Shown here: positions 1-64,000 of the stretch, in pieces
Layout: every line of letters begins with the position of its first letter
How positions within the stretch are numbered: position 1 is the first letter of the stretch
Source: Rhodobacter sp.
Lineage (GTDB): Bacteria; Pseudomonadota; Alphaproteobacteria; Rhodobacterales; Rhodobacteraceae
Direction of reading: 5' to 3'
Assembly: GCA_027490955.1 (NCBI GenBank)
Contig: JAIXXB010000032.1
Location: 60,102 to 124,101 of the forward strand
DNA length: 64,000 bases
Program-made: the position numbers and the translations under genes
Notes under the pieces: model-generated
Database searches by the model: none
What the model was told of the DNA's origin: nothing
What the model saw: the letters and a program-made list of their open reading frames with translations, nothing else

Positions 1-2
1 TG

Positions 3-317
3 CTGAACCCCCGCACGGGCGAAGTCTTGCGCGATGTCTTGCTTATCGCCAATCTGCAAGAGGGCGCAGCAAAACGCAGTGGCATCTCCTCTCGCAGCAC
101 GGGTGCCAGCGGCGGATCGGGGCCGTCGGGCGGTTCGGCTTCGGGCGGCGCTGGATCATCGAGCGATGACGACGACGACGACGATGATGATGATGACCGT
201 GACAATGAAGACGAGGATGACGACCGCGACGACGAGGACGATGATGCGGAGGATGACGATGACGACGACGACAGCGGCAAAGGCCGCGGTCGCGGTCGTG
301 GGGGCGATGATGACTGA
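3..317 (+). CDS. C-terminal part of a PepSY-like secreted protein with Gly/Ser linker and poly-Asp tail (5' end outside window)
   Basis: The frame from nt 3 reads LNPRTGEVLRD, matching VNRNTGEILRD in the paralog at 1663-2160. It is followed by a G/S linker and a D-rich tail ending DDDSGKGRGRGRGGDDD. Confidence 0.75.
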   Translation: MNPRTGEVLRDVLLIANLQEGAAKRSGISSRSTGASGGSGPSGGSASGGAGSSSDDDDDDDDDDDRDNEDEDDDRDDEDDDAEDDDDDDDSGKGRGRGRGGDDD

Positions 318-340
318 CCGATCTTTGCTTTGGGTGTGAT

Positions 341-880
341 GTGCGCAAACCGATCTTTATCGCAGTGATCTTGATCCTTCAGATTCTGTGCGCTTTGTTC
401 TTTGTGTCTGACATTCTTTCTGCATTCTTTGGGTTTTCCACCACGCCCTTGCCATGGGAAATTCGCGAAGTGATGGAAATCTTCGCGGCCTTTGGATTGG
501 TTGTTGGCGTGGTTTTGGGCGCTGTTTTGCTGCGTATCGCTACATCAGATCGCCGCCGCGCCGAATTGCAACTGCGCCGCGCCTCTAGCGCGTTTATGCA
601 GCTTTTGGCCGAAAGAATGGCCGAGTGGGGCCTAACCCCCGCCGAAAGGGACGTGGCCTTATTCGCAATCAAAGGCATGTCCACCGCCGAAATCGCTGCC
701 CTGCGCGCCACGTCCGAAGGGACGATCAAGGCGCAGACAAATGCGATTTACCGCAAAGCGGGCGTGACTGGCCGCGCGCAGTTGATCTCGCTTTTCATTG
801 ATGATCTGGTGGACAAAGATGCGGGCCTGCTGCCACAGGAACCTGCCAGCCCTTCGAAAGATGCCGCGGCCTTGGGATAA
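341..880 (+). CDS. Membrane-anchored LuxR-family HTH regulator (2 TM helices + LuxR HTH)
   Basis: Two hydrophobic N-terminal segments, then LTPAERDVALFAIKGMSTAEIAALRATSEGTIKAQTNAIYRK (LuxR HTH). No receiver domain. Confidence 0.85.
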   Translation: MRKPIFIAVILILQILCALFFVSDILSAFFGFSTTPLPWEIREVMEIFAAFGLVVGVVLGAVLLRIATSDRRRAELQLRRASSAFMQLLAERMAEWGLTPAERDVALFAIKGMSTAEIAALRATSEGTIKAQTNAIYRKAGVTGRAQLISLFIDDLVDKDAGLLPQEPASPSKDAAALG

Positions 881-1112
881 GGCGATCGCGCCTGACCACA
901 GATGATTTTTGCGATCTAAACCCCGACATCATCCTGCACCAACTTTCGTTGATAGCTGCGATTTTCCCGCAGGTTTTGCGCCATAAACCTTTGAGGTATT
1001 GCAATCAACCTTTGGCAGATAGATCAATTGCGAAAATATAGGAAGTTACGCAGGCCAAGGGCAAAAGACCTGTGGTGATGCCTTGGCGTTCAATTGCAAT
1101 GGAGTATGTAAA

Positions 1113-1556
1113 ATGAAAACCCCTGTACTGACGCGGACTGTTCTTTTGGGCGGCGCGTGCCTTTTGTCGGCGATGTGGATATCCAGCGCCAGCTTTGCCG
1201 AAGATGCCCAGCCTTTGCCCGACGATGCTGTCGTGGATGCGGTTGACAATGCTGTGGTGGATGCGGTTGTTGAAACCTTGCCCGAAGCAGATGACGAGGG
1301 CGAGGTTACATTGGCCGAACCCGTGTCAGATTTGGTAGATGAAGAAGCCGTTCTTGTCATCGACCTAGACGATGAATGGATTGCCGATGCGCTGGCATCG
1401 GGGCAACAGTTTGAAATTGGCGCAACGGATGGATCCTTTGTTATTGGCACAACGGATATGGGCGCGAATTCTGATGAGAGCTCTGCCCATCTGACGCAAG
1501 AAGAATGCTTGCGCATGTTCCCAGACCGCGCCGAACTCTGCGCGACCTTTGAATAA
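1113..1556 (+). CDS. Hypothetical secreted acidic protein
   Basis: GGAG RBS at 1101-1104 and ATG at 1113. Signal-peptide-like N-terminus (..ASFA|ED), very D/E-rich body, C-terminal Cys pair (ECLRMFPDRAELC). Confidence 0.7.
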   Translation: MKTPVLTRTVLLGGACLLSAMWISSASFAEDAQPLPDDAVVDAVDNAVVDAVVETLPEADDEGEVTLAEPVSDLVDEEAVLVIDLDDEWIADALASGQQFEIGATDGSFVIGTTDMGANSDESSAHLTQEECLRMFPDRAELCATFE

Positions 1557-1662
1557 GGTTTAACGTTATGGGCGCTGGCATATTCGCCTAAAGGTGGATT
1601 AAGCTTTCGGCATGTGGAATCGCGGCCAGTGCCCATATCTATTCTGCGATTGGGGGGGTGAA

Positions 1663-2160
1663 GTGAAATCAGTTATTGGGGGCCTCGTGCTGATCTTTGG
1701 CATGGCCAATGCGTCTTGGGCGCTGAGCACGGAAGAAAAATTTGTGGTCGGCTTACAGGCCCAAGGGTTCACAATTGTTGAACGCGAAAAAACCTTTTTT
1801 GGCCGCCTCAGGATCATTGCTGAAAACGAAAAAGTGCGCCGCGAGATTGTGGTCAATCGCAACACGGGCGAGATTTTGCGGGACTATTCGGTGCTGCTGA
1901 CCGATCTTGCAGATGTGCATAGCGGCAGCACTGCGGGGCAAACCGCGACGGCAGATCACACAAACGATCGCGACAGTGCCTATGCGCTGCCTGCGCCCGC
2001 TGGTGGCGTGGTGGCCGCCTTTGGGCCAACATCGACTGCTGATGTCTATGTGGTGGAAAAACGGCGGGGTGCGAGCGGTGATGTGGACGAAGTTGTGATC
2101 TTCATCTCACCCGTCGATGTGTCCACAGTTGATGCCGTGCCTGTTGAAACTGATGACTAG
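1663..2160 (+). CDS. Secreted PepSY-like protein (paralog of the gene ending at 317)
   Basis: GTG start at 1663, signal peptide (..ASWA|LS), PepSY-like core LQAQGFTIVEREKTFFGRLRIIAENEKVRREIVVNRNTGEILRD, low-complexity acidic tail. Confidence 0.7.
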   Translation: MKSVIGGLVLIFGMANASWALSTEEKFVVGLQAQGFTIVEREKTFFGRLRIIAENEKVRREIVVNRNTGEILRDYSVLLTDLADVHSGSTAGQTATADHTNDRDSAYALPAPAGGVVAAFGPTSTADVYVVEKRRGASGDVDEVVIFISPVDVSTVDAVPVETDD

Positions 2161-2704
2161 GGCAAGCGTCTTTTTGGCCCTGCTGCTGGCCCAAGCGATG
2201 TGCGCTGCTTTCTTTTCATCTGATTTGCTGATGTCTGCATTGGGCATTTCTACCGCGCCCCTGTCATGGACAATGCGCGAATTGATGGAACTGGGTGCGT
2301 TGATTGGCCTGTTTTTAGGCATGGTCTTTGGCGGCATTTTGGTCTGGCGCGCCTTTCGCGATCTGTCGCGGGCCGAGCAGCAATTGCAGCGCGCATCCAG
2401 CGCCTTTGTTGATTTGATGAACACAAGATTTGGCGAATGGAACCTGACAAGCGCCGAGAGGGATGTGGCCCTGCTTGCCATCAAGGGTTTGAACGTGCAA
2501 GAGATCGCGCAATTGCGCAACACCAGCGAAGGCACTGTCAAATCGCAAACTGCACAAATCTATCGCAAAGCCGAGGTAACAGGCCGCCCACAACTGCTCA
2601 GCCTGTTTATTGAAGATCTGCTGGGGGTCGAGCGCGCCGCGCCAGCGGCCAGTTCAGCCAATATGCCGTTTAGCCCGTCTTTTCTGCGCGTAGGGCGGAA
2701 ATAA
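2153..2704 (+). CDS. Membrane-anchored LuxR-family HTH regulator, second copy
   Basis: ATG at 2153 overlaps the upstream stop. Same architecture as 341-880, with shared PLxWxxRExME and LTxAERDVAL..IKG..EIA.LR.TSEGT.K.Q...IYRKA motifs. Confidence 0.85.
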   Translation: MTRASVFLALLLAQAMCAAFFSSDLLMSALGISTAPLSWTMRELMELGALIGLFLGMVFGGILVWRAFRDLSRAEQQLQRASSAFVDLMNTRFGEWNLTSAERDVALLAIKGLNVQEIAQLRNTSEGTVKSQTAQIYRKAEVTGRPQLLSLFIEDLLGVERAAPAASSANMPFSPSFLRVGRK

Positions 2705-2752
2705 TCCGCCAGATCTTGCACGCATGCCACGTGGCCGCGCATCGGCCAAGGG

Positions 2753-3139
2753 TCAGCGCGAAATCGCGTAACGCTGCAATATCTCCAGCGGGACAACCGC
2801 TAAAGTGGCGATATGCGTGGCGGCCAAATTGACCTGCGGGGCCGCGCCTTCCTCATGCGCTTGTAGGAACCGCGCCGCGCAAAGACACCAGCGATCCCCT
2901 GCCTTTAGCCCTGCAAAGCCATATTCGGGGCGCGGGGTGGACAGATCGTTGCCAAGGTATTTTGACAGGGCCAAAAACTCATCTGTCATGATCGCGCAGA
3001 CCGAATGCAAACCGCCATCCATATGGCCAGTGTTGCAGCAGCCATCGCGGAAATAGCCTGTCATAGGTGCGGTCGAGCAGGTTTCCAGCGCCCCGCCCAG
3101 CACGTTGGTCGAGGGAAACATCGCGTCAGAAATAGCCAT
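2753..3139 (-). CDS. DUF2237 family protein
   Basis: NVLGGALETCSTAPMTGYFRDGCC and GDRWCLCAARF motifs are typical of DUF2237. ATG overlaps the upstream TAA (TAATG). Confidence 0.85.
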   Translation of the reverse strand: MAISDAMFPSTNVLGGALETCSTAPMTGYFRDGCCNTGHMDGGLHSVCAIMTDEFLALSKYLGNDLSTPRPEYGFAGLKAGDRWCLCAARFLQAHEEGAAPQVNLAATHIATLAVVPLEILQRYAISR

Positions 3140-4047
3140 TAAAACACCTGTGAAAAGCGGGGGGGAAGGCGGTAAAGTTCTTTTGTGCGTCCGCCGCCCC
3201 AAAAGGCGACTTTGCCATCGTGTAAAAGTTGCTGGCCATCGATCATCTTGGCGCGAAATTCGGGCAGCGCGATGTCTTCGCGCACAGGAACGCCGCTGGC
3301 CAGCGCCTTGAAATTTTCCAAATCTTTTCCCCAAGCATGGCCCACATCTTTCGGGTCTTTCTCGCCTGTCATGATATCGCGCATTTCCCGCCGCCCCGCC
3401 AGCCTTGCGCAGGTGATATCATAGTCAAAAAAGCGCAGATGGATCAGGTAAAGATGTGGGTCAAGAACGCGGGGCAGATGGTTGTTGGCATGTCCACCGA
3501 TGGTAAAGGCGACATCGCGGCGCATCACGCAGGGCTTGGCGTAATTGGCATTGGCGCGAAAGACACGGCGGCGCGATAGGATGGTGGCATCGTCTGTGAT
3601 CGGGTCTGTTTCCACCTCGGGATTGTGAATCAGTTCTATCGCAAAGGGGCAGAGCGATTTGGGCACATCGCGCCCCTCATAGCGCCGCATGTAAGTGATC
3701 AGATCAGGGGCAATGTCGGGGTCGACCACCACCACCTCATCGACATCGCCTACAAAAAGCCAATTGTAATAGCGCAGCATGCCGCTGGCGAATTGGGAAA
3801 TAAAGGCCCAGCGGCGGCGGTCTAACCGAAACATCGTCGGGTCGCGTGGCAGGGTGATGATGTTGCACCCCGCGCCGATGCGGGCATGTTCGGCGTCACC
3901 CCCATGTGAAAGGATATACAGATGCTGGCGGCCAAATTGCGCGCCGTAATGGCGCACCCAGCGTTCGAGAAAAAAGTAATCCTGATAGGCCATCGTGATG
4001 GCCCCGCAGGGTACTTTGGTAGGGTCCATGATGCCGCGCTCTGCCAT
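3139..4047 (-). CDS. Glycosyltransferase family 2-like protein (Glyco_tranf_2_4 type)
   Basis: FLERWVRHYG, YILSHGGD, VGDVDE (DxD) and NYAKPC motifs. Paralog of 6581-7471. Confidence 0.75.
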   Translation of the reverse strand: MAERGIMDPTKVPCGAITMAYQDYFFLERWVRHYGAQFGRQHLYILSHGGDAEHARIGAGCNIITLPRDPTMFRLDRRRWAFISQFASGMLRYYNWLFVGDVDEVVVVDPDIAPDLITYMRRYEGRDVPKSLCPFAIELIHNPEVETDPITDDATILSRRRVFRANANYAKPCVMRRDVAFTIGGHANNHLPRVLDPHLYLIHLRFFDYDITCARLAGRREMRDIMTGEKDPKDVGHAWGKDLENFKALASGVPVREDIALPEFRAKMIDGQQLLHDGKVAFWGGGRTKELYRLPPRFSQVF

Positions 4048-4056
4048 GCCGCCCTT

Positions 4057-4704
4057 TTAGCGTGAAGAGAAGAACCCTTGCAACATCGCCGAAAACTGGG
4101 CGTTGTCATAGCTGCGCGGTGTCACGTCAAAGCGCACCATGCGCCCGCGCGTCTCGGCAATGGGAAACCAAGCCTCGGCCATAGAATACAGCGAATTTTC
4201 ACGGCCGACATAATCGTCCCACAGCACAGTTACGGGGCGGCGTGTGTTGAGGGCCGTGGCCAAAAAGCAGCCCAGCCGAAAGCGCCCGTCAATCAGCACA
4301 AGATCAGGGTCGATCCGGCCCGCCTCTTGCCAAAAGGCCATGGGATAGGCCCAATAGCGCCGCCAATCATTATGGTTGGCAGGCATGCCCCATTCGCGGG
4401 TTTTGCCGATATTGGCGTGGCGAATATCGATGCTCGGGCGCATGACACCCGCGCGCGTCAGCGTATCGATCAGATTTGCCGCCCATTTTGCGTCGCTTTC
4501 AATCGACACGATCGGCGCGCGAGAATGGCAGGCAGCATAGGCCGTAGATCCGCCCGATCCATATTCCAAAATCGCTTTGGCGCGGCGGTAATGGTCTTGC
4601 ACCCAATCCCTTTCCACCTGCGGCATCGACATTTCTGGCAAGGCTACGGCAGGGTCAGGTAGGGGCAAATCTGGCAAGGTCTTGGCTTTTGGGCGGCTGG
4701 CCAT
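4057..4704 (-). CDS. Putative class I SAM-dependent methyltransferase-fold protein
   Basis: ILEYGSGGST (motif I), IVSIESD, DLVLIDGRFR and LWDDY motifs. Start uncertain (4737 or 4704). Confidence 0.6.
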   Translation of the reverse strand: MASRPKAKTLPDLPLPDPAVALPEMSMPQVERDWVQDHYRRAKAILEYGSGGSTAYAACHSRAPIVSIESDAKWAANLIDTLTRAGVMRPSIDIRHANIGKTREWGMPANHNDWRRYWAYPMAFWQEAGRIDPDLVLIDGRFRLGCFLATALNTRRPVTVLWDDYVGRENSLYSMAEAWFPIAETRGRMVRFDVTPRSYDNAQFSAMLQGFFSSR

Positions 4705-4864
4705 GTCATTATCCTTGGGCGCAGGTCTTTTGGGCAAACTTTGCGCAAAAATCGCCCCCGCGCAACCATCTGTTTCTTAAAATGAAACAATTCCCTTTCT
4801 TGCAGCCAAAGACTATCTTGGGCAGAATAGAGACAGACCAGTGTATCGGGGTAAGGGGCAATTC

Positions 4865-5611
4865 GTGCTGACAATCGCGCAATCTGTGCCGAAAGCCTGC
4901 CTTTTGGGCGGCGAAGGGCAAAGTCTTGCGGCCGCAGTTTTGGCCAGTGGCGGGTTGTGGTTTTGCGCCCATACCGATGAGGTGCTGATCGATGGCGATG
5001 CAATCACAGGCTGGCGCGCCCGCGTGGGCACTCATGCATTGCGGCCAACTGTTCCCAATACGGGTGGAACAGTGTTTGATACCGCATGTCCAAGTTTTGT
5101 TTTGCAAACGGGTGTGCATTGCGGTTTCACCTTACCAAATGCGGTGAAAAAGCTGGGCCAATTTACCGCCGCTGTGATTTTTGCAGCCCCCGATGATGAT
5201 ATTCGCAGCCTGTTTGCCCTAAACACAGGCCCTGCAAATGAGATGATTTTTCTGTCCGAGGCAGAGGGCCAGATTTTTGCCAAGGATCGCGCAGGCGGCG
5301 TGGCCGTTTATTTGCCTAGCCCCCAGCACCGCAGTCGCCGCTGGCGTATGGCGATTTTGTCCTACACGGGGCGGCAATTGCACCTGTGGGCCGATGGTGC
5401 AAGCGCGGTTGGCACTGGCGTGGCCTTGGGGATGGATGGGCCTGCCGATATGTTTGTCGGATGCAGGTCGAACCGCGCAGGCCTGTCCAAAACGCTAGGT
5501 GCGGGCCGCATTCGTGATGTGCTTTTTTGGGATAAGCGCGCGCTGTTGGCCGAAGACAACAGCACTGAATTGGCTGCGCTGCACCGCTACTTCCGCTGGA
5601 CAACCGCATGA
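4865..5611 (+). CDS. Hypothetical protein, possible concanavalin A/LamG-like beta-sandwich
   Basis: Long ORF whose stop overlaps the next start (ATGA at 5608-5611). FTAAVIF, WRMAILSYTGRQLHLWADG and FVGCRS resemble a LamG-like strand pattern (inference). Start uncertain (4841 or 4865). Confidence 0.55.
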   Translation: MLTIAQSVPKACLLGGEGQSLAAAVLASGGLWFCAHTDEVLIDGDAITGWRARVGTHALRPTVPNTGGTVFDTACPSFVLQTGVHCGFTLPNAVKKLGQFTAAVIFAAPDDDIRSLFALNTGPANEMIFLSEAEGQIFAKDRAGGVAVYLPSPQHRSRRWRMAILSYTGRQLHLWADGASAVGTGVALGMDGPADMFVGCRSNRAGLSKTLGAGRIRDVLFWDKRALLAEDNSTELAALHRYFRWTTA

Positions 5612-6576
5612 GCGATGAAGTCCCCCTCAGCCTGCCGCCGCAGGTGCAACTGTCCAGCGCCGCGCCAGAGGGTCGGTTTTTGGTGTTGGGGCAAGGGGCG
5701 CTGGCAGGGGCGAACCTGTGGTATGAACCCAGCGCGGGTATCGGCCCCCATGGGCGCGATTTGATCATCAGCTTTGACAACCTTGCCACCATTGACGAAG
5801 GCTGGCCGCGCGGGCCTTGGGCCTATCGCCGCCTTGCGCCGATTGGGGCGGCGGTCTTGGGTGTGCAAAGCCATGGCAAAGATTGGTTTCGCTGCACGGG
5901 CGCGCCCGATATGTTGCGCACCCTTGCGGCGCAACATTTTTTCGACGGGTTCGCCAATATCGTGATGATCGGCGCATCCATGGGCGGGTTTGCTGCGCTG
6001 AACTTTGCCCCGCTTGTGCCGCGCGCGCGCGTGATTGCGCTGTCGGCGCAAACCTCTATGTCCAAACATATTGCGCCCTTTGAGGCGCGCTTTCCCTTTG
6101 CCGTGCGTAAATCGAACTGGGAGGCGCAGCCATTTTTGGATGCGGCCGCAGCTATTGCCTATATCCCTGCCGTGGCCCTGCTATATGATCCGTTCACGCC
6201 CGAGGATCGCGCCCATGCCGCCCGCATGGCCGCGCCCCATGTGCAGGCCATTCGCCTGAACCATGCCACGCACGAGGCCATCCGCGTGGTGATGAAGGCA
6301 GGTGCATTTCAGGGATTGGTGCAGGATATGCTGGCGCAAGGGCGCGTAACACCCGCCTTTTGGGCGCAGTATCGGGCGCGCAAATCTGTGCCAAAATGGC
6401 AAAAATCGCTGCTGTTTACTGCCCTAGAGCGGGGGCATTATCGCGGCGTTTTGCGCGGTGCAAATCAGGTTTTGGCCATGGGTTTGGAATCGGGCCTTGC
6501 CGAAGAGGAATTGGTCTTTGCCCGCCGCGCGCGGCGCGAGGCGCTGCGCCATTTGGATGCAAAGGCGGCGGAATAG
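5608..6576 (+). CDS. Alpha/beta-hydrolase-fold protein of a polysaccharide locus
   Basis: Nucleophile elbow IGASMGG, with DLIISFDNL, LLYDP and HATH motifs. Translationally coupled to the upstream gene. Confidence 0.7.
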   Translation: MSDEVPLSLPPQVQLSSAAPEGRFLVLGQGALAGANLWYEPSAGIGPHGRDLIISFDNLATIDEGWPRGPWAYRRLAPIGAAVLGVQSHGKDWFRCTGAPDMLRTLAAQHFFDGFANIVMIGASMGGFAALNFAPLVPRARVIALSAQTSMSKHIAPFEARFPFAVRKSNWEAQPFLDAAAAIAYIPAVALLYDPFTPEDRAHAARMAAPHVQAIRLNHATHEAIRVVMKAGAFQGLVQDMLAQGRVTPAFWAQYRARKSVPKWQKSLLFTALERGHYRGVLRGANQVLAMGLESGLAEEELVFARRARREALRHLDAKAAE

Positions 6577-6580
6577 GCAA

Positions 6581-7471
6581 ATGGACACAACCCGCGCAGC
6601 GATGATGGCAATGACAATGGTGGGCGGCGACCATTTCTTTTTGCGCCGCTGGGTCGAATATTATGGCCGCCAATTGGGGCGCGAGAATTGCTATGTCCTT
6701 TCACATGGCGGCGATCCCGAACACAAGAAAATCGCCGAAGGCTGCAATGTGATCTACCTGCCCTATGATCCCACGCGCGATTGCTTTAATCAGCGCCGCT
6801 GGCAAATGCTCTCGCGCCTCACGTCGGCATTTACCAGCTTTTACAATTGGGTTTTGGTGGGCGATGTGGATGAATTGGTGGTGGTCGATCCTGCCGTCTC
6901 GCCAAGCTTGCGCGATTATGTCGCCGCGATAAACCCTAAAGGTGGGCCAAAGGTGCTGACCCCCTTTGCCATTGAAATGGTTCATACGCCCGAGTCAGAG
7001 CCCGAAAAAATCAGCGATGATCGCAAAATCCTTTCGGTGCGGCGCAATTTTCGCCTGAATGCCAACTATGCAAAGCCCTGTATCACCGCAACGAATATAG
7101 ACATCGTTCCGGGCGGGCATTTTGCCAGCCATCCCCACCTGCATCTGGATCCGCATCTTTACCTGTTTCACCTGCGCTTTATCGATTACGATCTTTGCGC
7201 AGCCCGCCTTGCCACCCGCCGCGCCCAACGCGAAATTCAAAGCGGCGCTCTCGAGGAAGTTACCCGCGAAAAGACGGGCTGGGATACAGCTTGGGATACC
7301 TATATCAGCATCTGCAAACAAAAACCCATTCGCGAAGATGTCGAGTTTGCCGATTTTCGTGCCGAGATGAAGGCAGGCTGGCGCGTGAAGAAAGATGTGT
7401 ATTGGGCGCCAGGTGGCGCGCGGCCAAAGGGGCTGTATTCGCTGCCCCCGCGATTTGCAGAGGTGTTTTAG
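6581..7471 (+). CDS. Glycosyltransferase family 2-like protein (Glyco_tranf_2_4 type)
   Basis: FLRRWVEYYG, YVLSHGGD, VGDVDE, NYAKPC and DPHLYLFHLRF motifs. ATG 4 nt after the previous stop. Confidence 0.75.
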   Translation: MDTTRAAMMAMTMVGGDHFFLRRWVEYYGRQLGRENCYVLSHGGDPEHKKIAEGCNVIYLPYDPTRDCFNQRRWQMLSRLTSAFTSFYNWVLVGDVDELVVVDPAVSPSLRDYVAAINPKGGPKVLTPFAIEMVHTPESEPEKISDDRKILSVRRNFRLNANYAKPCITATNIDIVPGGHFASHPHLHLDPHLYLFHLRFIDYDLCAARLATRRAQREIQSGALEEVTREKTGWDTAWDTYISICKQKPIREDVEFADFRAEMKAGWRVKKDVYWAPGGARPKGLYSLPPRFAEVF

Positions 7472-8905
7472 ATGGCCGATCCCGCAAAAACAGGCGTGAT
7501 CATCCGCGCGGAAAATGGCGATGTGATTGGCTGGGATGACACGGGGCTGACGCTGCATCTGTCTGACCGCGTGATTGCCGATATCGCAGCGCGCCTTGAT
7601 TTGCCACAGGTTGCTGCGCCGCACGCCGCCCCTGATCTTGTGCCATTGGGCGATGATATCGACGCGTGGGATGTTCAGATGCGCGGCGACTGGCTGCATT
7701 TCACCGCCAATTTAGCGGGGGCTGACGGCACGCGCGGCTATATGCGCCACAAAGATGATGCGACAATATTGGCGGCAAGTCATCTGCCCGTCATGGGTAT
7801 CTTTGCGCTGGGCGGCGCGCGTGCGCAGCTTGGCCAACCACTGCACACGCGCTTTCCCTATCATCTGTTCGCCCCTGCCGATGATATTGGCGCAGCGGGC
7901 ATGGGCGGGCTGGGCGAGGCAATCTTTACCCCCAAACTTTTGCCCATCCGCGAGATGACGCATGAGGCGCTTTTGGCCGAAACTTTGCTGTCTTTGCGCA
8001 AATCGGCGGGGGCGGGGCTGCCCTTGTTTGTGCTGCGTGCGGAAACCGATCTGGCAGCCAGCGCCGCCGATTTGGGCAAAGGCGCGGCCATGGGAAATTT
8101 TGAAAAAGCCCTGCAAAACCATGCCGCCGCCGCCGCCCGCCTTGGCCGACCTGCCAAAGTTGCGGCTGTGTGTTTGGATTACTGCCTAGAGGATATCTTG
8201 GGCGATGCGGCTGCTTACCGCGATGGGATCATGGCCGTGATGGCGCAAATCACCCAATATCTGGGCCGCCTAGGTGCGCCGCGCCCCATTTTCCTTGCGG
8301 GGTTTGATTGCGGCACGCAAACCATCACAACAGGCGCGGCGCTAGAGGGGCAGTGGGAATTGTCATGGAACCATGGCGATCATCCGCTGGTCTGCACGGG
8401 GCCAAGCTATGCCTATGCGATCGACGACACGGGCCGCCTGACTGATATTGGCCAGCGGACAAAGGCCGAGATGTCGGCGCATGCCCTTTTGGCAAGCGAA
8501 AGCGGTGCGGGCTGGCTTTGCCCAACCATCCAATTGGCTGAACGGCAGGGCCAAGACATTCGCCTGATCTGCAGCGCGGCAGAGGGGTTGGTGATTGATA
8601 CATCCGACCCCTTTGATGCGGGCAAGCAGGCGGGCTTTCGGCTTGATGGTGCAACCAACGGCGCCCAAATCACCGCAGTCGAGATCGACGCAAAAGACAA
8701 GCGTGCGGTGATCTTGCGCTGTTCGGCCCGCCCCGAAGGTGAGGTGTTTGTCGCCTATGCCCATGGCGCAGTGCCGCGCGCGCGCGCGCATGACTATCCC
8801 GCCAATGCAGGGGCGCTGCGCGATGAATGGGCCGCGCAGGGCACGCATGGCACGCTGCACCGCTGGGCGCTGCCCGCCCGATTGCGCCTGACGGATGGCG
8901 GCTGA
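7472..8905 (+). CDS. Hypothetical protein, possible degenerate SGNH/SASA-like domain
   Basis: 477-aa ORF abutting both neighbours (starts directly after the upstream stop; TGATG overlap downstream). Block spacing resembles SGNH acetylesterases, but the catalytic residues are not present. Confidence 0.6.
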   Translation: MADPAKTGVIIRAENGDVIGWDDTGLTLHLSDRVIADIAARLDLPQVAAPHAAPDLVPLGDDIDAWDVQMRGDWLHFTANLAGADGTRGYMRHKDDATILAASHLPVMGIFALGGARAQLGQPLHTRFPYHLFAPADDIGAAGMGGLGEAIFTPKLLPIREMTHEALLAETLLSLRKSAGAGLPLFVLRAETDLAASAADLGKGAAMGNFEKALQNHAAAAARLGRPAKVAAVCLDYCLEDILGDAAAYRDGIMAVMAQITQYLGRLGAPRPIFLAGFDCGTQTITTGAALEGQWELSWNHGDHPLVCTGPSYAYAIDDTGRLTDIGQRTKAEMSAHALLASESGAGWLCPTIQLAERQGQDIRLICSAAEGLVIDTSDPFDAGKQAGFRLDGATNGAQITAVEIDAKDKRAVILRCSARPEGEVFVAYAHGAVPRARAHDYPANAGALRDEWAAQGTHGTLHRWALPARLRLTDGG

Positions 8906-11214
8906 TGGGCTTTGATGCGGCCAGCATTGCGCGCGACAATATCGCCGTAATTTGGGTGGATGACATGATTGATGTCTTCACATGGCGCCATGCCTTTGGC
9001 ATCCCAATTCTGACACCTAACCTTGATCGGCTGATGTCGGCGGGTGTACGCTTTGGCAATGCCTATGCCACAGTGCCGCTTTGCGCACCTTGCCGCGCCG
9101 AACTCGCCACAGGTCTGTCGCCCTTTCGCACTGGGCTGGTGGATTTAAACCGCTTTTGGCGGCAGGTGCTGCCACCGCAAAAGGCATGGGCCTATGACCT
9201 GCGCCGCGCGGGCTTTTATACCTTTACCACGGGCAAGGTCGATGCCACCTATCGCCCTATGCCCGAAAAATACCGCCGAGTGCTGTTTCACGAAGATGTG
9301 CCCTGCGCGGATAAAAATGGGCGCAGTCGCATCAAAGAATATCTTGACCGCGGCCCGGGGATTAAGGGCGTCAACCACCCCAATGATGATGGGGCGCAAG
9401 ACCATCTGTTCTATGATTACGATGTGGCACAAAACGCCATAGACCTGTTGCAGCGCGCTGACCCCAGCCGCAGGCATCTGATTCAACTGGGGTTCAAACA
9501 TCCGCATTACAATCTGGAATGCCCCGACCGCTTTTATCAAATGTATGACGCGGCAGCTATCCGTTGGCCCGAAATCGCAGCAGCCGAAGATTACTATGGC
9601 CCCCAGCAGGGCTTTGCCGTCTATGAGGCCGCCTATATCGCCAATGGCAATTGGACGCCTGAAAAAGCAGGCGATGAAGGCTGGCGGCAAGTGGTGCGTG
9701 CCTATTTTGCCGCCGTCAGCCATGTTGACCATGAAATCGGGCGGTTTTTGGATGCGCTTGCCGCATCGCCCTTGGGCGATAACACCACTGTGATTTTTCT
9801 GTCTGACAATGGCTTTAACCTTGGCAACCACGACAGCTTTCATAAAATGAGCCAATGGGACAGCGCAGCCCATGTGCCACTGGGTATTTATTCGCCGCGG
9901 ATGGGCGGGCAGGGGCGGGTGATTGATACCCCCGTATCCCTGCACAATTTCGCCAAAACTGTGATGCAACTGGCAGGCCTGCCGCCGCGCCCCGATTGGG
10001 TGTCAGGACAAAGCCTGCTGCCGCTGATCGATGCCAGCTTTGGGTCATATGATTACAGCAAATCGCCCGTCACGTCGGTTTTTGGCACGTTGTCAGTGCG
10101 CCCTTCGGTGGCGGGCTATCAGCAATATCGCTATTTCCGCTATCCCAATGGCGAGGAGCATATCTATGACATCGTCGCCGATCCGGGCGAGACGACGAAT
10201 CTTGTGGCCTCTGCCCCGCTCGAGTTTTTGCGCAGCGAATTGGTGCGCGGCGCGCTGGACTTGGGGCTGGATTTGCGCGGGTTTGAAAACCCCGCAGATG
10301 GGGTCAATGCGATGATGGCTGTTGACGGGTCGGTGGTGCTGGAAGGCACGCGCGGCGGTGACAGCTATTGGGCCTATGGCGCCGATGCCGAGAAAATCCG
10401 CGAGTCCAAAGACGGCGGCAATGACACGCTGTGGTATATGGGCGGGCCTGACAATTATGTGCTGCATTGCCCGATGAATGTGGAAAACATCCGCATTGCG
10501 ACAGTGGTCGCGCGGCACGAAACCAACCCAAAGGACGAAGGCCGCACCCTGCGCATCGTCGCCCATCCCGACAGCCCCATCCATTTTGAAACATCCGAGA
10601 GGGTTCTTGTGGATGTGCGCGGATCGCGCGGGGATGACGTGCTGATTGGCCCCAAATATGGCGGGGCTACATTTTACGGCGGGGATGGGGATGATCGCCT
10701 GATTGCCATCGCCAAACTTCCCACCGCGCGCCATGCGTTTTATGGCGGTGCGGGCAATGACCATCTGCAAGGCGGCGGCGGGCGTGATGTTCTGGATGGT
10801 GGCACAGGCGACGATACGATTTATGCAGGGGATGCGCGCAATGTGATCTTTGCAGGCCATGGCAATGATTGGATCGAAGGGGGGGATGGCTCTTCGGTCA
10901 TTCACACAGGGCCGGGCCGAAACCGCGTCAAGCTGGGCCGCGGTAATGACACGCTGCACATTGGCACAGGTGTTTCCCATGTTGCGGCAGCGGGCGGCAA
11001 CACCGTCTTTGTGCCTGCCTATGGCGGCGTGACGCTGGTGGATAAATGGGCGGCGGGGCAGGTCTATGATTTCAGCACTTGGCCTGCGCGCCCGCAGATG
11101 ACGCGACACGGCGATGTGGCCGAATTCACCTTGGGCCTGTCGATCTTGCGGGTGATGGGGGTGGCTGAAGGGGCAGATGTGATGGGGCAGGCCAAATGGG
11201 GCGAGGGCGGCTGA
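8905..11214 (+). CDS. Formylglycine-dependent sulfatase fused to C-terminal RTX (hemolysin-type Ca-binding) repeats
   Basis: VDDM metal motif, LCAPCRAELATG (CxPxR), TPNLDRL, SDNGFNLG and HVPL motifs. C-terminal GGxGxD nonapeptides (GGDGDD, GGAGND, GGGGRD, GGTGDD, AGHGND). No signal peptide. Confidence 0.85.
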   Translation: MGFDAASIARDNIAVIWVDDMIDVFTWRHAFGIPILTPNLDRLMSAGVRFGNAYATVPLCAPCRAELATGLSPFRTGLVDLNRFWRQVLPPQKAWAYDLRRAGFYTFTTGKVDATYRPMPEKYRRVLFHEDVPCADKNGRSRIKEYLDRGPGIKGVNHPNDDGAQDHLFYDYDVAQNAIDLLQRADPSRRHLIQLGFKHPHYNLECPDRFYQMYDAAAIRWPEIAAAEDYYGPQQGFAVYEAAYIANGNWTPEKAGDEGWRQVVRAYFAAVSHVDHEIGRFLDALAASPLGDNTTVIFLSDNGFNLGNHDSFHKMSQWDSAAHVPLGIYSPRMGGQGRVIDTPVSLHNFAKTVMQLAGLPPRPDWVSGQSLLPLIDASFGSYDYSKSPVTSVFGTLSVRPSVAGYQQYRYFRYPNGEEHIYDIVADPGETTNLVASAPLEFLRSELVRGALDLGLDLRGFENPADGVNAMMAVDGSVVLEGTRGGDSYWAYGADAEKIRESKDGGNDTLWYMGGPDNYVLHCPMNVENIRIATVVARHETNPKDEGRTLRIVAHPDSPIHFETSERVLVDVRGSRGDDVLIGPKYGGATFYGGDGDDRLIAIAKLPTARHAFYGGAGNDHLQGGGGRDVLDGGTGDDTIYAGDARNVIFAGHGNDWIEGGDGSSVIHTGPGRNRVKLGRGNDTLHIGTGVSHVAAAGGNTVFVPAYGGVTLVDKWAAGQVYDFSTWPARPQMTRHGDVAEFTLGLSILRVMGVAEGADVMGQAKWGEGG

Positions 11215-11576
11215 CCGCCTATTGTGTCACGCGCGGGCATAGTCGCGGCGCAACAGCCGCCAAATGTTTTGGCTCAGTTTTGCGGGCGCATATCCGCAAA
11301 GACAGTTTGGTTAACCCAGCGCGGTTCTGATCGGGCGACACCGCACCAGTCGGCTGGGTTTTGGAACATGGCGCGAAGTGGTAGCCCGATATCTTCGCAG
11401 CGAAAAGGCCCTTACCTGATTGAAGATCGCGAAGGTTTAAGGCGCGAAGAATGGGCGCAGATGATACCTTCGTCAGACAAGCCCAAACACTGGCATAAAG
11501 GCGTTAAGGGGTCAGGCGGGTGTCGCCCCCGCCCTTGGTGCTGCGATACGCGTATACAGCTGCGGCGTTGGGCGCG

Positions 11577-13844
11577 CTACCCACACTTACTATTGCCACA
11601 ACTGCCACAGGTCATGCACCCTTCGACCATGCGCAGATCAAGCGATCCGCAGGCATCGCAACTGGCGCGGGGGCCATCGCCCACGGCCATCGCCTGCGCC
11701 TTTGGATCAGATTTCAGGCCCAGCCCCTCGCCCGCGATAAAGCCAATGGCCACCAGATGCTGCTCGATCACCCCGCCGATCGCCGCCAGAATAGACGGGA
11801 TATAGGCCCCGTTCACCCAAGCCCCGCCGCGCGGATCGAACACAGCCTTCAGCTCTTCGACCACAAAAGACACATCGCCGCCACGACGAAACACGGCAGA
11901 GATCATCCGCGTCAGCGCGACTGTCCACGCAAAATGCTCCATGTTTTTGGAATTGATAAACACCTCAAACGGGCGGCGGCGGCCTGCGATGATGGTATCA
12001 TTGATGGTAATATACAGCGCATGTTCGTTCATCGGCCATTTCACCTTGTAGGTTGCGCCTTCCAATGCGGCGGGCCGTTCTAAAGGTTCAGACAGATAGA
12101 CTACTTCGCCCATCGGCGGGGCCTGCGGCGCTGGCGCAGCCTTGATGGTTTCGCTGACCGACAGCACAGAGCCCGTCACAGCATTGGGGCGGTAGGTGGT
12201 ACAGCCTTTGCAGCCCTGATCCCAAGCGGCCATATACACCTCGGCAAAATCATCAAAGCTGATGTCTTCGGGGCAATTGATGGTCTTGGAAATAGAACTG
12301 TCGATCCAGCGCTGGGCGGCTGCCTGCATCTTGACATGATCCAAGGGCGGCAGGGTTTGCGCGTTGACAAAATGATCTGGCAGCGGGGCATCGCCATGCA
12401 ATTCGCGCCACTTTGCCACGGCGTAATCAACGACCTCTTCTTCACTGCGCGAGCCGTCTTTTTGCAACACTTTGCGCGTGTAGGCATAGGCAAACACAGG
12501 TTCGATCCCAGAAGAGACATTGCCCGCATATAGGCTGATCGTGCCAGTGGGCGCGATGGATGTCAGCAGCGCGTTGCGAATACCATGGGTGCGGATCGCA
12601 TCGCGCACATCCGCATCCATGGCCCGCATTGTGCCCGAATCCAAATACTTATCCGCATCAAACAGCGGAAAAGCCCCTTTTTCGCGCGCCAAATCGACCG
12701 AGGCCAGATAGGCGCTGCGGGCGATGGCATGCATCCAGTCTTCGCATTGCTGTGCGGCCGCATCGCTGCCATAGCGCAGGCCCAGCATCAGCAGCGCATC
12801 TGCCAGCCCCGTCACCCCCAGCCCAATGCGCCGCTTGGCCTGCGCCTCGGCGGCCTGCTGGGGCAGAGGAAAGCGCGAGGCATCAACCACATTATCCATC
12901 ATCCGCACTGCTGTGCGCACAAGATCATCCAAGGCGGCTGTGTCCATTTTGGCGTCAGTCGTAAAGGCATCCTTTACCAGCACGGCCAAATTGATACTGC
13001 CCAAAAGGCAGGCACCATAGGGGGGCAGGGGCTGCTCGCCGCAAGGATTGGTTGCTGCGATGGTTTCAACGTAATTGAGATTATTCGCCGCATTGATGCG
13101 GTCGATGAAAATCACGCCTGGTTCGGCGAATTCATAGGTGTTGCGCATGATCTTATTCCACAGATCGCGCGCTTGCACTGTTTGATAGACGCGCCCGCCA
13201 TGGGTTAAATCCCATGGGCCATCGGCCTTGACAGCGTCCATAAACGGGTCGGTGACCAGCACCGAAAGGTTGAACATACGCAGGCGGGCAGGGTCGCGTT
13301 TCGCCTCGATGAAGGCTTCGATATCAGGGTGATCGCAGCGCAGCGTGGCCATCATCGCCCCGCGGCGGCTGCCCGCCGACATGATCGTGCGGCACATCGC
13401 ATCCCAAACATCCATGAATGACAAAGGGCCAGAGGCATCTGCGGCAACGCCCATCACGGCAGCACCGCGCGGGCGGATGGTGGAAAAATCATATCCAATC
13501 CCACCGCCTTGCTGCATGGTCAGCGCCGCCTCGCGCAGGGCATCGAAAATGCCGCCCATGCTGTCGGGGATCGTGCCCATCACAAAGCAGTTAAACAGCG
13601 TGACCGACCGCCCCGTGCCCGCCCCTGCCAAAATACGGCCTGCGGGCAAGTATTTGAACCCTTCTAGGGCCGCGTAAAACTTTTCCTCCCACGCAGCGGG
13701 GTCTTTTTCCACCGATGCCAAATCGCGCGCCACGCGCCGCCACGTGTCTTGCACTGTGGCATCAATCGGCGTGCCGCTTGCATCCTTTAGGCGGTATTTC
13801 ATATCCCAAATCTGGGCGGCAATCGGCGCGGAAAAGCTGGACAT
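11577..13844 (-). CDS. nrdJ: Adenosylcobalamin-dependent (class II) ribonucleotide reductase
   Basis: TLFNCFV, ATNPCGEQPL, SIAPTGTISL and KGCTTYR motifs, plus C-terminal Cys cluster CDAC..CMTCGSCGNSKC. Confidence 0.95.
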   Translation of the reverse strand: MSSFSAPIAAQIWDMKYRLKDASGTPIDATVQDTWRRVARDLASVEKDPAAWEEKFYAALEGFKYLPAGRILAGAGTGRSVTLFNCFVMGTIPDSMGGIFDALREAALTMQQGGGIGYDFSTIRPRGAAVMGVAADASGPLSFMDVWDAMCRTIMSAGSRRGAMMATLRCDHPDIEAFIEAKRDPARLRMFNLSVLVTDPFMDAVKADGPWDLTHGGRVYQTVQARDLWNKIMRNTYEFAEPGVIFIDRINAANNLNYVETIAATNPCGEQPLPPYGACLLGSINLAVLVKDAFTTDAKMDTAALDDLVRTAVRMMDNVVDASRFPLPQQAAEAQAKRRIGLGVTGLADALLMLGLRYGSDAAAQQCEDWMHAIARSAYLASVDLAREKGAFPLFDADKYLDSGTMRAMDADVRDAIRTHGIRNALLTSIAPTGTISLYAGNVSSGIEPVFAYAYTRKVLQKDGSRSEEEVVDYAVAKWRELHGDAPLPDHFVNAQTLPPLDHVKMQAAAQRWIDSSISKTINCPEDISFDDFAEVYMAAWDQGCKGCTTYRPNAVTGSVLSVSETIKAAPAPQAPPMGEVVYLSEPLERPAALEGATYKVKWPMNEHALYITINDTIIAGRRRPFEVFINSKNMEHFAWTVALTRMISAVFRRGGDVSFVVEELKAVFDPRGGAWVNGAYIPSILAAIGGVIEQHLVAIGFIAGEGLGLKSDPKAQAMAVGDGPRASCDACGSLDLRMVEGCMTCGSCGNSKCG

Positions 13845-13891
13845 CAGGCCCCCTTGGCAACAGCAGAACGTGGTGCGGAAATCTGGCAGAG

Positions 13892-13922
13892 GCACAAGAT
13901 AGCGGGGGATAACATATAGGGC
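13892..13922. promoter_or_regulatory. Candidate NrdR box(es) upstream of nrdJ
   Basis: GCACAAGATAGCGGGG and GGATAACATATAGGGC partially match the acaCwAtATaTwGtgt consensus. Their spacing (15 bp) is atypical. Confidence 0.35.
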
Positions 13923-13972
13923 AAGCCTTGTTGCCGCGACCAATCAGGCTATCATGCGTAGCAGAGGGAATA

Positions 13973-14401
13973 ATGAGCCATATAAATATCATCAAACTAT
14001 GTGTCGGCTGCGAAAGCATCGAAGATCTGTTGACGTGGCGCGCGGCCCACACCCATTTGTGGCCCAAAGGCACGAATGTTCACGTCACCCGCATGTTTCC
14101 AAAACGTGTGCACGAGGTGCTGTCGGGCGGCAGTCTGTATTGGATCATCAAGGGCGAGGTGCTGCTGCGCCAGCGCATCCTTGATTTGACCGAAATGCGC
14201 GGCAGTGATGGTATCTTGCGCTGCGGCATTGTGATGGATGAGGAGGTAATCCGCACCCATCCCACGCCGCGCCGCGCCTTTCAGGGCTGGCGATATCTCG
14301 AGGCCGCAGACAGCCCGCCCGATCTGCCCAAAGGCCGCGCAACCGAGGCCCCTTTGCCGCAAGATTTGGCCCGCGCCTTGGCGGAAATGGGCCTGCGCTA
14401 G
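13973..14401 (+). CDS. DUF1489 family protein
   Basis: IIKLCVG, HVTRMFPKR, GGSLYWIIKG and RAFQGWRYL motifs. Confidence 0.9.
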   Translation: MSHINIIKLCVGCESIEDLLTWRAAHTHLWPKGTNVHVTRMFPKRVHEVLSGGSLYWIIKGEVLLRQRILDLTEMRGSDGILRCGIVMDEEVIRTHPTPRRAFQGWRYLEAADSPPDLPKGRATEAPLPQDLARALAEMGLR

Positions 14402-14407
14402 GCCGCG

Positions 14408-15103
14408 CTACAGCCCCAGTTTGGCCAGCAGGGCCGCGCGCGCGCCGTCCAGCCCCGCCCAATCGGCGCGCAAGCTGGCGTAAAGCGTGGCTTGGCTTTG
14501 ATGGATCACGGCGTCTTGCAACACCTTAAGATGGTTGGCGCGCAGCGTCTCGCCCGAAGAGGTGATATCCGCAATCGCCTCGGCTGTGCCGTTTTTGACA
14601 GTGCCTTCGGTGGCACCTTGACTATCGACCAGTTGATAATCTGCCACGCCCTGCGCGGTAAGATACTCGCGCACCAGCCTGTGGTATTTGGTGGCAATGC
14701 GCAGGCGAAAGCCGTGGGCGGCGCGAAAGGCCGCAGCAGTGGCATCCAGATCGTCGATGGTTTCCACATCAATCCAGACCGCGGGCACGGCCAGAATCAA
14801 ATCGGCATGGCCAAACCCCATGGGGGCCAATTCTTGTGCCTGCATCTGCCATTCTGCCAGCTTATCGCGCAGCAAATCGCTGCCTGTCACACCGATATGA
14901 ATGCGTCCTGCGGCCAATTCACGCGGAATCTCGCCCGCTGACAGCAAGACCAGCTCTAACCCATCCATGCCCGAGACGGCCCCTGCATATTCGCGCGCCT
15001 CACCCGATTGGCGCATGGCAAGGCCGCGCGCACCAAACCAATCAAAGGTCTGCTCCATCAAGCGGCCCTTGGATGGAACGCCGATTTTCAACGATCTGCT
15101 CAT
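14408..15103 (-). CDS. hisG: ATP phosphoribosyltransferase, short form
   Basis: GVPSKGRL, RIATKY, GATE and ADITSSGETL motifs. Confidence 0.95.
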   Translation of the reverse strand: MSRSLKIGVPSKGRLMEQTFDWFGARGLAMRQSGEAREYAGAVSGMDGLELVLLSAGEIPRELAAGRIHIGVTGSDLLRDKLAEWQMQAQELAPMGFGHADLILAVPAVWIDVETIDDLDATAAAFRAAHGFRLRIATKYHRLVREYLTAQGVADYQLVDSQGATEGTVKNGTAEAIADITSSGETLRANHLKVLQDAVIHQSQATLYASLRADWAGLDGARAALLAKLGL

Positions 15104-16209
15104 AGCGCCCCCCGCAAGGCCGCCACCAAATGCGGGCGGATCACGCCTCCCACAGCAGGGATGGACCGCCCCCCGCCCAAGACTTGGGTCAGCGCGTCAT
15201 AGCGCCCGCCGCTGGCATAGGGCGGCAGGTCGGCCCCGCCCGTGAAGGCAAACACAAAGCCGTCGTAATATTCCATGGACGCACGGCCGAGGCTTGCCTC
15301 AAAGGGCAGGCGGGCCGTGTCAATGCCGCGCGCGCGCAGGGCAATCAGGCGCTGGGCAAAGCGGCGGGTTGCGCCATCAAGGCTCGGCATATGCTGCGCC
15401 ATCATTTGCAATTGGCTCAAGGCCGCATCGCAAGGCGCGGCCAGCGCCAGCAGGCTGGTGAGCAATTCGGCCTCTTGGGCGGGGATGGGCGGGGTTTTGG
15501 CATCTTGCAGCAGAGCCTGCGCGCGCGCGGCGATTTCAGCCGCACTGCGCAAACCGATCATCGGGGCGGCATCGGCGATTTGGGCAGCAATATCGCCGCG
15601 TGCCAATCTGTCCAGCAGCGCCACCCGCGCAGGGGGGGCAGGGCTGCGCGCGGCAAATCGGTTGAGCAGGGCCAGAAACCGCTGCGGTCGCCAAATGTGG
15701 CGCAACAGTGCCGCCTTGCGCGCGGGGGTGGTTGCCAGCCCCTGCACTGCGGCAAGCAGAATGCCCATATCACCTGTGACAGCGCGCAAAGGCAGGCCAT
15801 CCAGCGCGCCTGCAATCAGCGCAAAGACTTCGGCATCGGCGGCCTCGGGCGCAGTTCGGTCGAACACCTCGAAGCCGACTTGCAGATATTCAGGTGGCCG
15901 CGCGCCGCTGACATCGGCCAGATGATCTTGGGCGCGAAACACCTCGCCCATATAGCAATAACGCGCGGGATCAGCCCCGCCTTGCATATGCGCCTGCACC
16001 ACGGGCACAGTGAAATCAGGGCGCAGCATCATTTCGCCGCGCACAGGGTCATGGGTGACATAGGCGCGCGCGCGGATATCTTCGCCATATAGGTCCAGCA
16101 GCGTTTCAGCGGGCAGCAGAATGTCTGCATCCACAGGCTGCGCGCCTGCTGCCTGAAACAATGTGAACAGGCGGTCAGCCTCTAGACGGATGGCGGTTTT
16201 GGATACCAT
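15100..16209 (-). CDS. hisZ: ATP phosphoribosyltransferase regulatory subunit
   Basis: LRPDFTVP, EYLQVGFE, YYDGFVF and GGRYD motifs. Located between hisS and hisG. Confidence 0.92.
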   Translation of the reverse strand: MVSKTAIRLEADRLFTLFQAAGAQPVDADILLPAETLLDLYGEDIRARAYVTHDPVRGEMMLRPDFTVPVVQAHMQGGADPARYCYMGEVFRAQDHLADVSGARPPEYLQVGFEVFDRTAPEAADAEVFALIAGALDGLPLRAVTGDMGILLAAVQGLATTPARKAALLRHIWRPQRFLALLNRFAARSPAPPARVALLDRLARGDIAAQIADAAPMIGLRSAAEIAARAQALLQDAKTPPIPAQEAELLTSLLALAAPCDAALSQLQMMAQHMPSLDGATRRFAQRLIALRARGIDTARLPFEASLGRASMEYYDGFVFAFTGGADLPPYASGGRYDALTQVLGGGRSIPAVGGVIRPHLVAALRGAL

Positions 16210-16216
16210 GCGCGCG

Positions 16217-17752
16217 CTACTTTCCGCCACCCAGCATTTTTTGCACCGCCGCCACCAAATCAGTGCGCGGCACTTCCACCTGCGCGGGGCGACCTTTCCA
16301 TTCCTCTAACGTGGCATTTTGGGCGATCTGCGCGCCAAGGATCAGGTCTTTCAGAACGATTGTTCCTTTTGCTGCCTCATCCCCGCCTTGGATAACTGCA
16401 ATCGGGCTTGCCCGCTTGTCGGCGTATTTAAGTTGGTTGCCAAATTGCTTTGGGTTGCCAAGGTATACTTCCGCGCGGATGCCAGCGCTGCGCAACTCGC
16501 CCACCATGGCCATATAGTCCGCCATGCGCTCACGATCCATCACCGTCACAACCACCGGCCCCGCACTATCAACCGCCCCGCGCCCTTTTGCCGTAAGGGC
16601 AGCAAGCAGGCGGTCAACACCAATGGAAACGCCCGTTGCGGGCACAGCCTGCCCCGTAAAGCGTTTGACCAAATCGTCATAACGCCCGCCCCCCGCAACC
16701 GAACCAAACTGCCGCTTGCGCCCCTTTTCATCAAGGATTTCAAAGGTAAGCTCGGCCTCATATACAGGGCCTGTGTAATAGCCCAGCCCGCGCACAACGC
16801 CAGGATCAAGGATAATGCGGTCAGGGCCATAGCCTTGGGCTGCGAGAAGGGCGGCAATCTCGGAAAGTTCATTCACCCCTTCGGTGCCGATGGCTGAATG
16901 ACCAACAAGTTCGCGCAAACGCGCCAAGGTGGCAGGCCCTGTCTCGCGGCGGGCGGCGGTGAAACCCATCACAACATCCGCCTGCGCCTCACTGAGCCCC
17001 GCTCCTTTGGCGAAATCGCCGCTTTCATCTTTGCGCCCCGCGCCCAGCAGCGCGCGCACGCCTTCGGTCCCCAAACGATCAAACTTGTCAATTGCGCGCA
17101 GAACAATCCCGCGCTCTTCGGCGTGTTTGTCAGGGTCAAACGAGTCAAGCACCCCTGCCACCTCCATCACGCCGTTCAATACTTTACGATTGTTCACTTT
17201 GATGACGTAATCACCGCGATCAATGCCCGCTGCCTCCAGCGCATCGGCCAGCATGGCGCAAATCTCGGCGTCGGCTGCCACACTTGCCGCCCCTATTGTA
17301 TCGGCATCGCATTGGTAAAACTGGCGAAACCGCCCTGGCCCTGGTTTTTCATTGCGCCAAACGGGGCCAAAGGCATAGCGGCGATATGGCGTGGGCAAGT
17401 CGTTGCGATATTGGGCTGCGACACGCGCCAAAGGCGCGGTCAGATCATAGCGTAGGGCCAGCCAATCTGCGCCCTCTGCCTCATTTTCCTGCCAGCCGAA
17501 TACCCCTTCATTCGGACGATCCACATCGGGCAGAAACTTGCCCAAAGCCTCAACTGTTTCAACGGCGCTGGTCTCCAAAGGGTCAAAACCATAGCGATGA
17601 TAGACCGCCGTGATGGCCGCCAGCATATCGCGCCGCGCGGTCACCTCTGCCCCAAAATAATCGCGAAATCCGCGCGGGGTTTCGGCACGGGGGCGGCGCT
17701 CGGCCTTTGGTTTTTTCTGACCCGATTTTGCCCCCAAATTTTCGTCAGACAT
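16217..17752 (-). CDS. hisS: Histidine--tRNA ligase
   Basis: [36 protein letters not shown] and GGGRYD motifs. Confidence 0.97.
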
Positions 17753-17824
17753 GGCTTTGCCCTTTGGTTTTTGTTCAACCTGCTGTAGCGGATGGGGAAG
17801 GGCGGGGCAAGTAGCGGGGCGCGC

Positions 17825-18025
17825 ATGACCAATATCACAGCACTGGAAGAACGTATTGCGCATCTGATGCGTGCGGTCGATGATTTGTCGGATATTGTGG
17901 CCTCCCAAGGGCGCGAGATTGACCGCCTGACACGGCTGACAGAAATGCTGGCCCTGCGCGAGGCCGAGCGCGAACAAGAAGCTCTTGATGCGCCCGCCGT
18001 CAATCAGCGCCCGCCCCATTGGTGA
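17825..18025 (+). CDS. slyX: SlyX family protein
   Basis: [21 protein letters not shown] and the terminal PPHW motif. Confidence 0.9.
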
Positions 18026-18077
18026 TTTTGCGCGCCCGCGCCTTGTATGCGGGCAAGTGAGGGGCCACATTCCGCAT

Positions 18078-18836
18078 ATGAGCAAGCTGCCCACTGTTCC
18101 TAACCCCGACCTTGACCGCGCGATTGCCGAATTGGCCCGCGCTTATCGGCGCGCAAATGGCCCTGTGATTGGGCTGATGCAGCGCTTTGGCGGCACGCTG
18201 GAATCGCAGATGAACCGCCTGCCGCCGCAGGTTCGCGTGCAGATGGAACGGGCTATCGTGGCAGTGCTGATGCAGGCGCATTCTTTGGCAGGCCACAGTG
18301 AAAGGGGCCCGCAATTGGGCCGCACAGGGGTAATGGCCGCGGCCATGACCACGGGCGCCGCAGGCGGGGCAGGGGGGCTGGCCAGCTCGCTTGTGGAATT
18401 ACCCATCACCATCACGGTGTTTTTGCATGCCATCAGGGCAGAGGCCCGCAGCGCAGGTTTTGATCCCGACAGCGATGGTATCCGCGCCGCCTGCCTAGAG
18501 GTGTTTTCCGATGCCAGCCCTTTGCGCCAAGATGACGGCATGAACACCGCCTTTTTATCTGCCCGCCTTGCGCTGACGGGGCCTGCGGTGCATAAAATCA
18601 TCGCCACAGTCGCACCGCGCTTGGCATTGGTCTTGGGCCAAAAGCTGGCCGCGCAAACTGTGCCGATTTTGGGCGCGGCAACAGGGGCAGCGATCAATGC
18701 GGCCTATCTGTCCTATTACCGCGAAATCGCGCGCATCCGCTTTGCCTTGATGCGCCTTGCGCAAAGCCACGGCGGCGAGGCTGTAGCCAAAGCCTTCGAA
18801 TCCGCCTGCACACCCAAAATCACCAAGGCGCGCTGA
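18078..18836 (+). CDS. EcsC family protein
   Basis: [35 protein letters not shown] and RFALMRL patterns. Confidence 0.75.
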
Positions 18837-18840
18837 TGGT

Positions 18841-18912
18841 TTCTTCTTTTTCCAAGTATCCCGGGGGTGAACCTGTTTGCCCCTTTGCAAACAGGTGAGG
18901 GGGCTGGCCCCC
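18841..18912 (+). repeat. Interspersed structured repeat, copy A
   Basis: TTCTTCTTTTTCCAAGTATCCCGGGG leader, GTGA, hairpin ACCTGTTTGC/GCAAACAGGT, then GGGGGCTGGCCCCC hairpin. Confidence 0.85.
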
Positions 18913-18913
18913 T

Positions 18914-21160
18914 TTATGGCATGTGCTGCGCAAGCCAGTCGGCCAGCACGCCGCGCACAGTCTCGGCCCCATTTGCCCTTGCCGTATCAATCACCTTTTT
19001 CGCCGCGCCGATATCGACACTGCGCAGCACTTCTTTGACAGGGCCAATCGAGGCAGGCCGCATCGACAGGTTGCGTAACCCGATCGCGGCAAAGGCCAGC
19101 GCCTCTAGCGGGCGGCCAGCATCTTCGCCGCAAAAAGAAAGCCGCGTGTTCGATGCGGCGCAGCGCGCGATGATAAACTGCAAAAAGGTCAGGAAAGATG
19201 TGTTCAAGACATCATACCGCTTGCGCACGCGCTCATTCTCGCGGTCGGCGGCAAAGAAGAACTGCTTTAGGTCATTTCCGCCAATCGATATGAAATCAGC
19301 CATTTGGAAAAACGCATCGGGTGCATAGGCAAGGCTGGGCATTTCCAGCATCGCGCCAATTTCCAACTTGTCTGGCACGCCATGGCCCAAGGATTTTTCG
19401 CGGTGGATCTCGCGCAGCAGCAGGCTGCGCGCGGCCTGAAATTCGGCAAATTCGGCGACAAAGGGGAACATCACTTGCAAGGGCCGCCCTGCTGCTGCGC
19501 GGATCAGGGCCTGCAACTGCATCCGCAAAACGCCCGGTTTATCAAGACCCACGCGAATGGCGCGCCAGCCCATGGCGGGGTTCGGCTCGTCTTGTGGTTT
19601 CATATAGGGCAGCACTTTGTCACTGCCGATATCCAAGGTTCGAAATGCCACGGGCAGGCCTTTGGATGCCTCCATCACGCGGGAATACAGGGCAACCAAT
19701 TCTTCGCGGCGCGGCATTTGGCTGCGCACCAGAAATTGCAATTCGGTGCGAAACAGGCCCACACCTTCGGCGCCAGATCCAACCAGTGAAGGCAAATCTG
19801 CCATCAGCCCCGCATTCATCTGCAGGCCAATACGCACCCCGTCCCGCGTTGTCGCGGGCAGATCGCGCAGGCTGGCAAAGCGTTCTTGTGCCTTGGCCTG
19901 CATGGCGATTTTGTCACGGAATGACCGCGCCACAGTTTCCTCGGGGCGCAGATGGGCGATGCCCTGATCTCCGTCCACCAGAATCGGATCACCGTTCAGC
20001 GCCTCGGTCGTCACACGTTCGGCATGGATCACCATCGGAATGGCCAGCGCGCGCGCCACAATGGCGGCGTGACTGCCAACCGAGCCTTCTTCCAGCACCA
20101 CGCCTTTCAGCTTGCGGCCATATTCCAGCAGCTCGGCAGGGCCGATATTGCGCGCCACAAGGATGGGGTTTTCGGGCATGGCCGCGCCCGTATCGCTGCC
20201 TTGGCCCGTCAGAATGCGCAGCAGGCGATTGGACAAATCATCCAAATCATGCAGCCTCTCGCGCAGATATGCATCGGGCACGTTTTCCAGCCGCGCCCGC
20301 GCCGTGGCCTGTTCTTTGGCCACGGCCGCTTCGGCGGATAGGCCGCTTGCGATGTCTTCTTCCATCCGCCGCAACCAGCCGCGCGAATGGGCAAACATGC
20401 GATAGGCTTCCAGCACTTGCTTTTGCTCTTTGTCCAAAGACTCTGCCGCCAGCAGATCATCGACCGAAACGCGCAATTCTCCCACTGCGGCGCGGATACG
20501 TTCCAATTCATACAGCGGGTCATCGGCAACAGGGTTGGTGACAACCACCCGCGCCTCATGCAGCCAAACGCGCCCCTCTGCCGCGCCCTCTTGCCCTGTG
20601 CTGCCGCGAAACAGCACAGGCTGGGTGTGCAGCATCGCCATGCCCGTCCCCACGCCCGCAAAGGCGCCCAGTTCGGTCATTTCTGCCAGCACCATGGCGA
20701 CGACTTCCAGCGCGTCCACCTCGTCTTCGGAAAACTGGCGCGCGGTTTTGGATTGCACCACCAACACGCCCAAACGCTCGCCAACGCGCTGGATCGGCAC
20801 GCCAAGGAAGGACGAGTAAATCTCTTCACCCGTTTCGGGCATAAAGCGAAAGCCCTTTTCCGCAGGCGCATTCGCGGTGTTCACAGGCAGGCCCGTGCGG
20901 CCCACGCGGCCCACCAGCCCTTCGCCCAGCTTCATGCGGGTTTTGTGAACGGCCGTTTTCTTTAGCCCTTCGGTTGCGCAAAGTTCCAGCGTCTCGGCAT
21001 CGCGGAACAGATAGATCGAGCAGACCTCCGTCTCCATGGAATCGGCGATCAGATGGGTGATCTGATCCAGCCGATCCTGCCCTTTGGCCTTTGTCGCCAA
21101 GACATCCCGCAACCTGCGGAGGAGTTTTCGACTGTCACTGTCCGTGCGTTCTGCTGGCAT
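18914..21160 (-). CDS. ptsP: PEP-protein phosphotransferase EI-Ntr (GAF + EI domains)
   Basis: N-terminal GAF (EVCSIYL, LELCATEGL), phospho-His motif GSHAAIVARAL, GLFRTEL, RTLDIGSDK and SIGGNDLKQ. Confidence 0.95.
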   Translation of the reverse strand: MPAERTDSDSRKLLRRLRDVLATKAKGQDRLDQITHLIADSMETEVCSIYLFRDAETLELCATEGLKKTAVHKTRMKLGEGLVGRVGRTGLPVNTANAPAEKGFRFMPETGEEIYSSFLGVPIQRVGERLGVLVVQSKTARQFSEDEVDALEVVAMVLAEMTELGAFAGVGTGMAMLHTQPVLFRGSTGQEGAAEGRVWLHEARVVVTNPVADDPLYELERIRAAVGELRVSVDDLLAAESLDKEQKQVLEAYRMFAHSRGWLRRMEEDIASGLSAEAAVAKEQATARARLENVPDAYLRERLHDLDDLSNRLLRILTGQGSDTGAAMPENPILVARNIGPAELLEYGRKLKGVVLEEGSVGSHAAIVARALAIPMVIHAERVTTEALNGDPILVDGDQGIAHLRPEETVARSFRDKIAMQAKAQERFASLRDLPATTRDGVRIGLQMNAGLMADLPSLVGSGAEGVGLFRTELQFLVRSQMPRREELVALYSRVMEASKGLPVAFRTLDIGSDKVLPYMKPQDEPNPAMGWRAIRVGLDKPGVLRMQLQALIRAAAGRPLQVMFPFVAEFAEFQAARSLLLREIHREKSLGHGVPDKLEIGAMLEMPSLAYAPDAFFQMADFISIGGNDLKQFFFAADRENERVRKRYDVLNTSFLTFLQFIIARCAASNTRLSFCGEDAGRPLEALAFAAIGLRNLSMRPASIGPVKEVLRSVDIGAAKKVIDTARANGAETVRGVLADWLAQHMP

Positions 21161-21262
21161 GTTGCGCCCCTTGTTCGCGGCACTATAGGCCATAGTGCGC
21201 GAAAAGGGGAGTGGGGAAAGGCTGGTAAAGTTACCCAGCGCGTAAATGCCCGATGTGGGGCG

Positions 21263-22756
21263 CTATGGCGTGCGCGCCAAAATCGCGCGTGCCGTGCGGA
21301 TGGCCAGCGCGGCAATGGTCAAAGATGGGTTGGCCGCCCCTGATGTCGGCAGAACCGATGCATCGCAGATGATCAGATTGTCCAAATCATGGGCGCGGCA
21401 GGTGGTGTCGACCACGCTGTCATGGGGATTATGGCCCATGCGCGCCGTGCCGCATTGATGCGAGGGTGTGCGCTTTTCAAAGGTTTTGGTCAGAACAATG
21501 GGCCAGCCCATTTTGCGCAAAAGCGCCTTGAGTTTCGCGTTCAACGCCAGATGTGCCGCCCAATTGGTGCGTTGCCATTTCAGCATGATCTGCCCGTCTT
21601 TTAGCGTGACGCGGCTCTCGCGGCTGGGCAGGTCTTCGGACATGGTCATCAGATGCACGGAATGATCGGCAAGCCAAGTTGCCAACCACAGCGGCAGTTT
21701 GGTTTCTGCCGCCATAATCGGCCCCGTGATCCGCCCAAGCATTTGTACATTGCCAAGGGGCTCGCCCTTTGGCCCGCCCGTCAGGTACCAGTCATTCAGT
21801 TGGATCGTTTTTTCATAGACACTGCGGTTGCGGCGCAAGGGGTTCACCCCGATGATCGCGGTGATATTGTGGTTCATAAAGTTGCGCCCAACTTGGTCAG
21901 ACGAATTGGCCAGCCCATTGGGATGGTCTGCATTGGCCGACGACAGCAGCAGGGCCGCCGATTTCACAGCCCCCGCACAAAGGCAAACCAGCGGGGCAGA
22001 TATCATTTTTTCAGCGCCGTCATGGGTATAATGCACGCCCGTGATCTGCCGCCCCGATGCGGCCAGACGCGTGACCATTGCCCCCGTGATCAATGTGACA
22101 TTTGGGTGCTTCAATGCTGCGGCAAGGCCGATGGTTTCCGCGTCCATCTTGCCGCCGCGCGTATTGGGAAAGCCGTCAAATGTCACAGCCCCGCCCTGCA
22201 GCCACAGGTCAATATCCACCCCCAAGGGCAGGGCGCTGGGCGATAGGCCTTGGGCGCGCATCCTGTTCATCAGGTCAATCATATCAGGCTCATGCGGCAC
22301 GCTTGGGTGCGGGTAGGGGCCAGAATGGGGCGGCTCGGTTATGTCACCTGTCACATCGCCGCGCACCTGATACAGGGTTTCTGCGGCTTGATAATCAGGC
22401 TCAAACTCGGCGTAAGATATGGGCCAGCCAGGGGTGGTGCCTTCGATATGCTGAAGCGGGCTGAAATCCTCGGCGCGGTAGCGCATCAAGACTGCGCCGT
22501 AAAATTTCGAATTGCCGCCGGGGTGGTAATAGTTATTGGGCTGAAAAGTGCCGCCCGCCTCATCCAGCCAAACCTCGCGCGGGTTGAAATGCCCCGAAAA
22601 CACCGCCGCCCCATCGCGCGCCTCTGGGCAATCACGCAGGAAATCCCCGCGTTCGAGAATGACGATGGTCTTGCCCGATGGCGCAAGTTGCGCAGCCAAA
22701 GTCGCGCCGCCCATACCAGAGCCGATGATCAGGATGTCGGGTGCAGAAACAGACAT
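21263..22756 (-). CDS. GMC family FAD-dependent oxidoreductase
   Basis: IIGSGMGG dinucleotide-binding motif, GGNSKFYGA, HQCGTARMG and NPSLTIAALA. Confidence 0.88.
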   Translation of the reverse strand: MSVSAPDILIIGSGMGGATLAAQLAPSGKTIVILERGDFLRDCPEARDGAAVFSGHFNPREVWLDEAGGTFQPNNYYHPGGNSKFYGAVLMRYRAEDFSPLQHIEGTTPGWPISYAEFEPDYQAAETLYQVRGDVTGDITEPPHSGPYPHPSVPHEPDMIDLMNRMRAQGLSPSALPLGVDIDLWLQGGAVTFDGFPNTRGGKMDAETIGLAAALKHPNVTLITGAMVTRLAASGRQITGVHYTHDGAEKMISAPLVCLCAGAVKSAALLLSSANADHPNGLANSSDQVGRNFMNHNITAIIGVNPLRRNRSVYEKTIQLNDWYLTGGPKGEPLGNVQMLGRITGPIMAAETKLPLWLATWLADHSVHLMTMSEDLPSRESRVTLKDGQIMLKWQRTNWAAHLALNAKLKALLRKMGWPIVLTKTFEKRTPSHQCGTARMGHNPHDSVVDTTCRAHDLDNLIICDASVLPTSGAANPSLTIAALAIRTARAILARTP

Positions 22757-22826
22757 GGGGCCACCTTTCCTTTTGCCCCCACGCTAGCGCAGGCGGGCGT
22801 GGGCGCAAGAGCAACTGGCGGGGCTG

Positions 22827-24074
22827 CTAGGCTTTTTCCAGCCCAAACGCATCGTGCAGCGCCTGTACGGCCAATTCCATATATTTGCGGTCGATCAATA
22901 CGCTGATTTTAATCTCGGATGTGGCGATGACTTTGATATTCACATTCTCGCTTGCCAATGCCTTGAACATGGTCGCGGCCACGCCTGCGTGGCTGCGCAT
23001 CCCGATGCCCACCACGGATATTTTTGCCACATCGCTGTCAACGACCATATCATCATAGGTGATGCTGCCTGCGGCCTTTGCCTCGTCCATCGCGGCTTTG
23101 GCGCGGATGACTTGGTTCGTGGGGCAGGAAAAGGTCATGTCGGTAAAGGCACCATCGGCCCCACCTTCGGATATATTCTGCACGATCATATCCACATTCA
23201 CCCCTGCCTCGGCCAAGGGGCCAAAGATGGCAGCGGCGATGCCGGGGCGGTCGGCCACGCGCAGCAGGGTCAGTTTGGCCTCGTCGCGGGAATAGGCAAC
23301 GCCAGACACAACTTTCGATTCCATAATTTCATCCTCGTCGCAGACCAAGGTTCCAGAGTTTTCGTCGGTGTCCTCGAACGAGGATAGAACCCGCAGCCGC
23401 ACTTTGTAGCGCATGGCAAGTTCGACCGAGCGGGTTTGCAGCACTTTCGCGCCAAGAGAGGCAAGTTCGAGCATCTCTTCAAAGGCGATTTTGTCCAACT
23501 TGCGCGCTTTGTTCGTGATGCGGGGGTCGGTGGTATAAACGCCGTCTACGTCTGTGTAGATGTCGCAGCGCTCTGCGCCAAAGGCGGCCGCAAAGGCCAC
23601 GGCCGTGGTGTCAGACCCGCCACGGCCAAGCGTGGTGATGCGGCCTTCGGCCGAGACGCCTTGAAAACCTGCGACCACGGCCACTTTGAACCCTTCGGCA
23701 AATTTTGCGTCGATATTTTCCCGCGGAATCGAGATAAACCGCGCAGAGGCATGGGCAGAGGTGGTGTTGATTGGCACTTGCCAGCCCTGCCAAGACCGCG
23801 CGGGAATATCCATTTCCTGCAAGGTCAGCGCCATCAGCCCGGCAGTGACATTTTCGCCCGACGATACCACCGCGTCGTATTCGCGGGCATCATAAAGCGG
23901 CGAGGTGCCTTCGACCCAGCCCACCAATTCGTTCGTTTTGCCTGACATGGCCGAGACGATGACGATCACGTCATAGCCGCGTTCCACCTCGCGCTTGACC
24001 TTTTGCGCCGCGTTTTTGATGCGCGCCAAATCAGCCACCGAAGTGCCGCCGAATTTCATCACCAGAACAGGCAT
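22827..24074 (-). CDS. lysC: Aspartate kinase
   Basis: MKFGGTSV, TTLGRGGSDTTA and IYTDVDG motifs, with two ACT domains. Confidence 0.97.
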   Translation of the reverse strand: MPVLVMKFGGTSVADLARIKNAAQKVKREVERGYDVIVIVSAMSGKTNELVGWVEGTSPLYDAREYDAVVSSGENVTAGLMALTLQEMDIPARSWQGWQVPINTTSAHASARFISIPRENIDAKFAEGFKVAVVAGFQGVSAEGRITTLGRGGSDTTAVAFAAAFGAERCDIYTDVDGVYTTDPRITNKARKLDKIAFEEMLELASLGAKVLQTRSVELAMRYKVRLRVLSSFEDTDENSGTLVCDEDEIMESKVVSGVAYSRDEAKLTLLRVADRPGIAAAIFGPLAEAGVNVDMIVQNISEGGADGAFTDMTFSCPTNQVIRAKAAMDEAKAAGSITYDDMVVDSDVAKISVVGIGMRSHAGVAATMFKALASENVNIKVIATSEIKISVLIDRKYMELAVQALHDAFGLEKA

Positions 24075-24198
24075 TGGATGCTCCGCTTCAATCTGGCCGC
24101 GTCATAATGGGGCAGGGGCGGGGGTGCAAGCCCTGATGCGGCGGGTGGGCTGTGGGGGCGGAGCCTTCGGCGAGGATATTTGTGCCAAAGTGAAAGGG

Positions 24199-25461
24199 TT
24201 AAAGGGCGCGATGCCCAATATCGCGGCGATAAAACCCCTGCGGCCAATTGATCTGTTTTGCCATGTCATAGGCGCGGGCATGGGCCTGCGCTAGCGTGTC
24301 GCCGCGCGCGGTGATATTCAGAACCCGCCCGCCATTGGCCACGATTTGCCCGTCTTTTTCGGCTGTGCCTGCGTGAAAGACCATGTGGTGGCTGTCTTCG
24401 GGCAGGCGGTCTAGGCCGCCAATGGCGCTGCCCTTGCCATAGGTGGCAGGATAGCCATTTGCTGCCATGACCACAGTGATGGCGTGGTCATCGGCCCAGT
24501 TGAGATGGATTTTGTCCAAACTGCCGTTCGCGCAGGCGTGCATGGCATCCAGCGCTTGGCCGCCAAGGCGCATCATCAGCACTTGGGTTTCAGGATCACC
24601 AAAGCGCGCGTTATATTCTACAAGGCGCGGCGCGCCGCCTTCGATCATTAGCCCTGCATAAAGGACACCTTGATAGGGCACCCCGCGCCGCGCCATTTCG
24701 GCGATGGTGGGCAGGATGATTTTGTCCATCGCGATTTGGGCCACGGCATCTGTCAGAACGGGGGCGGGGGAATAGGCCCCCATGCCGCCGGTGTTTGGCC
24801 CCTTATCGCCATCAAAGGCGCGTTTGTGATCTTGCGCGCTGCCGATCGGCAGGGCGGTTTTGCCATCGGTCAGCACAAAGAAACTGGCCTCTTCGCCCGC
24901 CATGAATTCTTCGATCACCACTTCGGCCCCTGCTGCGCCAAGCGATCCGCCGAACATATCTTCGATGGCCGCCAGTGCCTGATCCAGCGTTTCGGCCACG
25001 ACCACGCCCTTGCCTGCGGCCAGACCATCGGCCTTGACCACAATCGGCGCGCCTTGCTGCGTGACATAGGCGCGGGCGGCGGCGGCATCGGTAAAGCGGG
25101 CATAGGCGGCGGTGGGGGCCGCGCAGGCATCGCAGATCTCTTTGGTAAAGGCTTTGGATGCCTCAAGCCGCGCGGCAGCTGCCGAAGGGCCAAAGGTCAA
25201 TATCCCCGCCGCCCGCGCGCGATCTGCCACGCCTGCGGCCAAGGGGCCTTCAGGGCCGATGATCAGAAAATCAATCGCCTCATCGGCGCAAAGCTGCACG
25301 ACTGCTTCGCCTGACAGAATGTCGATATCGGCCACTTCGGCGATTTGTGCGATGCCTGCATTGCCCGGGGCGACGATCAGGCGGTCAGTTTTGGGGTTTT
25401 GCAGCACCGCCCATGCAAGGGCATGTTCGCGCCCGCCCGAACCTAAAATCAGAATATTCAT
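24199..25461 (-). CDS. purD: Phosphoribosylamine--glycine ligase
   Basis: GSGGREHALA, VKADGLAAGKGV, GPNTGGMGAY and EYNARFGDPE motifs. Confidence 0.97.
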   Translation of the reverse strand: MNILILGSGGREHALAWAVLQNPKTDRLIVAPGNAGIAQIAEVADIDILSGEAVVQLCADEAIDFLIIGPEGPLAAGVADRARAAGILTFGPSAAAARLEASKAFTKEICDACAAPTAAYARFTDAAAARAYVTQQGAPIVVKADGLAAGKGVVVAETLDQALAAIEDMFGGSLGAAGAEVVIEEFMAGEEASFFVLTDGKTALPIGSAQDHKRAFDGDKGPNTGGMGAYSPAPVLTDAVAQIAMDKIILPTIAEMARRGVPYQGVLYAGLMIEGGAPRLVEYNARFGDPETQVLMMRLGGQALDAMHACANGSLDKIHLNWADDHAITVVMAANGYPATYGKGSAIGGLDRLPEDSHHMVFHAGTAEKDGQIVANGGRVLNITARGDTLAQAHARAYDMAKQINWPQGFYRRDIGHRAL

Positions 25462-25530
25462 CGCATGCCCCCGCTTGGCCTTTGGATGGGCGCGTCATAA
25501 GGTGGGGGGGCGTATCCTGCAAGGTGATCT

Positions 25531-27105
25531 ATGGATTTACTGGACGACAGCCCCACCCCCAGCGGCAATAAGCCCGAATTCACCGTGTCCGAATTGTCGG
25601 GGGCGGTCAAACGGGTGATTGAAGGCGAGTTTGGGCTGGTGCGGGTGCGCGGCGAAGTGGGCCGCGTATCGCGCCCCGCGTCTGGCCATGTGTATTTTGC
25701 ACTGAAGGATGACCGCGCCAGTTTGGATGCCGTAACTTGGAAAGGGCAGCTGTCCAAGATGCAGGTTCGGCCAGAGGAGGGGATGGAAGTGGTGGCCACG
25801 GGCCGCATGACCACTTTTCCCGGCCAATCCAAATATCAGCTGATCGTCGAAGATATGGCCCCCGCAGGGGCAGGCGCGCTGATGGCGATGTTGGAAAAGC
25901 GCAAGGCAATGTTGGCAGCGGAAGGGCTGTTTGACGCGGCGCGCAAGCGGCCCATCCCCTATTTGCCGCAGGTCATCGGCGTGGTCACCTCGCCCTCTGG
26001 TGCGGTGATCCGCGATATTCTGCACCGCCTGAGGGATCGTTTTCCGCGCCATGTCTTGATTTGGCCTGTAGCCGTGCAGGGGCAATCTTGCGCGGGCGAG
26101 GTGGCGGCGGCCATCGCGGGCTTTAACGCGCTGCCCGCAGGCGGCCCGATCCCGCGCCCTGATGTGATCATTGTCGCCCGCGGCGGCGGCAGTTTGGAAG
26201 ATCTGTGGGGCTTTAACGAGGAAATCGTGGTGCGGGCTGCGGCGGGCAGTTTGATCCCGCTGATCTCGGCTGTTGGGCATGAAACCGATACCACGCTGAT
26301 CGATTATGCTGCCGATTTGCGCGCGCCCACGCCGACAGCGGCGGCAGAATTGGCAGTGCCCGTGCGCGTAGATTTGCTGGCTGCGACGGATGGAATGGGC
26401 GCGCGCATGTCGCGGGCACTGGCGCAGGGCATGGGTGCGCGCGGCCAACGCTTGCGCGATTTGGCGCGCGCTTTGCCGCGGGCAGAGCGGCTATTAGAAG
26501 GGCCACGGCAGGGTTTTGATGCCAAAGTTCTGCGGTTGGGCGGTGCGCTGGGCTTGATGGTGGCCAATAAGGCGGGGGCCTATGGGCGCGTGGCCACAAG
26601 GCTGCGCGGTGATGCGCTGCGCGCGTTGGTGCTGCGCAAAGCAGGGATGCTGCGCGAGATGTCAGCGCGGCTGGAGGGCAGGGTCAATTCAGATGCAGAT
26701 CGGCGCAAAATGCACCTGCACTTGCAATCTGCCCGCCTGCCAAATGCGCTGTCGCGCCTTCTGGCGGATGCAGGGCGCAGAAATTCGGACGCGCGCAGCA
26801 AACTTGCGGGGCTAGAGTCGCGGCTGCATGCGGCCCCGCCTGTGCAATTTGCGCGGCTTCAGCAGCGGCTAGATGGGTTAGAGCGGATGCGCGCCACCTT
26901 GGGCCCAACCGAGACGCTGGCGCGCGGCTTTGCGATTGTGCGGGTCGATGGGCGCGTGGTGACCAAGGCTGCGGATGCGCAAAATGCGGCCGCACTGGAC
27001 ATTCAATTCGCCGATGGCCATGCGCAGATCGCACCCGCGGGCGAGGGGCCAAAGCCCGCGCCAAAACCGACCAAGCCAATCATAGGGCAGGGAAGTTTGT
27101 TTTGA
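25531..27105 (+). CDS. xseA: Exodeoxyribonuclease VII large subunit
   Basis: SGHVYFALKD, VARGGGSLEDLWGFN and SAVGHETD..APTPTAAAE motifs. Confidence 0.96.
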   Translation: MDLLDDSPTPSGNKPEFTVSELSGAVKRVIEGEFGLVRVRGEVGRVSRPASGHVYFALKDDRASLDAVTWKGQLSKMQVRPEEGMEVVATGRMTTFPGQSKYQLIVEDMAPAGAGALMAMLEKRKAMLAAEGLFDAARKRPIPYLPQVIGVVTSPSGAVIRDILHRLRDRFPRHVLIWPVAVQGQSCAGEVAAAIAGFNALPAGGPIPRPDVIIVARGGGSLEDLWGFNEEIVVRAAAGSLIPLISAVGHETDTTLIDYAADLRAPTPTAAAELAVPVRVDLLAATDGMGARMSRALAQGMGARGQRLRDLARALPRAERLLEGPRQGFDAKVLRLGGALGLMVANKAGAYGRVATRLRGDALRALVLRKAGMLREMSARLEGRVNSDADRRKMHLHLQSARLPNALSRLLADAGRRNSDARSKLAGLESRLHAAPPVQFARLQQRLDGLERMRATLGPTETLARGFAIVRVDGRVVTKAADAQNAAALDIQFADGHAQIAPAGEGPKPAPKPTKPIIGQGSLF

Positions 27106-27437
27106 CACCGCATGAGGATTTCAAAATCTTGCTCACGGATTGGATGATCAAGACCGTGGCCCGCCATGCGCCCGATGCAGGCCACCGCCCCATGTATGGG
27201 GGCCTTGTGTTTGAACGGGCATTGGGTGTGCCGAAAACCTGCGTTTGCGGGATTTATGCCTATAGCGAGCATATCGGTTTAGAATTTACCCATGGCGCGG
27301 CGCTGGCCGACCCGATGGGCGTGCTGGAAGGCGCAGGCAAGTACCGCCGCCACATCAAACTGCGCAGCATGGGTGATATCTTGGCCAAGGATATAGAAGG
27401 CTATGTTGCGCAAGCCTTTGCAGTGCAGGCGCGTTAG
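27102..27437 (+). CDS. DUF1801 (YdhG-like) domain protein
   Basis: MYGG..F, CGIYAYSEHIGLEF..GA.L.DP..VLEG.GK.RRHIK pattern. Confidence 0.7.
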   Translation: MTPHEDFKILLTDWMIKTVARHAPDAGHRPMYGGLVFERALGVPKTCVCGIYAYSEHIGLEFTHGAALADPMGVLEGAGKYRRHIKLRSMGDILAKDIEGYVAQAFAVQAR

Positions 27438-28471
27438 GCGGATAGCCACGGCTTCAGATGCGGGCGGATGGCGCGTTTCCAAAGCGGGGGGAACAGCGCG
27501 ATGGTGCAGGCAAGGGGCAGCGGCCAAGGCAGGCGCGGGGCATCGGCTGTATTTGGCAGGCGCAGCGCGGGATAGGGGCGGTTTGGATGCGCGTGATGAT
27601 CCGAATGGCGCGGCGCGCCGACCATCATCGCGCTGGAATACCAATGCGGCGCATTCCATGAATGGCGGTTTTGCACGGGCTCGTATTTGCCATTTGGCAG
27701 TTTCGCGCGCAGCAGGCCGTAATGTTGCACATAATCAGATAGCATCAGTTGCGCGGTGGCCGACAGCGACAAAATCGCCCAAAGCGCCAGCCCCATTGGC
27801 CCGCCAAGGGCGAAGGCCGCTGCCAAACTGACAGCCGAAATCGCGACATAAAGAACGTAAGGGTGCAAAGCCTGCACCCCTGCTTTGCGCGCGCGCAGAT
27901 CGTTTTCGGCCTGCAGGCCGCGCACAAAACTTCCCCCCCATGCGCGCAAGAAGAACGCATAGAACCCCTCGCCCGACCGCGCGGTGTTTGGGTCTTGCGG
28001 GGTTGCGGCATGGATGTGATGCACAAGGCGGTGCGCCGATGTGTGGTGTCCAAATAACATAATGGAAAACATCACCGCCCCCAGCCAAAACAGTGGGCGA
28101 TTGGCGCGGTGGATCAATTCATGCGCAGCGGGGTTGCTGATTTGCCCCAGCCACAGCGATGCGCCAAGGGCGAGGGCCATCTTTTCTATGGGCGGCGCGG
28201 GCCCTGCCAGATGCGCAATCAGCACAGGCAGCAGCACAATATGCAGCCCCGCCAGCGCAACCAGCAGCCCGTCTGCAGCGGGAAACTCGGCCCCTTCGGG
28301 GGCATTTCCCATAAAGCGCGCGCCAAAGCGATCCATCATGGCGGCAAAAAGGGTAATGGCCACAAAGCCCGCCCATGCCAGCGCGCCGCCCCATAGCATC
28401 CCCATCGCCAAAAGCGCAGGGGGCAGCAGGGCGGCAAAGGCAAACAGCCAAAGGGGCATAGCACGCGACAT
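27434..28471 (-). CDS. alkB: Alkane 1-monooxygenase-like membrane di-iron enzyme
   Basis: His boxes AHELIH, HRLVHH, DYVQHYGL and RHSDHHAHP, plus multiple TM segments. Confidence 0.88.
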   Translation of the reverse strand: MSRAMPLWLFAFAALLPPALLAMGMLWGGALAWAGFVAITLFAAMMDRFGARFMGNAPEGAEFPAADGLLVALAGLHIVLLPVLIAHLAGPAPPIEKMALALGASLWLGQISNPAAHELIHRANRPLFWLGAVMFSIMLFGHHTSAHRLVHHIHAATPQDPNTARSGEGFYAFFLRAWGGSFVRGLQAENDLRARKAGVQALHPYVLYVAISAVSLAAAFALGGPMGLALWAILSLSATAQLMLSDYVQHYGLLRAKLPNGKYEPVQNRHSWNAPHWYSSAMMVGAPRHSDHHAHPNRPYPALRLPNTADAPRLPWPLPLACTIALFPPLWKRAIRPHLKPWLSA

Positions 28472-28608
28472 TGTGCGATTTTAGCACAGGCGCCGCGCAA
28501 TGCCAGCGCGGCATAATGCGCGCAAAAGCGCCTGCCATATTGCCCTTGGCCCCGCGATTGACTAGCTAGGGGGCAGCGCGGCGGTTGTGCCGCTGATCGG
28601 GAAAAACC

Positions 28609-29565
28609 ATGTCTTTTTTCAACAAACTGCGCGAGAGGCTGACGCGGTCTTCGGGCAAAATCGGCGCGGGGTTGGACGGGCTTGTGCCTGCCGATAAGGG
28701 CTTGATCGGCGGCCTCTTTGGCGGCGAAGCGCGTGCGCCTTTTGATGATGCGATGCTCGAGTCGTTGGAAGATTTGCTGATCTCGGCGGATATGGGGCCA
28801 GATACAGCCGCCCGCGTGGCGGCAAATGTGGCCGCAGGGCGGATGGGCAAGCGCGTCTCGTCCAGCGAATTGCGCGGGTATCTGGCAGATGAAATTACCC
28901 GCATCATGACGCCCATCGCGCGGCCCATGCCAGTTTATGCAAAGCGCCCGCAAGTGGTGTTGGTTGTGGGCGTGAACGGGTCAGGCAAAACCACGACCAT
29001 TGGCAAGCTGGCCAGCCAGTTCAAAGCGGCGGGCAAATCGGTGGTTATTGCGGCAGGCGATACGTTTCGCGCCGCTGCGGTTGAACAGTTGCAGGTATGG
29101 GGCACGCGCGCAGCTGTGCCCGTTCTGACCGCGCCCGAAGGGTCTGACCCTGCATCGCTGGCCTTTTCCGCGATGGAGCGTGCCGAGGCGGATGGCGCAG
29201 ACCTTTTGCTGATTGACACGGCAGGACGTTTGCAAAACCGCGCCGATTTGATGGAAGAATTGGCCAAAATCGTGCGGGTGATCCGCAAAAAAGACCCCTC
29301 TGCGCCCCATAACACCCTGTTGGTGCTGGATGCCAGCACGGGGCAAAACGCCCTGTCACAGGTTGAGATTTTTCGCAAAATCGCTGATGTGTCGGGCTTG
29401 ATAATGACCAAGCTGGATGGCAGCGCCAAGGGCGGCGTTCTGGTGTCTTTGGCCGATAAGTTTGGCCTGCCGATTCATGCCATTGGCGTGGGCGAGCAGA
29501 TTGATGATCTATCCCCTTTTGATCCCGAAGATTTCGCCCGCGCGCTGACAGGATTGGATCGGTAA
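28609..29565 (+). CDS. ftsY: Signal recognition particle receptor
   Basis: GVNGSGKTTTIGKLA, DTFRAAA, DTAGRL and TKLDGSAKGG motifs. Confidence 0.97.
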   Translation: MSFFNKLRERLTRSSGKIGAGLDGLVPADKGLIGGLFGGEARAPFDDAMLESLEDLLISADMGPDTAARVAANVAAGRMGKRVSSSELRGYLADEITRIMTPIARPMPVYAKRPQVVLVVGVNGSGKTTTIGKLASQFKAAGKSVVIAAGDTFRAAAVEQLQVWGTRAAVPVLTAPEGSDPASLAFSAMERAEADGADLLLIDTAGRLQNRADLMEELAKIVRVIRKKDPSAPHNTLLVLDASTGQNALSQVEIFRKIADVSGLIMTKLDGSAKGGVLVSLADKFGLPIHAIGVGEQIDDLSPFDPEDFARALTGLDR

Positions 29566-29568
29566 TTC

Positions 29569-30468
29569 ATGTCGGCATGGCTGATCTCGCTGGAAGGCAG
29601 CCCAGCGGGGCAACATTTGGCCATGGCGCTGGCGCTGATGGCGGCGGTGCTGCATGCGCTGTTTGGTGCGTTGCAAAAGGGGCGATTTGACCCATGGGTC
29701 ACGCGCGGGGCGATTGATGCCCATTACGGGCTGATCGCGGCCCCTATTGCGCTGTTTGTCGTGCCTTGGCCCGAGCCGTTTATGTGGCCGATTTTTGCAG
29801 GGATGGTGCTTATTCACATCGCCTATAAGGTGCTGCAAGCTATGGCCTATACGCGGGGGGCCTATACTGTGGTCTATCCTGTGGTGCGCGGCACGGGGCC
29901 TTTGGTGACGGTGCTGATTGCGGGCGTTGTCTTTGCCGAGGTTTACGCCCCGCTGCAATGGGCGGGGGTGCTGCTGTTGTCGGGCGGGATTTTGGGGCTG
30001 GCGGCCTATAACTTGCGCTTTTTGCAAGTGGGGCGCGAGACGCTTATCCCCGCCCTTGGCTTTGCGCTGGCCACGGGGGTGATGGTGGCGGCCTACACGA
30101 CCTATGACGCATGGGGCATTCGCGCGACGTCAGACCCGTTCACCTTTTTGGCGTGGTTCTTCTTTTTGGATGGCATCATCATGCCCCTCGCTGTGGCACA
30201 TCGCATCCGCACTGTGCCGCGCAGCGCTTGGCCTGCGCTGGTGCGTTTGGGATTTGGCGGGGCGATTGTTGCCTTTTTCAGTTTTGGCGCAGTGATGCTG
30301 GCCACAAGGCTGGACAAAGTGGGCGAGGCGGCCGTGCTGCGCGAGACCTCGACTGTATTTGCCGCCCTGATCGGCTGGGCGGTGCTGGGCGAAAAAGTGG
30401 GGCTTGCCCGCGCGGGCCTTATGGCGTTGATTGCCCTTGGCGCGGTGGTGATGGAATTTGGAGGCTGA
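29569..30468 (+). CDS. DMT/EamA family transporter
   Basis: About 10 TM segments with VYPVVRGTGP and LRETSTVFAA motifs. Confidence 0.88.
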   Translation: MSAWLISLEGSPAGQHLAMALALMAAVLHALFGALQKGRFDPWVTRGAIDAHYGLIAAPIALFVVPWPEPFMWPIFAGMVLIHIAYKVLQAMAYTRGAYTVVYPVVRGTGPLVTVLIAGVVFAEVYAPLQWAGVLLLSGGILGLAAYNLRFLQVGRETLIPALGFALATGVMVAAYTTYDAWGIRATSDPFTFLAWFFFLDGIIMPLAVAHRIRTVPRSAWPALVRLGFGGAIVAFFSFGAVMLATRLDKVGEAAVLRETSTVFAALIGWAVLGEKVGLARAGLMALIALGAVVMEFGG

Positions 30469-30469
30469 C

Positions 30470-31075
30470 ATGAAAAAGCGAGAGTTGAACCCCTTTGTCA
30501 AAATGGCCTTCGAACTTGGCCCGCTGATTGCGTTTTTCATCGCTTTTGGGCGGATGAAGGACAATACCTATACGTTTTTTGGCACGGAATATTCGGGTTT
30601 CATCACTGTAACTGCTGCGTTTATTGTGCTGATGCTTGTGACGACAACGTTGCAATGGGCGCTGACAGGCACGCTGTCGAAAATGCAAATCGTCTCGCTG
30701 GTGCTGGTTGTCATCATGGGGGGGCTGACAGTTTACCTCAATGACGAGCATTTCATCAAAATGAAGCCCACGCTGCTGTTTGGCTTTTTTGGGGTGGTGC
30801 TGGGTGTCGGGCTTTTGCGCGGGCAGTCATATTTGCGCAATGTGATGGATGCAGCCCTGCCCTTGCAGCCAGAAGGGTGGATGATCTTGACGCGCAGATT
30901 GGCGCTGTTTTTCATCGCGCTGGCTGTGGCCAATGAATTGATCTGGCGCTTTGGCACTACCGAGGCATGGGTGTTTTTCAAAACCTTTGGCGACACCATG
31001 GCGCTGCTGGCCTTTTTTGCCAGCCAATATCCGCTGCTGGTGAAATACAGCACCGAAGATGCGGAAAAACCCTAG
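30470..31075 (+). CDS. yciB: Inner membrane-spanning protein YciB (septation protein A/IspZ)
   Basis: ELGPLIAFF, FIKMKPT and WVFFKTFG motifs. Confidence 0.9.
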   Translation: MKKRELNPFVKMAFELGPLIAFFIAFGRMKDNTYTFFGTEYSGFITVTAAFIVLMLVTTTLQWALTGTLSKMQIVSLVLVVIMGGLTVYLNDEHFIKMKPTLLFGFFGVVLGVGLLRGQSYLRNVMDAALPLQPEGWMILTRRLALFFIALAVANELIWRFGTTEAWVFFKTFGDTMALLAFFASQYPLLVKYSTEDAEKP

Positions 31076-32004
31076 CCCATTTGGGCAAATCGCCATGGGG
31101 CAAGGGTGCTCCAGCGTTGGGTTTGGGCGCTGGGCAGGGCGGCGGCAAGGGCCTGCACATCAAGGCTGCCATTAAGCAGCGCGCGATACAGTCCAAAAAT
31201 ACCAGGGCGGATATAGGGCGACCAATGGCAGATGCGCGCGGGTGGGCTGGGCAGGGCAAAGCCGAATCTTGCCAGCGTGGCCAAACTTTGCGGCGCATCC
31301 AGTTGAAGGTTGATCCAATTGGGCAGGCTGCACCCCAAACCCTGCCCAATCGCCGTATCACGGCCAAAGGCTATGCCCCATTCGTAAATGGCATCAAACA
31401 GATCATTTTCGCGGGTGGTGACATTGATGATTTGCGCGCTTTGGCCTGCGGGCGTGCGCATGGCGCGCAGGGCAGGTTGGCGCGTCTCGGCGGCGGCCAG
31501 CAAAATCAGACGGCCCAAGTGGCCCGCTTTGGCATGGTGCAGACTGGCCAGTGCTGCCCGCGCGCCCAGCGAATGACCAATGATATCAAGACGGCGGCGC
31601 GGATCCAGTTCGGCAATCGCAGCGGCCAGTTGCGCCAGTGCCGCGCCTGCCTGCGCGGCTCTGCGGTTGACTTGGCCCAAAGTGCCGCGCGCAGGCCAGC
31701 CAAAGCCAATCGCCAATCCGCCTGCCCCGCCCAGCCCCAAATGGCGCGGCCACGAGACAAGGGTTTTGTCACGCCGTTTGGCCATTTCGGCCTTTGGCTC
31801 TAGGGCAAAGATATGGCCAAAGGGGCAATGCTGTCCTGCATCGGGGGCAAAGCGATAGCCATGTACCATCGCCACCACAGGCGCGGTTGGGTGCAGCCGC
31901 GCTAAGCGCGCAGCCAAAGCGCCGCGATCCAAATCCAGCCGCCCATCTTTTCCCATGCGCAGGGTAAAGGGCGGCTCGGCAGGATGTGCAAGGCTGTGTG
32001 GCAT
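31072..32004 (-). CDS. Alpha/beta hydrolase (DUF900/DUF726-like)
   Basis: MVHGYRF, GFGWPA and IIGHSLGAR nucleophile elbow. Start uncertain. Confidence 0.7.
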   Translation of the reverse strand: MPHSLAHPAEPPFTLRMGKDGRLDLDRGALAARLARLHPTAPVVAMVHGYRFAPDAGQHCPFGHIFALEPKAEMAKRRDKTLVSWPRHLGLGGAGGLAIGFGWPARGTLGQVNRRAAQAGAALAQLAAAIAELDPRRRLDIIGHSLGARAALASLHHAKAGHLGRLILLAAAETRQPALRAMRTPAGQSAQIINVTTRENDLFDAIYEWGIAFGRDTAIGQGLGCSLPNWINLQLDAPQSLATLARFGFALPSPPARICHWSPYIRPGIFGLYRALLNGSLDVQALAAALPSAQTQRWSTLAPWRFAQMG

Positions 32005-32160
32005 GTGCGCCCTCGGGTTATGCCAGACACCCTTAATGCTGCGATGCAACATTGGCGTGACGCGCGAATGACGAATTTGTAAATTCGCGCAAGCCTGCCT
32101 TGCCCGGCCCGCCCCAATCTGGGTGGTTGACCAATCCTCCCCCAAGGGCTAATAGCCACG

Positions 32161-32213
32161 CGTGGCGCTTTGTTACCAGATTGCGGGCCACGTTAAACAT
32201 TCCGCTAAAAGGG
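32161..32213 (+). ncRNA. SAM-II (SAM_alpha) riboswitch aptamer upstream of metZ
   Basis: P1 CGTGG/CCACG, loop GCTTTG, TTGC, TTAAAC and 3' GCTAAAAGGG match the SAM-II consensus. It lies directly upstream of a methionine biosynthesis gene. Confidence 0.85.
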
Positions 32214-32224
32214 TTAGGGTTATT

Positions 32225-32259
32225 GCCCCGAAGCCCGTTGGTTTCGGGGTTTTTTATTT
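32225..32259 (+). terminator. Intrinsic terminator in the metZ leader (expression platform)
   Basis: GCCCCGAAGC / GTTTCGGGGT stem followed by TTTTTATTT, 16 nt before the metZ ATG. Confidence 0.8.
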
Positions 32260-32275
32260 GGTCTAGGGGGCCGAT

Positions 32276-33466
32276 ATGTCGAAGGATTGGAAAACGCGCA
32301 CAAGTCTGGTGCATGAGGGCAGCCGCCGCAGCCAGTACGGCGAGATGGCCGAAGCGATTTTTCTGACCCAAGGCTTTGTTTACCCCGATGCTGAAACCGC
32401 CGAGGCGCGGTTTATTGCGGCAGGGGAGGATGAGTTCATCTATGCCCGTTATGGCAACCCCACCACCCGCATGTTCGAGGAACGTATCGCCGCCCTAGAA
32501 GGCTGCGAAGATGCTTTCGCCACGGCCAGCGGCATGGCCGCCGTGTCGGGCGTGCTGACCTCGATGCTGCGCGCTGGCGATCATGTGGTGTCCTCGCGCG
32601 CATTGTTTGGATCGTGCCATTACGTGCTGGACGAGGTGCTGCGCCGTTATGGGGTAGAGGTCACATTTGTAGATGGCGCAAATCTGGACGAATGGCGCAG
32701 CGCGGTGCGGGCAGGCACGAAGGCGGTGTTTTTTGAATCGATGTCGAACCCGACTTTGGAATTGGTCGATATTCGCGCCGTGTCTGAAATCGCCCATGCT
32801 GTTGGGGCAGTGGTGATTGTCGACAATGTTTTTTCCACTCCCATTTTCAGCCGCGCGGTTGATCAGGGTGCGGATGTGGTGGTGTATTCCACAACCAAAC
32901 ATATCGACGGGCAGGGCCGCGCCTTGGGCGGTGTTATCTGCGGCACGCGCGAGTTTATCCGCAAAACAGTCGAGCCTTATATGAAACATACAGGCGGTGC
33001 GATGAGCCCGTTCACCTCTTGGATCATGCTCAATGGTATGGTCACGCTGGATCTGCGCTGCCGCGCTATGGCCGCCAGTGCGGAAACTATCGCCCGCGCG
33101 CTGGAAGGTGATTCGCGCATAAATTTCGTGCGCTTTCCCACATTGCCCAGCCATCCCCAACATGCGCTGGCGATGGCGCAGATGGGCGGGGCAGGTGGCA
33201 CGCTGGTGACATTTGATCTAAAGGGCGGCAAAGAAGCGGCCTTTGCCTTTTGTAATGCGTTGAAGATCATCAAGATTTCCAACAATCTTGGCGATGCAAA
33301 ATCGATTGCCACCCATCCTGCGACCACCACCCATTCGCGACTGACACCTGAACAAAAGGATGTGATGGGAATCACCTTAGGGTTGATTCGCCTGTCAGTT
33401 GGTTTAGAAGATGTAGATGATCTGATCGCGGATCTTCATGGCGCGCTTGCTGCGATTTCTGTGTGA
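32276..33466 (+). CDS. metZ: O-succinylhomoserine sulfhydrylase
   Basis: YARYGNPT, ASGMAAV, YSTTKHIDGQGR (PLP lysine) and SNNLGDAKS motifs. Confidence 0.93.
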   Translation: MSKDWKTRTSLVHEGSRRSQYGEMAEAIFLTQGFVYPDAETAEARFIAAGEDEFIYARYGNPTTRMFEERIAALEGCEDAFATASGMAAVSGVLTSMLRAGDHVVSSRALFGSCHYVLDEVLRRYGVEVTFVDGANLDEWRSAVRAGTKAVFFESMSNPTLELVDIRAVSEIAHAVGAVVIVDNVFSTPIFSRAVDQGADVVVYSTTKHIDGQGRALGGVICGTREFIRKTVEPYMKHTGGAMSPFTSWIMLNGMVTLDLRCRAMAASAETIARALEGDSRINFVRFPTLPSHPQHALAMAQMGGAGGTLVTFDLKGGKEAAFAFCNALKIIKISNNLGDAKSIATHPATTTHSRLTPEQKDVMGITLGLIRLSVGLEDVDDLIADLHGALAAISV

Positions 33467-33589
33467 AACATTGTCGTTTTGATGTGATCTGATCAGGGAA
33501 TTTCTGCGTATACTCTGCACATCGGTTGAAAGCGTCGTCTTACGATTTATACCACGGCATACAACCATAGGCTGTATTGGGGGATCACT

Positions 33590-34678
33590 GTGAATATTCA
33601 TTTCTCGGATGCGGGGCTTGCACCCAGCACAGACGAGGCTGCTGCTGCGTTGGCTGTATTGCGCACTTGGGCTGCACGCGCATCTGAAGCCGAGATTGCC
33701 GCGCTCGATCAGGGCGCGCTGGCTTTGGTTGGGGGTGGCTACCCTGTGTTGTCGCGCGATTACCCAGACGATTTTGCCGTGACAAACGACTATAAGGACA
33801 GCTTGCCTGATCTGCAAAACGGCCCCTCCAGCCTGATCCGTGGGGCCAAACAATTGATCCAGCATGTCGGAATTTCCAATTTCCGCCTGCCACTGCGCTA
33901 CAAAACAAAACTGGGTGCGCCTGTGCTGCTGGAAACATCGGTCACGGGCACAGTCAGCCTTGAGGCCGAGAAAAAAGGCATCAACATGTCGCGGATCATG
34001 CGGTCTTTTTATGCCCATTCAGAGGCCGAGTTTTCCTTTGGCGTGATTGAGGCGGCGCTGGATGACTATCTGCGCGATCTGGGCAGTTTTGATGCGCGTA
34101 TTCAGATGCGCCTGTCCTATCCGCTGCAGGTTCCCAGCCTGCGCTCGGGCCTGAAAGGATGGCAGTATTACGATATCGCGCTGGAATTGGTCGAAGTGGC
34201 AGGCGTGCGTAAGCGTTTGATGCATCTGGATTTTGTCTATTCCAGCACCTGCCCTTGCAGTTTGGAATTGTCCGAGCATGCGCGGATGACGCGGGGGCAA
34301 CTGGCCACGCCGCACAGCCAGCGGTCGGTGGCGCGGATTTCGGTGGAAATGGCGGCGGGTTCGGTTTTGTGGTTTGAAGACCTGATCGAAATTGCCCGCG
34401 CCGCTGTGCCGACCGAGACGCAGGTGATGGTCAAGCGCGAGGATGAGCAGGCCTTTGCCGAATTGAACGCCGCCAATCCGATCTTCGTAGAAGATGCGGT
34501 GCGCAGTTTCTGCGCCGCCCTGCAAGCCGATGATCGCATTGGGGATTTTCGCATTGTGGCCAGCCATCAAGAAAGCCTGCACAGCCATGATGCCGTCTCG
34601 GTTCTCACGCAGGGGCCGACCTTTGCGCAGACATCGCTTGACCCGCGTTTGTTCGCAAGCCTGTATCACGTAGGCTAA
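33590..34678 (+). CDS. folE2: GTP cyclohydrolase I type 2
   Basis: KGINMSR, STCPCS, TPHSQRS, FVEDAVR and HQESLHSHDA motifs. Confidence 0.93.
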   Translation: MNIHFSDAGLAPSTDEAAAALAVLRTWAARASEAEIAALDQGALALVGGGYPVLSRDYPDDFAVTNDYKDSLPDLQNGPSSLIRGAKQLIQHVGISNFRLPLRYKTKLGAPVLLETSVTGTVSLEAEKKGINMSRIMRSFYAHSEAEFSFGVIEAALDDYLRDLGSFDARIQMRLSYPLQVPSLRSGLKGWQYYDIALELVEVAGVRKRLMHLDFVYSSTCPCSLELSEHARMTRGQLATPHSQRSVARISVEMAAGSVLWFEDLIEIARAAVPTETQVMVKREDEQAFAELNAANPIFVEDAVRSFCAALQADDRIGDFRIVASHQESLHSHDAVSVLTQGPTFAQTSLDPRLFASLYHVG

Positions 34679-34694
34679 GATACCCCCCAAAACC

Positions 34695-34731
34695 AAAGCG
34701 GCGCGCAGATCATTCTGCGCGCCGTTTTTTT
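34695..34731. terminator. Intrinsic terminator after folE2 (possibly bidirectional)
   Basis: AAAGCGGCGCGCAGA-TCAT-TCTGCGCGCCGTTTTTTT between convergent genes. Confidence 0.85.
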
Positions 34732-34824
34732 GGGTCTGCCCGCTGCCCGCCCCGTATTGCCGGCGTATGGCAGGCGTATGTTATGCGTCCTGCATCCGTC
34801 GGGACAGACTGTCGGGACGACGGA

Positions 34825-36645
34825 TTAGGGCCAGCAGGCCACCTGCACTGTCATCCCGCTGACCATGGCATTGAGCGCGTCTGGGGAAAGGGCCGCCGTG
34901 TCCGCTGAAGCTGTGGTTGGGGCTGGGGCCACCTTCGCCTCGGCCAGCAAAGGCGCAAGGCTGGCCATGTCGCGGGCCAGCGCAGTGCCTGCGGGCAGGG
35001 TTTTACCGCCCATCGCTGTGCCAAAGATCATGCCCATCAGCGCGCCCTGATCATTCACCACGGGGCCGCCCAGATCATGGGCCGTCACATTGGCGGCAAT
35101 GGTTATCAGCCCCACCTCGCCGCTTGGCCCGCCAAGGGCCTGCACCTCGCCAAAGGTCAGCACAGGGGCAGGCAGGCCTTTGGGCAAAGAATAGCCCGCC
35201 AGCAGCACATTGGCCCCCACGTCCACAGGCACGCTGGCGGCATATCCCACGGCCAAGGGCGATGCAGGGGTCAGCGGGCGCAACACTGCCGCGCCAAGCG
35301 CTGCGCTGCGCGCCACAACTTCGGCATCGACTGTGTGATCAAGGGTGATTTTCGTGCAGCTTTCCACAACATCTGCCTGCGTCAGCACCATGCCATTGGC
35401 ATCAACATAAATGCCCGAGGCTACGACTTTCGGCGCTTTCACCGCCATCCCTGCCAAGACACCCGATTTGATCGTATCATCTAGTGGCACAAGACCGGGA
35501 TCTAACACCTGATCGCCTGTGCTGCGGAACGTGCTGGCAAGGGTTGCTTTGATGCGCTGCGCAATGTCTGCCTGCGCAGGTTCCCACACCAAAAGATAAC
35601 CTTTGATCGCGCCCTTGCTGGTTTTTGCCGTGGCGAATGACGCGATGCTGCCCGAGGCGGCGTTGATGGTAAACTCGGTGTCTTGCAGGCTGCGTTCGCC
35701 CGCGGCGGGAACCACCTCGAGTGTTTGCAGCAAATCGTAAAGCCCTGCCAGAGTATCGGCATCACCGGGTTCAGAAATCAGCAACAGGCGCAGTTTTGAT
35801 CCGTCTTTCGCGGTGTAATGCACAAAGGGCGGTTCGTAATGGTCAAAGGCCAGCATGGCCGCAGGCAAGGAAAACTCGATACCTGCCTCGCCTTCGGTGG
35901 TGGGGGTAAAGCCAAATTCGGCCTCGTCAGCCTTGTGGTTGGTGACCAAAGTGTTGCGCTGAAGGCTGGTCAAAACGCCTGTCGGCTCGTATCCCATGGC
36001 GGTTTGCCATGCCGCCATAGAGGCGCGGGTGCCGCGACCGATGCTGCCATCGAGCGGGCCTTCGTAATAGCCATACCATTGCAAAGATTCCTGCAACTCG
36101 GCTTTCTCATCGCGCGAAAGGGCTGCTTCGCTGGCCTGTGCCTGATCGATCGTCTCATCGATGGGGGCGGCGGGCGCGGGGCTGGCTTCGGGGGTTTGTT
36201 CGGCCACAGGTTCTGCCACAGCTTCGGCTGCGGGATCGCTGGGCGGCGTGGCCGCAGCCTCTGCCGCACCGGGCGTGGCTGCGGGTGCAGCAGCGGCGGC
36301 GGCACCAACGGGCCAAAACTGCGCGCCGTGATCGGTGCCATCGGTGATAAAGGCATCGCGCGGGATTTGCCCCGAGGCCTTGAGGCTGGCCATTTTGCCT
36401 GCCGCCTCGGCGGGGGAATAGGGGCCTAGGGCCAGCAAATACCATTTGGAGCCAAGGCGAAAGCCAGATACCGAACCCAAAGCGCCGCTATAGGCACGGG
36501 CGCGCTCTTCGGCGCTGGCAAGGTCTGGCAGCGCCTCTAGCTGAATCCATGCAGGGCCTTCTTGCGCATTTGCTGGTGCGACACCGCCAAACCCCACCAA
36601 TGCCAGCGCCAGACACGCTGCCCAAATGCCCCGTAATCCTGCCAT
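34825..36645 (-). CDS. Secreted SPOR-like + peptidoglycan-binding + trypsin-fold protein (catalytic triad absent)
   Basis: Signal peptide, SPOR-like segment (WIQLEAL..GPY), P/A linker, PG_binding_1 motif (LQESL..YGYY..GPLDGSIGRGTRASMAAWQ) and a C-terminal trypsin-like domain. Confidence 0.75.
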   Translation of the reverse strand: MAGLRGIWAACLALALVGFGGVAPANAQEGPAWIQLEALPDLASAEERARAYSGALGSVSGFRLGSKWYLLALGPYSPAEAAGKMASLKASGQIPRDAFITDGTDHGAQFWPVGAAAAAAPAATPGAAEAAATPPSDPAAEAVAEPVAEQTPEASPAPAAPIDETIDQAQASEAALSRDEKAELQESLQWYGYYEGPLDGSIGRGTRASMAAWQTAMGYEPTGVLTSLQRNTLVTNHKADEAEFGFTPTTEGEAGIEFSLPAAMLAFDHYEPPFVHYTAKDGSKLRLLLISEPGDADTLAGLYDLLQTLEVVPAAGERSLQDTEFTINAASGSIASFATAKTSKGAIKGYLLVWEPAQADIAQRIKATLASTFRSTGDQVLDPGLVPLDDTIKSGVLAGMAVKAPKVVASGIYVDANGMVLTQADVVESCTKITLDHTVDAEVVARSAALGAAVLRPLTPASPLAVGYAASVPVDVGANVLLAGYSLPKGLPAPVLTFGEVQALGGPSGEVGLITIAANVTAHDLGGPVVNDQGALMGMIFGTAMGGKTLPAGTALARDMASLAPLLAEAKVAPAPTTASADTAALSPDALNAMVSGMTVQVACWP

Positions 36646-36820
36646 ATTATACCCTTTTGTCTTTGCAATGCTGCGAATCTAAATAAGCTTAACGATGCTA
36701 TGCGCCGATGCACGCAGATAATGCAAGCCTGCAGGCAAATTGCCGCAAAATTGCTATGGCGCATTGACCCTTTGGCGCGGCTTGCCTATGCAATGCCAAA
36801 CTTTCACAAGGGTGATCCCG

Positions 36821-37759
36821 ATGGCCGTCTTCAGCAGTGCCCCCCGCAGTTTTCAAGAGATTATTCTGCGCCTGCAATCCTATTGGGCCGAGCAAGGCTG
36901 CGCCATTTTGCAGCCCTATGATATGGAAGTGGGCGCTGGCACTTTTCACCCTGCGACAACATTGCGCAGCTTGGGCTCAAAGGCATGGGCTGCCGCCTAT
37001 GTGCAGCCATCACGCCGCCCAACAGATGGGCGCTATGGCGAAAACCCCAACCGCCTGCAGCATTATTACCAATATCAGGTGATCATCAAACCATCCCCGC
37101 CCAATATGCAAGACTTGTATTTAGGCTCGCTTGCCGCGATTGGGATTGATGCCAGCCTGCATGACATCCGCTTTGTCGAGGATGATTGGGAAAGCCCGAC
37201 CCTTGGGGCATGGGGTTTGGGCTGGGAAGTGTGGTGCGACGGGATGGAAGTGTCGCAGTTCACCTATTTTCAGCAGGTCGGCGGGCATGATTGCAAACCT
37301 GTCTCGGGCGAGTTGACCTATGGGCTAGAGCGCCTTGCCATGTATGTTTTGGGCGCAGAGCATGTGATGGATATGCCCTTTAACGCGCCAGATGCGCCTA
37401 TTCCGCTGACCTATGGCGATATCTTCCGCCAGACCGAGGAAGAATATTCGCGCCATAATTTCGACGGGGCCGATACAGCGCAGCTTTTGCGCCATTTCGA
37501 AGATGCCGAGGCCGAATGCCAGCGCTTGCTGGATGCGCCGCCGCTGGATCCCAAAACAGGAAAGACCATCATCATGGCGCATCCCGCCTATGACCAAACC
37601 ATCAAGGCCAGCCATTTGTTTAATTTGTTGGATGCGCGCGGCGTGATTTCGGTGACCGAGCGTCAGGCCTATATTGGCCGCGTGCGGGCCTTGGCCAAGA
37701 AATGCGCCGATGCGTTCCGTTTGACGGATGCGGGCAAAGATGCCGAGGTTGCCCTTTGA
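36821..37759 (+). CDS. glyQ: Glycine--tRNA ligase alpha subunit
   Basis: [27 protein letters not shown] and ELTYGLERL motifs. Confidence 0.97.
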
Positions 37760-38304
37760 ATGCGGGAAAGTTCATTGCAGGTGGCATCGTGCTGATCGGG
37801 GTGGCCGCGGGCATTTCCATGTATTGGCTGCAGGAATATGCCTATTACCAGCCCGCCCAATTCGCCAGCGGGCAAGAGATTTTGCTTACCCCCATCGAAT
37901 CTGGCGTGCCAGAGCCGATCTTGGTTGACACGATCCAAGGCATTGATTCCGCCAGCGTGCCGATGAAATTCCGCGCCTGTTTCACCACGCCAATGACCCT
38001 TGCGATGCTGACCGAAACCTATGTCGCCTATAAAGGTGCCGTGCCACTGACGGCCCCGTCATGGTTTGATTGTTTTGACGCAAATGCCATTGGCGAGGCG
38101 CTGGAAGAGGGCAAGGCGCTGGCCTTTTTGTCGCAATCGCAAATCGCCCCGCAGATCGACCGCGTTGTCGCCGTGTTTCCAGATGGGCGCGCCTATGCGT
38201 GGCACCAAATCGCCCCCGATACCGCCAATGCCTATACAGGGGCTGCGCCTGCTGCGCCTGCCGCGCCTCAGCCGCCCGCCCAAACGCCGAATAAGGTAGA
38301 GTGA
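37756..38304 (+). CDS. Conserved membrane-anchored hypothetical protein (DUF6446-like)
   Basis: N-terminal [25 protein letters not shown] and [18 protein letters not shown]. Coupled between glyQ and glyS. Confidence 0.7.
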
Positions 38305-38305
38305 T

Positions 38306-40390
38306 ATGGCCGACCTTTTGATCGAGTTGTTTTCCGAAGAAATCCCCGCGCGGATGCAAGCGCGCGCGCGCGAAGATTTGAAAACCCTTATCACCAACGG
38401 GCTTGTCGAGGCAGGGTTGACCTATGCCTCGGCAGGGGCCTTTTCCACCCCGCGCCGCCTGACATTGGCTGTCGAAGGACTGTCGGCCCAGTCCAGCCCC
38501 ACGCGCGAAGAACGCAAAGGCCCCGCCACCACGGCCCCAGATGCCGCCATCGAAGGGTTTTTGCGCGCCACAGGGCTGACAAAAGACCAGCTTGACATCC
38601 GCGATGACAAAAAGGGCCAAACTTATTTTGCCGTCATCACCAAACCCGGCCGCCCAGCCGCCACCATCATCGCCGAGGTGCTAGAATCCACCATCCGCAG
38701 CTTTCCATGGCCCAAATCCATGCGCTGGGGGGCAGGAACCCTGCGCTGGGTGCGCCCTTTGCACACGATCTTGTGCCTTTTGTCCGATGAGGCAGGGGCC
38801 GAGGTTGTCCCTGTGTCGGTAGACGGCATCGCGTCGGGCAACATCACGCGCGGCCACCGCTTTCTTGCGCCCGATCCCTTTGCTGTGACAGGGTTTGACG
38901 ATTATGCCGCCAAACTCAAACGCGCCTATGTCGTGCTGGACAGCGCCGAGCGCGAAGCCGCCATTTGGCAAGGCGCGCAAAACCTTGCCTTTGCGGCGGG
39001 GATGGAGGCGGTGGAAGACCGCGCTTTGCTGACCGAAGTGGCGGGCCTTGTCGAATGGCCCACGCCCTTGATGGGGCGCATTGATGACAGCTTCCTGCAC
39101 CTGCCGCCCGAAGTGCTGCAAACATCCATGCGCGAGCATCAAAAGTTCTTTTCGGCCCGCAATCCCAAAACGGGGCGGATCGAGGGATTCATCACTGTGG
39201 CCAATACCCAACCCGCCGATGGCGGCGCGGTGATTTTGAAGGGCAACCAAAAGGTGCTGACCGCGCGCCTGTCTGACGCGCGGTTCTTCTGGGAGAATGA
39301 TCTGCGCGTCGCCAAGGCGGGCATGGGTGAATGGCTGGACGCCCTCGACACTGTCACCTTCCACAACAAACTGGGCAGCCAGCGCGCGCGCATTGACCGC
39401 ATTGCCGCACTGGCCCGCGAAATTGCGGGGGTGGTGGGTGCAGACGCCGAGGTGGCCGAAAAAGCCGCCCGTCTGGCCAAGGCCGATTTGCGCTCGAGCA
39501 TGGTGGGCGAGTTCCCCGAATTGCAGGGCGTGATGGGGCGCTATTATGCGCTGGCCGCTGGCGAGGATGAAGCCGTGGCAAATGCCGCGCGCGATCACTA
39601 CTCGCCATTAGGTCCCAATGATGCCGTGCCAACCGAACCCGTCTCGGCCGCCGTGGCGCTGGCCGATAAGATCGACACGCTGACAGGGTTTTGGGCGATT
39701 GACGAAAAACCCACGGGCAGCAAAGACCCCTTCGCCTTGCGCCGCGCGGCGTTGGGGGTGATTAGGTTGGTGCTGGGGAATCGGGTGCGCACAAATCTAA
39801 CCACTGGCGCATTGCGATTTGCTGCGGACTTGATCGGGCCAATCGAAAATTCCTTTGCAGATGTAAACGACCTCCTCTCCTTCTTCCACGACCGGCTTAA
39901 AGTCTTCCTCAAAGACCAAGGCATCCGCCCCGATATCATCGAGGCCTGCCTTGCCATGCCGAACAATGACGACCTCACCCTACTGGTCAAACGGGCCGAG
40001 GCTTTGGCCGCTTTCCTCAAAACCGAAGATGGCACGAACCTTTTGCAAGGGGCCAAACGCGCGGCGAATATCTTGGCGCAGGCCGAGGCGAAGGATGGCG
40101 TCGAATACTCCTTCGGCGCAGATATCAAATTCGCAGAAACGGACAGCGAACGCGCCCTTTTCGCCGCCCTCGACACTGCGCAGGCCAAAATCGCCCCCGC
40201 CATGCAGGCCGAAGATTTCGCCGCCGCCATGTCGGCCATGGCCGCCCTGCGCGCGCCCATCGATGCCTTCTTCACCGATGTGCAGGTCAATGCCGACAGC
40301 GAGATTCTGCGCCGCAACCGCCTGAACCTGCTGCACCGCATCCGCGCCCTTTGCGCAGGCGTGGCAGATTTCTCAAAACTCGAAGGCTAA
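38306..40390 (+). CDS. glyS: Glycine--tRNA ligase beta subunit
   Basis: LIELFSEEIP, TPRRL, PKSMRW, RLSDARFF and GSKDPFALRR motifs. Confidence 0.97.
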   Translation: MADLLIELFSEEIPARMQARAREDLKTLITNGLVEAGLTYASAGAFSTPRRLTLAVEGLSAQSSPTREERKGPATTAPDAAIEGFLRATGLTKDQLDIRDDKKGQTYFAVITKPGRPAATIIAEVLESTIRSFPWPKSMRWGAGTLRWVRPLHTILCLLSDEAGAEVVPVSVDGIASGNITRGHRFLAPDPFAVTGFDDYAAKLKRAYVVLDSAEREAAIWQGAQNLAFAAGMEAVEDRALLTEVAGLVEWPTPLMGRIDDSFLHLPPEVLQTSMREHQKFFSARNPKTGRIEGFITVANTQPADGGAVILKGNQKVLTARLSDARFFWENDLRVAKAGMGEWLDALDTVTFHNKLGSQRARIDRIAALAREIAGVVGADAEVAEKAARLAKADLRSSMVGEFPELQGVMGRYYALAAGEDEAVANAARDHYSPLGPNDAVPTEPVSAAVALADKIDTLTGFWAIDEKPTGSKDPFALRRAALGVIRLVLGNRVRTNLTTGALRFAADLIGPIENSFADVNDLLSFFHDRLKVFLKDQGIRPDIIEACLAMPNNDDLTLLVKRAEALAAFLKTEDGTNLLQGAKRAANILAQAEAKDGVEYSFGADIKFAETDSERALFAALDTAQAKIAPAMQAEDFAAAMSAMAALRAPIDAFFTDVQVNADSEILRRNRLNLLHRIRALCAGVADFSKLEG

Positions 40391-40479
40391 GGTAAAATTA
40401 CGCTTCGCGCGCCCGCGCCCAAGGGCCACCGCAGGCGCGCAGGCTTTCAGGATAAGGGTGAAAAGACAGACGGCCTTGC

Positions 40480-40554
40480 TTCTTCTTTTCTCAAATATCC
40501 CACGGGGGTAGGCTTGCGAGCCTGCTCGCAAGCGCGGGGGTGTGAAACCCCCGC
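40480..40554 (+). repeat. Interspersed structured repeat, copy B
   Basis: TTCTTCTTTTCTCAAATATCCCACGGGG leader, GTAG, hairpin GCTTGCGAGC/GCTCGCAAGC, then GCGGGGGT..ACCCCCGC hairpin. Confidence 0.85.
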
Positions 40555-40693
40555 TTTTGCCCGTGCCGCCCAAACCGCAGGGGGGGGTGTAAAGCCGCGT
40601 CATCTGCCCGCATGGGCGGTCTAAACCCTTGCACCAATCGCCCCCCCGTGTATGCTGCACCTGCAAAACCTTTGCCGCCGCAGAAAGATACAC

Positions 40694-43240
40694 GTGCCCG
40701 AATATACCGAGATCACGCCAAGCGCGCCCATATTGACGCTTGCCCATGGCTGGCGGGCGAAATGCTTGCAGCGGATGGTGCGCATCGGCATGCCTGTGCC
40801 AAAATCCATCGCCTTGCCCGCCGCCACAATCCGCGCGATTGCATCGGGGCAGATGGTCGATACGGGGGGCGTTTTGGCCAATTTTGGCGATGATGCGCTG
40901 GTGTCCGTGCGGTGCAGCCCCGTCAACCCCGATTGGGGCGGGCCTGCCACGGTGCTGAACATCGGCATGAATGCGCAGCGCCATGCAGGGCTGATCAAAA
41001 CCCACGGCCAAGCGGCGGCGGATGCGCTGTATCTGCGCTTTATCCAAAGCTATGCCACCCATGTGGCCCGCCTTGACCCTGATATGTTTGCGGCCAGCAC
41101 CCCCAGCAGCGCCGCGCTGAAAGAGGCGCTGGCGCAATACGAGCGCGAGATGGAGGCCCCTTTCCCCGAAACCGCCACGCAGCAATTGTCCGAAGTGCTG
41201 CGATCTATGGCCCGCGCGTGGGAAGGCACCACGGCCCGCCTTTTGCGCCAAGCCAAGGGCGCCCCGCCCGAGGCTCCGCTGGGCCTGATCGTGCAAGAAA
41301 TGGCCCAAGGCATTGGGCAGGGCATTTCCGGCACGGGGGTTATTCAATTTGTCGATCCCGTGACGGGCGAGGCGCAGATCACGGGCCGATATCTCAGCCA
41401 AAGCCAGCGCTTTGATGCCAAAGCGGGGGAAGAGGCGATGTATCTGACCCATGATCCGCGCGGCCCATCTTTGCAAGATATTGCGCCGCAGATTTTCGCA
41501 CAGTTGCTGCAGCATGGGCAAACAGGGCGCACCAAATTGCGCGAAGAGATGATGATTGAATTCACCATCGAAGATGGCAAATTGGCCGTGCTGGATGCGG
41601 TGAAAACCCAGCGTTCTGCCCGTGCGGGGCTGAAAATTGCCGTGGCCTTGGCCGATGACGGAATCATCAGCAAACAAGAGGCGGTGCTGCGGGTCGAGCC
41701 GCGCGCGCTGTCAGAACTTTTGCACCCGCAGGTCGATCTGCGCAGCCCGCGCGATGTGTTGGCCAAGGGGATTGCCGCCAGCCCTGGCGCTGCGGTGGGC
41801 AAGATTGTGTTTTCCTCGCAGGCCGCGCAGGCCAGCGCCGCGCGGGGCGAGGCCTGTATATTGGTGCGCCGCGAAACTGCGCCCGAAGATATTCGCGGCA
41901 TGAACTCGGCCGCGGCCATTGTCACCGAACGCGGCGGCGTGACATCACATGCCGCCGTGATTGCGCGCGGCCTTGGCCTGCCTTGCGTGGTGGGGGCATC
42001 TATTCGCGTCGATGGTCGCGACAGAAAGATCACCGCAGGCGATCGCACCTTGTCCGAAGGCGATATCATCACTGTCGATGGCAGCACGGGCGAGGTGCTG
42101 GCAGGGGCGGCTGATATGTTGGCCCCCGCTTTGGATGATGGGTTCCAGCGCCTGCTGGCATGGGCGGATGAGTTTCGCGATATTGGCATTCGCGCCAATG
42201 CCGACACCCCATCTGATGCCGCCACGGCGCGCCAGTTTCAGGCCCAAGGCATCGGGCTGTGCCGCACCGAACATATGTTCTTTGACGAAGACCGCCTTGT
42301 GGTGATGCGCGAGATGATCTTTGCCGATACCTCGGCCGACCGCGCGGCAGCCCTTGCGCGGCTTTTGCCAATGCAGCGCGCCGATTTCGTGCAATTGTTC
42401 GAAATCATGGCGGGCCTGCCCGTGTGCATCCGCCTGTTTGACCCGCCATTACACGAATTTCTGCCCCATTCGCGCGAAGGTCTGCGCGAACTCGCCGAAG
42501 CCTTGGACAAGCCCCTATCAGATGTCACCCGCAGGGCCGAGGCTTTGTCCGAGTTTAACCCGATGCTGGGCATGCGCGGTGTGCGTTTGGGGGTGGTGTT
42601 GCCCGAAATCTACGCCATGCAAGTGCAGGCGATTTTTGAAGCCACTGTCGATCTGGCGCAAAAAGGCACCCCCGTTGTGCCCGAAATCATGATCCCGCTG
42701 GTCTCGGCGCGGCGCGAGGTGGAACTGGTCAAATCCCATATCGACACGATCGCCGCCAAAGTGCGCAGCAAATCGGGGATCAATTTTGACTTTAAACTAG
42801 GTGTGATGGTCGAAACCCCAAGGGCGGCGCTGCGCGCGGGCGATATCGCCCAACATGCCAGCTTTTTGTCCTTTGGCACCAATGACCTGACGCAAATGAC
42901 CTATGGTCTGTCGCGCGATGATGCGGGGCGGTTTATGAATACCTATGTCCAACAGGGGGTTTTCCCCGAAGACCCGTTTCATATTTTGGATGTAGATGGG
43001 GTGGGCGAGTTGTTGCATATCGGCGCGCAGCGCGGCCGCGCGACGCGCGCTGATCTGACCTTATCGATCTGCGGCGAACATGGCGGCAACCCCGAATCAA
43101 TCGATTTTTGCCGCAAGGCGGGCTTTGATTACGTCTCTTGCAGCCCTTATCGCGTTCCGCTTGCAAGGCTGGCCTCAGCACACCTTGCCCTGCTGGATCG
43201 CGGCGACTTTTCGACAATGCGTTACATTCCAAAAGTTTAG
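40694..43240 (+). CDS. ppdK: Pyruvate phosphate dikinase-like PEP-utilising protein with divergent N-terminal domain
   Basis: GGVTSHAAV phospho-His motif, GLCRTEHMF, GMRGVR, SFGTNDLTQ and ICGEHGG. Start uncertain (40652 or 40694). Confidence 0.85.
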   Translation: MPEYTEITPSAPILTLAHGWRAKCLQRMVRIGMPVPKSIALPAATIRAIASGQMVDTGGVLANFGDDALVSVRCSPVNPDWGGPATVLNIGMNAQRHAGLIKTHGQAAADALYLRFIQSYATHVARLDPDMFAASTPSSAALKEALAQYEREMEAPFPETATQQLSEVLRSMARAWEGTTARLLRQAKGAPPEAPLGLIVQEMAQGIGQGISGTGVIQFVDPVTGEAQITGRYLSQSQRFDAKAGEEAMYLTHDPRGPSLQDIAPQIFAQLLQHGQTGRTKLREEMMIEFTIEDGKLAVLDAVKTQRSARAGLKIAVALADDGIISKQEAVLRVEPRALSELLHPQVDLRSPRDVLAKGIAASPGAAVGKIVFSSQAAQASAARGEACILVRRETAPEDIRGMNSAAAIVTERGGVTSHAAVIARGLGLPCVVGASIRVDGRDRKITAGDRTLSEGDIITVDGSTGEVLAGAADMLAPALDDGFQRLLAWADEFRDIGIRANADTPSDAATARQFQAQGIGLCRTEHMFFDEDRLVVMREMIFADTSADRAAALARLLPMQRADFVQLFEIMAGLPVCIRLFDPPLHEFLPHSREGLRELAEALDKPLSDVTRRAEALSEFNPMLGMRGVRLGVVLPEIYAMQVQAIFEATVDLAQKGTPVVPEIMIPLVSARREVELVKSHIDTIAAKVRSKSGINFDFKLGVMVETPRAALRAGDIAQHASFLSFGTNDLTQMTYGLSRDDAGRFMNTYVQQGVFPEDPFHILDVDGVGELLHIGAQRGRATRADLTLSICGEHGGNPESIDFCRKAGFDYVSCSPYRVPLARLASAHLALLDRGDFSTMRYIPKV

Positions 43241-43412
43241 CCCGAATTGGCGGATTCCTGCCCAAAACCATGGGCGAGAATCCGCCTAAATTCGCGCCGT
43301 TTTGAAAACCTGACCCCCGATAGATGGATTGTTAACCACCTGTGCGGTAGCCCGACCAAGTGCCGCGCGGGCTTGCCCGCAGGTGCGATGAAACAAGTGG
43401 GATATACCCTAG

Positions 43413-44093
43413 ATGAAAATGCACCAAATCTGGATAGCAGCGGCAATGGCGCTGCTTGTTCAAAGTGGGGCCACCTTTGCTGAGGTTCAGCTCAGCACCT
43501 CGAACGACCCAAATGCCGCCCTCAGCGCCTCGTTCGGCGCGCTTCTTGGGGCAGAGAAATCCACCCATGACGCGCTGTCCGAGGCCGAGAAAGTGGCCCT
43601 TGCCAATGGCCCCGAAGCGGTCAAATTGTTTGGCGGCAAGAAAAGCGCCGAAATCGAATACACAGCCGCATGGCTGATGGCGCAGCCCGAACCTTCGAAA
43701 AAGATGCAAAACGACCCCGAGTTTGCCTGCCTGAAAGAGGCGCTTTATTTCGAATCGCGTGGCGAAGACGTGAAAGGCCAGTTTGCCGTGGCCGAAGTGA
43801 TCTTGAACCGCGTTGACAACCCCGCCTATCCAAAAACAGTCTGCGGTGTGGTTGCACAGGGCAATTCGCAATCTTGCCAGTTTTCCTATAACTGCGATGG
43901 CAAGGCCGAGGTGATGCATGAAGCAGGTTCCGAGGAATTGGCCGCACGTATCGCCGCCTTGATGTTGCAAGGCGCACCGCGCGTCTTGACCGATGGGGCG
44001 ACCCATTTCCACACCACGGCCGTGAACCCGCGCTGGTCGCGCGTCTATGAACAAACCGCCAGCATCGGCAGGCATCTGTTCTATCGCAAGTAA
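43413..44093 (+). CDS. Cell wall hydrolase (SleB/Hydrolase_2 family)
   Basis: Signal peptide, CLKEALYFESRGE, AVAEVILNRV, CQFSYNCDG, GATHFH and IGRHLFY motifs. Confidence 0.92.
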   Translation: MKMHQIWIAAAMALLVQSGATFAEVQLSTSNDPNAALSASFGALLGAEKSTHDALSEAEKVALANGPEAVKLFGGKKSAEIEYTAAWLMAQPEPSKKMQNDPEFACLKEALYFESRGEDVKGQFAVAEVILNRVDNPAYPKTVCGVVAQGNSQSCQFSYNCDGKAEVMHEAGSEELAARIAALMLQGAPRVLTDGATHFHTTAVNPRWSRVYEQTASIGRHLFYRK

Positions 44094-44165
44094 ATCGGGG
44101 GCCAATAATCCCCGCCAAATGTCGCCGCCCTTGCGGCATGCGTCTAAATTTGGCACATAAGACAC

Positions 44166-44196
44166 GGGGCAGGCATTAGTCTGCCCCTATTCTTTT
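44166..44196 (+). terminator. Probable intrinsic terminator
   Basis: GGGGCAG/CTGCCCC stem followed by TATTCTTTT. Confidence 0.6.
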
Positions 44197-44227
44197 GCCC
44201 CTTTGGGCCTTTTCTGGGGATCGGCCC

Positions 44228-45154
44228 ATGAGCACCGACATCTCGCTGGCCTTTGCCCATCCTATCGCGCGCAGCGAAGCCTCGGCTACGGCGGATCCGC
44301 GCGACCGCATTTCGCTGCGCGATTACATCGTGGATGTTGACATTGGCGCGTTTCAACAAGAGCGCGGTCACACCCAGCGCGTGATGTTCAACATCGTGGT
44401 CGAAGTGCGCCCTGCGCCGCAGCCGCTGAATGATGATGTAGACCGAATCCTGTCCTATGATCGGCTGACCGAAGCGATTGCGGCAGAACTGGCGGCAGAG
44501 CGTTTGAACCTGCTGGAAACCTTGGCCGAACGGCTGGCGGCGCGGATTTTGACCGAACCGCAAGCCATGCGCGCCTTTGTGCGGATCGAAAAGCTGGATA
44601 TTGGCCCCTATAAACTGGGGGTGGAAATTGTCCGCTCGCGCGCGGAAGTCGCGGTGAAAGTGGTGGGCAGCGATGGGCACGAAGCCTCGGTGCATCCTGT
44701 TGTGGCCTTTTTGGACAATCGCGCCATTGCCTCGCCCGATCTGCCGCGCCTTTTGGATGGGTTGCAATCGCATGGTCTGCCTGTGATTTTGACAGTGGGC
44801 CTGCCCGATGTGCCGCGCCCGCAAACGGGCCATGGCCCCACACAGCGCCGTGTCGATTTGCTGGCGATAGAGCAGAACGCATGGGTGCTGGCGGCGCGGG
44901 ATGCGCGCTGCGTGGTCGTGGCCACGCGCACGGAAATTGACTGGGCAATCAAGCGCGGGCAAATGATTGTCTGGGCCCCCAGCAAGCTGGTGCTGGATGC
45001 GGTTGATGGCCCGCAAACCCGCGCGCCTTTGCATTTGGCGCTGTGGCTGGCCGAACAGATGGCCGCCGATCGGCTGATCGTGCATGGCGATGCCAATTCG
45101 GGCATAGGCGCGCTGCCCGCAGGATCGCACGTTACTGTTGTTACAGCCGCGTGA
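44228..45154 (+). CDS. folB: Dihydroneopterin aldolase with C-terminal extension
   Basis: DIGAFQQE..QRV.FNI, LSYD and LNLLETLAE FolB motifs, followed by a ~160-aa extra domain. Upstream of folP. Confidence 0.88.
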   Translation: MSTDISLAFAHPIARSEASATADPRDRISLRDYIVDVDIGAFQQERGHTQRVMFNIVVEVRPAPQPLNDDVDRILSYDRLTEAIAAELAAERLNLLETLAERLAARILTEPQAMRAFVRIEKLDIGPYKLGVEIVRSRAEVAVKVVGSDGHEASVHPVVAFLDNRAIASPDLPRLLDGLQSHGLPVILTVGLPDVPRPQTGHGPTQRRVDLLAIEQNAWVLAARDARCVVVATRTEIDWAIKRGQMIVWAPSKLVLDAVDGPQTRAPLHLALWLAEQMAADRLIVHGDANSGIGALPAGSHVTVVTAA

Positions 45155-45200
45155 GGCGCGCCCACTTGCATTGGGCGCAGCGCCTATACTACCAAGACTT

Positions 45201-46211
45201 ATGGAATACCTGCGCCCCATCCCCCAGTTTGATCCCGCCCGCCCCGCGGATGCGCTGCCTTTGGCGGGGGGCTTGGGCTGGTTCGCCCAAGTCGAGGTGA
45301 TCACGCGCCATCAGCCAGCGCGGATTATGGCCGCGTCTGATCTGCCCCTTGCCGATGCGCAGCGCCTGTCTGCGCCGCGGCCCCATTTCGCGGGCCTGTC
45401 GCTGGATCGCCCGCGCGTGATGGGGATTTTGAACATCACGCCTGATAGCTTTTCGGACGGCGGGCTGTTTTTGGCCCCAGAGGCCGCGCTGATGCAGGCG
45501 CGGCGGATGGCGGCGGCGGCCGATATCATTGACATTGGCGGCGAATCCACCCGCCCTGGCGCGGCCGAGGTCGCAGCCGAAGAAGAAGTGCAGCGCACCG
45601 CCCCTGTGATTGCGGCGCTGCGGGCAGGGGGGCTGGATGGCCCAATCTCGATTGACACGCGCAAAGCGGCGGTTGCGCAGGCGGCCTTTGCCGCGGGGGC
45701 CAGCATTTTGAACGATGTCACCGCCTTGCAATATGACCCTGCTATGGCGGGGATGGCCGCGGCGGCGCAAAGCCCTGTGATTTTGATGCACTCGATCAAA
45801 ACCCCTGCAACGATGCAGGATGATCCGCAATATGACGATGTGCTGCTGGACGTCTATGATGCCCTTGCAGCGCGCATCGAGGCAGCGGCGGCGCAGGGCA
45901 TTGCCCGCGCGCGCATCGCCATTGATCCCGGGATCGGATTTGGCAAAACGCTGGCGCATAATTTGGCCCTGCTTGCGCGGTTATCGCTGTTTCACAATCT
46001 TGGCGTGCCTGTCTTGCTGGGCGCCTCGCGCAAGCGATTTATCGGCACGATTGCCCGCCAAGACGAGGCCGCGCGCCGCATGCCGGGCAGTTTGGCCGTG
46101 GCGCTGGCGGGGGCGGCGCAGGGGGTGCAGATGATCCGCGTGCATGATGTAGATGAAACGCGCCAAGCGCTAACGCTTTGGGCTGCGGCAACCATGGGAT
46201 ATGAGATATGA
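45201..46211 (+). CDS. folP: Dihydropteroate synthase
   Basis: [45 protein letters not shown] and RVHDV motifs. Confidence 0.96.
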
Positions 46212-47551
46212 GCGCAAAGCTTTTTGGCACGGATGGCGTGCGCGGTCGGGCCAACCAATATCCGATGACGGCGGAAATGGCGCTGAAATTGGGGGCGGCG
46301 GCGGGGCGGTATTTTCGCCGCTCGGGCATGGCTGCGCATCGGGTCGTCATTGGCAAAGATACGCGCCTGTCGGGCTATATGCTGGAAAATGCGCTGACTG
46401 CGGGGCTGACATCGACAGGGATGAACGTGCTGCTGCTGGGCCCCGTGCCAACCCCTGCCGTGGGGTTTTTGACGCGCTCGATGCGGGCCGATTTGGGGGT
46501 GATGATTTCGGCCAGCCATAACCCTGCCGATGACAATGGGATCAAGTTTTTCGGCCCTGATGGGTTTAAACTGTCAGACGCCGCCGAGGCCGAGATTGCC
46601 GCCATGATCGCGGGCGATATTGAACTGGCCGATGCCGCCGATATTGGCCGCGCCAAGCGGATTGACGATGCGATGGGCCGCTATGTGGAATATGCCAAAA
46701 CCACCTTCCCGCAGGGGCTGCGGCTGGATGGGCTGAAAGTGGTGATCGATTGCGCCAATGGCGCGGCCTATAAGGCGGCCCCGCTGGTTTTGTGGGAATT
46801 GGGGGCCGAGGTGATCTCGGTCGGCGTTGGCCCAAATGGGCGCAATATCAACGATCGCTGCGGGTCGACCTATACGCAAACAGCGGCCGAGGCGGTGGTG
46901 GCCCACGGCGCGCATGTGGGTATTTCGCTGGATGGCGATGCCGACCGCGTGATGATTTTGGACGAAACCGGCACAGTGGCGGATGGCGATCAGATCATGG
47001 CGCTGATGGCCTCGTCTTGGGCCGCAGAGGGGCGGCTGCGCGGGCAGACGCTGGTGGCAACAGTGATGTCCAATTTGGGGCTAGAGAGGCATTTGCGCGG
47101 GCAGAACATCGCGCTTTTGCGCACGGCGGTGGGTGACCGCTATGTGGTCGAAGCCATGCGCAAGGGCGGGTTCAATCTGGGCGGCGAACAATCGGGCCAT
47201 ATCGTGATGACCGATTACGCCACCACGGGGGATGGGCTGATTGCAGGCTTGCAGTTTCTGGCGGAAATCGCCCGCACGGGGGCCGCGGCCAGTAGCTTGG
47301 TGCGCCAGTTTGACACTGTGCCGCAGATGCTGAAAAATGTGCGCTTTGCCTTGGGCAAAAAGCCGCTAGAGGCCGATGCCGTTCGAGCGGTCATCGCCGC
47401 CAATGAGGCGCGGATTGAAGGAAAGGGCCGTATCCTGATCCGCAAATCCGGCACGGAACCCCTGATCCGCGTGATGGCGGAATGCGAAGATGCGGGGCTG
47501 CTGGCGGAAGTTGTGGGCGATATCGTCGCGGCGGTTGAGGCGGCGGTTTAG
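46208..47551 (+). CDS. glmM: Phosphoglucosamine mutase
   Basis: [28 protein letters not shown] and RKSGTEP motifs. Confidence 0.97.
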
Positions 47552-47608
47552 GGGGCTTTGCGCCCCCTCGCTGCGCTCACCCCCGCAGGATATTTCTAAA
47601 AAGAAGAA
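47551..47608 (-). repeat. Interspersed structured repeat, copy C
   Basis: Reverse strand reads TTCTTCTTTTTAGAAATATCCTGCGGGG-GTGA-GCGCAGC-GAGGGGGCGCAAAGCCCCC. Confidence 0.85.
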
Positions 47609-47629
47609 GTGCAATTTTAATCAAATTGT

Positions 47630-47687
47630 TTCTTCTTTTTACAAGTATCCTGGGGGTGAGGCCAGAGGCCGAGGGGGCGACGCCCCC
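47630..47687 (+). repeat. Interspersed structured repeat, copy D
   Basis: TTCTTCTTTTTACAAGTATCCTGGGG-GTGA-GGCCAGAGGCC-GAGGGGGCGACGCCCCC. Confidence 0.85.
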
Positions 47688-47712
47688 TTTTGGCGGTGGG
47701 TAGGGGCGCGGC

Positions 47713-48483
47713 TTATGGTTTTTCCGCAAAGCGGTAATCACCCGGATAGGCCAAATCGCCGTGATGGGTGATGCGCGCGGCCTCATAGGCCCAGATTTCC
47801 CCCGCGCAGCCCGAAATCCAGCGGCGGCAAAAACTGGTGTCTTCGCCATGCATCACCGCGCCGCCACGCCCGCGCAGATGGCTGAAAAAGTCGTGAAAAT
47901 CGGCTTCGGGATAGCCCGGCCCGTTGAACCCCGGCACAGGCACAGCAATGCCTGATGCGACCATCTTTTCAGGAACCGCGCGTTTGAGCAGCATGAACCC
48001 CGTGCCAGCGCCTGCCACCTTGCGAAACCCATCGCGGCGCACCAATGGCCAAGGCTCGCCCACCTCGTAAACACCGGGGATGTTATAGCGCATGGTCTCG
48101 GCCATCAGGGCGGCGGTTGACGCGCGCTGATCTTCGGGTTTGGACGCCTCACGCTCGACCGCGGCGCGGAAGGCGGCCCATGGCATACGGCGCTGCGGAT
48201 AGGGGGCGACAGTAAATTCGGCATCAAAGTCGAGGAGTTTGAAGAATAAGTCAGGCTCAAAACTCATGTCACTGTCCAAAAGCAGCGCATGGCTGAACTG
48301 GGTTTTGGCCAGAAACACCGACATGAGGTAATTGCGCGAAATCACCAAATCCGACCATTCATAGGTGCGCAGGGCAAAGGGAATGCCGCGCCGCTGCAAC
48401 GCCTGCGTCAGGCCCAAAAGGGCGTGAACACAAGGCGTATCAATATGCCCGCCTGTGGGCATAAGAATGAGTAGGGTTGTCAT
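47713..48483 (-). CDS. Stand-alone GT-A fold glycosyltransferase-like protein
   Basis: SDLVISRN, LLLDSDM (DxD), AGTGFMLLKR and GEDTSFCRRW motifs. Confidence 0.65.
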   Translation of the reverse strand: MTTLLILMPTGGHIDTPCVHALLGLTQALQRRGIPFALRTYEWSDLVISRNYLMSVFLAKTQFSHALLLDSDMSFEPDLFFKLLDFDAEFTVAPYPQRRMPWAAFRAAVEREASKPEDQRASTAALMAETMRYNIPGVYEVGEPWPLVRRDGFRKVAGAGTGFMLLKRAVPEKMVASGIAVPVPGFNGPGYPEADFHDFFSHLRGRGGAVMHGEDTSFCRRWISGCAGEIWAYEAARITHHGDLAYPGDYRFAEKP

Positions 48484-48571
48484 AGCCGCCTCCGTTTCGC
48501 GGCAAGGTGGCAGGGGCAAGGCGAGGGGTCAAGGGGGGGTGGCACGCAAAAGGGGGGCATGGGGGGGCAAG

Positions 48572-48600
48572 CAAAAGGGCCGAAGGTTTCCCCTCGGCCC
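48572..48600 (-). terminator. Intrinsic terminator of ilvC
   Basis: Reverse strand reads GGGCCGAGG-GGAAA-CCTTCGGCCC-TTTTGC. Confidence 0.75.
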
Positions 48601-48640
48601 CCATCGCTTGCTGCGCTGCGCGCAGCCTATCACAAAACCC

Positions 48641-49693
<1,053 letters not shown>

Positions 49694-49790
49694 TCATAGG
49701 GGTTTACGCGGCAAAAGCGGTGCAAAATTTGACAGAACCTTCGAAAAGCTGTAATCATCATTCACAATTCAGAAATATTGTGAAAATTTC

Positions 49791-50249
49791 ATGCAGCTTG
49801 ATGAAACAGATCGGCGGATCCTGCGCCATTATCTAGATGGCCCTGCGCAGGATCGCGCCGCGCTGGCCGCCAAGGCGGGGGTGACGGGGGCAACCCTGTG
49901 GCGGCGCTTGGACAGGTTGCAGGCCGCGGGGCTGATTGGCCGCGCCCGCGCGCGCATCAATTGGCGGAAACTGGGCTATGAGGTTGAGGTGTCTTTGCGC
50001 TTTACGCTGGATAAAACCAACCCGCGCGCCTTTGACGAGTTTATCGCAGCGGCGCGGCGCGTGCCCGAAGTCGTGGCGATTGAAACCTTTTTGGGCCGCG
50101 TGGATGTGCGGCTGAATGTGATTGCGCGCGATATGGGCGATTACCAGCAGATTTACCGCGCGCATATTCTGACCTTGCCGCATATCGCTGATATCGAAGC
50201 GCTGATGCTGATCTCGACCATCAAAGACAGCGAGGGGCTGCCACTGTGA
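49791..50249 (+). CDS. Lrp/AsnC family transcriptional regulator
   Basis: N-terminal HTH (LDETDRRIL..LWRRLDRL) and AsnC ligand domain. Divergent from ilvC. Confidence 0.9.
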   Translation: MQLDETDRRILRHYLDGPAQDRAALAAKAGVTGATLWRRLDRLQAAGLIGRARARINWRKLGYEVEVSLRFTLDKTNPRAFDEFIAAARRVPEVVAIETFLGRVDVRLNVIARDMGDYQQIYRAHILTLPHIADIEALMLISTIKDSEGLPL

Positions 50250-50259
50250 CGCGCGCGAC

Positions 50260-50715
50260 ATGACCGAGATGGACGATACAGACCGCGCCATTTTGCGCGC
50301 GCTGGCGGCGGATGCCTTGGCCAATGCGGGCGAGATTGGCCGCGCCTTGGGCCTGTCGCAACCCAGCGCATGGCGGCGGATCAAGCGGCTGAGTGATGCA
50401 GGTGTGATCGATGGGGCGCATGTGCCTGCCGATCGTGCAGGGCTTGGCTTTGGCGTGACGGTGTTTTTGGGCATCAAGCTGGCCACCAAAGGCGCTATCC
50501 GATTAGAAGAGTTTGAGCGCGCCGTCATCGCCATTCCCGAAGTGCAGGTGGTGCAGCATGTGCTGGGCCTGTTTGATTACCGCCTGCGCGTGGTGGCCCG
50601 TGATATTGCCGATTTCGAACGGGTGTTGCGCCGCCGTATCATGGTGCTGCCCGCTGTGGGGCAGGTCGAGGCGAATGTGCTGCTGACGGAAGAGCGCCGC
50701 GATGGGCCGATCTAA
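50260..50715 (+). CDS. Lrp/AsnC family transcriptional regulator
   Basis: MDDTDRAIL..LSQPSAWRRIKRL HTH and VLGLFDY motif. Confidence 0.9.
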   Translation: MTEMDDTDRAILRALAADALANAGEIGRALGLSQPSAWRRIKRLSDAGVIDGAHVPADRAGLGFGVTVFLGIKLATKGAIRLEEFERAVIAIPEVQVVQHVLGLFDYRLRVVARDIADFERVLRRRIMVLPAVGQVEANVLLTEERRDGPI

Positions 50716-50795
50716 GCCCGCTTTATATGGTCGCAAATAGACCTGACTTTGCGCAGCCGCCTGCCTATCTTGCCGCACAATGCAGGAGCGCGGCG

Positions 50796-51905
50796 ATGAA
50801 AATCAGCAAATTGGAAACCTTTGGCAATGATTTTGTGGGTTTTGTCCGTGTGACCACCGACACGGGCGATACGGGCTGGGGCCAGTTGTCCACCTATAAT
50901 GCCGATATCACGACCGAGGTATTCCACCGCCAAGTCGCGCGGCATGTGATGGGGCGCTCGGCCCTTGATATCGCCGATCTGCTGGCATGGGTCTATGAGC
51001 GCGAGCATAAGTTTCAAGGCAGCTATTTGCGCCGCGCCCAGACGGGGCTGGATACGGCGCTGTGGGATTTGCACGGCAAATTGGCGGGCAAACCTGTGGT
51101 GGAACTCTTGGGCGGAACTCCGGGAAAACTGCGCGCCTATGCCTCGAGTATGAAGCGCGATATCACCCCCGCCGATGAGGCCGCGCGCTTTGTGCATCTG
51201 CGCGATACCTATGGTTTTGATGCGTTCAAATGGCGCGTGGGGGCCGAATGCGGGCGCGATGGCGATGAATGGGAGGGGCGCACGGCCGAAGTGGTGCCTG
51301 TCGTGTCAAAAGCGCTGGGCGAGGGGATTGCCAAACTGGTCGATGGCAATTCGTGCTATTCGCCCGCAAAGGCCATAGAAATTGGCAAAATGCTGCAAGA
51401 TAACGGGATTTCCCATTTCGAGGAACCCTGCCCCTATTGGGAGATGGAGCAAACAGCGCAGGTGCGCGCGGCCCTTGATTTGGACGTGACGGGCGGCGAG
51501 CAGGATTGCGAATTGCAAATCTGGGCGCGGATGTTTGATCTGGGCGCGGTGGATGTGGCCCAGCCTGATGTGATGTATATGGGCGGGATCACCCGCACCT
51601 TGCAGGTCTGCGAGATGGCCGCAGCATATGGATTGCCCGTAACCCCCCATGCCGCCAACCTGTCGCTGGTGACCATGTGCACGATGCATCTTTTGAAAGC
51701 CATTCCAAATGCGGGCAAATATCTAGAATTCTCGATCGAGGGGCTGGATTACTACCCGTGGCAAGAGGGGTTGTTTTTGGGCAATCCCTATCGCATCGAA
51801 GATGGCTGCGCGATTGTGCCAGAGGGGCCGGGCTGGGGCGTAGAAATAAACCCCGCGTGGCTGGATCGCGCCCAATATCGCGCTACGACACTAGAGCAAG
51901 TATAA
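50796..51905 (+). CDS. Mandelate racemase/muconate lactonizing enzyme (enolase superfamily) protein
   Basis: LDTALWDLHGK, FKWRVG, metal ligands VDGN/FEEP/GGEQ and VTPH. Confidence 0.88.
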   Translation: MKISKLETFGNDFVGFVRVTTDTGDTGWGQLSTYNADITTEVFHRQVARHVMGRSALDIADLLAWVYEREHKFQGSYLRRAQTGLDTALWDLHGKLAGKPVVELLGGTPGKLRAYASSMKRDITPADEAARFVHLRDTYGFDAFKWRVGAECGRDGDEWEGRTAEVVPVVSKALGEGIAKLVDGNSCYSPAKAIEIGKMLQDNGISHFEEPCPYWEMEQTAQVRAALDLDVTGGEQDCELQIWARMFDLGAVDVAQPDVMYMGGITRTLQVCEMAAAYGLPVTPHAANLSLVTMCTMHLLKAIPNAGKYLEFSIEGLDYYPWQEGLFLGNPYRIEDGCAIVPEGPGWGVEINPAWLDRAQYRATTLEQV

Positions 51906-51939
51906 CACACGCCAAATTATCGTTTTGCAGGAGAGCCCA

Positions 51940-53070
51940 ATGATATTGCCCCATGCCCATATTGACGAAGGTGGTTTGCAAGAATTCTCGGTGGTCTTTA
52001 CCGACCGATCGCTGAACCATATGTCCGCCCGATTTGGCGCTGCCATGCGCGAGATTTCTGCGCTGCTGAAACAGGTCTACAACGCCGATGCGCTGGCGCT
52101 GATTCCAGGTGGCGGCAGTTACGGGATGGAGGCTGTGGCGCGCCAATTTGGCCAAGGGCGCAATTTGGTGGTGCGCAATGGCTGGTTTTCCTATCGCTGG
52201 AGCCAGATTTTTGACGCCTGCCAGATGGGTCAGACGGATGTGGTGATGGCGCAGCGGTCGGGCAATTCGGACATCTCGCCCTATGCCCCGCCGCCGATTG
52301 AAACTGTAATCAACCGCATCCGCGAGACGCGCCCGCAGGCGGTTTTTGCCCCGCATGTCGAAACCAGCGCCGGGATTATCCTGCCCGATGCCTATATCGC
52401 GGCCATGGCGGCGGCGGCGCATGAGGTGGGCGCGCTGATGGTGCTGGATTGCATCGCATCGGGCTGCATTTGGGTAGACATGGCCGCCCTTGGCGTGGAT
52501 GTGCTGATTTCGGCCCCGCAAAAGGGCTGGTCGGCCAGCCCTTCGGCGGGCGTTGTGATGCTGTCCGCCCTCGCCGAGGCGCGGCTGGGCGAGACGACTT
52601 CAAACAGCTTTGCCATCGATCTGAAGAAATGGCGCGCGATTATGGCCACCTTCGAAGGCGGCGGGCATGCCTATCATGCCACGATGCCAACCGATGCGAT
52701 TATGGGCTTTCACGCGGCGATTTTGGAAACGCAGGCGATGGGCTTTGCCGCGGCAAAGGCCGCGCAGCAGGAATTGGGCCGTTTGGTGCGCGAGGATTTG
52801 GCCGCGCGCGGCGTGGTTTCGGTGGCGGCCCAAGGCTATGGCGCGCCGGGGGTGGTGGTCAGTTACACCAGCGATCCCAATATCCAAAACGGCAGTGCAT
52901 TCCGCGCGCTGGGCCTGCAAATTGCTGCGGGTGTGCCATTGCAGGTGGGCGAAGGCGAGGGGTTCCGCACCTTCCGTCTGGGCCTGTTCGGGCTGGACAA
53001 ATTGGTGGATCCTGCCGCCACTATGGCGCGGCTGACCCCTGCTTTGGATAAAGTGCTGTCTTCGCGCTAA
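51940..53070 (+). CDS. Class V aminotransferase (alanine/serine-glyoxylate type)
   Basis: PHVETSAG, LDCIASG and SAPQKGWS (PLP lysine) motifs. Confidence 0.88.
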   Translation: MILPHAHIDEGGLQEFSVVFTDRSLNHMSARFGAAMREISALLKQVYNADALALIPGGGSYGMEAVARQFGQGRNLVVRNGWFSYRWSQIFDACQMGQTDVVMAQRSGNSDISPYAPPPIETVINRIRETRPQAVFAPHVETSAGIILPDAYIAAMAAAAHEVGALMVLDCIASGCIWVDMAALGVDVLISAPQKGWSASPSAGVVMLSALAEARLGETTSNSFAIDLKKWRAIMATFEGGGHAYHATMPTDAIMGFHAAILETQAMGFAAAKAAQQELGRLVREDLAARGVVSVAAQGYGAPGVVVSYTSDPNIQNGSAFRALGLQIAAGVPLQVGEGEGFRTFRLGLFGLDKLVDPAATMARLTPALDKVLSSR

Positions 53071-54278
53071 GGCGAAGGCGAACGCATACCCAGCCCCGCC
53101 TTCATCACGGCATGGCGCAGGGGGGTGATGCCGTGCAACAGGTTCAGCCCGAATTTGCGCAAATCGCGCAGGGGCTGGGCCGTGGCCATCGAGGCGCGGT
53201 TCAGCGCGTCGATGCCTAGCACGCGGGCGACCACCTCGGCGTGGCGCTTGCGGTGATAGGCGGCCAGCATCACCGCGTCGCCCAGACCTTCGCGGCGGGC
53301 TTGGGCCAATTCCAAAAGGGCTGCAATATCGGCCAGTGACATGTTCAGCCCCTGCGCGCCAATGGGCGGCACAACATGGGCGGCTTCGGCAATCAGGGCG
53401 ATGCGCTGGGCTGACATGGCGCGGGCAAATTGCCCCATCATCGGCCATGCGCTGCGGGCAGAGATAACCGACAGCGCCCCCAAGACCCCCGCAGAACGGA
53501 TATTTGCCTGCGCCTCGAATGCGGCACTGTCCAAGGCCATCAGACGGGCGGCTTCGTCCTGACGCTCCATCCAGACGACCGAACTTGCGGGGCGGTTGTT
53601 TTGATCTTGCAAAGGCACCAGCGTAAAGGGGCCGCCTGTGCGGTGTATCTCGGTCGAAATGTCGTTATGCGGGATGTCGTGATTGACGGCAAAGACAATG
53701 GCCTTTTGCGCATAGGAAAGTGTTTTCACCCCAATCCCTGCCGCCGCGCGCAGGGCAGAGGCGCGCCCATCGGCGGCAATGGCAAGGCGGGTATGCAGCG
53801 CCTCGCCGCCCGAGAGGCGGATGGTGGCCTTGTCTTCGCGGGTGATCAGGGCTGTGCAGGATTGGCCCTGAACAAAGCGGATATTGGGCAGTTCGGCCAA
53901 GCGCGCCATCATCTCGCGCCGCAGCAGCCAATTGGGCAGGTTATAGCCAAAGGGCGCATCGGAAATGTCAGAGGCTACAAAGTCGCGGGTCAGGCGGGGG
54001 GTAGGCTCTGCGCCGCCCGCATCGATGATGCGCATCACCGCCAAGGGCGCGGCATAGGGGGCAAGGCGCGCCCAAAGGCCCGCCGCCTGCAACACATTCA
54101 CCGACGGCATCAAAAAGGCAGTGGTGCGCAGATCGGCCCCTGCGGCGCGGGCATCGGTCACGGGGGGGGTGGGTTCGACCAATGTCACGGAAAACCCCGC
54201 CGTTCCAAAGGCACAGGCCGCAGCCAGCCCTGCCACCCCGCCCCCTGAAATCACAATATCGCTGCTGATCTGCGCCAT
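53067..54278 (-). CDS. UbiH/UbiF-family FAD-dependent hydroxylase
   Basis: ISGGGVAG, AADGRASALR, EAAHVVPPIGAQGLN and Y...R motifs. Confidence 0.88.
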   Translation of the reverse strand: MAQISSDIVISGGGVAGLAAACAFGTAGFSVTLVEPTPPVTDARAAGADLRTTAFLMPSVNVLQAAGLWARLAPYAAPLAVMRIIDAGGAEPTPRLTRDFVASDISDAPFGYNLPNWLLRREMMARLAELPNIRFVQGQSCTALITREDKATIRLSGGEALHTRLAIAADGRASALRAAAGIGVKTLSYAQKAIVFAVNHDIPHNDISTEIHRTGGPFTLVPLQDQNNRPASSVVWMERQDEAARLMALDSAAFEAQANIRSAGVLGALSVISARSAWPMMGQFARAMSAQRIALIAEAAHVVPPIGAQGLNMSLADIAALLELAQARREGLGDAVMLAAYHRKRHAEVVARVLGIDALNRASMATAQPLRDLRKFGLNLLHGITPLRHAVMKAGLGMRSPSP

Positions 54279-54350
54279 GGATTGCCCCCGCTTTGCCCCC
54301 TTATACGCCAAGGCGCAGGCAAAGGCGAAGGGGCAAAGCGCCGCGCCCGC

Positions 54351-54998
54351 CTAGGCCACAAGCTGGCCCAAAAAGGCAGTCAAATCTTCGTGGTGGTGGT
54401 GGATATGCCGCGCTTTCAAGGGCTTGGGCGAGATATAGACACAGGCCATGCCCATCTGGTGCGGGGCGGCCAGATTGCGCGCATCATCTTCGAACATGGC
54501 AGCGCGGGTGGGGTCTAGCCCGTCTTGGGCGAAAATGCTTTCAAAGGCCGCCCGTTCGGGTTTGGGGCGAAAGCCTGCATGCTCAACGCCGTAAACCTTG
54601 TCGAAAATGCCGCCCAAGCCGCGCGCGGCCAGCACTTTTTCGGCATAGGGGGCGCAGGCGTTGGTGTAGACAATTTTGCGCCCTGCCAGCGCGCGCAAAT
54701 GGCCCGCCAAGACAGGATCGCGCGGCAGCACGGAAAAGTCGATGTCATGCACATCTGTCAAATAGGGTGTAGGATCGATATTATGTTCGCGCATCAGCCC
54801 TGCAAGGGTGGTGCCATAGGTATCCCAATAATGCTGGCGCAGACGGTTGGCCTCGGCCTTGCCGATGTTCAGCGCGCGCATGACCCATGCGGTCATCCGC
54901 ACCTCGATCTGATCGAACAGGCGGTAGCGGGGCGGATAAAGGGTGTTGTCCAGATCGAACACCCATGTGGTGACATGTGCGAAATGTTGTTTCATCAT
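54351..54998 (-). CDS. Pyrimidine 5'-nucleotidase (HAD superfamily)
   Basis: FDLDNTLYP, YTNA, PKP and MFEDDARNL motifs. Confidence 0.9.
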   Translation of the reverse strand: MMKQHFAHVTTWVFDLDNTLYPPRYRLFDQIEVRMTAWVMRALNIGKAEANRLRQHYWDTYGTTLAGLMREHNIDPTPYLTDVHDIDFSVLPRDPVLAGHLRALAGRKIVYTNACAPYAEKVLAARGLGGIFDKVYGVEHAGFRPKPERAAFESIFAQDGLDPTRAAMFEDDARNLAAPHQMGMACVYISPKPLKARHIHHHHEDLTAFLGQLVA

Positions 54999-55048
54999 GG
55001 CCCTAGCATGCCAGTGCGGGGGTGGGGGGGCAAGGGATGGGTTGAATT

Positions 55049-55726
55049 TTGCCCCATGGCGCGGTTAGGGTGCACCAAGCGGAGGATAAGTTGCAAAAAG
55101 ACGCCTATACCTTGATTCTCGAGGCCATCGAGTCTGGCGATTTTGGTCCAGGGGCGCGGCTGGTGGAAAGCGAACTTGCCGAAAGGATTGGCCTGTCGCG
55201 CACCCCTGTGCGCGAGGCGCTGCAACGTCTGGAAACGCAAGGGATGCTGACGCGCGATGGGCGGTCTTTGATTGTGGCCAGCCTAGATCATACGCAACTG
55301 GCCGAGCTATACACCGTGCGCGCCGAGCTTGAGGGGCTGGCCGCCAAACTGGCCGCGCGCCATGCCACCGATGAAGAGATTTCGGTTTTGCGCCGCATGG
55401 TGCAAGATGACCGCGCGCTGCTGGGCGGCGATCCGCGCCTGCTGAGCCGCGCGAATAAGCGGTTTCACCGCCTGATCCACCTTGCGTCGCACAACCGCTT
55501 TTTGGTGCAGCAATTGGATTTGGTGCACCGATCTATGGCGCTGATGGCGACCACGTCTTTTGCTGCCGCAGGGCGCGATGAGGTTGCGCTGGGCGAACAT
55601 TCGGCCATTGTCGAGGCGATTGCCGCCCGCGATGGCGAGGGTGCCTTTGCTGCGCTGCGCGGGCATATTTCCAAAGCCTATGAGACGCGCTTGCGGGTGG
55701 ATGCGGGCGAGTTGAAGACGCGCTAG
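55049..55726 (+). CDS. GntR family regulator (FCD domain)
   Basis: LVESELAERIGLSRTPVREAL HTH and FH..I..ASHN FCD motif. Start uncertain. Confidence 0.9.
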   Translation: MPHGAVRVHQAEDKLQKDAYTLILEAIESGDFGPGARLVESELAERIGLSRTPVREALQRLETQGMLTRDGRSLIVASLDHTQLAELYTVRAELEGLAAKLAARHATDEEISVLRRMVQDDRALLGGDPRLLSRANKRFHRLIHLASHNRFLVQQLDLVHRSMALMATTSFAAAGRDEVALGEHSAIVEAIAARDGEGAFAALRGHISKAYETRLRVDAGELKTR

Positions 55727-55746
55727 GTGCGCCATCAAGGGCGGGC

Positions 55747-55820
55747 AGGGGCCTATGCGGCCCCTACGAGGGTTTGCGGGGCAAACCCTCTACCCCGCAG
55801 GATATTTGGGAAAAGAAGAA
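55747..55820 (-). repeat. Interspersed structured repeat, copy E
   Basis: Reverse strand reads TTCTTCTTTTCCCAAATATCCTGCGGG-GTAG-AGGGTTTGC/GCAAACCCT-C-GTAG-GGGCC..GGCCCC. Confidence 0.85.
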
Positions 55821-55855
55821 GGGCGCGCGCATGGGTTAACGCGGCATGGTCTGCG

Positions 55856-57817
55856 CTAATCGTCAAACAGGCCATGGGCGGTTTTGTCCCAGTAAAACGG
55901 CTTGGTCAGCACTTCGTAGACGGCTTTGTAGGCGGCAAGGCTGGCCAGTAGGTTATAGGCCATCATCGTGGGCAGCCACAGCGGGTTGATGCGGTGGCCT
56001 GCGCGGGCAAGGCCGATGTAAGAGGTCAGCAGCATGGCTGCTTCGGCCAATAGGCCAAGACCCAAGGTGGTTTGCACGGGCAAGGGCAGGTTCACAGACA
56101 AAGGATGGCTGGCCACAAGCGGCAGCAGCCATAGGGCAGTGATGAAAGGGGCCAGCAGCGCCTGAAGCACTGTTCCTGCAAACATCATCTGCATGCCGAA
56201 AAACCGCCATGGCCCCAAATCGCGCAACAGCGCGGCAGGGCGGCGCATATGGTTGGCATAGGTCATGATATAGCCTTTGATCCAGCGCGAGCGTTGCTTG
56301 ATCCAAGGCACTGCGCGGCAGTTCGCCTCTTCATAAGTGGTGCTGTCAAGCAGCTGCATGTCATAGCCGCGCCGCACCAGTCTTAGGCCCAGATCAGCAT
56401 CTTCGGTGACGTTATGGGCATCCCACCCGCCAAGATCGCGGATGATATGGCTGCGAAAGAACAAGGTTGTACCGCCCAAGGGAAGGGCAAAGCCCATGCG
56501 CGCGAAACCCGGAAGCACAACGCGCCACCATGCGGCATATTCGATCGTGAAACAGCGCGCGAGCCAGTTGTGCTGGGGGTTGTAATAATCCAGCCGCCCT
56601 TGCAGGCAGGCAAGGCGCGCACCGCCTGCGGCAAATCCCTGCGCCACGGCGCGCAATTGGCCCGCCTCGGGCGCATCTTCGGCATCATAAACGCCGATGA
56701 TTTGGCCTTTGCAGTGATCCAGCCCATAGTTCAGCGCGCGCGGTTTGGTGCGGATCGTGCCTGTGGGCACAGGCAGCACCCGCATCCATGGCGGCAAGGT
56801 GATGCTGGCAAGTGCCGTGGCTGTGGCGCGGTCATTATCTTCGATCAGAAAGATCACCTCTTGCGCTGTGCTGGGGTAATCCAACCTTTCCAGCCGCCGA
56901 ATGAGGCGGGCGACGATACGGCTTTCGCAAAAGAGGGGCACGAGAAGCGAGATAAAGGGCAGGCTCGTATCTGAAGGCACAAGGTGCAGGTGGTGGGGCG
57001 GGCTGGGCAGGGGTTGCGCGCCTGCGGGCGGCGCGGGCAGGGGCTGCGGCCGCATCTGCGTGGGTGGGGCAGGCGGCGCAGGGCGGCGCAGCGCCGCCAA
57101 AAGCGCCGCCAATTTCAGCAGGGTTTGGCCATAAGATAAGGCCAGTGCAAGGCTCAGCAGGGCCAGCGCGGCCATGCTGGGTGCGGCGATCACGCCAGCG
57201 CCCACCAGCGCCGCAAAGGCGCATAGCGGGGCATAGGTGCGGCGGGGCGAGAAATTGCGGCAGCTGTCGGTTTCGGGCAGCAGCGTTTCGGCGCGGCGGG
57301 CAAGGGCCGTGCCTGCACGCGCCAGCACCTGCGCCGCAATCACGCGCCGCGGGGCAAGGGCCAGCACAAGCGCGCCAAACAGGGGGGTGAGGCGGGCGCG
57401 CAGCGCGGGGAAATCTTCGGGATAGGCGCAGACGATGACTGTCTTTGCGCCGATCCTGCGCCAAGGCAGCCAATGCTCGGCAAGGCAGCTTGCCGCATCG
57501 ATGCGCGCGATCAGGGCCGTGTCCACGGGGTGGCGCGTGAAATCGGCCACGCCCACCGCCCAATGCGCGGCCAGCGCGGCATAGGCCTCCTCCTCGTCCA
57601 TCAGACCGCGCGTCATCAGATGATCCACCAGATGGATTTGCGGGGTTTTCAGGGCGGCAAGCAGGGTCGGAGCAGAAATGCGCCCCGCGCGCAGCAGGGC
57701 AAGGCCGAAGGCGCAGCTGGCATGGTCAGCGAGATGCGGGCGATTGCGCCCCCTGCCATCTGGCACGGCGCGGGCATTCAGGCGGGCAATGGGGCGCAGC
57801 GAGGCGAGAGACATCAC
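55856..57817 (-). CDS. Processive GT2 glycosyltransferase with N-terminal MshEN/GspE-N-like domain (NfrB-like architecture)
   Basis: TKPRALN, YDAED, TED and QRSRW motifs plus TM helices. N-terminal FGLALLRAGRI..L..AL / LVDHL..RGLM repeats. AAGGAG RBS. Confidence 0.85.
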   Translation of the reverse strand: MMSLASLRPIARLNARAVPDGRGRNRPHLADHASCAFGLALLRAGRISAPTLLAALKTPQIHLVDHLMTRGLMDEEEAYAALAAHWAVGVADFTRHPVDTALIARIDAASCLAEHWLPWRRIGAKTVIVCAYPEDFPALRARLTPLFGALVLALAPRRVIAAQVLARAGTALARRAETLLPETDSCRNFSPRRTYAPLCAFAALVGAGVIAAPSMAALALLSLALALSYGQTLLKLAALLAALRRPAPPAPPTQMRPQPLPAPPAGAQPLPSPPHHLHLVPSDTSLPFISLLVPLFCESRIVARLIRRLERLDYPSTAQEVIFLIEDNDRATATALASITLPPWMRVLPVPTGTIRTKPRALNYGLDHCKGQIIGVYDAEDAPEAGQLRAVAQGFAAGGARLACLQGRLDYYNPQHNWLARCFTIEYAAWWRVVLPGFARMGFALPLGGTTLFFRSHIIRDLGGWDAHNVTEDADLGLRLVRRGYDMQLLDSTTYEEANCRAVPWIKQRSRWIKGYIMTYANHMRRPAALLRDLGPWRFFGMQMMFAGTVLQALLAPFITALWLLPLVASHPLSVNLPLPVQTTLGLGLLAEAAMLLTSYIGLARAGHRINPLWLPTMMAYNLLASLAAYKAVYEVLTKPFYWDKTAHGLFDD

Positions 57818-57857
57818 GGCTCCTTGGCGGAATATGTCCAGCCTAGGGGGCCAAGGG

Positions 57858-57884
57858 TTAAGACAGGGTTAACGACCCCTTAAC
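57858..57884. promoter_or_regulatory. Two overlapping CtrA boxes (TTAA-N7-TTAAC)
   Basis: TTAA at 57858, 57869 and 57880 (11-bp phasing): TTAA-GACAGGG-TTAA-CGACCCC-TTAAC. The consensus is met on both strands, ~40-65 nt upstream of the GT2 start. Confidence 0.75.
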
Positions 57885-57950
57885 AAACCCTATAAACTTT
57901 GCTGAATCTACTTTGCTGTATGTCGGGCCGCAGCCATGTGCTGTGCCTGC

Positions 57951-58093
57951 AATCATGCCGCTACGCGGTGCGTTTAATCATGCCGCTACGCGGTGCCTTT
58001 AATCATGCCGCTGCGCGGTGCGTTTGGCTATGCCGCTGCGCGGTGCCTTTAATCATGCCGCTACGCGGTGCGTTTTATCATGCCGCTACGCGG
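57951..58093. repeat. 25-bp tandem repeat (5 full units + partial unit formed by the carA 3' end)
   Basis: Consensus AATCATGCCGCT(A/G)CGCGGTGC(G/C)TTT with units at 57951, 57976, 58001, 58026, 58051 and a partial unit at 58076. No spacers. Confidence 0.95.
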
Positions 58094-59253
58094 CGGGCGC
58101 GCATCGCATCGGCAAAGCGGGTAAAAAGATAGACGCTGTCCTGTGGGCCAGGGCTGGCCTCGGGGTGGTATTGCACGGAAAACACGGGCCTATTCACCAT
58201 GGCGATGCCGCAATTCGATCCGTCAAACAACGAGACATGGGTTTCCATCACATCTTTTGGCAAAGATTGACTATCCACAGTAAAGCCGTGGTTCATCGAG
58301 GTGATTTCAACCTTGCCCGTGGTGATATCTTTCACAGGATGGTTTGCGCCGTGATGGCCATGGTTCATTTTCACTGTGCGCCCGCCAAGGGCGAGTGCCA
58401 GCATCTGATGGCCCAAGCAAATGCCAAACACGGGCAGATTGGCGGCCAAAACGCCCTGAATCATCGGCACGGCATAGGCCCCTGTGGCCGCAGGATCGCC
58501 CGGCCCGTTGGACAGAAACACGCCTTCGGGGTTCAGCGCAAGCACATCTTCGGCGGTGGCAGTGGCAGGCAGAACGGTGACATCGCAGCCTGCCGAGGCA
58601 AGGCAGCGCAGAATATTGCGTTTCGCGCCGTAATCAATGGCGACCACGCGCAGCCCATCGCCCGAATGCTGATCTTGGCGGCGGCTGTAACCTTCGGGCC
58701 AAGCCCAGCGCATTTCGTCCCACTTATAACTTTGCGCGCAGGTGACATCGCGGGCAAGGTCTAGCCCCTCTAGCCCCTTCCACGCGCGCGCGCGCGCCAC
58801 CAGCGCGCCCACGTCAAAATTGCCCGCAGGGTCATGGGCAAGGCAGACATGTGGCGCGCCTTGCTGGCGAATGGCGCGGGTCAGGCGGCGGGTGTCGATG
58901 CCGCCAATCCCGATGCGGCCGCGCCGCCCCATCCATGTTTGCAAATCGGACGTGGCACGCCAATTGGACGGCTGCGTTGGATCCCATTTCACCACCATGC
59001 CAGCGGCCACGGGGATGGCGGTTTCGTCATCTTCATCGGTCACGCCCGTATTGCCGATATGGGGAAAGGTGAAGGTGACGACTTGGCCCGCATAAGACGG
59101 GTCGGTCATAATTTCCTGATAGCCCGTCATTGCGGTGTTGAACACCAGTTCCGCCACCACCTCGCCCGTGGCCCCAAAGCCGTGGCCATAAAACACCGAA
59201 CCATCGGACAGCGCGATGCAGGCGGTGGGTTTTTGGCTGGGGGCATGTGGCAT
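58078..59253 (-). CDS. carA: Carbamoyl-phosphate synthase small subunit
   Basis: FNTAMTGYQE, SNGPGDP, GICLGHQ, GHHGANHPV and QYHPEASPGP motifs. Confidence 0.97.
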   Translation of the reverse strand: MPHAPSQKPTACIALSDGSVFYGHGFGATGEVVAELVFNTAMTGYQEIMTDPSYAGQVVTFTFPHIGNTGVTDEDDETAIPVAAGMVVKWDPTQPSNWRATSDLQTWMGRRGRIGIGGIDTRRLTRAIRQQGAPHVCLAHDPAGNFDVGALVARARAWKGLEGLDLARDVTCAQSYKWDEMRWAWPEGYSRRQDQHSGDGLRVVAIDYGAKRNILRCLASAGCDVTVLPATATAEDVLALNPEGVFLSNGPGDPAATGAYAVPMIQGVLAANLPVFGICLGHQMLALALGGRTVKMNHGHHGANHPVKDITTGKVEITSMNHGFTVDSQSLPKDVMETHVSLFDGSNCGIAMVNRPVFSVQYHPEASPGPQDSVYLFTRFADAMRARRVAA

Positions 59254-59433
59254 GGCATTCCTCCGTAAGGGGGCGGCAAAATTTGGCGGACACTATGGCG
59301 CAGCGCGCGCAGGGTCAAGGGTGCGCGCGAAAAGGAAAGCATAACGAAATCAGAGGGTTGAAATTTTCGCCCGATGTTGCGCGCATGGGCGCGGGGCGGT
59401 ATAAGGAAGGCGCATAATGAAAGGGCATATCCG

Positions 59434-59892
59434 ATGAGCCTGCGCGAGCAATTGCAGACCCAGATCAAAGAGGCGATGAAGGCCAAGGCGGCAGACCGCT
59501 TGTCGGCGCTGCGGATGATCAATGCCGCGATCAAAGACCGCGAAATTGCGGGCAGGTCAGAGGCGGGCGTGGTGGAAGTGACCGATGCCGATATTCTGGC
59601 GCTGATGGGCAAGATGGTGAAACAGCGTCAGGAAAGCGCGCGGGCCTATACTGATGGCGGGCGGGCGGAACTCGCCGCGAAAGAGACGGCCGAAATTGCC
59701 GTGATCGAAGAGTTTTTGCCGCGCCAGTTGTCGGCGGCCGAGGTAGAGGCCGCGATTGCAGCCGCCATTGCCGAGGCGGGGGCGACATCTATTCGCGATA
59801 TGGGCAAGGTTATGGCGGTGCTGAAGGGGAAATATACGGGCCAGATGGACTTTGGCGCGGCGGGGGCGGTGCTCAAGGGGAAGTTGGGGTGA
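59434..59892 (+). CDS. GatB/YqeY domain protein
   Basis: AMKAK..RL..LR.I..AIK, KQRQES..Y..GGR.EL..KE..E and DMGKVM motifs. Confidence 0.9.
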   Translation: MSLREQLQTQIKEAMKAKAADRLSALRMINAAIKDREIAGRSEAGVVEVTDADILALMGKMVKQRQESARAYTDGGRAELAAKETAEIAVIEEFLPRQLSAAEVEAAIAAAIAEAGATSIRDMGKVMAVLKGKYTGQMDFGAAGAVLKGKLG

Positions 59893-59912
59893 GGGGCGGC
59901 GGGCTTGCCCGC

Positions 59913-60127
59913 AAAAACGCTCCAGTGGAGCGTTTTTAGCCCCGAACGCGCGAGCACGCTTGCGAGCGCTGGGTGTGGATGGCGAAACCTATCCATGCAG
60001 CAGACAGGCGAATGGGTGCACAATCTGACCGCGACCGACACGCTGGGGCACTTGGGGCGCGGCCCTGACGCGCCCGCCCCAGGGGGGCGGGTCGGGCGCG
60101 GTCAGATTTGCTTTGGGCAAATCTGAC
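59913..60127. repeat. Cluster of palindromes and inverted repeats between convergent genes
   Basis: AAAAACGCTCCA-G-TGGAGCGTTTTT (59913-59937); 18-bp inverted repeat 60022-60039 / 60091-60108 with one mismatch; GTCAGATTTGC/GCAAATCTGAC (60101-60127). Confidence 0.75.
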
Positions 60128-60163
60128 GAGACTTGGTTGCAGATGTCCCGAAATTGAAAACCC

Positions 60164-61183
60164 TTACCCCCGCTGATACATCCCCTCATAAATCGGAACC
60201 AGCGTGCTTGTCTCAAACAACGAACTCACGCTCGTCCCGTTCCAGATATTCAAAATCGCCTGCGCGAACATCGGCGCTGTTGGCACGATGCGGATGTTTT
60301 TGCAGGCTTTCACGGCATCGGTCGGGGCAATCGAATCTGTAATCACCAGCGATTTCATCACGGATTTGGTGATGCGTTCCACCGCGGGACCAGACAGCAC
60401 GCCGTGGGTGATGTAGCTGTGCACTTCGCTTGCGCCGTTTTCCATCAGCACTTCGGCCGCTTTGCACAGCGTGCCTGCGGTGTCGCAAATATCGTCCACG
60501 ATGATGCATTTCTTGCCTGCGACCGTGCCGATCACCGTCATTTCGGCCACTTCGCCCGCCTTTTCGCGGCGCTTGTCCACAATTGACAGCGGCGCGTTGA
60601 TCCGCTTGGCGAGTTCGCGCGCCCGCGCCACCCCGCCCACATCGGGCGAGACGATCATGATATCGTCCATCGCGCCTTTGAAATGATGCTCGATATCCAG
60701 CGCAAACACGGGGCTGGCGTATAGGTTATCCACGGGAATATCGAAAAACCCCTGAATCTGCGCGGCATGCAAATCCAGCGTCAGCACGCGGTCAATGCCG
60801 CCTTGGGCGATCATATTGGCGACGAGTTTTGCGGTGATGGGGGTGCGCGCCTTGGCCCTGCGATCTTGGCGGGCATAGCCGAAATAGGGGATAACAGCGG
60901 TGATACGATCGGCGGACGAGCGGCGCAGCGCGTCCGCCATAATCAGCAGTTCCATCAGGTTATCATTGGCGGGGTTCGATGTGGGCTGGATGATATACAT
61001 ATCCTCGCCGCGCACGTTTTCGTACACTTCCACGAAAATCTCTTGATCGTTAAAGCGTTCCACCCGCGCGTCCACAAGGTTTACCTGCATGCCGCGATGC
61101 ATCGACATGCGCCGCGCAATCGATGTGGCAAGGGGAAGGTTGGCATTGCCCGAGATCAGTTTCGGTTCGGTCATGGCTGGCAT
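60164..61183 (-). CDS. prs: Ribose-phosphate pyrophosphokinase
   Basis: [34 protein letters not shown] and [10 protein letters not shown] motifs. Confidence 0.97.
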
Positions 61184-61289
61184 ATCTTTCCCATCGTTTG
61201 GAATGGATGCAGGATTCGGGGTGCGGAACCCTAGGCGTTGACACCGCTTAGCACTGGGTTAGGGTCTTGGAAAGATAGGGGCGTGCAGG

Positions 61290-61904
61290 ATGCGGGTTGA
61301 ATACTATTTTTCAGTGAACTCGCCATATGTGTATATCGGCAGTCTGCGCGTGGCGCAGATGGCGGCGCAGATGGGGGCAGATTGGCGCTATCGGCCGCTG
61401 CATTTTTCGGCGCTGGCGGCAAGGATGGGTTCTGTTGCCATGGTGGATGCAGACCCTGCGCGGCGGGCCTATGTGGCGCAAGACCTTGCGCGCCAAGCGG
61501 CCAAGGCGGGGCTTGCGATGCTGCAGGCGCCGCCGTTTTTCCCTGCCAATTCTGCGCCTGCCTCTTATGCGATTATTGCCGCCCAAGCGGCGCAAGATCG
61601 GGGCGCGGCGGGCGATTTGCATGGGTTGGTGGCAGGCATATGCGCGGCTGTGTGGCGCGAGGGCCGCGATATTGCCGATGGCGAGGTGATTGGCGCGCTT
61701 ATGGCACAGGCGGGGTTTGACCCTGCCATTGCAGATCGCGGCATGTTCATGGCGGCAGATGAATATGCCCGCAATGTGGAAGATGCCGTATCGGCGGGCG
61801 TCTTTGGCACGCCGTTCATCGTGGAGGGGGCGGCAAAGTTTTGGGGCCAAGATCGGCTAGAAGATGCGGCGCAGCATTTGGGCCTGAAACTGGGCGCGTT
61901 ATGA
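61290..61904 (+). CDS. 2-hydroxychromene-2-carboxylate isomerase / DsbA-family protein
   Basis: YYFSVNSPYVYIG, GVFGTPF and FWGQDRL motifs. Confidence 0.85.
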   Translation: MRVEYYFSVNSPYVYIGSLRVAQMAAQMGADWRYRPLHFSALAARMGSVAMVDADPARRAYVAQDLARQAAKAGLAMLQAPPFFPANSAPASYAIIAAQAAQDRGAAGDLHGLVAGICAAVWREGRDIADGEVIGALMAQAGFDPAIADRGMFMAADEYARNVEDAVSAGVFGTPFIVEGAAKFWGQDRLEDAAQHLGLKLGAL

Positions 61905-62671
61905 AGCGGCAGGTTTTGGCCTTGCATCCCAGCCTTGCCCATGGTGGGGCCTTTGCCGCGCTGGGCGCGATGCTGCCCGACGTGGCCCTGACTGCCCCAG
62001 ATATGATGGGGCATGGGCGCGCGGCACCTTGGGATGGGCATAGCGATCTGCACAGCGCCTGCACGCGCGATGCGATTGGTTGGGCTGAAGGCCTGATGCG
62101 GGGCGGCGGCGGGCCCATCGACATCATCGGCCATTCCTTTGGTGGCACTGTGGCGCTGCGGCTGGCACTCGAGCGGCCCGAATTGCTGCGCAGCATGGTT
62201 TTGGTGGAACCTGTGCTGTTTGCGGCGGCCCGCGCTGATGGGGCCCCAGAATATCGCGCCTATGCGGCAGAGCATATGCTGTTCGAAACGCTGATGCAGA
62301 CGGGCGATTTGGATGGGGCGGCGGCGGCCTTTTACGCGCTGTGGGGCGATGGTCAGGCCTTTGGCAGCCTACCCGCCGCCACCCGCGCCTATATCCGCCA
62401 TCGCTTGCCCTTGGTGGGGGCGCAAACGGGTGCGCTGGTGGGCGATAGCGGCGGGATCATGGGCTATTTGCGGCTGGAGTCTTGCCCCATACCCACGCTG
62501 CTGCTGCGCGGCGCGCAAAGCCCGCCCATCATTGCCGCGATTGACCGCGCCTTGGCTGCGCGCCTGCCCAATACACGCCAGCATATTGTGGCGGGGGCGG
62601 CGCATATGCTGCCCATCACCCATGCCAGCGCCACGGCGGCAGCCATCATGGGCTTTTGGCAAAGCCTTTAG
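61901..62671 (+). CDS. Alpha/beta hydrolase
   Basis: APDMMGHG, IGHSFGG, LVEPV and HMLPITH motifs. ATGA overlap with the upstream gene. Confidence 0.85.
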   Translation: MKRQVLALHPSLAHGGAFAALGAMLPDVALTAPDMMGHGRAAPWDGHSDLHSACTRDAIGWAEGLMRGGGGPIDIIGHSFGGTVALRLALERPELLRSMVLVEPVLFAAARADGAPEYRAYAAEHMLFETLMQTGDLDGAAAAFYALWGDGQAFGSLPAATRAYIRHRLPLVGAQTGALVGDSGGIMGYLRLESCPIPTLLLRGAQSPPIIAAIDRALAARLPNTRQHIVAGAAHMLPITHASATAAAIMGFWQSL

Positions 62672-62854
62672 CGCATCTGCCCACATCTCGCTTTTCGCAC
62701 GGAACTTTCCCATCGGAAACAGAGCGCGGCGATTTTCGCGCGGTTGTGGTCGCAAATGCGTCGCCAAAATGTCGCAGGCCAGTCTACCTGTTTTTCCAAA
62801 CGGGCGGCCCCAATCTGCCCGAGGTGCGACTTAGGGAAGATCAGGGAGAAGATC

Positions 62855-64000
62855 ATGGCCGTTAAGACCGATATCGAGATTGCGCGCGAGGCGAAGAAAA
62901 AACCGATTATGGAGATCGGGGCGCGCTTGGGCATTCCGTCTGAACATCTGCTGCCCTATGGCCATGACAAGGCCAAGGTTGGGCAAGAGTTTATCAAATC
63001 GCTGTCTGGCAAGCCTGATGGCAAGCTGATCCTTGTCACCGCGATCAACCCCACCCCTGCGGGCGAGGGCAAGACCACCACCACAGTGGGTCTGGGCGAT
63101 GGTCTGAACCGCATTGGCAAAAAGGCGGTCGTTTGTATCCGCGAGGCCTCGCTGGGGCCTAACTTTGGCATGAAGGGTGGCGCGGCAGGTGGCGGCTATG
63201 CGCAAGTCGTGCCGATGGAGGAAATGAACCTGCATTTCACGGGTGATTTCCATGCCATCACCTCGGCCCATAACCTGCTATCCGCGATGATCGACAACCA
63301 CATCTATTGGGGCAATGATCTGGACATTGACGAGCGCCGCATCGTGTGGCGCCGCGTGATGGATATGAATGACCGCGCGCTGCGTGATATTGTGGTCAGC
63401 CTTGGCGGCGTGTCCAACGGCTTCCCGCGCCAGACGGGCTTTGACATTACTGTGGCTTCCGAAGTGATGGCCATTTTGTGCCTGTCGAATGATTTGGCCG
63501 ATTTGCAAAAGCGTTTGGGCGATATTGTGATCGGCTATACCCGCGCGAAAACGCCTGTGTATTGCCGCGATATCAAGGCAGATGGCGCAATGACCGTGCT
63601 GCTGAAAGACGCGATGCAGCCCAATCTTGTGCAAACGCTGGAAAACAACCCCGCCTTCGTGCATGGCGGCCCATTTGCCAATATCGCCCATGGCTGCAAT
63701 TCGGTCATCGCGACCAAAACCGCGCTGAAACTGGGCGAATATGTGGTGACCGAAGCGGGCTTTGGCGCGGACTTGGGCGCGGAAAAGTTCTTTGACATCA
63801 AATGCCGCAAGGCAGGGCTAAAGCCTGCCGCAGCCGTGATCGTGGCCACTGTGCGCGCGATGAAGATGAACGGCGGCGTTGCCAAGGCTGATTTGGGCGC
63901 GGAAAATGTGGATGCGGTCAAGAAAGGCTGCCCAAACCTTGGCCGCCATATCGGCAATGTCAAAAGTTTCGGTGTGCCAGTTGTCGTGGCGATCAACCAT
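62855..64000 (+). CDS. fhs: Formate--tetrahydrofolate ligase (runs off the window end; absent from the ORF track)
   Basis: Translated by eye from ATG 62855: [53 protein letters not shown]. Confidence 0.95.

What the first reader, a model, noticed from the sequence alone, without database searches (positions are those of the whole stretch)
18841..18912. Family of structured interspersed repeats with a fixed leader, GTAG/GTGA tetranucleotide and swappable hairpin (5 copies)
Seen in the sequence: copies at 18841-18912 (+), 40480-40554 (+), 47551-47608 (-), 47630-47687 (+) and 55747-55820 (-). All share the leader TTCTTCTTTTnnnAARTATCCYRnGGG, then GTAG or GTGA directly 5' of a hairpin whose sequence differs in each copy but stays self-complementary (minimal in copy C), then a GGGG(G)..CCCC(C) hairpin. 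All are intergenic near gene 3' ends, and in four copies the terminal hairpin abuts a stop codon. Established: a GTAG tetranucleotide 5' of a hairpin is the signature of REP elements processed by HUH Y1 (RAYT/TnpA-REP) nucleases. Inference: a REP-like, ssDNA/RNA-structure-recognised element family with an unusual conserved pyrimidine-rich leader, probably numerous genome-wide. No cognate nuclease lies in this window.
Basis: partly seen in the sequence, partly recalled or inferred. Interest (0 to 1): 0.7.

Follow-up and report, generated by a model that had tools for sequence, protein, structure and literature searches.

The report
Triple-helix-forming repeat family of Rhodobacteraceae

Summary
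All five copies exist (0.01 expected by chance). The window's genome holds about 90 copies with the full architecture.

The family is confined to one GTDB family, Rhodobacteraceae in the broad sense. About 37 of 100 sampled genera have 10-140 copies; the rest are at background.

The REP/RAYT reading fails. GTAG occurs in 4 of 91 copies. The genome has no Y1 transposase. Across 101 genera, the 13 that carry a Y1 gene are all element-poor.

The architecture is: leader, AAATATCC core, 1-3 nt spacer, G-run (G1), variable palindrome, G-run (G2), loop, C-run. New findings:
- G1, G2 and the C-run co-vary in length.
- Where the runs carry an interruption, G1 is the mirror image of G2, with A or T opposite the A·T pair (25 distinct copies, no direct repeats). 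This is the purine-motif triplex code.
- The spacer is complementary to the 5' side of the terminal loop (z = 7.4).

I infer an intrastrand triple-helix pseudoknot on the G-rich strand, most likely as DNA.

Copies sit just behind stop codons. Between related species they are gained, lost, decay and swap hairpins. The closest known elements are the BoxC/PIT/TMECO triplex repeats of E. coli. How the copies spread, and what they do, remain unknown.

The parts
18841..18912 (+). Copy A. Leader 18841-18853, core AAGTATCC 18854-18861, spacer C 18862, G1 18863-18867, connector palindrome 18868-18898, G2 18899-18903, loop CTGG 18904-18907, C-run 18908-18912.
   Evidence: It fills the 77-nt gap between convergent stops at 18836 and 18914. 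Orthologous copies exist in G010, G017 and G014; the site is empty in G006.
40480..40554 (+). Copy B. Leader 40480-40492, core 40493-40500, spacer CAC 40501-40503, G1 40504-40508, palindrome 40509-40535, G2 40536-40540, loop TGTGAAA 40541-40547 (GTG pairs with the spacer CAC), C-run 40548-40552.
   Evidence: DNA fold z = -5.1. At the orthologous site, G010 has a palindrome with a compensated T:A to C:G change and G017 has no palindrome at all (connector = CGC).
40450..40469 (-). Decayed remnant (GGATAAGGGTGAAAAGACAG) of a head-to-head partner of copy B.
   Evidence: G017 and G010 carry an intact partner copy at this position (GGATATTTGCAAAGAAAAGAA preceded by hairpins).
47551..47608 (-). Copy C. 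Leader 47596-47608, core 47588-47595, spacer TGC 47585-47587, G1 47580-47584, mini-palindrome 47568-47579, G2 47563-47567, loop CGCAAAG 47556-47562 (GCA pairs with the spacer TGC), C-run 47551-47555.
   Evidence: The stop codon TAG of ORF 46208..47551 overlaps the hairpin. The G010 ortholog has run lengths 6/6/6 instead of 5/5/5.
47630..47687 (+). Copy D, head-to-head with copy C. Leader 47630-47642, core 47643-47650, spacer T 47651, G1 47652-47656, palindrome 47657-47672, G2 47673-47677, loop CGACG 47678-47682, C-run 47683-47687.
   Evidence: The G017 ortholog has the same terminal hairpin and flank but a different palindrome. G006 and G014 have an empty site; in G006 the two stop codons overlap (TTAG).
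55747..55820 (-). Copy E. Leader 55808-55820, core 55800-55807, spacer TGC 55797-55799, G1 55793-55796, palindrome 55765-55792, G2 55761-55764, loop CCGCATAGG 55752-55760 (GCA pairs with the spacer TGC), C-run 55748-55751.
   Evidence: z = -4.7. It lies between convergent ORFs 55049..55726 and 55856..57817. The copy is decayed in G017, and the site is empty in G006 (TAG-GGCTTGCC-TCA).
24160..24197 (-). Related type-2 copy: leader CCTTTCACTTTGGCAC, core AAATATCC, spacer TC, mini-hairpin GCC-GAA-GGC. It has no G-run module.
   Evidence: It shares the core and the spacer-loop rule (TC pairs with GA).

Best explanation
These are copies of a non-coding interspersed DNA repeat specific to Rhodobacteraceae. 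It is mosaic in build and non-autonomous. In its genomic habits it resembles the REP/BIME and BoxC repeats of enterobacteria.

Each copy has a handle and a structural module.
- The handle is a pyrimidine-rich leader plus the invariant core AAATATCC.
- The module folds within one strand, the G-rich one.

Inferred fold:
- G2 and the C-run form a hairpin stem.
- The upstream G1 run lies antiparallel to G2 in the major groove as the third strand of a purine-motif triple helix (G*G.C, with A*A.T or T*A.T at interruptions).
- The variable palindrome is only the connector between G1 and G2.
- The 1-3 nt spacer before G1 pairs with the 5' side of the terminal loop. The whole is therefore an H-type pseudoknot with a triplex.

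The purine motif is reported not to form in RNA, and copy orientation ignores the direction of transcription. The fold is therefore most likely adopted by single-stranded or extruded DNA.

Shown: the copies lie directly behind stop codons, and between species they are gained, lost, eroded and re-assorted module by module.

Inferred: the fold and the handle are what a trans-acting factor recognises. That factor is unidentified and is not a RAYT. The fold also makes these sites obstacles to polymerases and hot spots of rearrangement, as reported for E. coli TMECO.
For: Copy number and range
- About 90 copies with the full module in the genome.
- 105 G-linker-G-loop-C modules, against 8 in the reverse block order; 84 of the 105 follow TATCC.
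- Confined to one GTDB family: 156 and 73 hits, against 0-9 in 249 other alphaproteobacterial genomes. Patchy within the family.

Triplex covariation
- G1 = G2 length in 80% of copies and G2 = C-run in 92%. Classes: 4/4/4 (9 copies), 5/5/5 (39), 6/6/6 (19), 7/7/7 (2).
- An orthologous copy changed from 5/5/5 to 6/6/6.
- Two reciprocal, unbiased selections (on G1 alone; on the hairpin alone) give 25 distinct copies in which G1 is the mirror of G2. None is a genuine direct repeat. They show at least 8 different arrangements of Gs around the interruption. The third-strand base is A in 20 copies and T in 5.
- The T variants exclude a pyrimidine-motif triplex on the other strand. The interruptions exclude an alternative Watson-Crick G1:C-run hairpin.

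Spacer-loop pairing
- TGC pairs with GCA in 7 different loops; also CAC/GTG, TAC/GTA, CGC/GCG, AC/GT and TC/GA.
- Permutation tests: 36 of 60 classes against 15.6 +/- 2.9 expected. The signal is register-specific, z = 7.4.
- The same rule holds in the mini-hairpin copies.

DNA rather than RNA
- Palindrome stems: 742 Watson-Crick pairs, 16 mismatches, only 3 G.T.
- In co-directional gaps, 28 copies lie one way and 22 the other.
- No orientation bias against GC skew.
- PMC4666352 states that the purine motif cannot form in RNA and shows by CD and NMR that the analogous E. coli TMECO repeat forms a triplex as DNA.

Dynamics
- Filled and empty orthologous sites, palindrome swaps and palindrome loss.
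Against: - No physical evidence exists for the triplex. ViennaRNA cannot model it and simply leaves G1 unpaired.
- For uninterrupted G-runs, which include every copy in this window, a G1:C-run alternative hairpin is equally possible. The mirror evidence comes from relatives.
- The spacer-loop pairing is only 2-3 bp, and its register shifts by one between subfamilies.
- In the minimal copies (connector TGC or TCC) the linker is very short for a fold-back third strand.
- Related copies are not independent, so shared descent inflates the counts.
- No mobilising or binding factor was found, and no target-site duplication could be defined.
- The role of the conserved leader is unexplained.
- 77% of copies have T after the C-run, and the position behind genes also fits a terminator role.
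Confidence: 0.55

Rival explanations
1. RNA-level element. The copies are intrinsic terminators or 3'-UTR stabilisers; the G/C hairpin stops RNA polymerase or 3' exonucleases, and the G1 run and spacer form an RNA pseudoknot.
For: - The hairpin end or the leader end lies within 0-25 nt of a stop codon in most copies. Only 1 of about 120 lies between divergent genes.
- Some copies are the whole spacer between convergent genes.
- T follows the C-run in 70 of 91 copies.
Against: - Orientation relative to transcription is nearly random in co-directional gaps (28 against 22).
- In the commonest arrangement the adjacent gene transcribes the C-rich strand, and there the hairpin is not followed by a U-tract.
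- Only 28 of 91 copies have TTT within 6 nt, and the terminator scan flags none of the terminal hairpins.
- The stems are perfect Watson-Crick with almost no G.U.
- The A/T third-strand code fits the purine motif, which is reported not to form in RNA (PMC4666352).
Confidence: 0.2
2. REP/REPIN elements mobilised by a RAYT (HUH Y1) transposase.
For: - Extragenic palindromic repeats in high copy number.
- About 14 inverted (head-to-head) doublets.
- GTAG or GTGA next to the hairpin in the five window copies.
Against: - GTAG occurs in 4 of 91 copies.
- The genome has no Y1_Tnp gene.
- Among 101 genera, none of the 28 element-rich genomes has Y1_Tnp, and all 13 carriers are element-poor.
- In the doublets the leaders face each other, so the hairpins are on the outside.
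Confidence: 0.03
3. There is no higher-order structure. The length match, mirror symmetry and spacer-loop complementarity are linked variants inherited from a few master copies (hitch-hiking), and only the two ordinary hairpins matter.
For: - Copies fall into subfamilies in which the spacer and loop types go together.
- Many interrupted copies share the CGGAGGGGTCCGGGGAGG skeleton.
Against: - The mirror relation holds in at least 8 different arrangements, in both polarities and with either A or T.
- No simple copying or inversion step that I can identify yields a reversed but uncomplemented sequence (inference).
- The same spacer trinucleotide pairs with its complement inside 7 different loop sequences and in a second architecture.
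- All three runs changed together at one orthologous site.
Confidence: 0.1
4. The conserved core is a recombination site. The repeats are a dispersed family of attachment sites for tyrosine-recombinase islands, or products of that recombination.
For: - In this genome, three copies have leader + AAATATCC + TC + GGGGG + TGA joined at the same base to a shared region. That region holds TTGCA-type repeats and an integrase gene.
- Distant integrase homologues in four other genera have AATATCC about 70 nt upstream of their start.
Against: - No integrase lies near the element in about 200 element-bearing loci from other genera.
- Close homologues of this integrase are absent from 95 of 100 other genera.
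- It does not explain the triplex covariation.
- It more likely reflects an island that targets the repeat, as some insertion sequences target REPs (from memory).
Confidence: 0.1

Closest known systems
BoxC / PIT (potential intrastrand triplex) / TMECO repeats of E. coli and other Enterobacteria (Hoyne et al. 2000, cited from memory and via PMC4666352; Holder et al. 2015, PMC4666352)
   Same: - A short intergenic interspersed repeat made of three G/C blocks on one strand that satisfy the purine-motif triplex.
- Tens to about 140 copies per genome, patchy between related taxa.
- No strand bias, frequent inverted pairs, and no associated transposase.
- The loci are rearrangement-prone.
   Different: - The block order is reversed (third strand-G-C here, C-G-G in TMECO), and there is no sequence similarity.
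- The stems are shorter (4-8 nt against 9 nt).
- The connector is often a 10-40 nt variable palindrome rather than a 3-nt loop.
- A conserved leader and core precede the module, and a spacer-loop pseudoknot pairing is present.
- Copies sit at gene 3' ends, whereas TMECO lies more often upstream of ORFs.
- The host family is different.
- Here the support is comparative covariation; for TMECO it is CD and NMR.
REP / BIME / REPIN elements with RAYT transposases (PMC2817692, PMC3116915, PMC3733652)
   Same: Extragenic palindromic repeats in high copy number, of mosaic composition, arranged in inverted doublets and preferring gene 3' ends.
   Different: - No conserved GTAG or CGTC tag.
- No RAYT in the genome, and anti-correlation with Y1_Tnp across the family.
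- A long conserved non-palindromic leader.
- A third G-run that has no counterpart in REPs.
H-DNA (intramolecular triplex at homopurine-homopyrimidine mirror repeats in duplex DNA)
   Same: Mirror-repeat purine tracts and the reverse-Hoogsteen G*G.C / A*A.T code.
   Different: All three strands of the triplex lie on the same DNA strand (G1, G2 and the C-run). The fold therefore needs single-stranded or extruded DNA, not just supercoiled duplex. The mirror halves are separated by a hairpin.

Membership tests
REP/REPIN-RAYT | Conserved GTAG (or CGTC) tetranucleotide at the foot of the palindrome | tested here: not met
   GTAG in 4 of 91 copies, GTGA in 35 of 91, other tetranucleotides in 52 of 91.
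REP/REPIN-RAYT | A cognate Y1 HUH transposase (RAYT) gene in the same genome | tested here: not met
   No PF01797 match in the 95%-complete genome. None of 28 element-rich genera has it; all 13 carriers are element-poor.
REP/REPIN-RAYT | Short extragenic palindromes in high copy number, often as inverted doublets | tested here: met
   About 90 copies and about 14 head-to-head pairs.
BoxC/PIT/TMECO intrastrand triplex repeats | Three consecutive blocks on one strand that obey the purine-motif code, with the third strand antiparallel to the purine strand | tested here: met
   Length match. Mirror relation with A or T opposite the A.T pair in 25 distinct copies, and no direct repeats.
BoxC/PIT/TMECO intrastrand triplex repeats | Consensus CCCTCNCCC-N3-6-GGGNGAGGG-N3-GGGNGAGGG (order C-G-G, 3-nt second loop) | tested here: not met
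   The order here is G-G-C: 105 modules against 8 in the TMECO order. The connector is 3-45 nt and there is no sequence similarity.
BoxC/PIT/TMECO intrastrand triplex repeats | Triplex formation shown physically (CD, NMR, footprinting) | not testable with these tools
   Requires bench work.
Intrinsic (Rho-independent) terminator | G/C-rich hairpin followed directly by a U-tract on the transcribed strand | tested here: inconclusive
   T is the first base after the C-run in 70 of 91 copies, but TTT occurs within 6 nt in only 28 of 91. The scan does not flag the terminal hairpins. Orientation is not tied to transcription.
MITE | Terminal inverted repeats and a target-site duplication | tested here: inconclusive
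   Single copies have no terminal inverted repeats. The filled/empty comparisons were too diverged to define junctions.
Rfam RNA families | Match to a curated covariance model | tested here: not met
   Only chance microRNA-like hairpin hits far below the gathering scores.

The most novel reading that the evidence does not exclude
The element is a selected, family-wide single-stranded-DNA structure: a triple-helix pseudoknot. It would be recognised by machinery not yet identified, either a new kind of structure-specific mobilisation system or a host system that marks gene ends. As far as I could find, it would be the first natural nucleic-acid triplex whose base-triple code (G*G.C, A*A.T, T*A.T) is demonstrated by comparative covariation across genera rather than by biophysics on one sequence.
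Probability: 0.35. Interest if true: 0.9.

Novelty: new variant of a known kind. Interest (0 to 1): 0.74.

Why it matters
- Intrastrand DNA triplexes in bacteria are known mainly from one enterobacterial repeat and from database counts. Whether the triplex itself is under selection has been open.
- In this family, natural variation across dozens of genera follows the triplex pairing rules, including the A-or-T choice opposite an A·T pair. That is the kind of evidence that established RNA secondary structures.
- The question becomes testable in abundant marine bacteria, some of them cultivable.
- The family is a natural set of sequence variants for biophysics.
- It flags about 100 sites per genome that may stall polymerases, break assemblies and attract integrative elements.
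- It warns annotators that these sites are neither REPs nor simple terminators.

Tried and rejected
- Rfam, at gathering and at permissive thresholds: no family.
- RAYT/Y1 transposase: absent from the genome and anti-correlated across the family.
- Orientation against the replication strand (GC skew): no bias, 30 against 41.
- Wobble-pair asymmetry to identify an RNA strand: the stems are too perfect to be informative.
- Alternative G1:C-run hairpin (a switch model): excluded for the interrupted copies.
- Pyrimidine-motif triplex on the C-rich strand: excluded by the five T variants.
- Target-site duplication: a possible 15-bp duplication at the C/D site did not recur. The other filled/empty pairs carry extra unrelated sequence.
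- A gene flanked by inverted copies, in the manner of a REPtron: only ordinary gene clusters were found. The proteins were not annotated.
- The integrase as a general partner: absent near copies in other genera.
- Sigma-70 promoter reading of the leader: by eye, the spacing of the candidate hexamers does not fit.
- Literature searches for this element in Rhodobacteraceae found nothing.
- Earlier notes of this scan held nothing on it.

Full report
**Observation**

The leader pattern TTCTTCTTTTNNNAARTATCC matches five times in the window with no mismatch; shuffles predict 0.01 matches. The window is C33:60102-124101 of a 2.96 Mb, 59% G+C genome in 42 contigs. Genome-wide, a tolerant search finds 82 leader hits, all but about two being true copies. 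Parsing finds 82 type-1-leader and 9 type-2-leader copies with the full 3' module. The family is therefore real and numerous.

**Anatomy**

Every full copy reads as follows:
- a pyrimidine-rich leader;
- the core AA(A/G)TATCC;
- a spacer S1 of 1-3 nt;
- a G-run (G1);
- a connector, which ranges from 3 nt to a 40-nt perfect palindrome;
- a second G-run (G2);
- a loop;
- a C-run, then usually T.

Folding the strand as DNA gives the two hairpins and leaves G1 and the leader unpaired.

The core AAATATCC occurs 267 times in the genome. A second leader type (CCTTTCAYWTWGGCnn) shares this core. It is followed either by the same G-run module or by a mini-hairpin such as GCC-GAA-GGC. The family is thus mosaic.

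The module is specific in three ways:
- The genome holds 105 G-linker-G-loop-C modules, against 8 in the reverse block order.
- 84 of the 105 are preceded by TATCC.
- They account for most of the genome's 140 G(5+)-loop-C(5+) hairpins.

**The REP/RAYT reading fails**

- The tetranucleotide after G1 is GTGA in 35 of 91 copies, GTAG in 4 and something else in 52.
- The genome has no Y1_Tnp match.
- In 101 genera of the family, 13 have Y1_Tnp. All 13 have 0-5 hits to the element pattern, which is background. None of the 28 genomes with 20 or more hits has the gene.
- Rfam has no matching family.

1. *Run lengths match.* G1 = G2 in 80% of copies and G2 = C-run in 92%. The classes are 4/4/4, 5/5/5, 6/6/6 and 7/7/7. 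The orthologue of copy C in relative G010 has 6/6/6 where the window has 5/5/5.

2. *G1 mirrors G2.* Some relatives have runs that carry an interruption. I selected copies on G1 alone (pattern AATATCC-N1-5-GGAGGGG over 300 genera). Reciprocally, I selected on the terminal hairpin alone (GGAGGGG-loop-CCCCTCC).
   - In 25 distinct copies G1 is the mirror image of G2: reversed but not complemented. The C-run is the Watson-Crick complement of G2.
   - No genuine direct repeat was found.
   - The examples span at least eight different arrangements of Gs around the interruption, in both polarities.
   - The G1 base at the mirrored position is A in 20 copies and T in 5.
   - This is the code of the purine-motif triple helix: the third strand runs antiparallel to the purine strand, with G*G.C and A*A.T or T*A.T triples. 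PMC4666352 summarises the motif.
   - The interruptions rule out a G1:C-run alternative hairpin. The T variants rule out a pyrimidine-motif triplex on the complementary strand.

3. *S1 complements the loop.* S1 is complementary to the 5' side of the terminal loop.
   - TGC pairs with GCA in seven different loop sequences. CAC/GTG, TAC/GTA, CGC/GCG, AC/GT and TC/GA also occur.
   - Permuting spacers among distinct classes gives 36 of 60 matches observed, against 15.6 +/- 2.9 expected.
   - The signal is confined to one register (z = 7.4) and is absent in the registers on either side.
   - The type-2 mini-hairpin copies obey the same rule: TC-GAA, GC-GCA, CC-GGA and TT-AAA.

**Inferred fold**

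S1 pairing with the loop places G1 antiparallel beside G2, with the connector closing the turn. Topologically this is an H-type pseudoknot whose first loop forms a major-groove triplex with the second stem. This is inference from covariation and nothing physical was measured.

**DNA or RNA**

Four observations point to DNA:
- The connector palindromes are almost perfectly Watson-Crick: 742 pairs, 16 mismatches, 3 G.T.
- Orientation is not tied to transcription. In co-directional gaps 28 copies lie one way and 22 the other.
- Orientation is not tied to the replication strand.
- PMC4666352 states that purine-motif triplexes cannot form in RNA. It shows by CD and NMR that the analogous E. coli repeat forms the triplex as DNA.

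**Genomic habits**

- The hairpin end faces a gene's 3' end in about 86 of 120 scored sites, often within 0-25 nt and sometimes overlapping the stop codon. Only one site lies between divergent genes.
- Copy A fills the 77-nt gap between two convergent stops. The stop codon of ORF 46208..47551 overlaps copy C.
- About 14 pairs are head-to-head, with the leaders adjacent.
- As terminators the copies look weak. T follows the C-run in 70 of 91, but a TTT run is present in only 28, and the scan flags none.

**Evolution**

- The element is confined to one GTDB family. Named genera carrying it include Albidovulum, Thalassobius, Thalassovita, Gemmobacter, Cypionkella, Pseudorhodobacter, Roseovarius, Paracoccus and Lentibacter.
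- About 37 of 101 sampled genera have 10 or more hits, up to 141. The rest are at background.
- Leaders differ between lineages and are uniform within a genome.
- Orthologous sites in same-genus relatives show:
  - empty sites (G006 at sites A, C/D and E; G014 at C/D);
  - a palindrome replaced while the terminal hairpin and flank stay the same (copy D against G017);
  - a compensated stem change (copy B against G010);
  - complete loss of the palindrome (copy B in G017);
  - decay (copy E in G017; the partner of copy B in the window).
- No clean junction or target-site duplication could be defined.

**A side finding**

At three contig ends of this genome the sequence leader-core-TC-GGGGG-TGA is joined, at the same base, to a shared region. 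That region holds TTGCA-type repeats and a tyrosine-integrase gene. This suggests an integrative island that uses the repeat as its attachment site. The integrase is not near copies in other genera. Distant homologues in four genera also have AATATCC upstream of their start.

**Comparison with known elements**

The closest described elements are the BoxC/PIT/TMECO repeats of E. coli (PMC4666352). These are intergenic, show no strand bias, occur in inverted pairs, have no transposase, are patchy between relatives and lie at unstable loci.

The present family differs in several respects:
- block order;
- sequence;
- the hairpin connector;
- the leader and core;
- the spacer-loop pairing;
- position behind genes;
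- host family.

That paper and its held supplements do not mention Rhodobacter, Paracoccus or the roseobacter genera. No paper on this element was found.

I file it as a new variant of a known kind. What moves the copies, what the leader binds, and whether the fold benefits the host all remain unknown.

Noticed in passing
window 24160-24197 (-), and about 29 places genome-wide: A second leader type, CCTTTCAYWTWGGCnn-AAATATCC, followed by mini-hairpins with GNA or AAA triloops. The two bases before the stem are always complementary to the first two loop bases: TC-GCC-GAA-GGC, GC-GCC-GCA-GGC, CC-GCC-GGA-GGC and TT-GCC-AAA-GGC.
   Followed up: partly
own genome C26:221563, C1:228602, C27:2673 (outside the window; loci L226, L228, L229): Three copies are cut right after G1-TGA and joined to a shared ~240-nt region with TTGCA-type repeats and a tyrosine-integrase gene (MATITKLPSGKYRAQIRRNG...). 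All three lie at contig ends. The C26 integrase is interrupted by an IS3-family transposase. This looks like an integrative island that uses the repeat as its attachment site.
   Followed up: partly
loci L233-L236 (genomes G082, G031, G125, G111): Distant homologues of that integrase (about 40% identity over 70 residues) are preceded, about 70 nt upstream, by a near-identical stretch ...CTGGAATACGCCCCAATATCCCCGAATTTGCCCC. The AATATCC core may be part of this integrase family's attachment site.
   Followed up: no
window 40450-40469: Eroded remnant of a head-to-head partner of copy B. The partner is intact in relatives G017 and G010.
   Followed up: yes
own genome C7:37921-38060: One copy is followed by a tandem array of its terminal hairpin plus spacer: (TGCGGGGGGCTGGCCCCCCGCCTGTRGRCTTGG) repeated.
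   Followed up: no
loci L176, L186, L193, L197 (four genera): A conserved stretch ACCACTTTCTCTTTCTGGGCTCTATCCACAGTTTCACTCCAAGT, followed by a GGAGGGG-loop-CCCCTCC hairpin. It looks like the 3' end of a conserved non-coding RNA or gene with its terminator and is unrelated to the repeat.
   Followed up: no
window 32152-32229 (+): SAM-II (alphaproteobacterial SAM) riboswitch, Rfam RF00521, 54.5 bits.
   Followed up: no
genome G339 (another alphaproteobacterial family, f17): Nine hits to the AAATATCC-N0-5-GGGG pattern (six listed places read AAATATCCCGGGG), against 0-3 in most genomes outside the Rhodobacteraceae. This may be a related element outside the family, or chance.
   Followed up: no
genomes G043 and G247 (loci L211-L214, L218, L220): In some genera the core reads GTACTCC or ATACTCC instead of ATATCC, while the triplex module is kept.
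   Followed up: no

What the first reader, a model, noticed from the sequence alone, without database searches (positions are those of the whole stretch)
55856..57884. CtrA-boxed, MshEN-like-domain processive glycosyltransferase: candidate cell-cycle and c-di-GMP gated surface polymer
Seen in the sequence: three TTAA half-sites in exact 11-bp phase give two overlapping perfect TTAA-N7-TTAAC boxes just upstream of the gene. The protein has two tandem degenerate MshEN-like motifs (FGLALLRAGRISAPTLLAAL; LVDHLMTRGLMDEEEAYAAL) ahead of a D,D,D,QxxRW synthase domain. Established: TTAA-N7-TTAAC is the CtrA site, MshEN binds c-di-GMP, and E. coli NfrB is a c-di-GMP-controlled GT making a phage-receptor glycan. 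Inference: a doubly controlled single-gene polysaccharide synthase, perhaps for polar adhesion or phage/GTA reception. The leading Arg residues of the canonical motif are absent, so ligand binding is uncertain.
Basis: partly seen in the sequence, partly recalled or inferred. Interest (0 to 1): 0.7.

Follow-up and report, generated by a model that had tools for sequence, protein, structure and literature searches.

The report
CtrA-boxed sugar-polymer synthase, core Rhodobacteraceae gene
This gene encodes a membrane enzyme that builds and exports a sugar polymer; nearly all bacteria of its family keep a binding site for the lifestyle regulator CtrA in front of it, but in this lineage its built-in c-di-GMP sensor domain has lost most of the residues that normally bind the signal.

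Summary
Three TTAA half-sites 11 bp apart (57858-57883) form the only two TTAA-N7-TTAA sites in the 64-kb window, 44-70 nt upstream of a 652-aa gene. The protein has a complete MshEN fold, two transmembrane helices, a GT2 core with the motifs of processive synthases, and three more transmembrane helices.

The CtrA reading is strongly supported:
- A perfect box lies in the promoter window of 91 of 92 orthologous loci, and none in the other 388 kb of those loci.
- The gene occurs in 391 of 401 high-quality Rhodobacteraceae genomes, almost always between carA and a convergent GntR gene.
- The genome (closest named relative: Cypionkella) has ctrA and only 10 such boxes. The others precede dprA, comF, radC, a chemoreceptor, a PAS protein and an RTX protein.

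"Cell-cycle gated" overstates this, because CtrA in this order runs a motility, gene-transfer-agent and DNA-uptake programme.

Direct c-di-GMP gating is doubtful here. Both 24-residue motifs fail even the published relaxed pattern, and the spacer is 2 residues instead of 5.

The MshEN-GT2 architecture was catalogued in 2016. A possible SD-masking leader hairpin was also seen. Function and the sign of regulation remain untested.

The parts
55856..57814 (-). Coding sequence of the MshEN-GT2 synthase (652 aa from ATG 57814; ORF listed from GTG 57817; stop at 55856-55858)
   Evidence: ORF, translation. SD AAGGAG lies 5 nt before the ATG. Orthologues start MS.TSLRP. A 99%-identical database protein is 652 aa.
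57287..57733 (-). N-terminal cytoplasmic MshEN-fold domain (residues ~29-177: four-helix MshEN_N part 29-86, alpha/beta MshEN_C part 100-177)
   Evidence: Pfam PF05157 at residues 89-162, 30.4 bits. The NfrB model matches residues 27-130 to the MshEN part of NfrB. AF2 model and Foldseek hits to 5HTL, PilF GSPII, XpsE-N and PilB-N.
57563..57712 (-). Degenerate tandem 24-residue motifs (residues 36-59 AFGLALLRAGRISAPTLLAALKTP; spacer QI; residues 62-85 HLVDHLMTRGLMDEEEAYAALAAH)
   Evidence: Both fail the relaxed pattern of Wang et al. 2016. A 3-residue spacer deletion is specific to the window's clade L001-L007.
57086..57244 (-). Two N-terminal transmembrane helices (residues 192-244), followed by a Pro-rich disordered linker (245-280)
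   Evidence: Hydropathy. AF2 helices H192-211 and H213-244; pLDDT below 50 for residues 252-279.
56243..56965 (-). GT2 catalytic domain (residues ~285-525) with EDND, DAED, TED and QRSRW
   Evidence: Pfam Glyco_trans_2_3 and Glyco_tranf_2_3. Motifs. BcsA alignment. Foldseek hits to HAS, BcsA and chitin synthase.
55904..56212 (-). C-terminal transmembrane helices (residues ~536-638), predicted to form the translocation channel with the interface helices
   Evidence: AF2 helices H536-568, H579-606 and H612-638. Structural similarity to membrane-integrated synthases.
57857..57884 (.). Three phased TTAA half-sites forming two overlapping CtrA-type boxes (proximal 57858-57872, distal 57869-57883), 44-70 nt upstream of the ATG
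   Evidence: Conserved in orthologous promoters.
57822..57856 (-). Leader inverted repeat: CCTTGGC (57850-57856), directly 3' of the box, can pair with GCCAAGG (57822-57828), which overlaps the SD AAGGAG (57820-57825). This is a candidate SD-masking hairpin.
   Evidence: RNAfold on 46 orthologous leaders. Pair counts within the genus: 78% paired against 30-59% for slid controls, 5 pairs with compensatory changes, covariation exceeded by 0 of 500 shuffles. Moderate support only, because the sequences are related.
58078..59253 (-). carA, the conserved upstream neighbour on the same strand (context)
   Evidence: ORF. carA lies upstream in 103 of 108 orthologous loci. No terminator was predicted on the - strand between carA and the synthase.
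55049..55726 (+). No export partner gene is adjacent.
   Evidence: ORF. Present in 95 of 108 orthologous loci.

Best explanation
The gene encodes an inner-membrane, single-subunit processive family-2 glycosyltransferase. Like cellulose or hyaluronan synthases, it should polymerise a nucleotide-sugar and thread the chain through its own membrane channel. An N-terminal cytoplasmic MshEN-fold domain precedes the catalytic part.

It is the orthologue, in a Cypionkella-like lineage, of a core Rhodobacteraceae gene of the 'MshEN - Glyco_trans_2_3' type (example Rsph17029_0522). That gene sits almost invariably between carA and a convergent GntR gene.

Its transcription is most likely controlled directly by phosphorylated CtrA, bound to the conserved TTAA-N7-TTAA box or boxes just upstream. 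This places the polymer in the CckA-ChpT-CtrA lifestyle regulon (motility, gene transfer agent, DNA uptake) and not in a Caulobacter-style cell-cycle circuit.

I judge activation somewhat more likely than repression (about 60:40). That estimate rests only on the established rule that full boxes near the -35 region activate.

In this lineage the MshEN domain keeps its fold and is under purifying selection, but it has lost much of the canonical c-di-GMP contact signature. Direct c-di-GMP gating is therefore unlikely here (about 25%), and the domain probably acts as a regulatory or partner-binding module. c-di-GMP could still act indirectly through CckA.

Shown: sequence features, fold, conservation, synteny, regulon context. 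Inferred: CtrA binding, sign of control, polymer synthesis and export, role of the domain.
For: - Boxes: unique in the window and rare in the genome.
- Promoter conservation: a perfect box in the promoter window of 91 of 92 orthologous loci, and 0 boxes in the remaining 387.6 kb. By start-codon prediction, 26 of 26 genus relatives and 75 of 79 named loci carry it. Consensus gTTAACc-N3-yrTTAACC.
- Distribution: gene present in 391 of 401 family genomes and 356 of 366 genera. carA-GT-GntR synteny in 92 of 108 loci.
- Regulator: ctrA present, NF045991 421.8 bits against a cut-off of 350.
- Regulon context: the other perfect boxes precede dprA (also with three half-sites), comF, radC, a chemoreceptor gene, a PAS protein and an RTX protein.
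- Protein: MshEN by Pfam and by fold. GT2 motifs and HAS/BcsA-like full-length model, pLDDT 88.8.
- Motif erosion, judged against the published contact residues and the XpsE non-binder.
- Six homologues from other alphaproteobacterial families lack the box and, by my reading of their N-termini, have more canonical motifs.
Against:
- No sigma-70-like promoter could be placed, so the box position relative to the transcription start is unknown.
- A Roseobacter denitrificans study lists 'xagB' among genes up-regulated in CtrA-phosphorelay mutants (PMC13392355). xagB is the KEGG-style name that JGI gives this family. If that gene is the orthologue, it points to repression.
- Wang et al. 2016 listed the R. 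sphaeroides member of this architecture as a predicted c-di-GMP binder. The family also conserves several pocket residues: L63, D65, H85 and W86. Binding by a modified site therefore cannot be excluded.
- No outer-membrane export partner is adjacent, so the product might stay periplasmic or be a glycolipid.
Confidence: 0.65

Rival explanations
1. The enzyme is doubly gated: CtrA sets transcription, and c-di-GMP bound to the N-terminal MshEN domain allosterically switches on the synthase, as in E. coli NfrB.
For: - MshEN fold with 5HTL (c-di-GMP-bound MshE) among the top structural matches.
- The NfrB model aligns to residues 27-130.
- The hydrophobic positions F37, L52, L56, L63 and L82 and the Gly at 38, 45 and 71 are retained.
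- The R. sphaeroides member of the architecture was listed as a predicted binder.
- The genome encodes 3 GGDEF proteins.
Against: - Both motifs fail the relaxed published pattern, and only 3 of 121 close homologues have even one fitting motif.
- Relative to MshE the changes are R9A, I19R, Q32P, R38H, G40V, L54A and Q61H. XpsE, which does not bind, is changed at I19, R38, G40, L54 and Q61 among others.
- A bulky residue at the motif-I glycine of NfrB (G491L) gave the strongest functional defect. Here the corresponding motif-II glycine is Val.
- The spacer is 2 residues, not 5.
- The fold does not separate binders from non-binders.
Confidence: 0.25
2. CtrA binds the boxes but represses the gene. 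The polymer would be made when CtrA~P is low (sessile, biofilm state), and the three phased half-sites would occlude the core promoter.
For: - 'xagB' is reported as up-regulated, together with more biofilm, in ctrA, chpT and cckA mutants of R. denitrificans. JGI names homologues of this protein XagB.
- The box ends only 39 nt before the start codon, and a conserved leader hairpin starts right after it. If that hairpin is in the mRNA, the transcript starts at or upstream of the box.
- CtrA represses promoters where its site overlaps the -10 region (cited in PMC6180460).
Against: - The identity of that xagB with the orthologue is untested.
- Full TTAA-N7-TTAA sites near the -35 region are typical of activation.
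- The same genome uses similar boxes at dprA and comF, which are CtrA-activated in R. capsulatus (references).
- Read-through from carA could be the source of hairpin-containing RNA.
Confidence: 0.3
3. The enzyme is not an exopolysaccharide synthase. It would make a periplasmic or lipid-linked glycan, or glycosylate a protein such as flagellin, which would explain the lack of any export partner.
For: - There is no BcsB-, PgaA/B-, NfrA- or Wza-like neighbour, and synteny is only carA and GntR.
- Non-processive GT2 enzymes (PcManGT, WrtF) also appear among the structural hits.
- The R. denitrificans authors raise flagellar glycosylation for their NfrB-like GT.
Against: - QRSRW, TED and DAED are present, with five transmembrane helices and interface helices.
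- The best structural matches are HAS, BcsA and chitin synthase, all synthase-translocases.
Confidence: 0.2
4. The conserved TTAA-N7-TTAA element is not a CtrA site. It would be the operator of another factor (for example the neighbouring GntR regulator) or a structural element of the carA 3' region.
For: No binding data exist. The GntR gene is as syntenic as the box.
Against: - The element matches the CtrA consensus exactly, including the TTAAC flank, in about 90 species, while the 7 internal bases vary freely.
- The same motif marks dprA, comF and chemoreceptor promoters in this genome.
- Out-group homologues lack it.
Confidence: 0.07

Closest known systems
'MshEN - Glyco_trans_2_3' architecture group of Wang et al. 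2016 (example Rhodobacter sphaeroides Rsph17029_0522, ABN75638; Nat Commun 7:12481, Supplementary Tables 3-4)
   Same: Same domain order (N-terminal MshEN, then membrane GT2) and the same bacterial family. The published N-terminal fragment aligns in register with residues 41-92.
   Different: The published entry is a catalogue entry with a prediction of c-di-GMP binding and has never been characterised. The window protein has a 3-residue shorter spacer and further substitutions (R to H, L to A in motif II). CtrA control is not mentioned there.
E. coli NfrB (c-di-GMP-activated GT2 that makes the phage N4 receptor glycan; PMC8669469, PMC8669472)
   Same: A GT2 with DxD, TED and QxxRW motifs fused to an MshEN domain, anchored in the inner membrane. 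The NfrB HMM aligns to the MshEN part.
   Different: The domain order is reversed (MshEN is C-terminal in NfrB). NfrB has fully conserved motifs and measured binding (Kd about 1 uM), and it works with NfrA and YbcH, encoded in the same operon. Here there is no partner gene, the motifs are eroded, and the whole-protein score is 28 bits against a cut-off of 1170.
BcsA cellulose synthase and class-I hyaluronan synthases (synthase-translocases)
   Same: Best sequence match (BcsA GT core, E about 6e-7) and best structural matches (HAS, BcsA, chitin synthase). Same catalytic motifs.
   Different: No PilZ domain and no BcsB. There are 2 + 3 transmembrane helices instead of 8. The product is unknown.
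Roseobacter denitrificans RD1_1962 ('NfrB homologue') and the CtrA phosphorelay in phage resistance (PMC13392355, 2026)
   Same: A glycosyltransferase of the same bacterial family. Its loss abolishes phage adsorption, and it was selected together with ctrA, chpT and cckA mutations.
   Different: Orthology was not tested because the genome could not be reached. That paper does not report a CtrA box or an MshEN domain for the gene.
Xanthomonas XagB (xagABCD biofilm polysaccharide operon; PMC3609779)
   Same: JGI gives the name 'glycosyltransferase XagB' to several close homologues. XagB is a GT2 needed for a biofilm polysaccharide under c-di-GMP-linked (RpfG) control.
   Different: The relation rests on an automatic name and was not tested here. 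Xag is a four-gene operon, whereas this is a lone gene.

Membership tests
MshEN domain (Pfam PF05157 / GSPII_E N-terminal fold) | Match to the family profile above the curated cut-off | tested here: met
   30.4 bits against a cut-off of 23.1, residues 89-162.
MshEN domain (Pfam PF05157 / GSPII_E N-terminal fold) | Four-helix MshEN_N subdomain plus alpha/beta MshEN_C subdomain | tested here: met
   AF2 model with pLDDT above 95 for residues 40-170. Foldseek: 5HTL TM 0.72-0.76, PilF GSPII, XpsE-N, PilB-N, all with probability 1.00.
c-di-GMP-binding MshEN receptors (Wang et al. 2016) | Two tandem 24-residue motifs RLGxx(L/V/I)(L/V/I)xxG(L/V/I)(L/V/I)xxxxLxxxLxxQ, or the relaxed form [RKPN]hGxxhhxx[GAS]hhxxxxhxxxhxx[QNKRYWST] | tested here: not met
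   No match to the relaxed pattern in either half. Motif I fails at positions 1, 11 and 24. Motif II fails at positions 1, 3 and 24 (positions 1, 3, 17 and 24 of the strict motif).
c-di-GMP-binding MshEN receptors (Wang et al. 2016) | 5-residue spacer between the two motifs (53-residue unit) | tested here: not met
   The spacer is 2 residues (Q60, I61). The 3-residue deletion is shared by L001-L007 only.
c-di-GMP-binding MshEN receptors (Wang et al. 2016) | Measured specific binding of c-di-GMP | not testable with these tools
   Needs DRaCALA, ITC or MST on residues 1-190.
Processive membrane GT2 synthases (BcsA/HAS/chitin synthase/NfrB type) | D, DxD, TED and QxxRW catalytic signatures | tested here: met
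   EDND 326, DAED 378, TED 471, QRSRW 508. They align with the BcsA motifs and are invariant in 118 homologues.
Processive membrane GT2 synthases (BcsA/HAS/chitin synthase/NfrB type) | GT domain embedded between transmembrane helices that form a channel | tested here: met
   AF2 pLDDT 88.8, pTM 0.88. Helices 192-244 and 536-638. The top 26 Foldseek hits are HAS, BcsA and chitin synthase, apart from two chains of the mannosyltransferase PcManGT. This rests on a predicted structure only.
NfrB (NCBIfam NF008411) | Whole-protein score above the equivalog cut-off; GT2 N-terminal and MshEN C-terminal; nfrA/ybcH partners | tested here: not met
   28.1 bits against 1170, with a match to the MshEN part only. 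The domain order is reversed. The neighbours are carA and GntR.
BcsA cellulose synthase (TIGR03030 / NF008558) | Equivalog score; C-terminal PilZ domain | tested here: not met
   45.6 bits against 699 and 29.6 against 992. No PilZ hit in Pfam.
CtrA regulon (direct target) | TTAA-N7-TTAA(C) site in the promoter region | tested here: met
   Two overlapping perfect sites at 57858-57884.
CtrA regulon (direct target) | CtrA encoded in the genome | tested here: met
   NF045991 CtrA equivalog, 421.8 bits against a cut-off of 350, at C41:20733-21407.
CtrA regulon (direct target) | Site conserved in orthologous promoters (phylogenetic footprint) | tested here: met
   91 of 92 loci, with 0 sites elsewhere in 387.6 kb. 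75 of 79 named species.
CtrA regulon (direct target) | CtrA~P binding and CtrA-dependent expression | not testable with these tools
The held literature gives no data for this gene. The D. shibae supplement was truncated before the gene could be found.
XagB (KEGG-style name used by JGI) | Orthology to Xanthomonas XagB and xagACD partner genes | not tested
   Only the name on homologues was seen. No xagA/C/D-like neighbours were seen (synteny).

The most novel reading that the evidence does not exclude
The polymer would be the family-wide surface receptor, or co-receptor, for gene transfer agents and GTA-like siphophages. CtrA would switch it on together with the DNA-uptake genes dprA and comF, which carry the same boxes in this genome, so that cells become recipients.

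In Rhodobacteraceae the ancestral direct c-di-GMP switch of the enzyme would have been partly replaced by transcriptional control through the c-di-GMP-sensitive CckA-CtrA relay. An SD-masking leader hairpin would keep carA read-through transcripts from being translated.
Probability: 0.15. Interest if true: 0.8.

Novelty: new variant of a known kind. Interest (0 to 1): 0.55.

Why it matters
- An unstudied core gene. It is present in about 97% of Rhodobacteraceae genomes and carries one of the best-conserved CtrA boxes one could ask for, yet no held paper assigns it a product, a phenotype or a place in the CtrA regulon. It is therefore a clean, directly testable candidate for the surface polymer that the CtrA 'swim, stick or exchange DNA' programme controls.
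- Link to phage and GTA work. It could connect to the 2026 finding that Roseobacter phage resistance maps to the CtrA relay and to an NfrB-like glycosyltransferase. It could also bear on the unidentified secondary receptor of gene transfer agents.
- Evolution of a sensor domain. Homologues outside the family look canonical and have no CtrA box. Rhodobacteraceae orthologues have the box and, in this genus, eroded motifs. This is a natural series for asking how much of the 53-residue MshEN motif is needed for c-di-GMP binding.

Tried and rejected
- Orthology with R. denitrificans RD1_1962. I searched relatives of a Planktotalea genome, 400 high-quality family genomes and 400 further family genomes with a pTB1 plasmid probe. 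I also checked the one candidate with the right size (G481), whose chromosome length did not fit. The genome was not in any sample, so the question stays open.
- Expression data. The D. shibae CtrA-mutant table is truncated in the held copy, and neither carA nor the GT could be found. The C. sphaeroides supplements have no hit.
- Promoter and terminator scan. No sigma-70-type promoter, and no terminator on the - strand between carA and the gene. The transcription start could not be placed.
A hand-set structure on an 18-sequence subset had to be used.
- PDB sequence search found only the BcsA GT core. No solved close relative exists.
- NfrB or BcsA membership was rejected on scores and architecture.
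- A chance origin of the boxes was rejected.
Full report
**1. What is in the sequence**

On the + strand, TTAA occurs at 57858, 57869 and 57880, exactly 11 bp apart. This gives GTTAAGACAGGGTTAACGACCCCTTAAC. A pattern search finds TTAA-N7-TTAAC four times in the window, all at this place: two overlapping boxes, each readable on both strands. Shuffles give 0.13. The looser TTAA-N7-TTAA also occurs only here.

In the whole 2.96-Mb assembly (59% G+C) there are just 10 TTAA-N7-TTAA sites. About 2 are expected from the TTAA frequency, and other spacings give 1-6.

The gene lies on the minus strand (ORF 55856..57817). The AAGGAG at 57820-57825 and the orthologous N-termini (MS.TSLRP) point to ATG 57814 as the start, so the product is 652 aa. 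The half-sites then lie at -47, -58 and -69 from the ATG.

**2. The protein**

- *Domains.* Pfam finds MshEN (residues 89-162, 30.4 bits, above the cut-off) and three GT2 models. The NfrB model of NCBIfam matches only residues 27-130, to the MshEN part of NfrB.
- *N-terminal model.* An AlphaFold2 model of residues 1-195 built on 119 homologues is confident (pLDDT above 95 for 40-170). It shows four helices (29-86) followed by an alpha/beta unit (100-177).
- *N-terminal fold search.* The best PDB matches are all GSPII/MshEN domains: PilF GSPII-A and GSPII-B, MshE with c-di-GMP (5HTL, TM 0.72-0.76), XpsE-N and PilB-N. The list contains both binders and non-binders, so the fold says nothing about ligand binding.
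- *Full-length model.* pLDDT is 88.8 and pTM 0.88. It has two transmembrane helices (192-244), a disordered Pro-rich linker, the GT-A domain (285-525), interface helices and three more transmembrane helices (536-638).
- *Full-length fold search.* The best matches are hyaluronan synthases, BcsA and chitin synthases, the synthase-translocase class.
- *Catalytic motifs.* EDND, DAED, TED and QRSRW are present and invariant in 118 homologues.

**3. How good is the c-di-GMP site?**

Wang et al. 2016 define two 24-residue motifs joined by a 5-residue spacer. They give a relaxed search pattern and list the substitutions that explain why XpsE does not bind.

Mapped onto MshE, the window protein reads as follows.

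| MshE position | Window residue | State |
|---|---|---|
| R9 | A | changed |
| L10 | F | conservative |
| G11 | G | kept |
| G18 | G | kept |
| I19 | R | changed |
| L25 | L | kept |
| L29 | L | kept |
| Q32 | P | changed |
| spacer | QI (2 residues, not 5) | shortened |
| R38 | H | changed |
| L39 | L | kept |
| G40 | V | changed |
| G47 | G | kept |
| L54 | A | changed |
| L58 | L | kept |
| Q61 | H | changed |

- Neither half fits the relaxed pattern. Among 121 close homologues only 3 have even one fitting motif.
- The 3-residue spacer deletion and the L54A change are specific to the window's own clade, L001-L007. The deletion also shows as a gap against the published R. sphaeroides fragment.
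- In NfrB a bulky residue at the motif-I glycine (G491L) gave the strongest defect. Here the corresponding motif-II glycine is Val.
- Against this, the domain as a whole is well conserved, and L63, D65, H85 and W86 are nearly invariant in the family. Wang et al. listed the R. sphaeroides member as a predicted binder.

My estimate is that canonical c-di-GMP binding by this protein is unlikely (about 25%) but not excluded.

By my reading, homologues from other alphaproteobacterial families have much more canonical motifs, for example PIGELLVAKGLL...Q / 5 residues / RFGDIILSKGWV... in L117. The genome does encode three GGDEF proteins.

**4. The box is a phylogenetic footprint**

- *Within the genus.* All 26 orthologous promoters with an identifiable start carry TTAA-N7-TTAA at -40 to -69. 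The eight closest have three half-sites and the rest have one box.
- *Named species.* In 80 named species from about 30 genera (Pseudorhodobacter, Tabrizicola, Gemmobacter, Thioclava, Celeribacter, Aliiroseovarius, Planktotalea, Frigidibacter and others), 75 of 79 usable loci have a perfect box and 2 more have one mismatch.
- *Anchored test.* I anchored on a conserved protein motif to avoid start-codon errors. 91 of 92 loci have a perfect box in a 330-bp promoter window (3.4 per kb). There is not a single box in the other 387.6 kb of the same loci.
- *Consensus.* It is gTTAACc-N3-yrTTAACC, with free internal positions.
- *Out-groups.* Six homologues from other alphaproteobacterial families have no box.

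**5. Distribution and context**

The gene is found in 391 of 401 high-quality genomes of the family (356 of 366 genera). carA lies upstream on the same strand in 103 of 108 loci. The convergent GntR gene lies downstream in 95 of 108, and both are present in 92 of 108. No export or modification partner is adjacent.

The closest named relative is a Cypionkella MAG (75% identity).

**6. Regulon context in this genome**

CtrA is encoded (NF045991, 421.8 bits). The eight other perfect boxes lie at six loci:
- upstream of dprA, again as three phased half-sites
- upstream of comF
- upstream of radC
- upstream of a Cache-HAMP chemoreceptor gene
- upstream of a PAS protein gene
- between an RTX protein gene and a divergent TPR-like gene

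One further site lies in an AT-rich stretch with no credible gene nearby.

In R. capsulatus, dprA, comEC, comF and comM are the CtrA-dependent genes for recipient capability toward gene transfer agents (references 23 and 24 in PMC10883770). So the motif marks the expected regulon. In Rhodobacterales this relay governs motility, GTA, quorum sensing and differentiation, and not an essential cell cycle (PMC4046655). The term 'cell-cycle gated' should therefore be replaced by 'CtrA-phosphorelay controlled'.

**7. Sign of control and the leader**

No sigma-70-type promoter or terminator could be placed. In Caulobacter, full sites near the -35 region activate, and sites over the -10 region repress.

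The distance from the box to the start codon is nearly fixed: 42 nt of leader in most genus members. The bases directly after the box can pair with the Shine-Dalgarno region:
- CCTTGGC / GCCAAGG in the window
- CTCCTAGG / CCTAGGAG in L006
- CCTTCGGAC / GTCCGGAGG in L010

In 18 genus leaders, 78% of cells pair, against 30-59% when the partners are slid. Five pairs show compensatory changes, and no shuffle out of 500 reaches the covariation score. Outside the genus the hairpin is less regular: in 24 of 46 leaders the SD pairs with the first 14 nt.

This is moderate evidence, from related sequences, for an SD-masking hairpin. One reading (inference) is that transcripts reading through from carA carry the mask, whereas a CtrA-dependent start inside the hairpin would not. 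The other reading is that the transcript starts at the box and CtrA represses.

A 2026 study of R. denitrificans reports 'xagB' among genes up-regulated in ctrA, chpT and cckA mutants. It also shows that a separate 'NfrB-homologous' glycosyltransferase, RD1_1962, is needed for phage adsorption. JGI names homologues of the window protein XagB. I could not reach that genome to test either identity.

**8. What is known and what is new**

The architecture 'MshEN - Glyco_trans_2_3' is listed in Wang et al. 2016 with R. sphaeroides Rsph17029_0522 as the example. NfrB is the only characterised MshEN-GT2 fusion, and its domain order is the reverse.

I found no paper that links this gene to CtrA.

**9. 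Verdict**

This is a real gene with a real and exceptionally conserved regulatory element. It is a new variant of a known kind: a receptor-domain-fused processive GT2. It has a well-founded but untested assignment to the CtrA regulon and, in this lineage, an eroded c-di-GMP signature. The product, the sign of regulation and the role of the MshEN domain are open and easy to test.

Noticed in passing
window 57951-58093: A 25-bp tandem repeat, 5.7 copies at 87% match (unit AATCATGCCGCTACGCGGTGCGTTT). It overlaps the last codons and stop of carA (58078) and fills much of the carA-synthase spacer. The first-stage reader also noted it.
   Followed up: partly
window 57822-57856 (- strand): A leader inverted repeat. 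The 7 nt right after the CtrA box (CCTTGGC) are complementary to GCCAAGG, which overlaps the Shine-Dalgarno sequence. Equivalent pairings with different sequences occur in most orthologues of the genus, with a fixed 42-nt leader.
   Followed up: yes
own genome C39:54360-54385 (outside the window): The dprA promoter carries the same arrangement of three TTAA half-sites 11 bp apart. Other perfect boxes precede comF, radC, a chemoreceptor gene, a PAS protein and an RTX protein. In this genome the perfect-box set is dominated by DNA-uptake genes.
   Followed up: partly
window 57812-57817: The ORF list starts the gene at GTG 57817. The adjacent ATG 57814 has the better spacing to the SD and matches the length of the 99%-identical database protein (652 aa).
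   Followed up: yes
loci L114-L119 (other alphaproteobacterial families): More distant MshEN-GT2 homologues (38-43% identity) have no TTAA-N7-TTAA upstream. By my reading, several have near-canonical tandem MshEN motifs with a 5-residue spacer, which suggests that the box was gained and the motif eroded within Rhodobacteraceae. The sample is only six loci.
   Followed up: partly
residues 172-187 of the protein (window about 57257-57304): An 'AETR..x..(E/D)SCR' segment between the MshEN domain and the first transmembrane helix is nearly invariant (S185 and R187 invariant, C186 at least 90%) across 118 homologues. No function is assigned to it.
   Followed up: no
G062:C83:13694-15547 (genome of locus L098, Aliiruegeria lutimaris): The orthologue in this genome has one in-frame TGA. 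This may be a pseudogene or a sequencing error.
   Followed up: no
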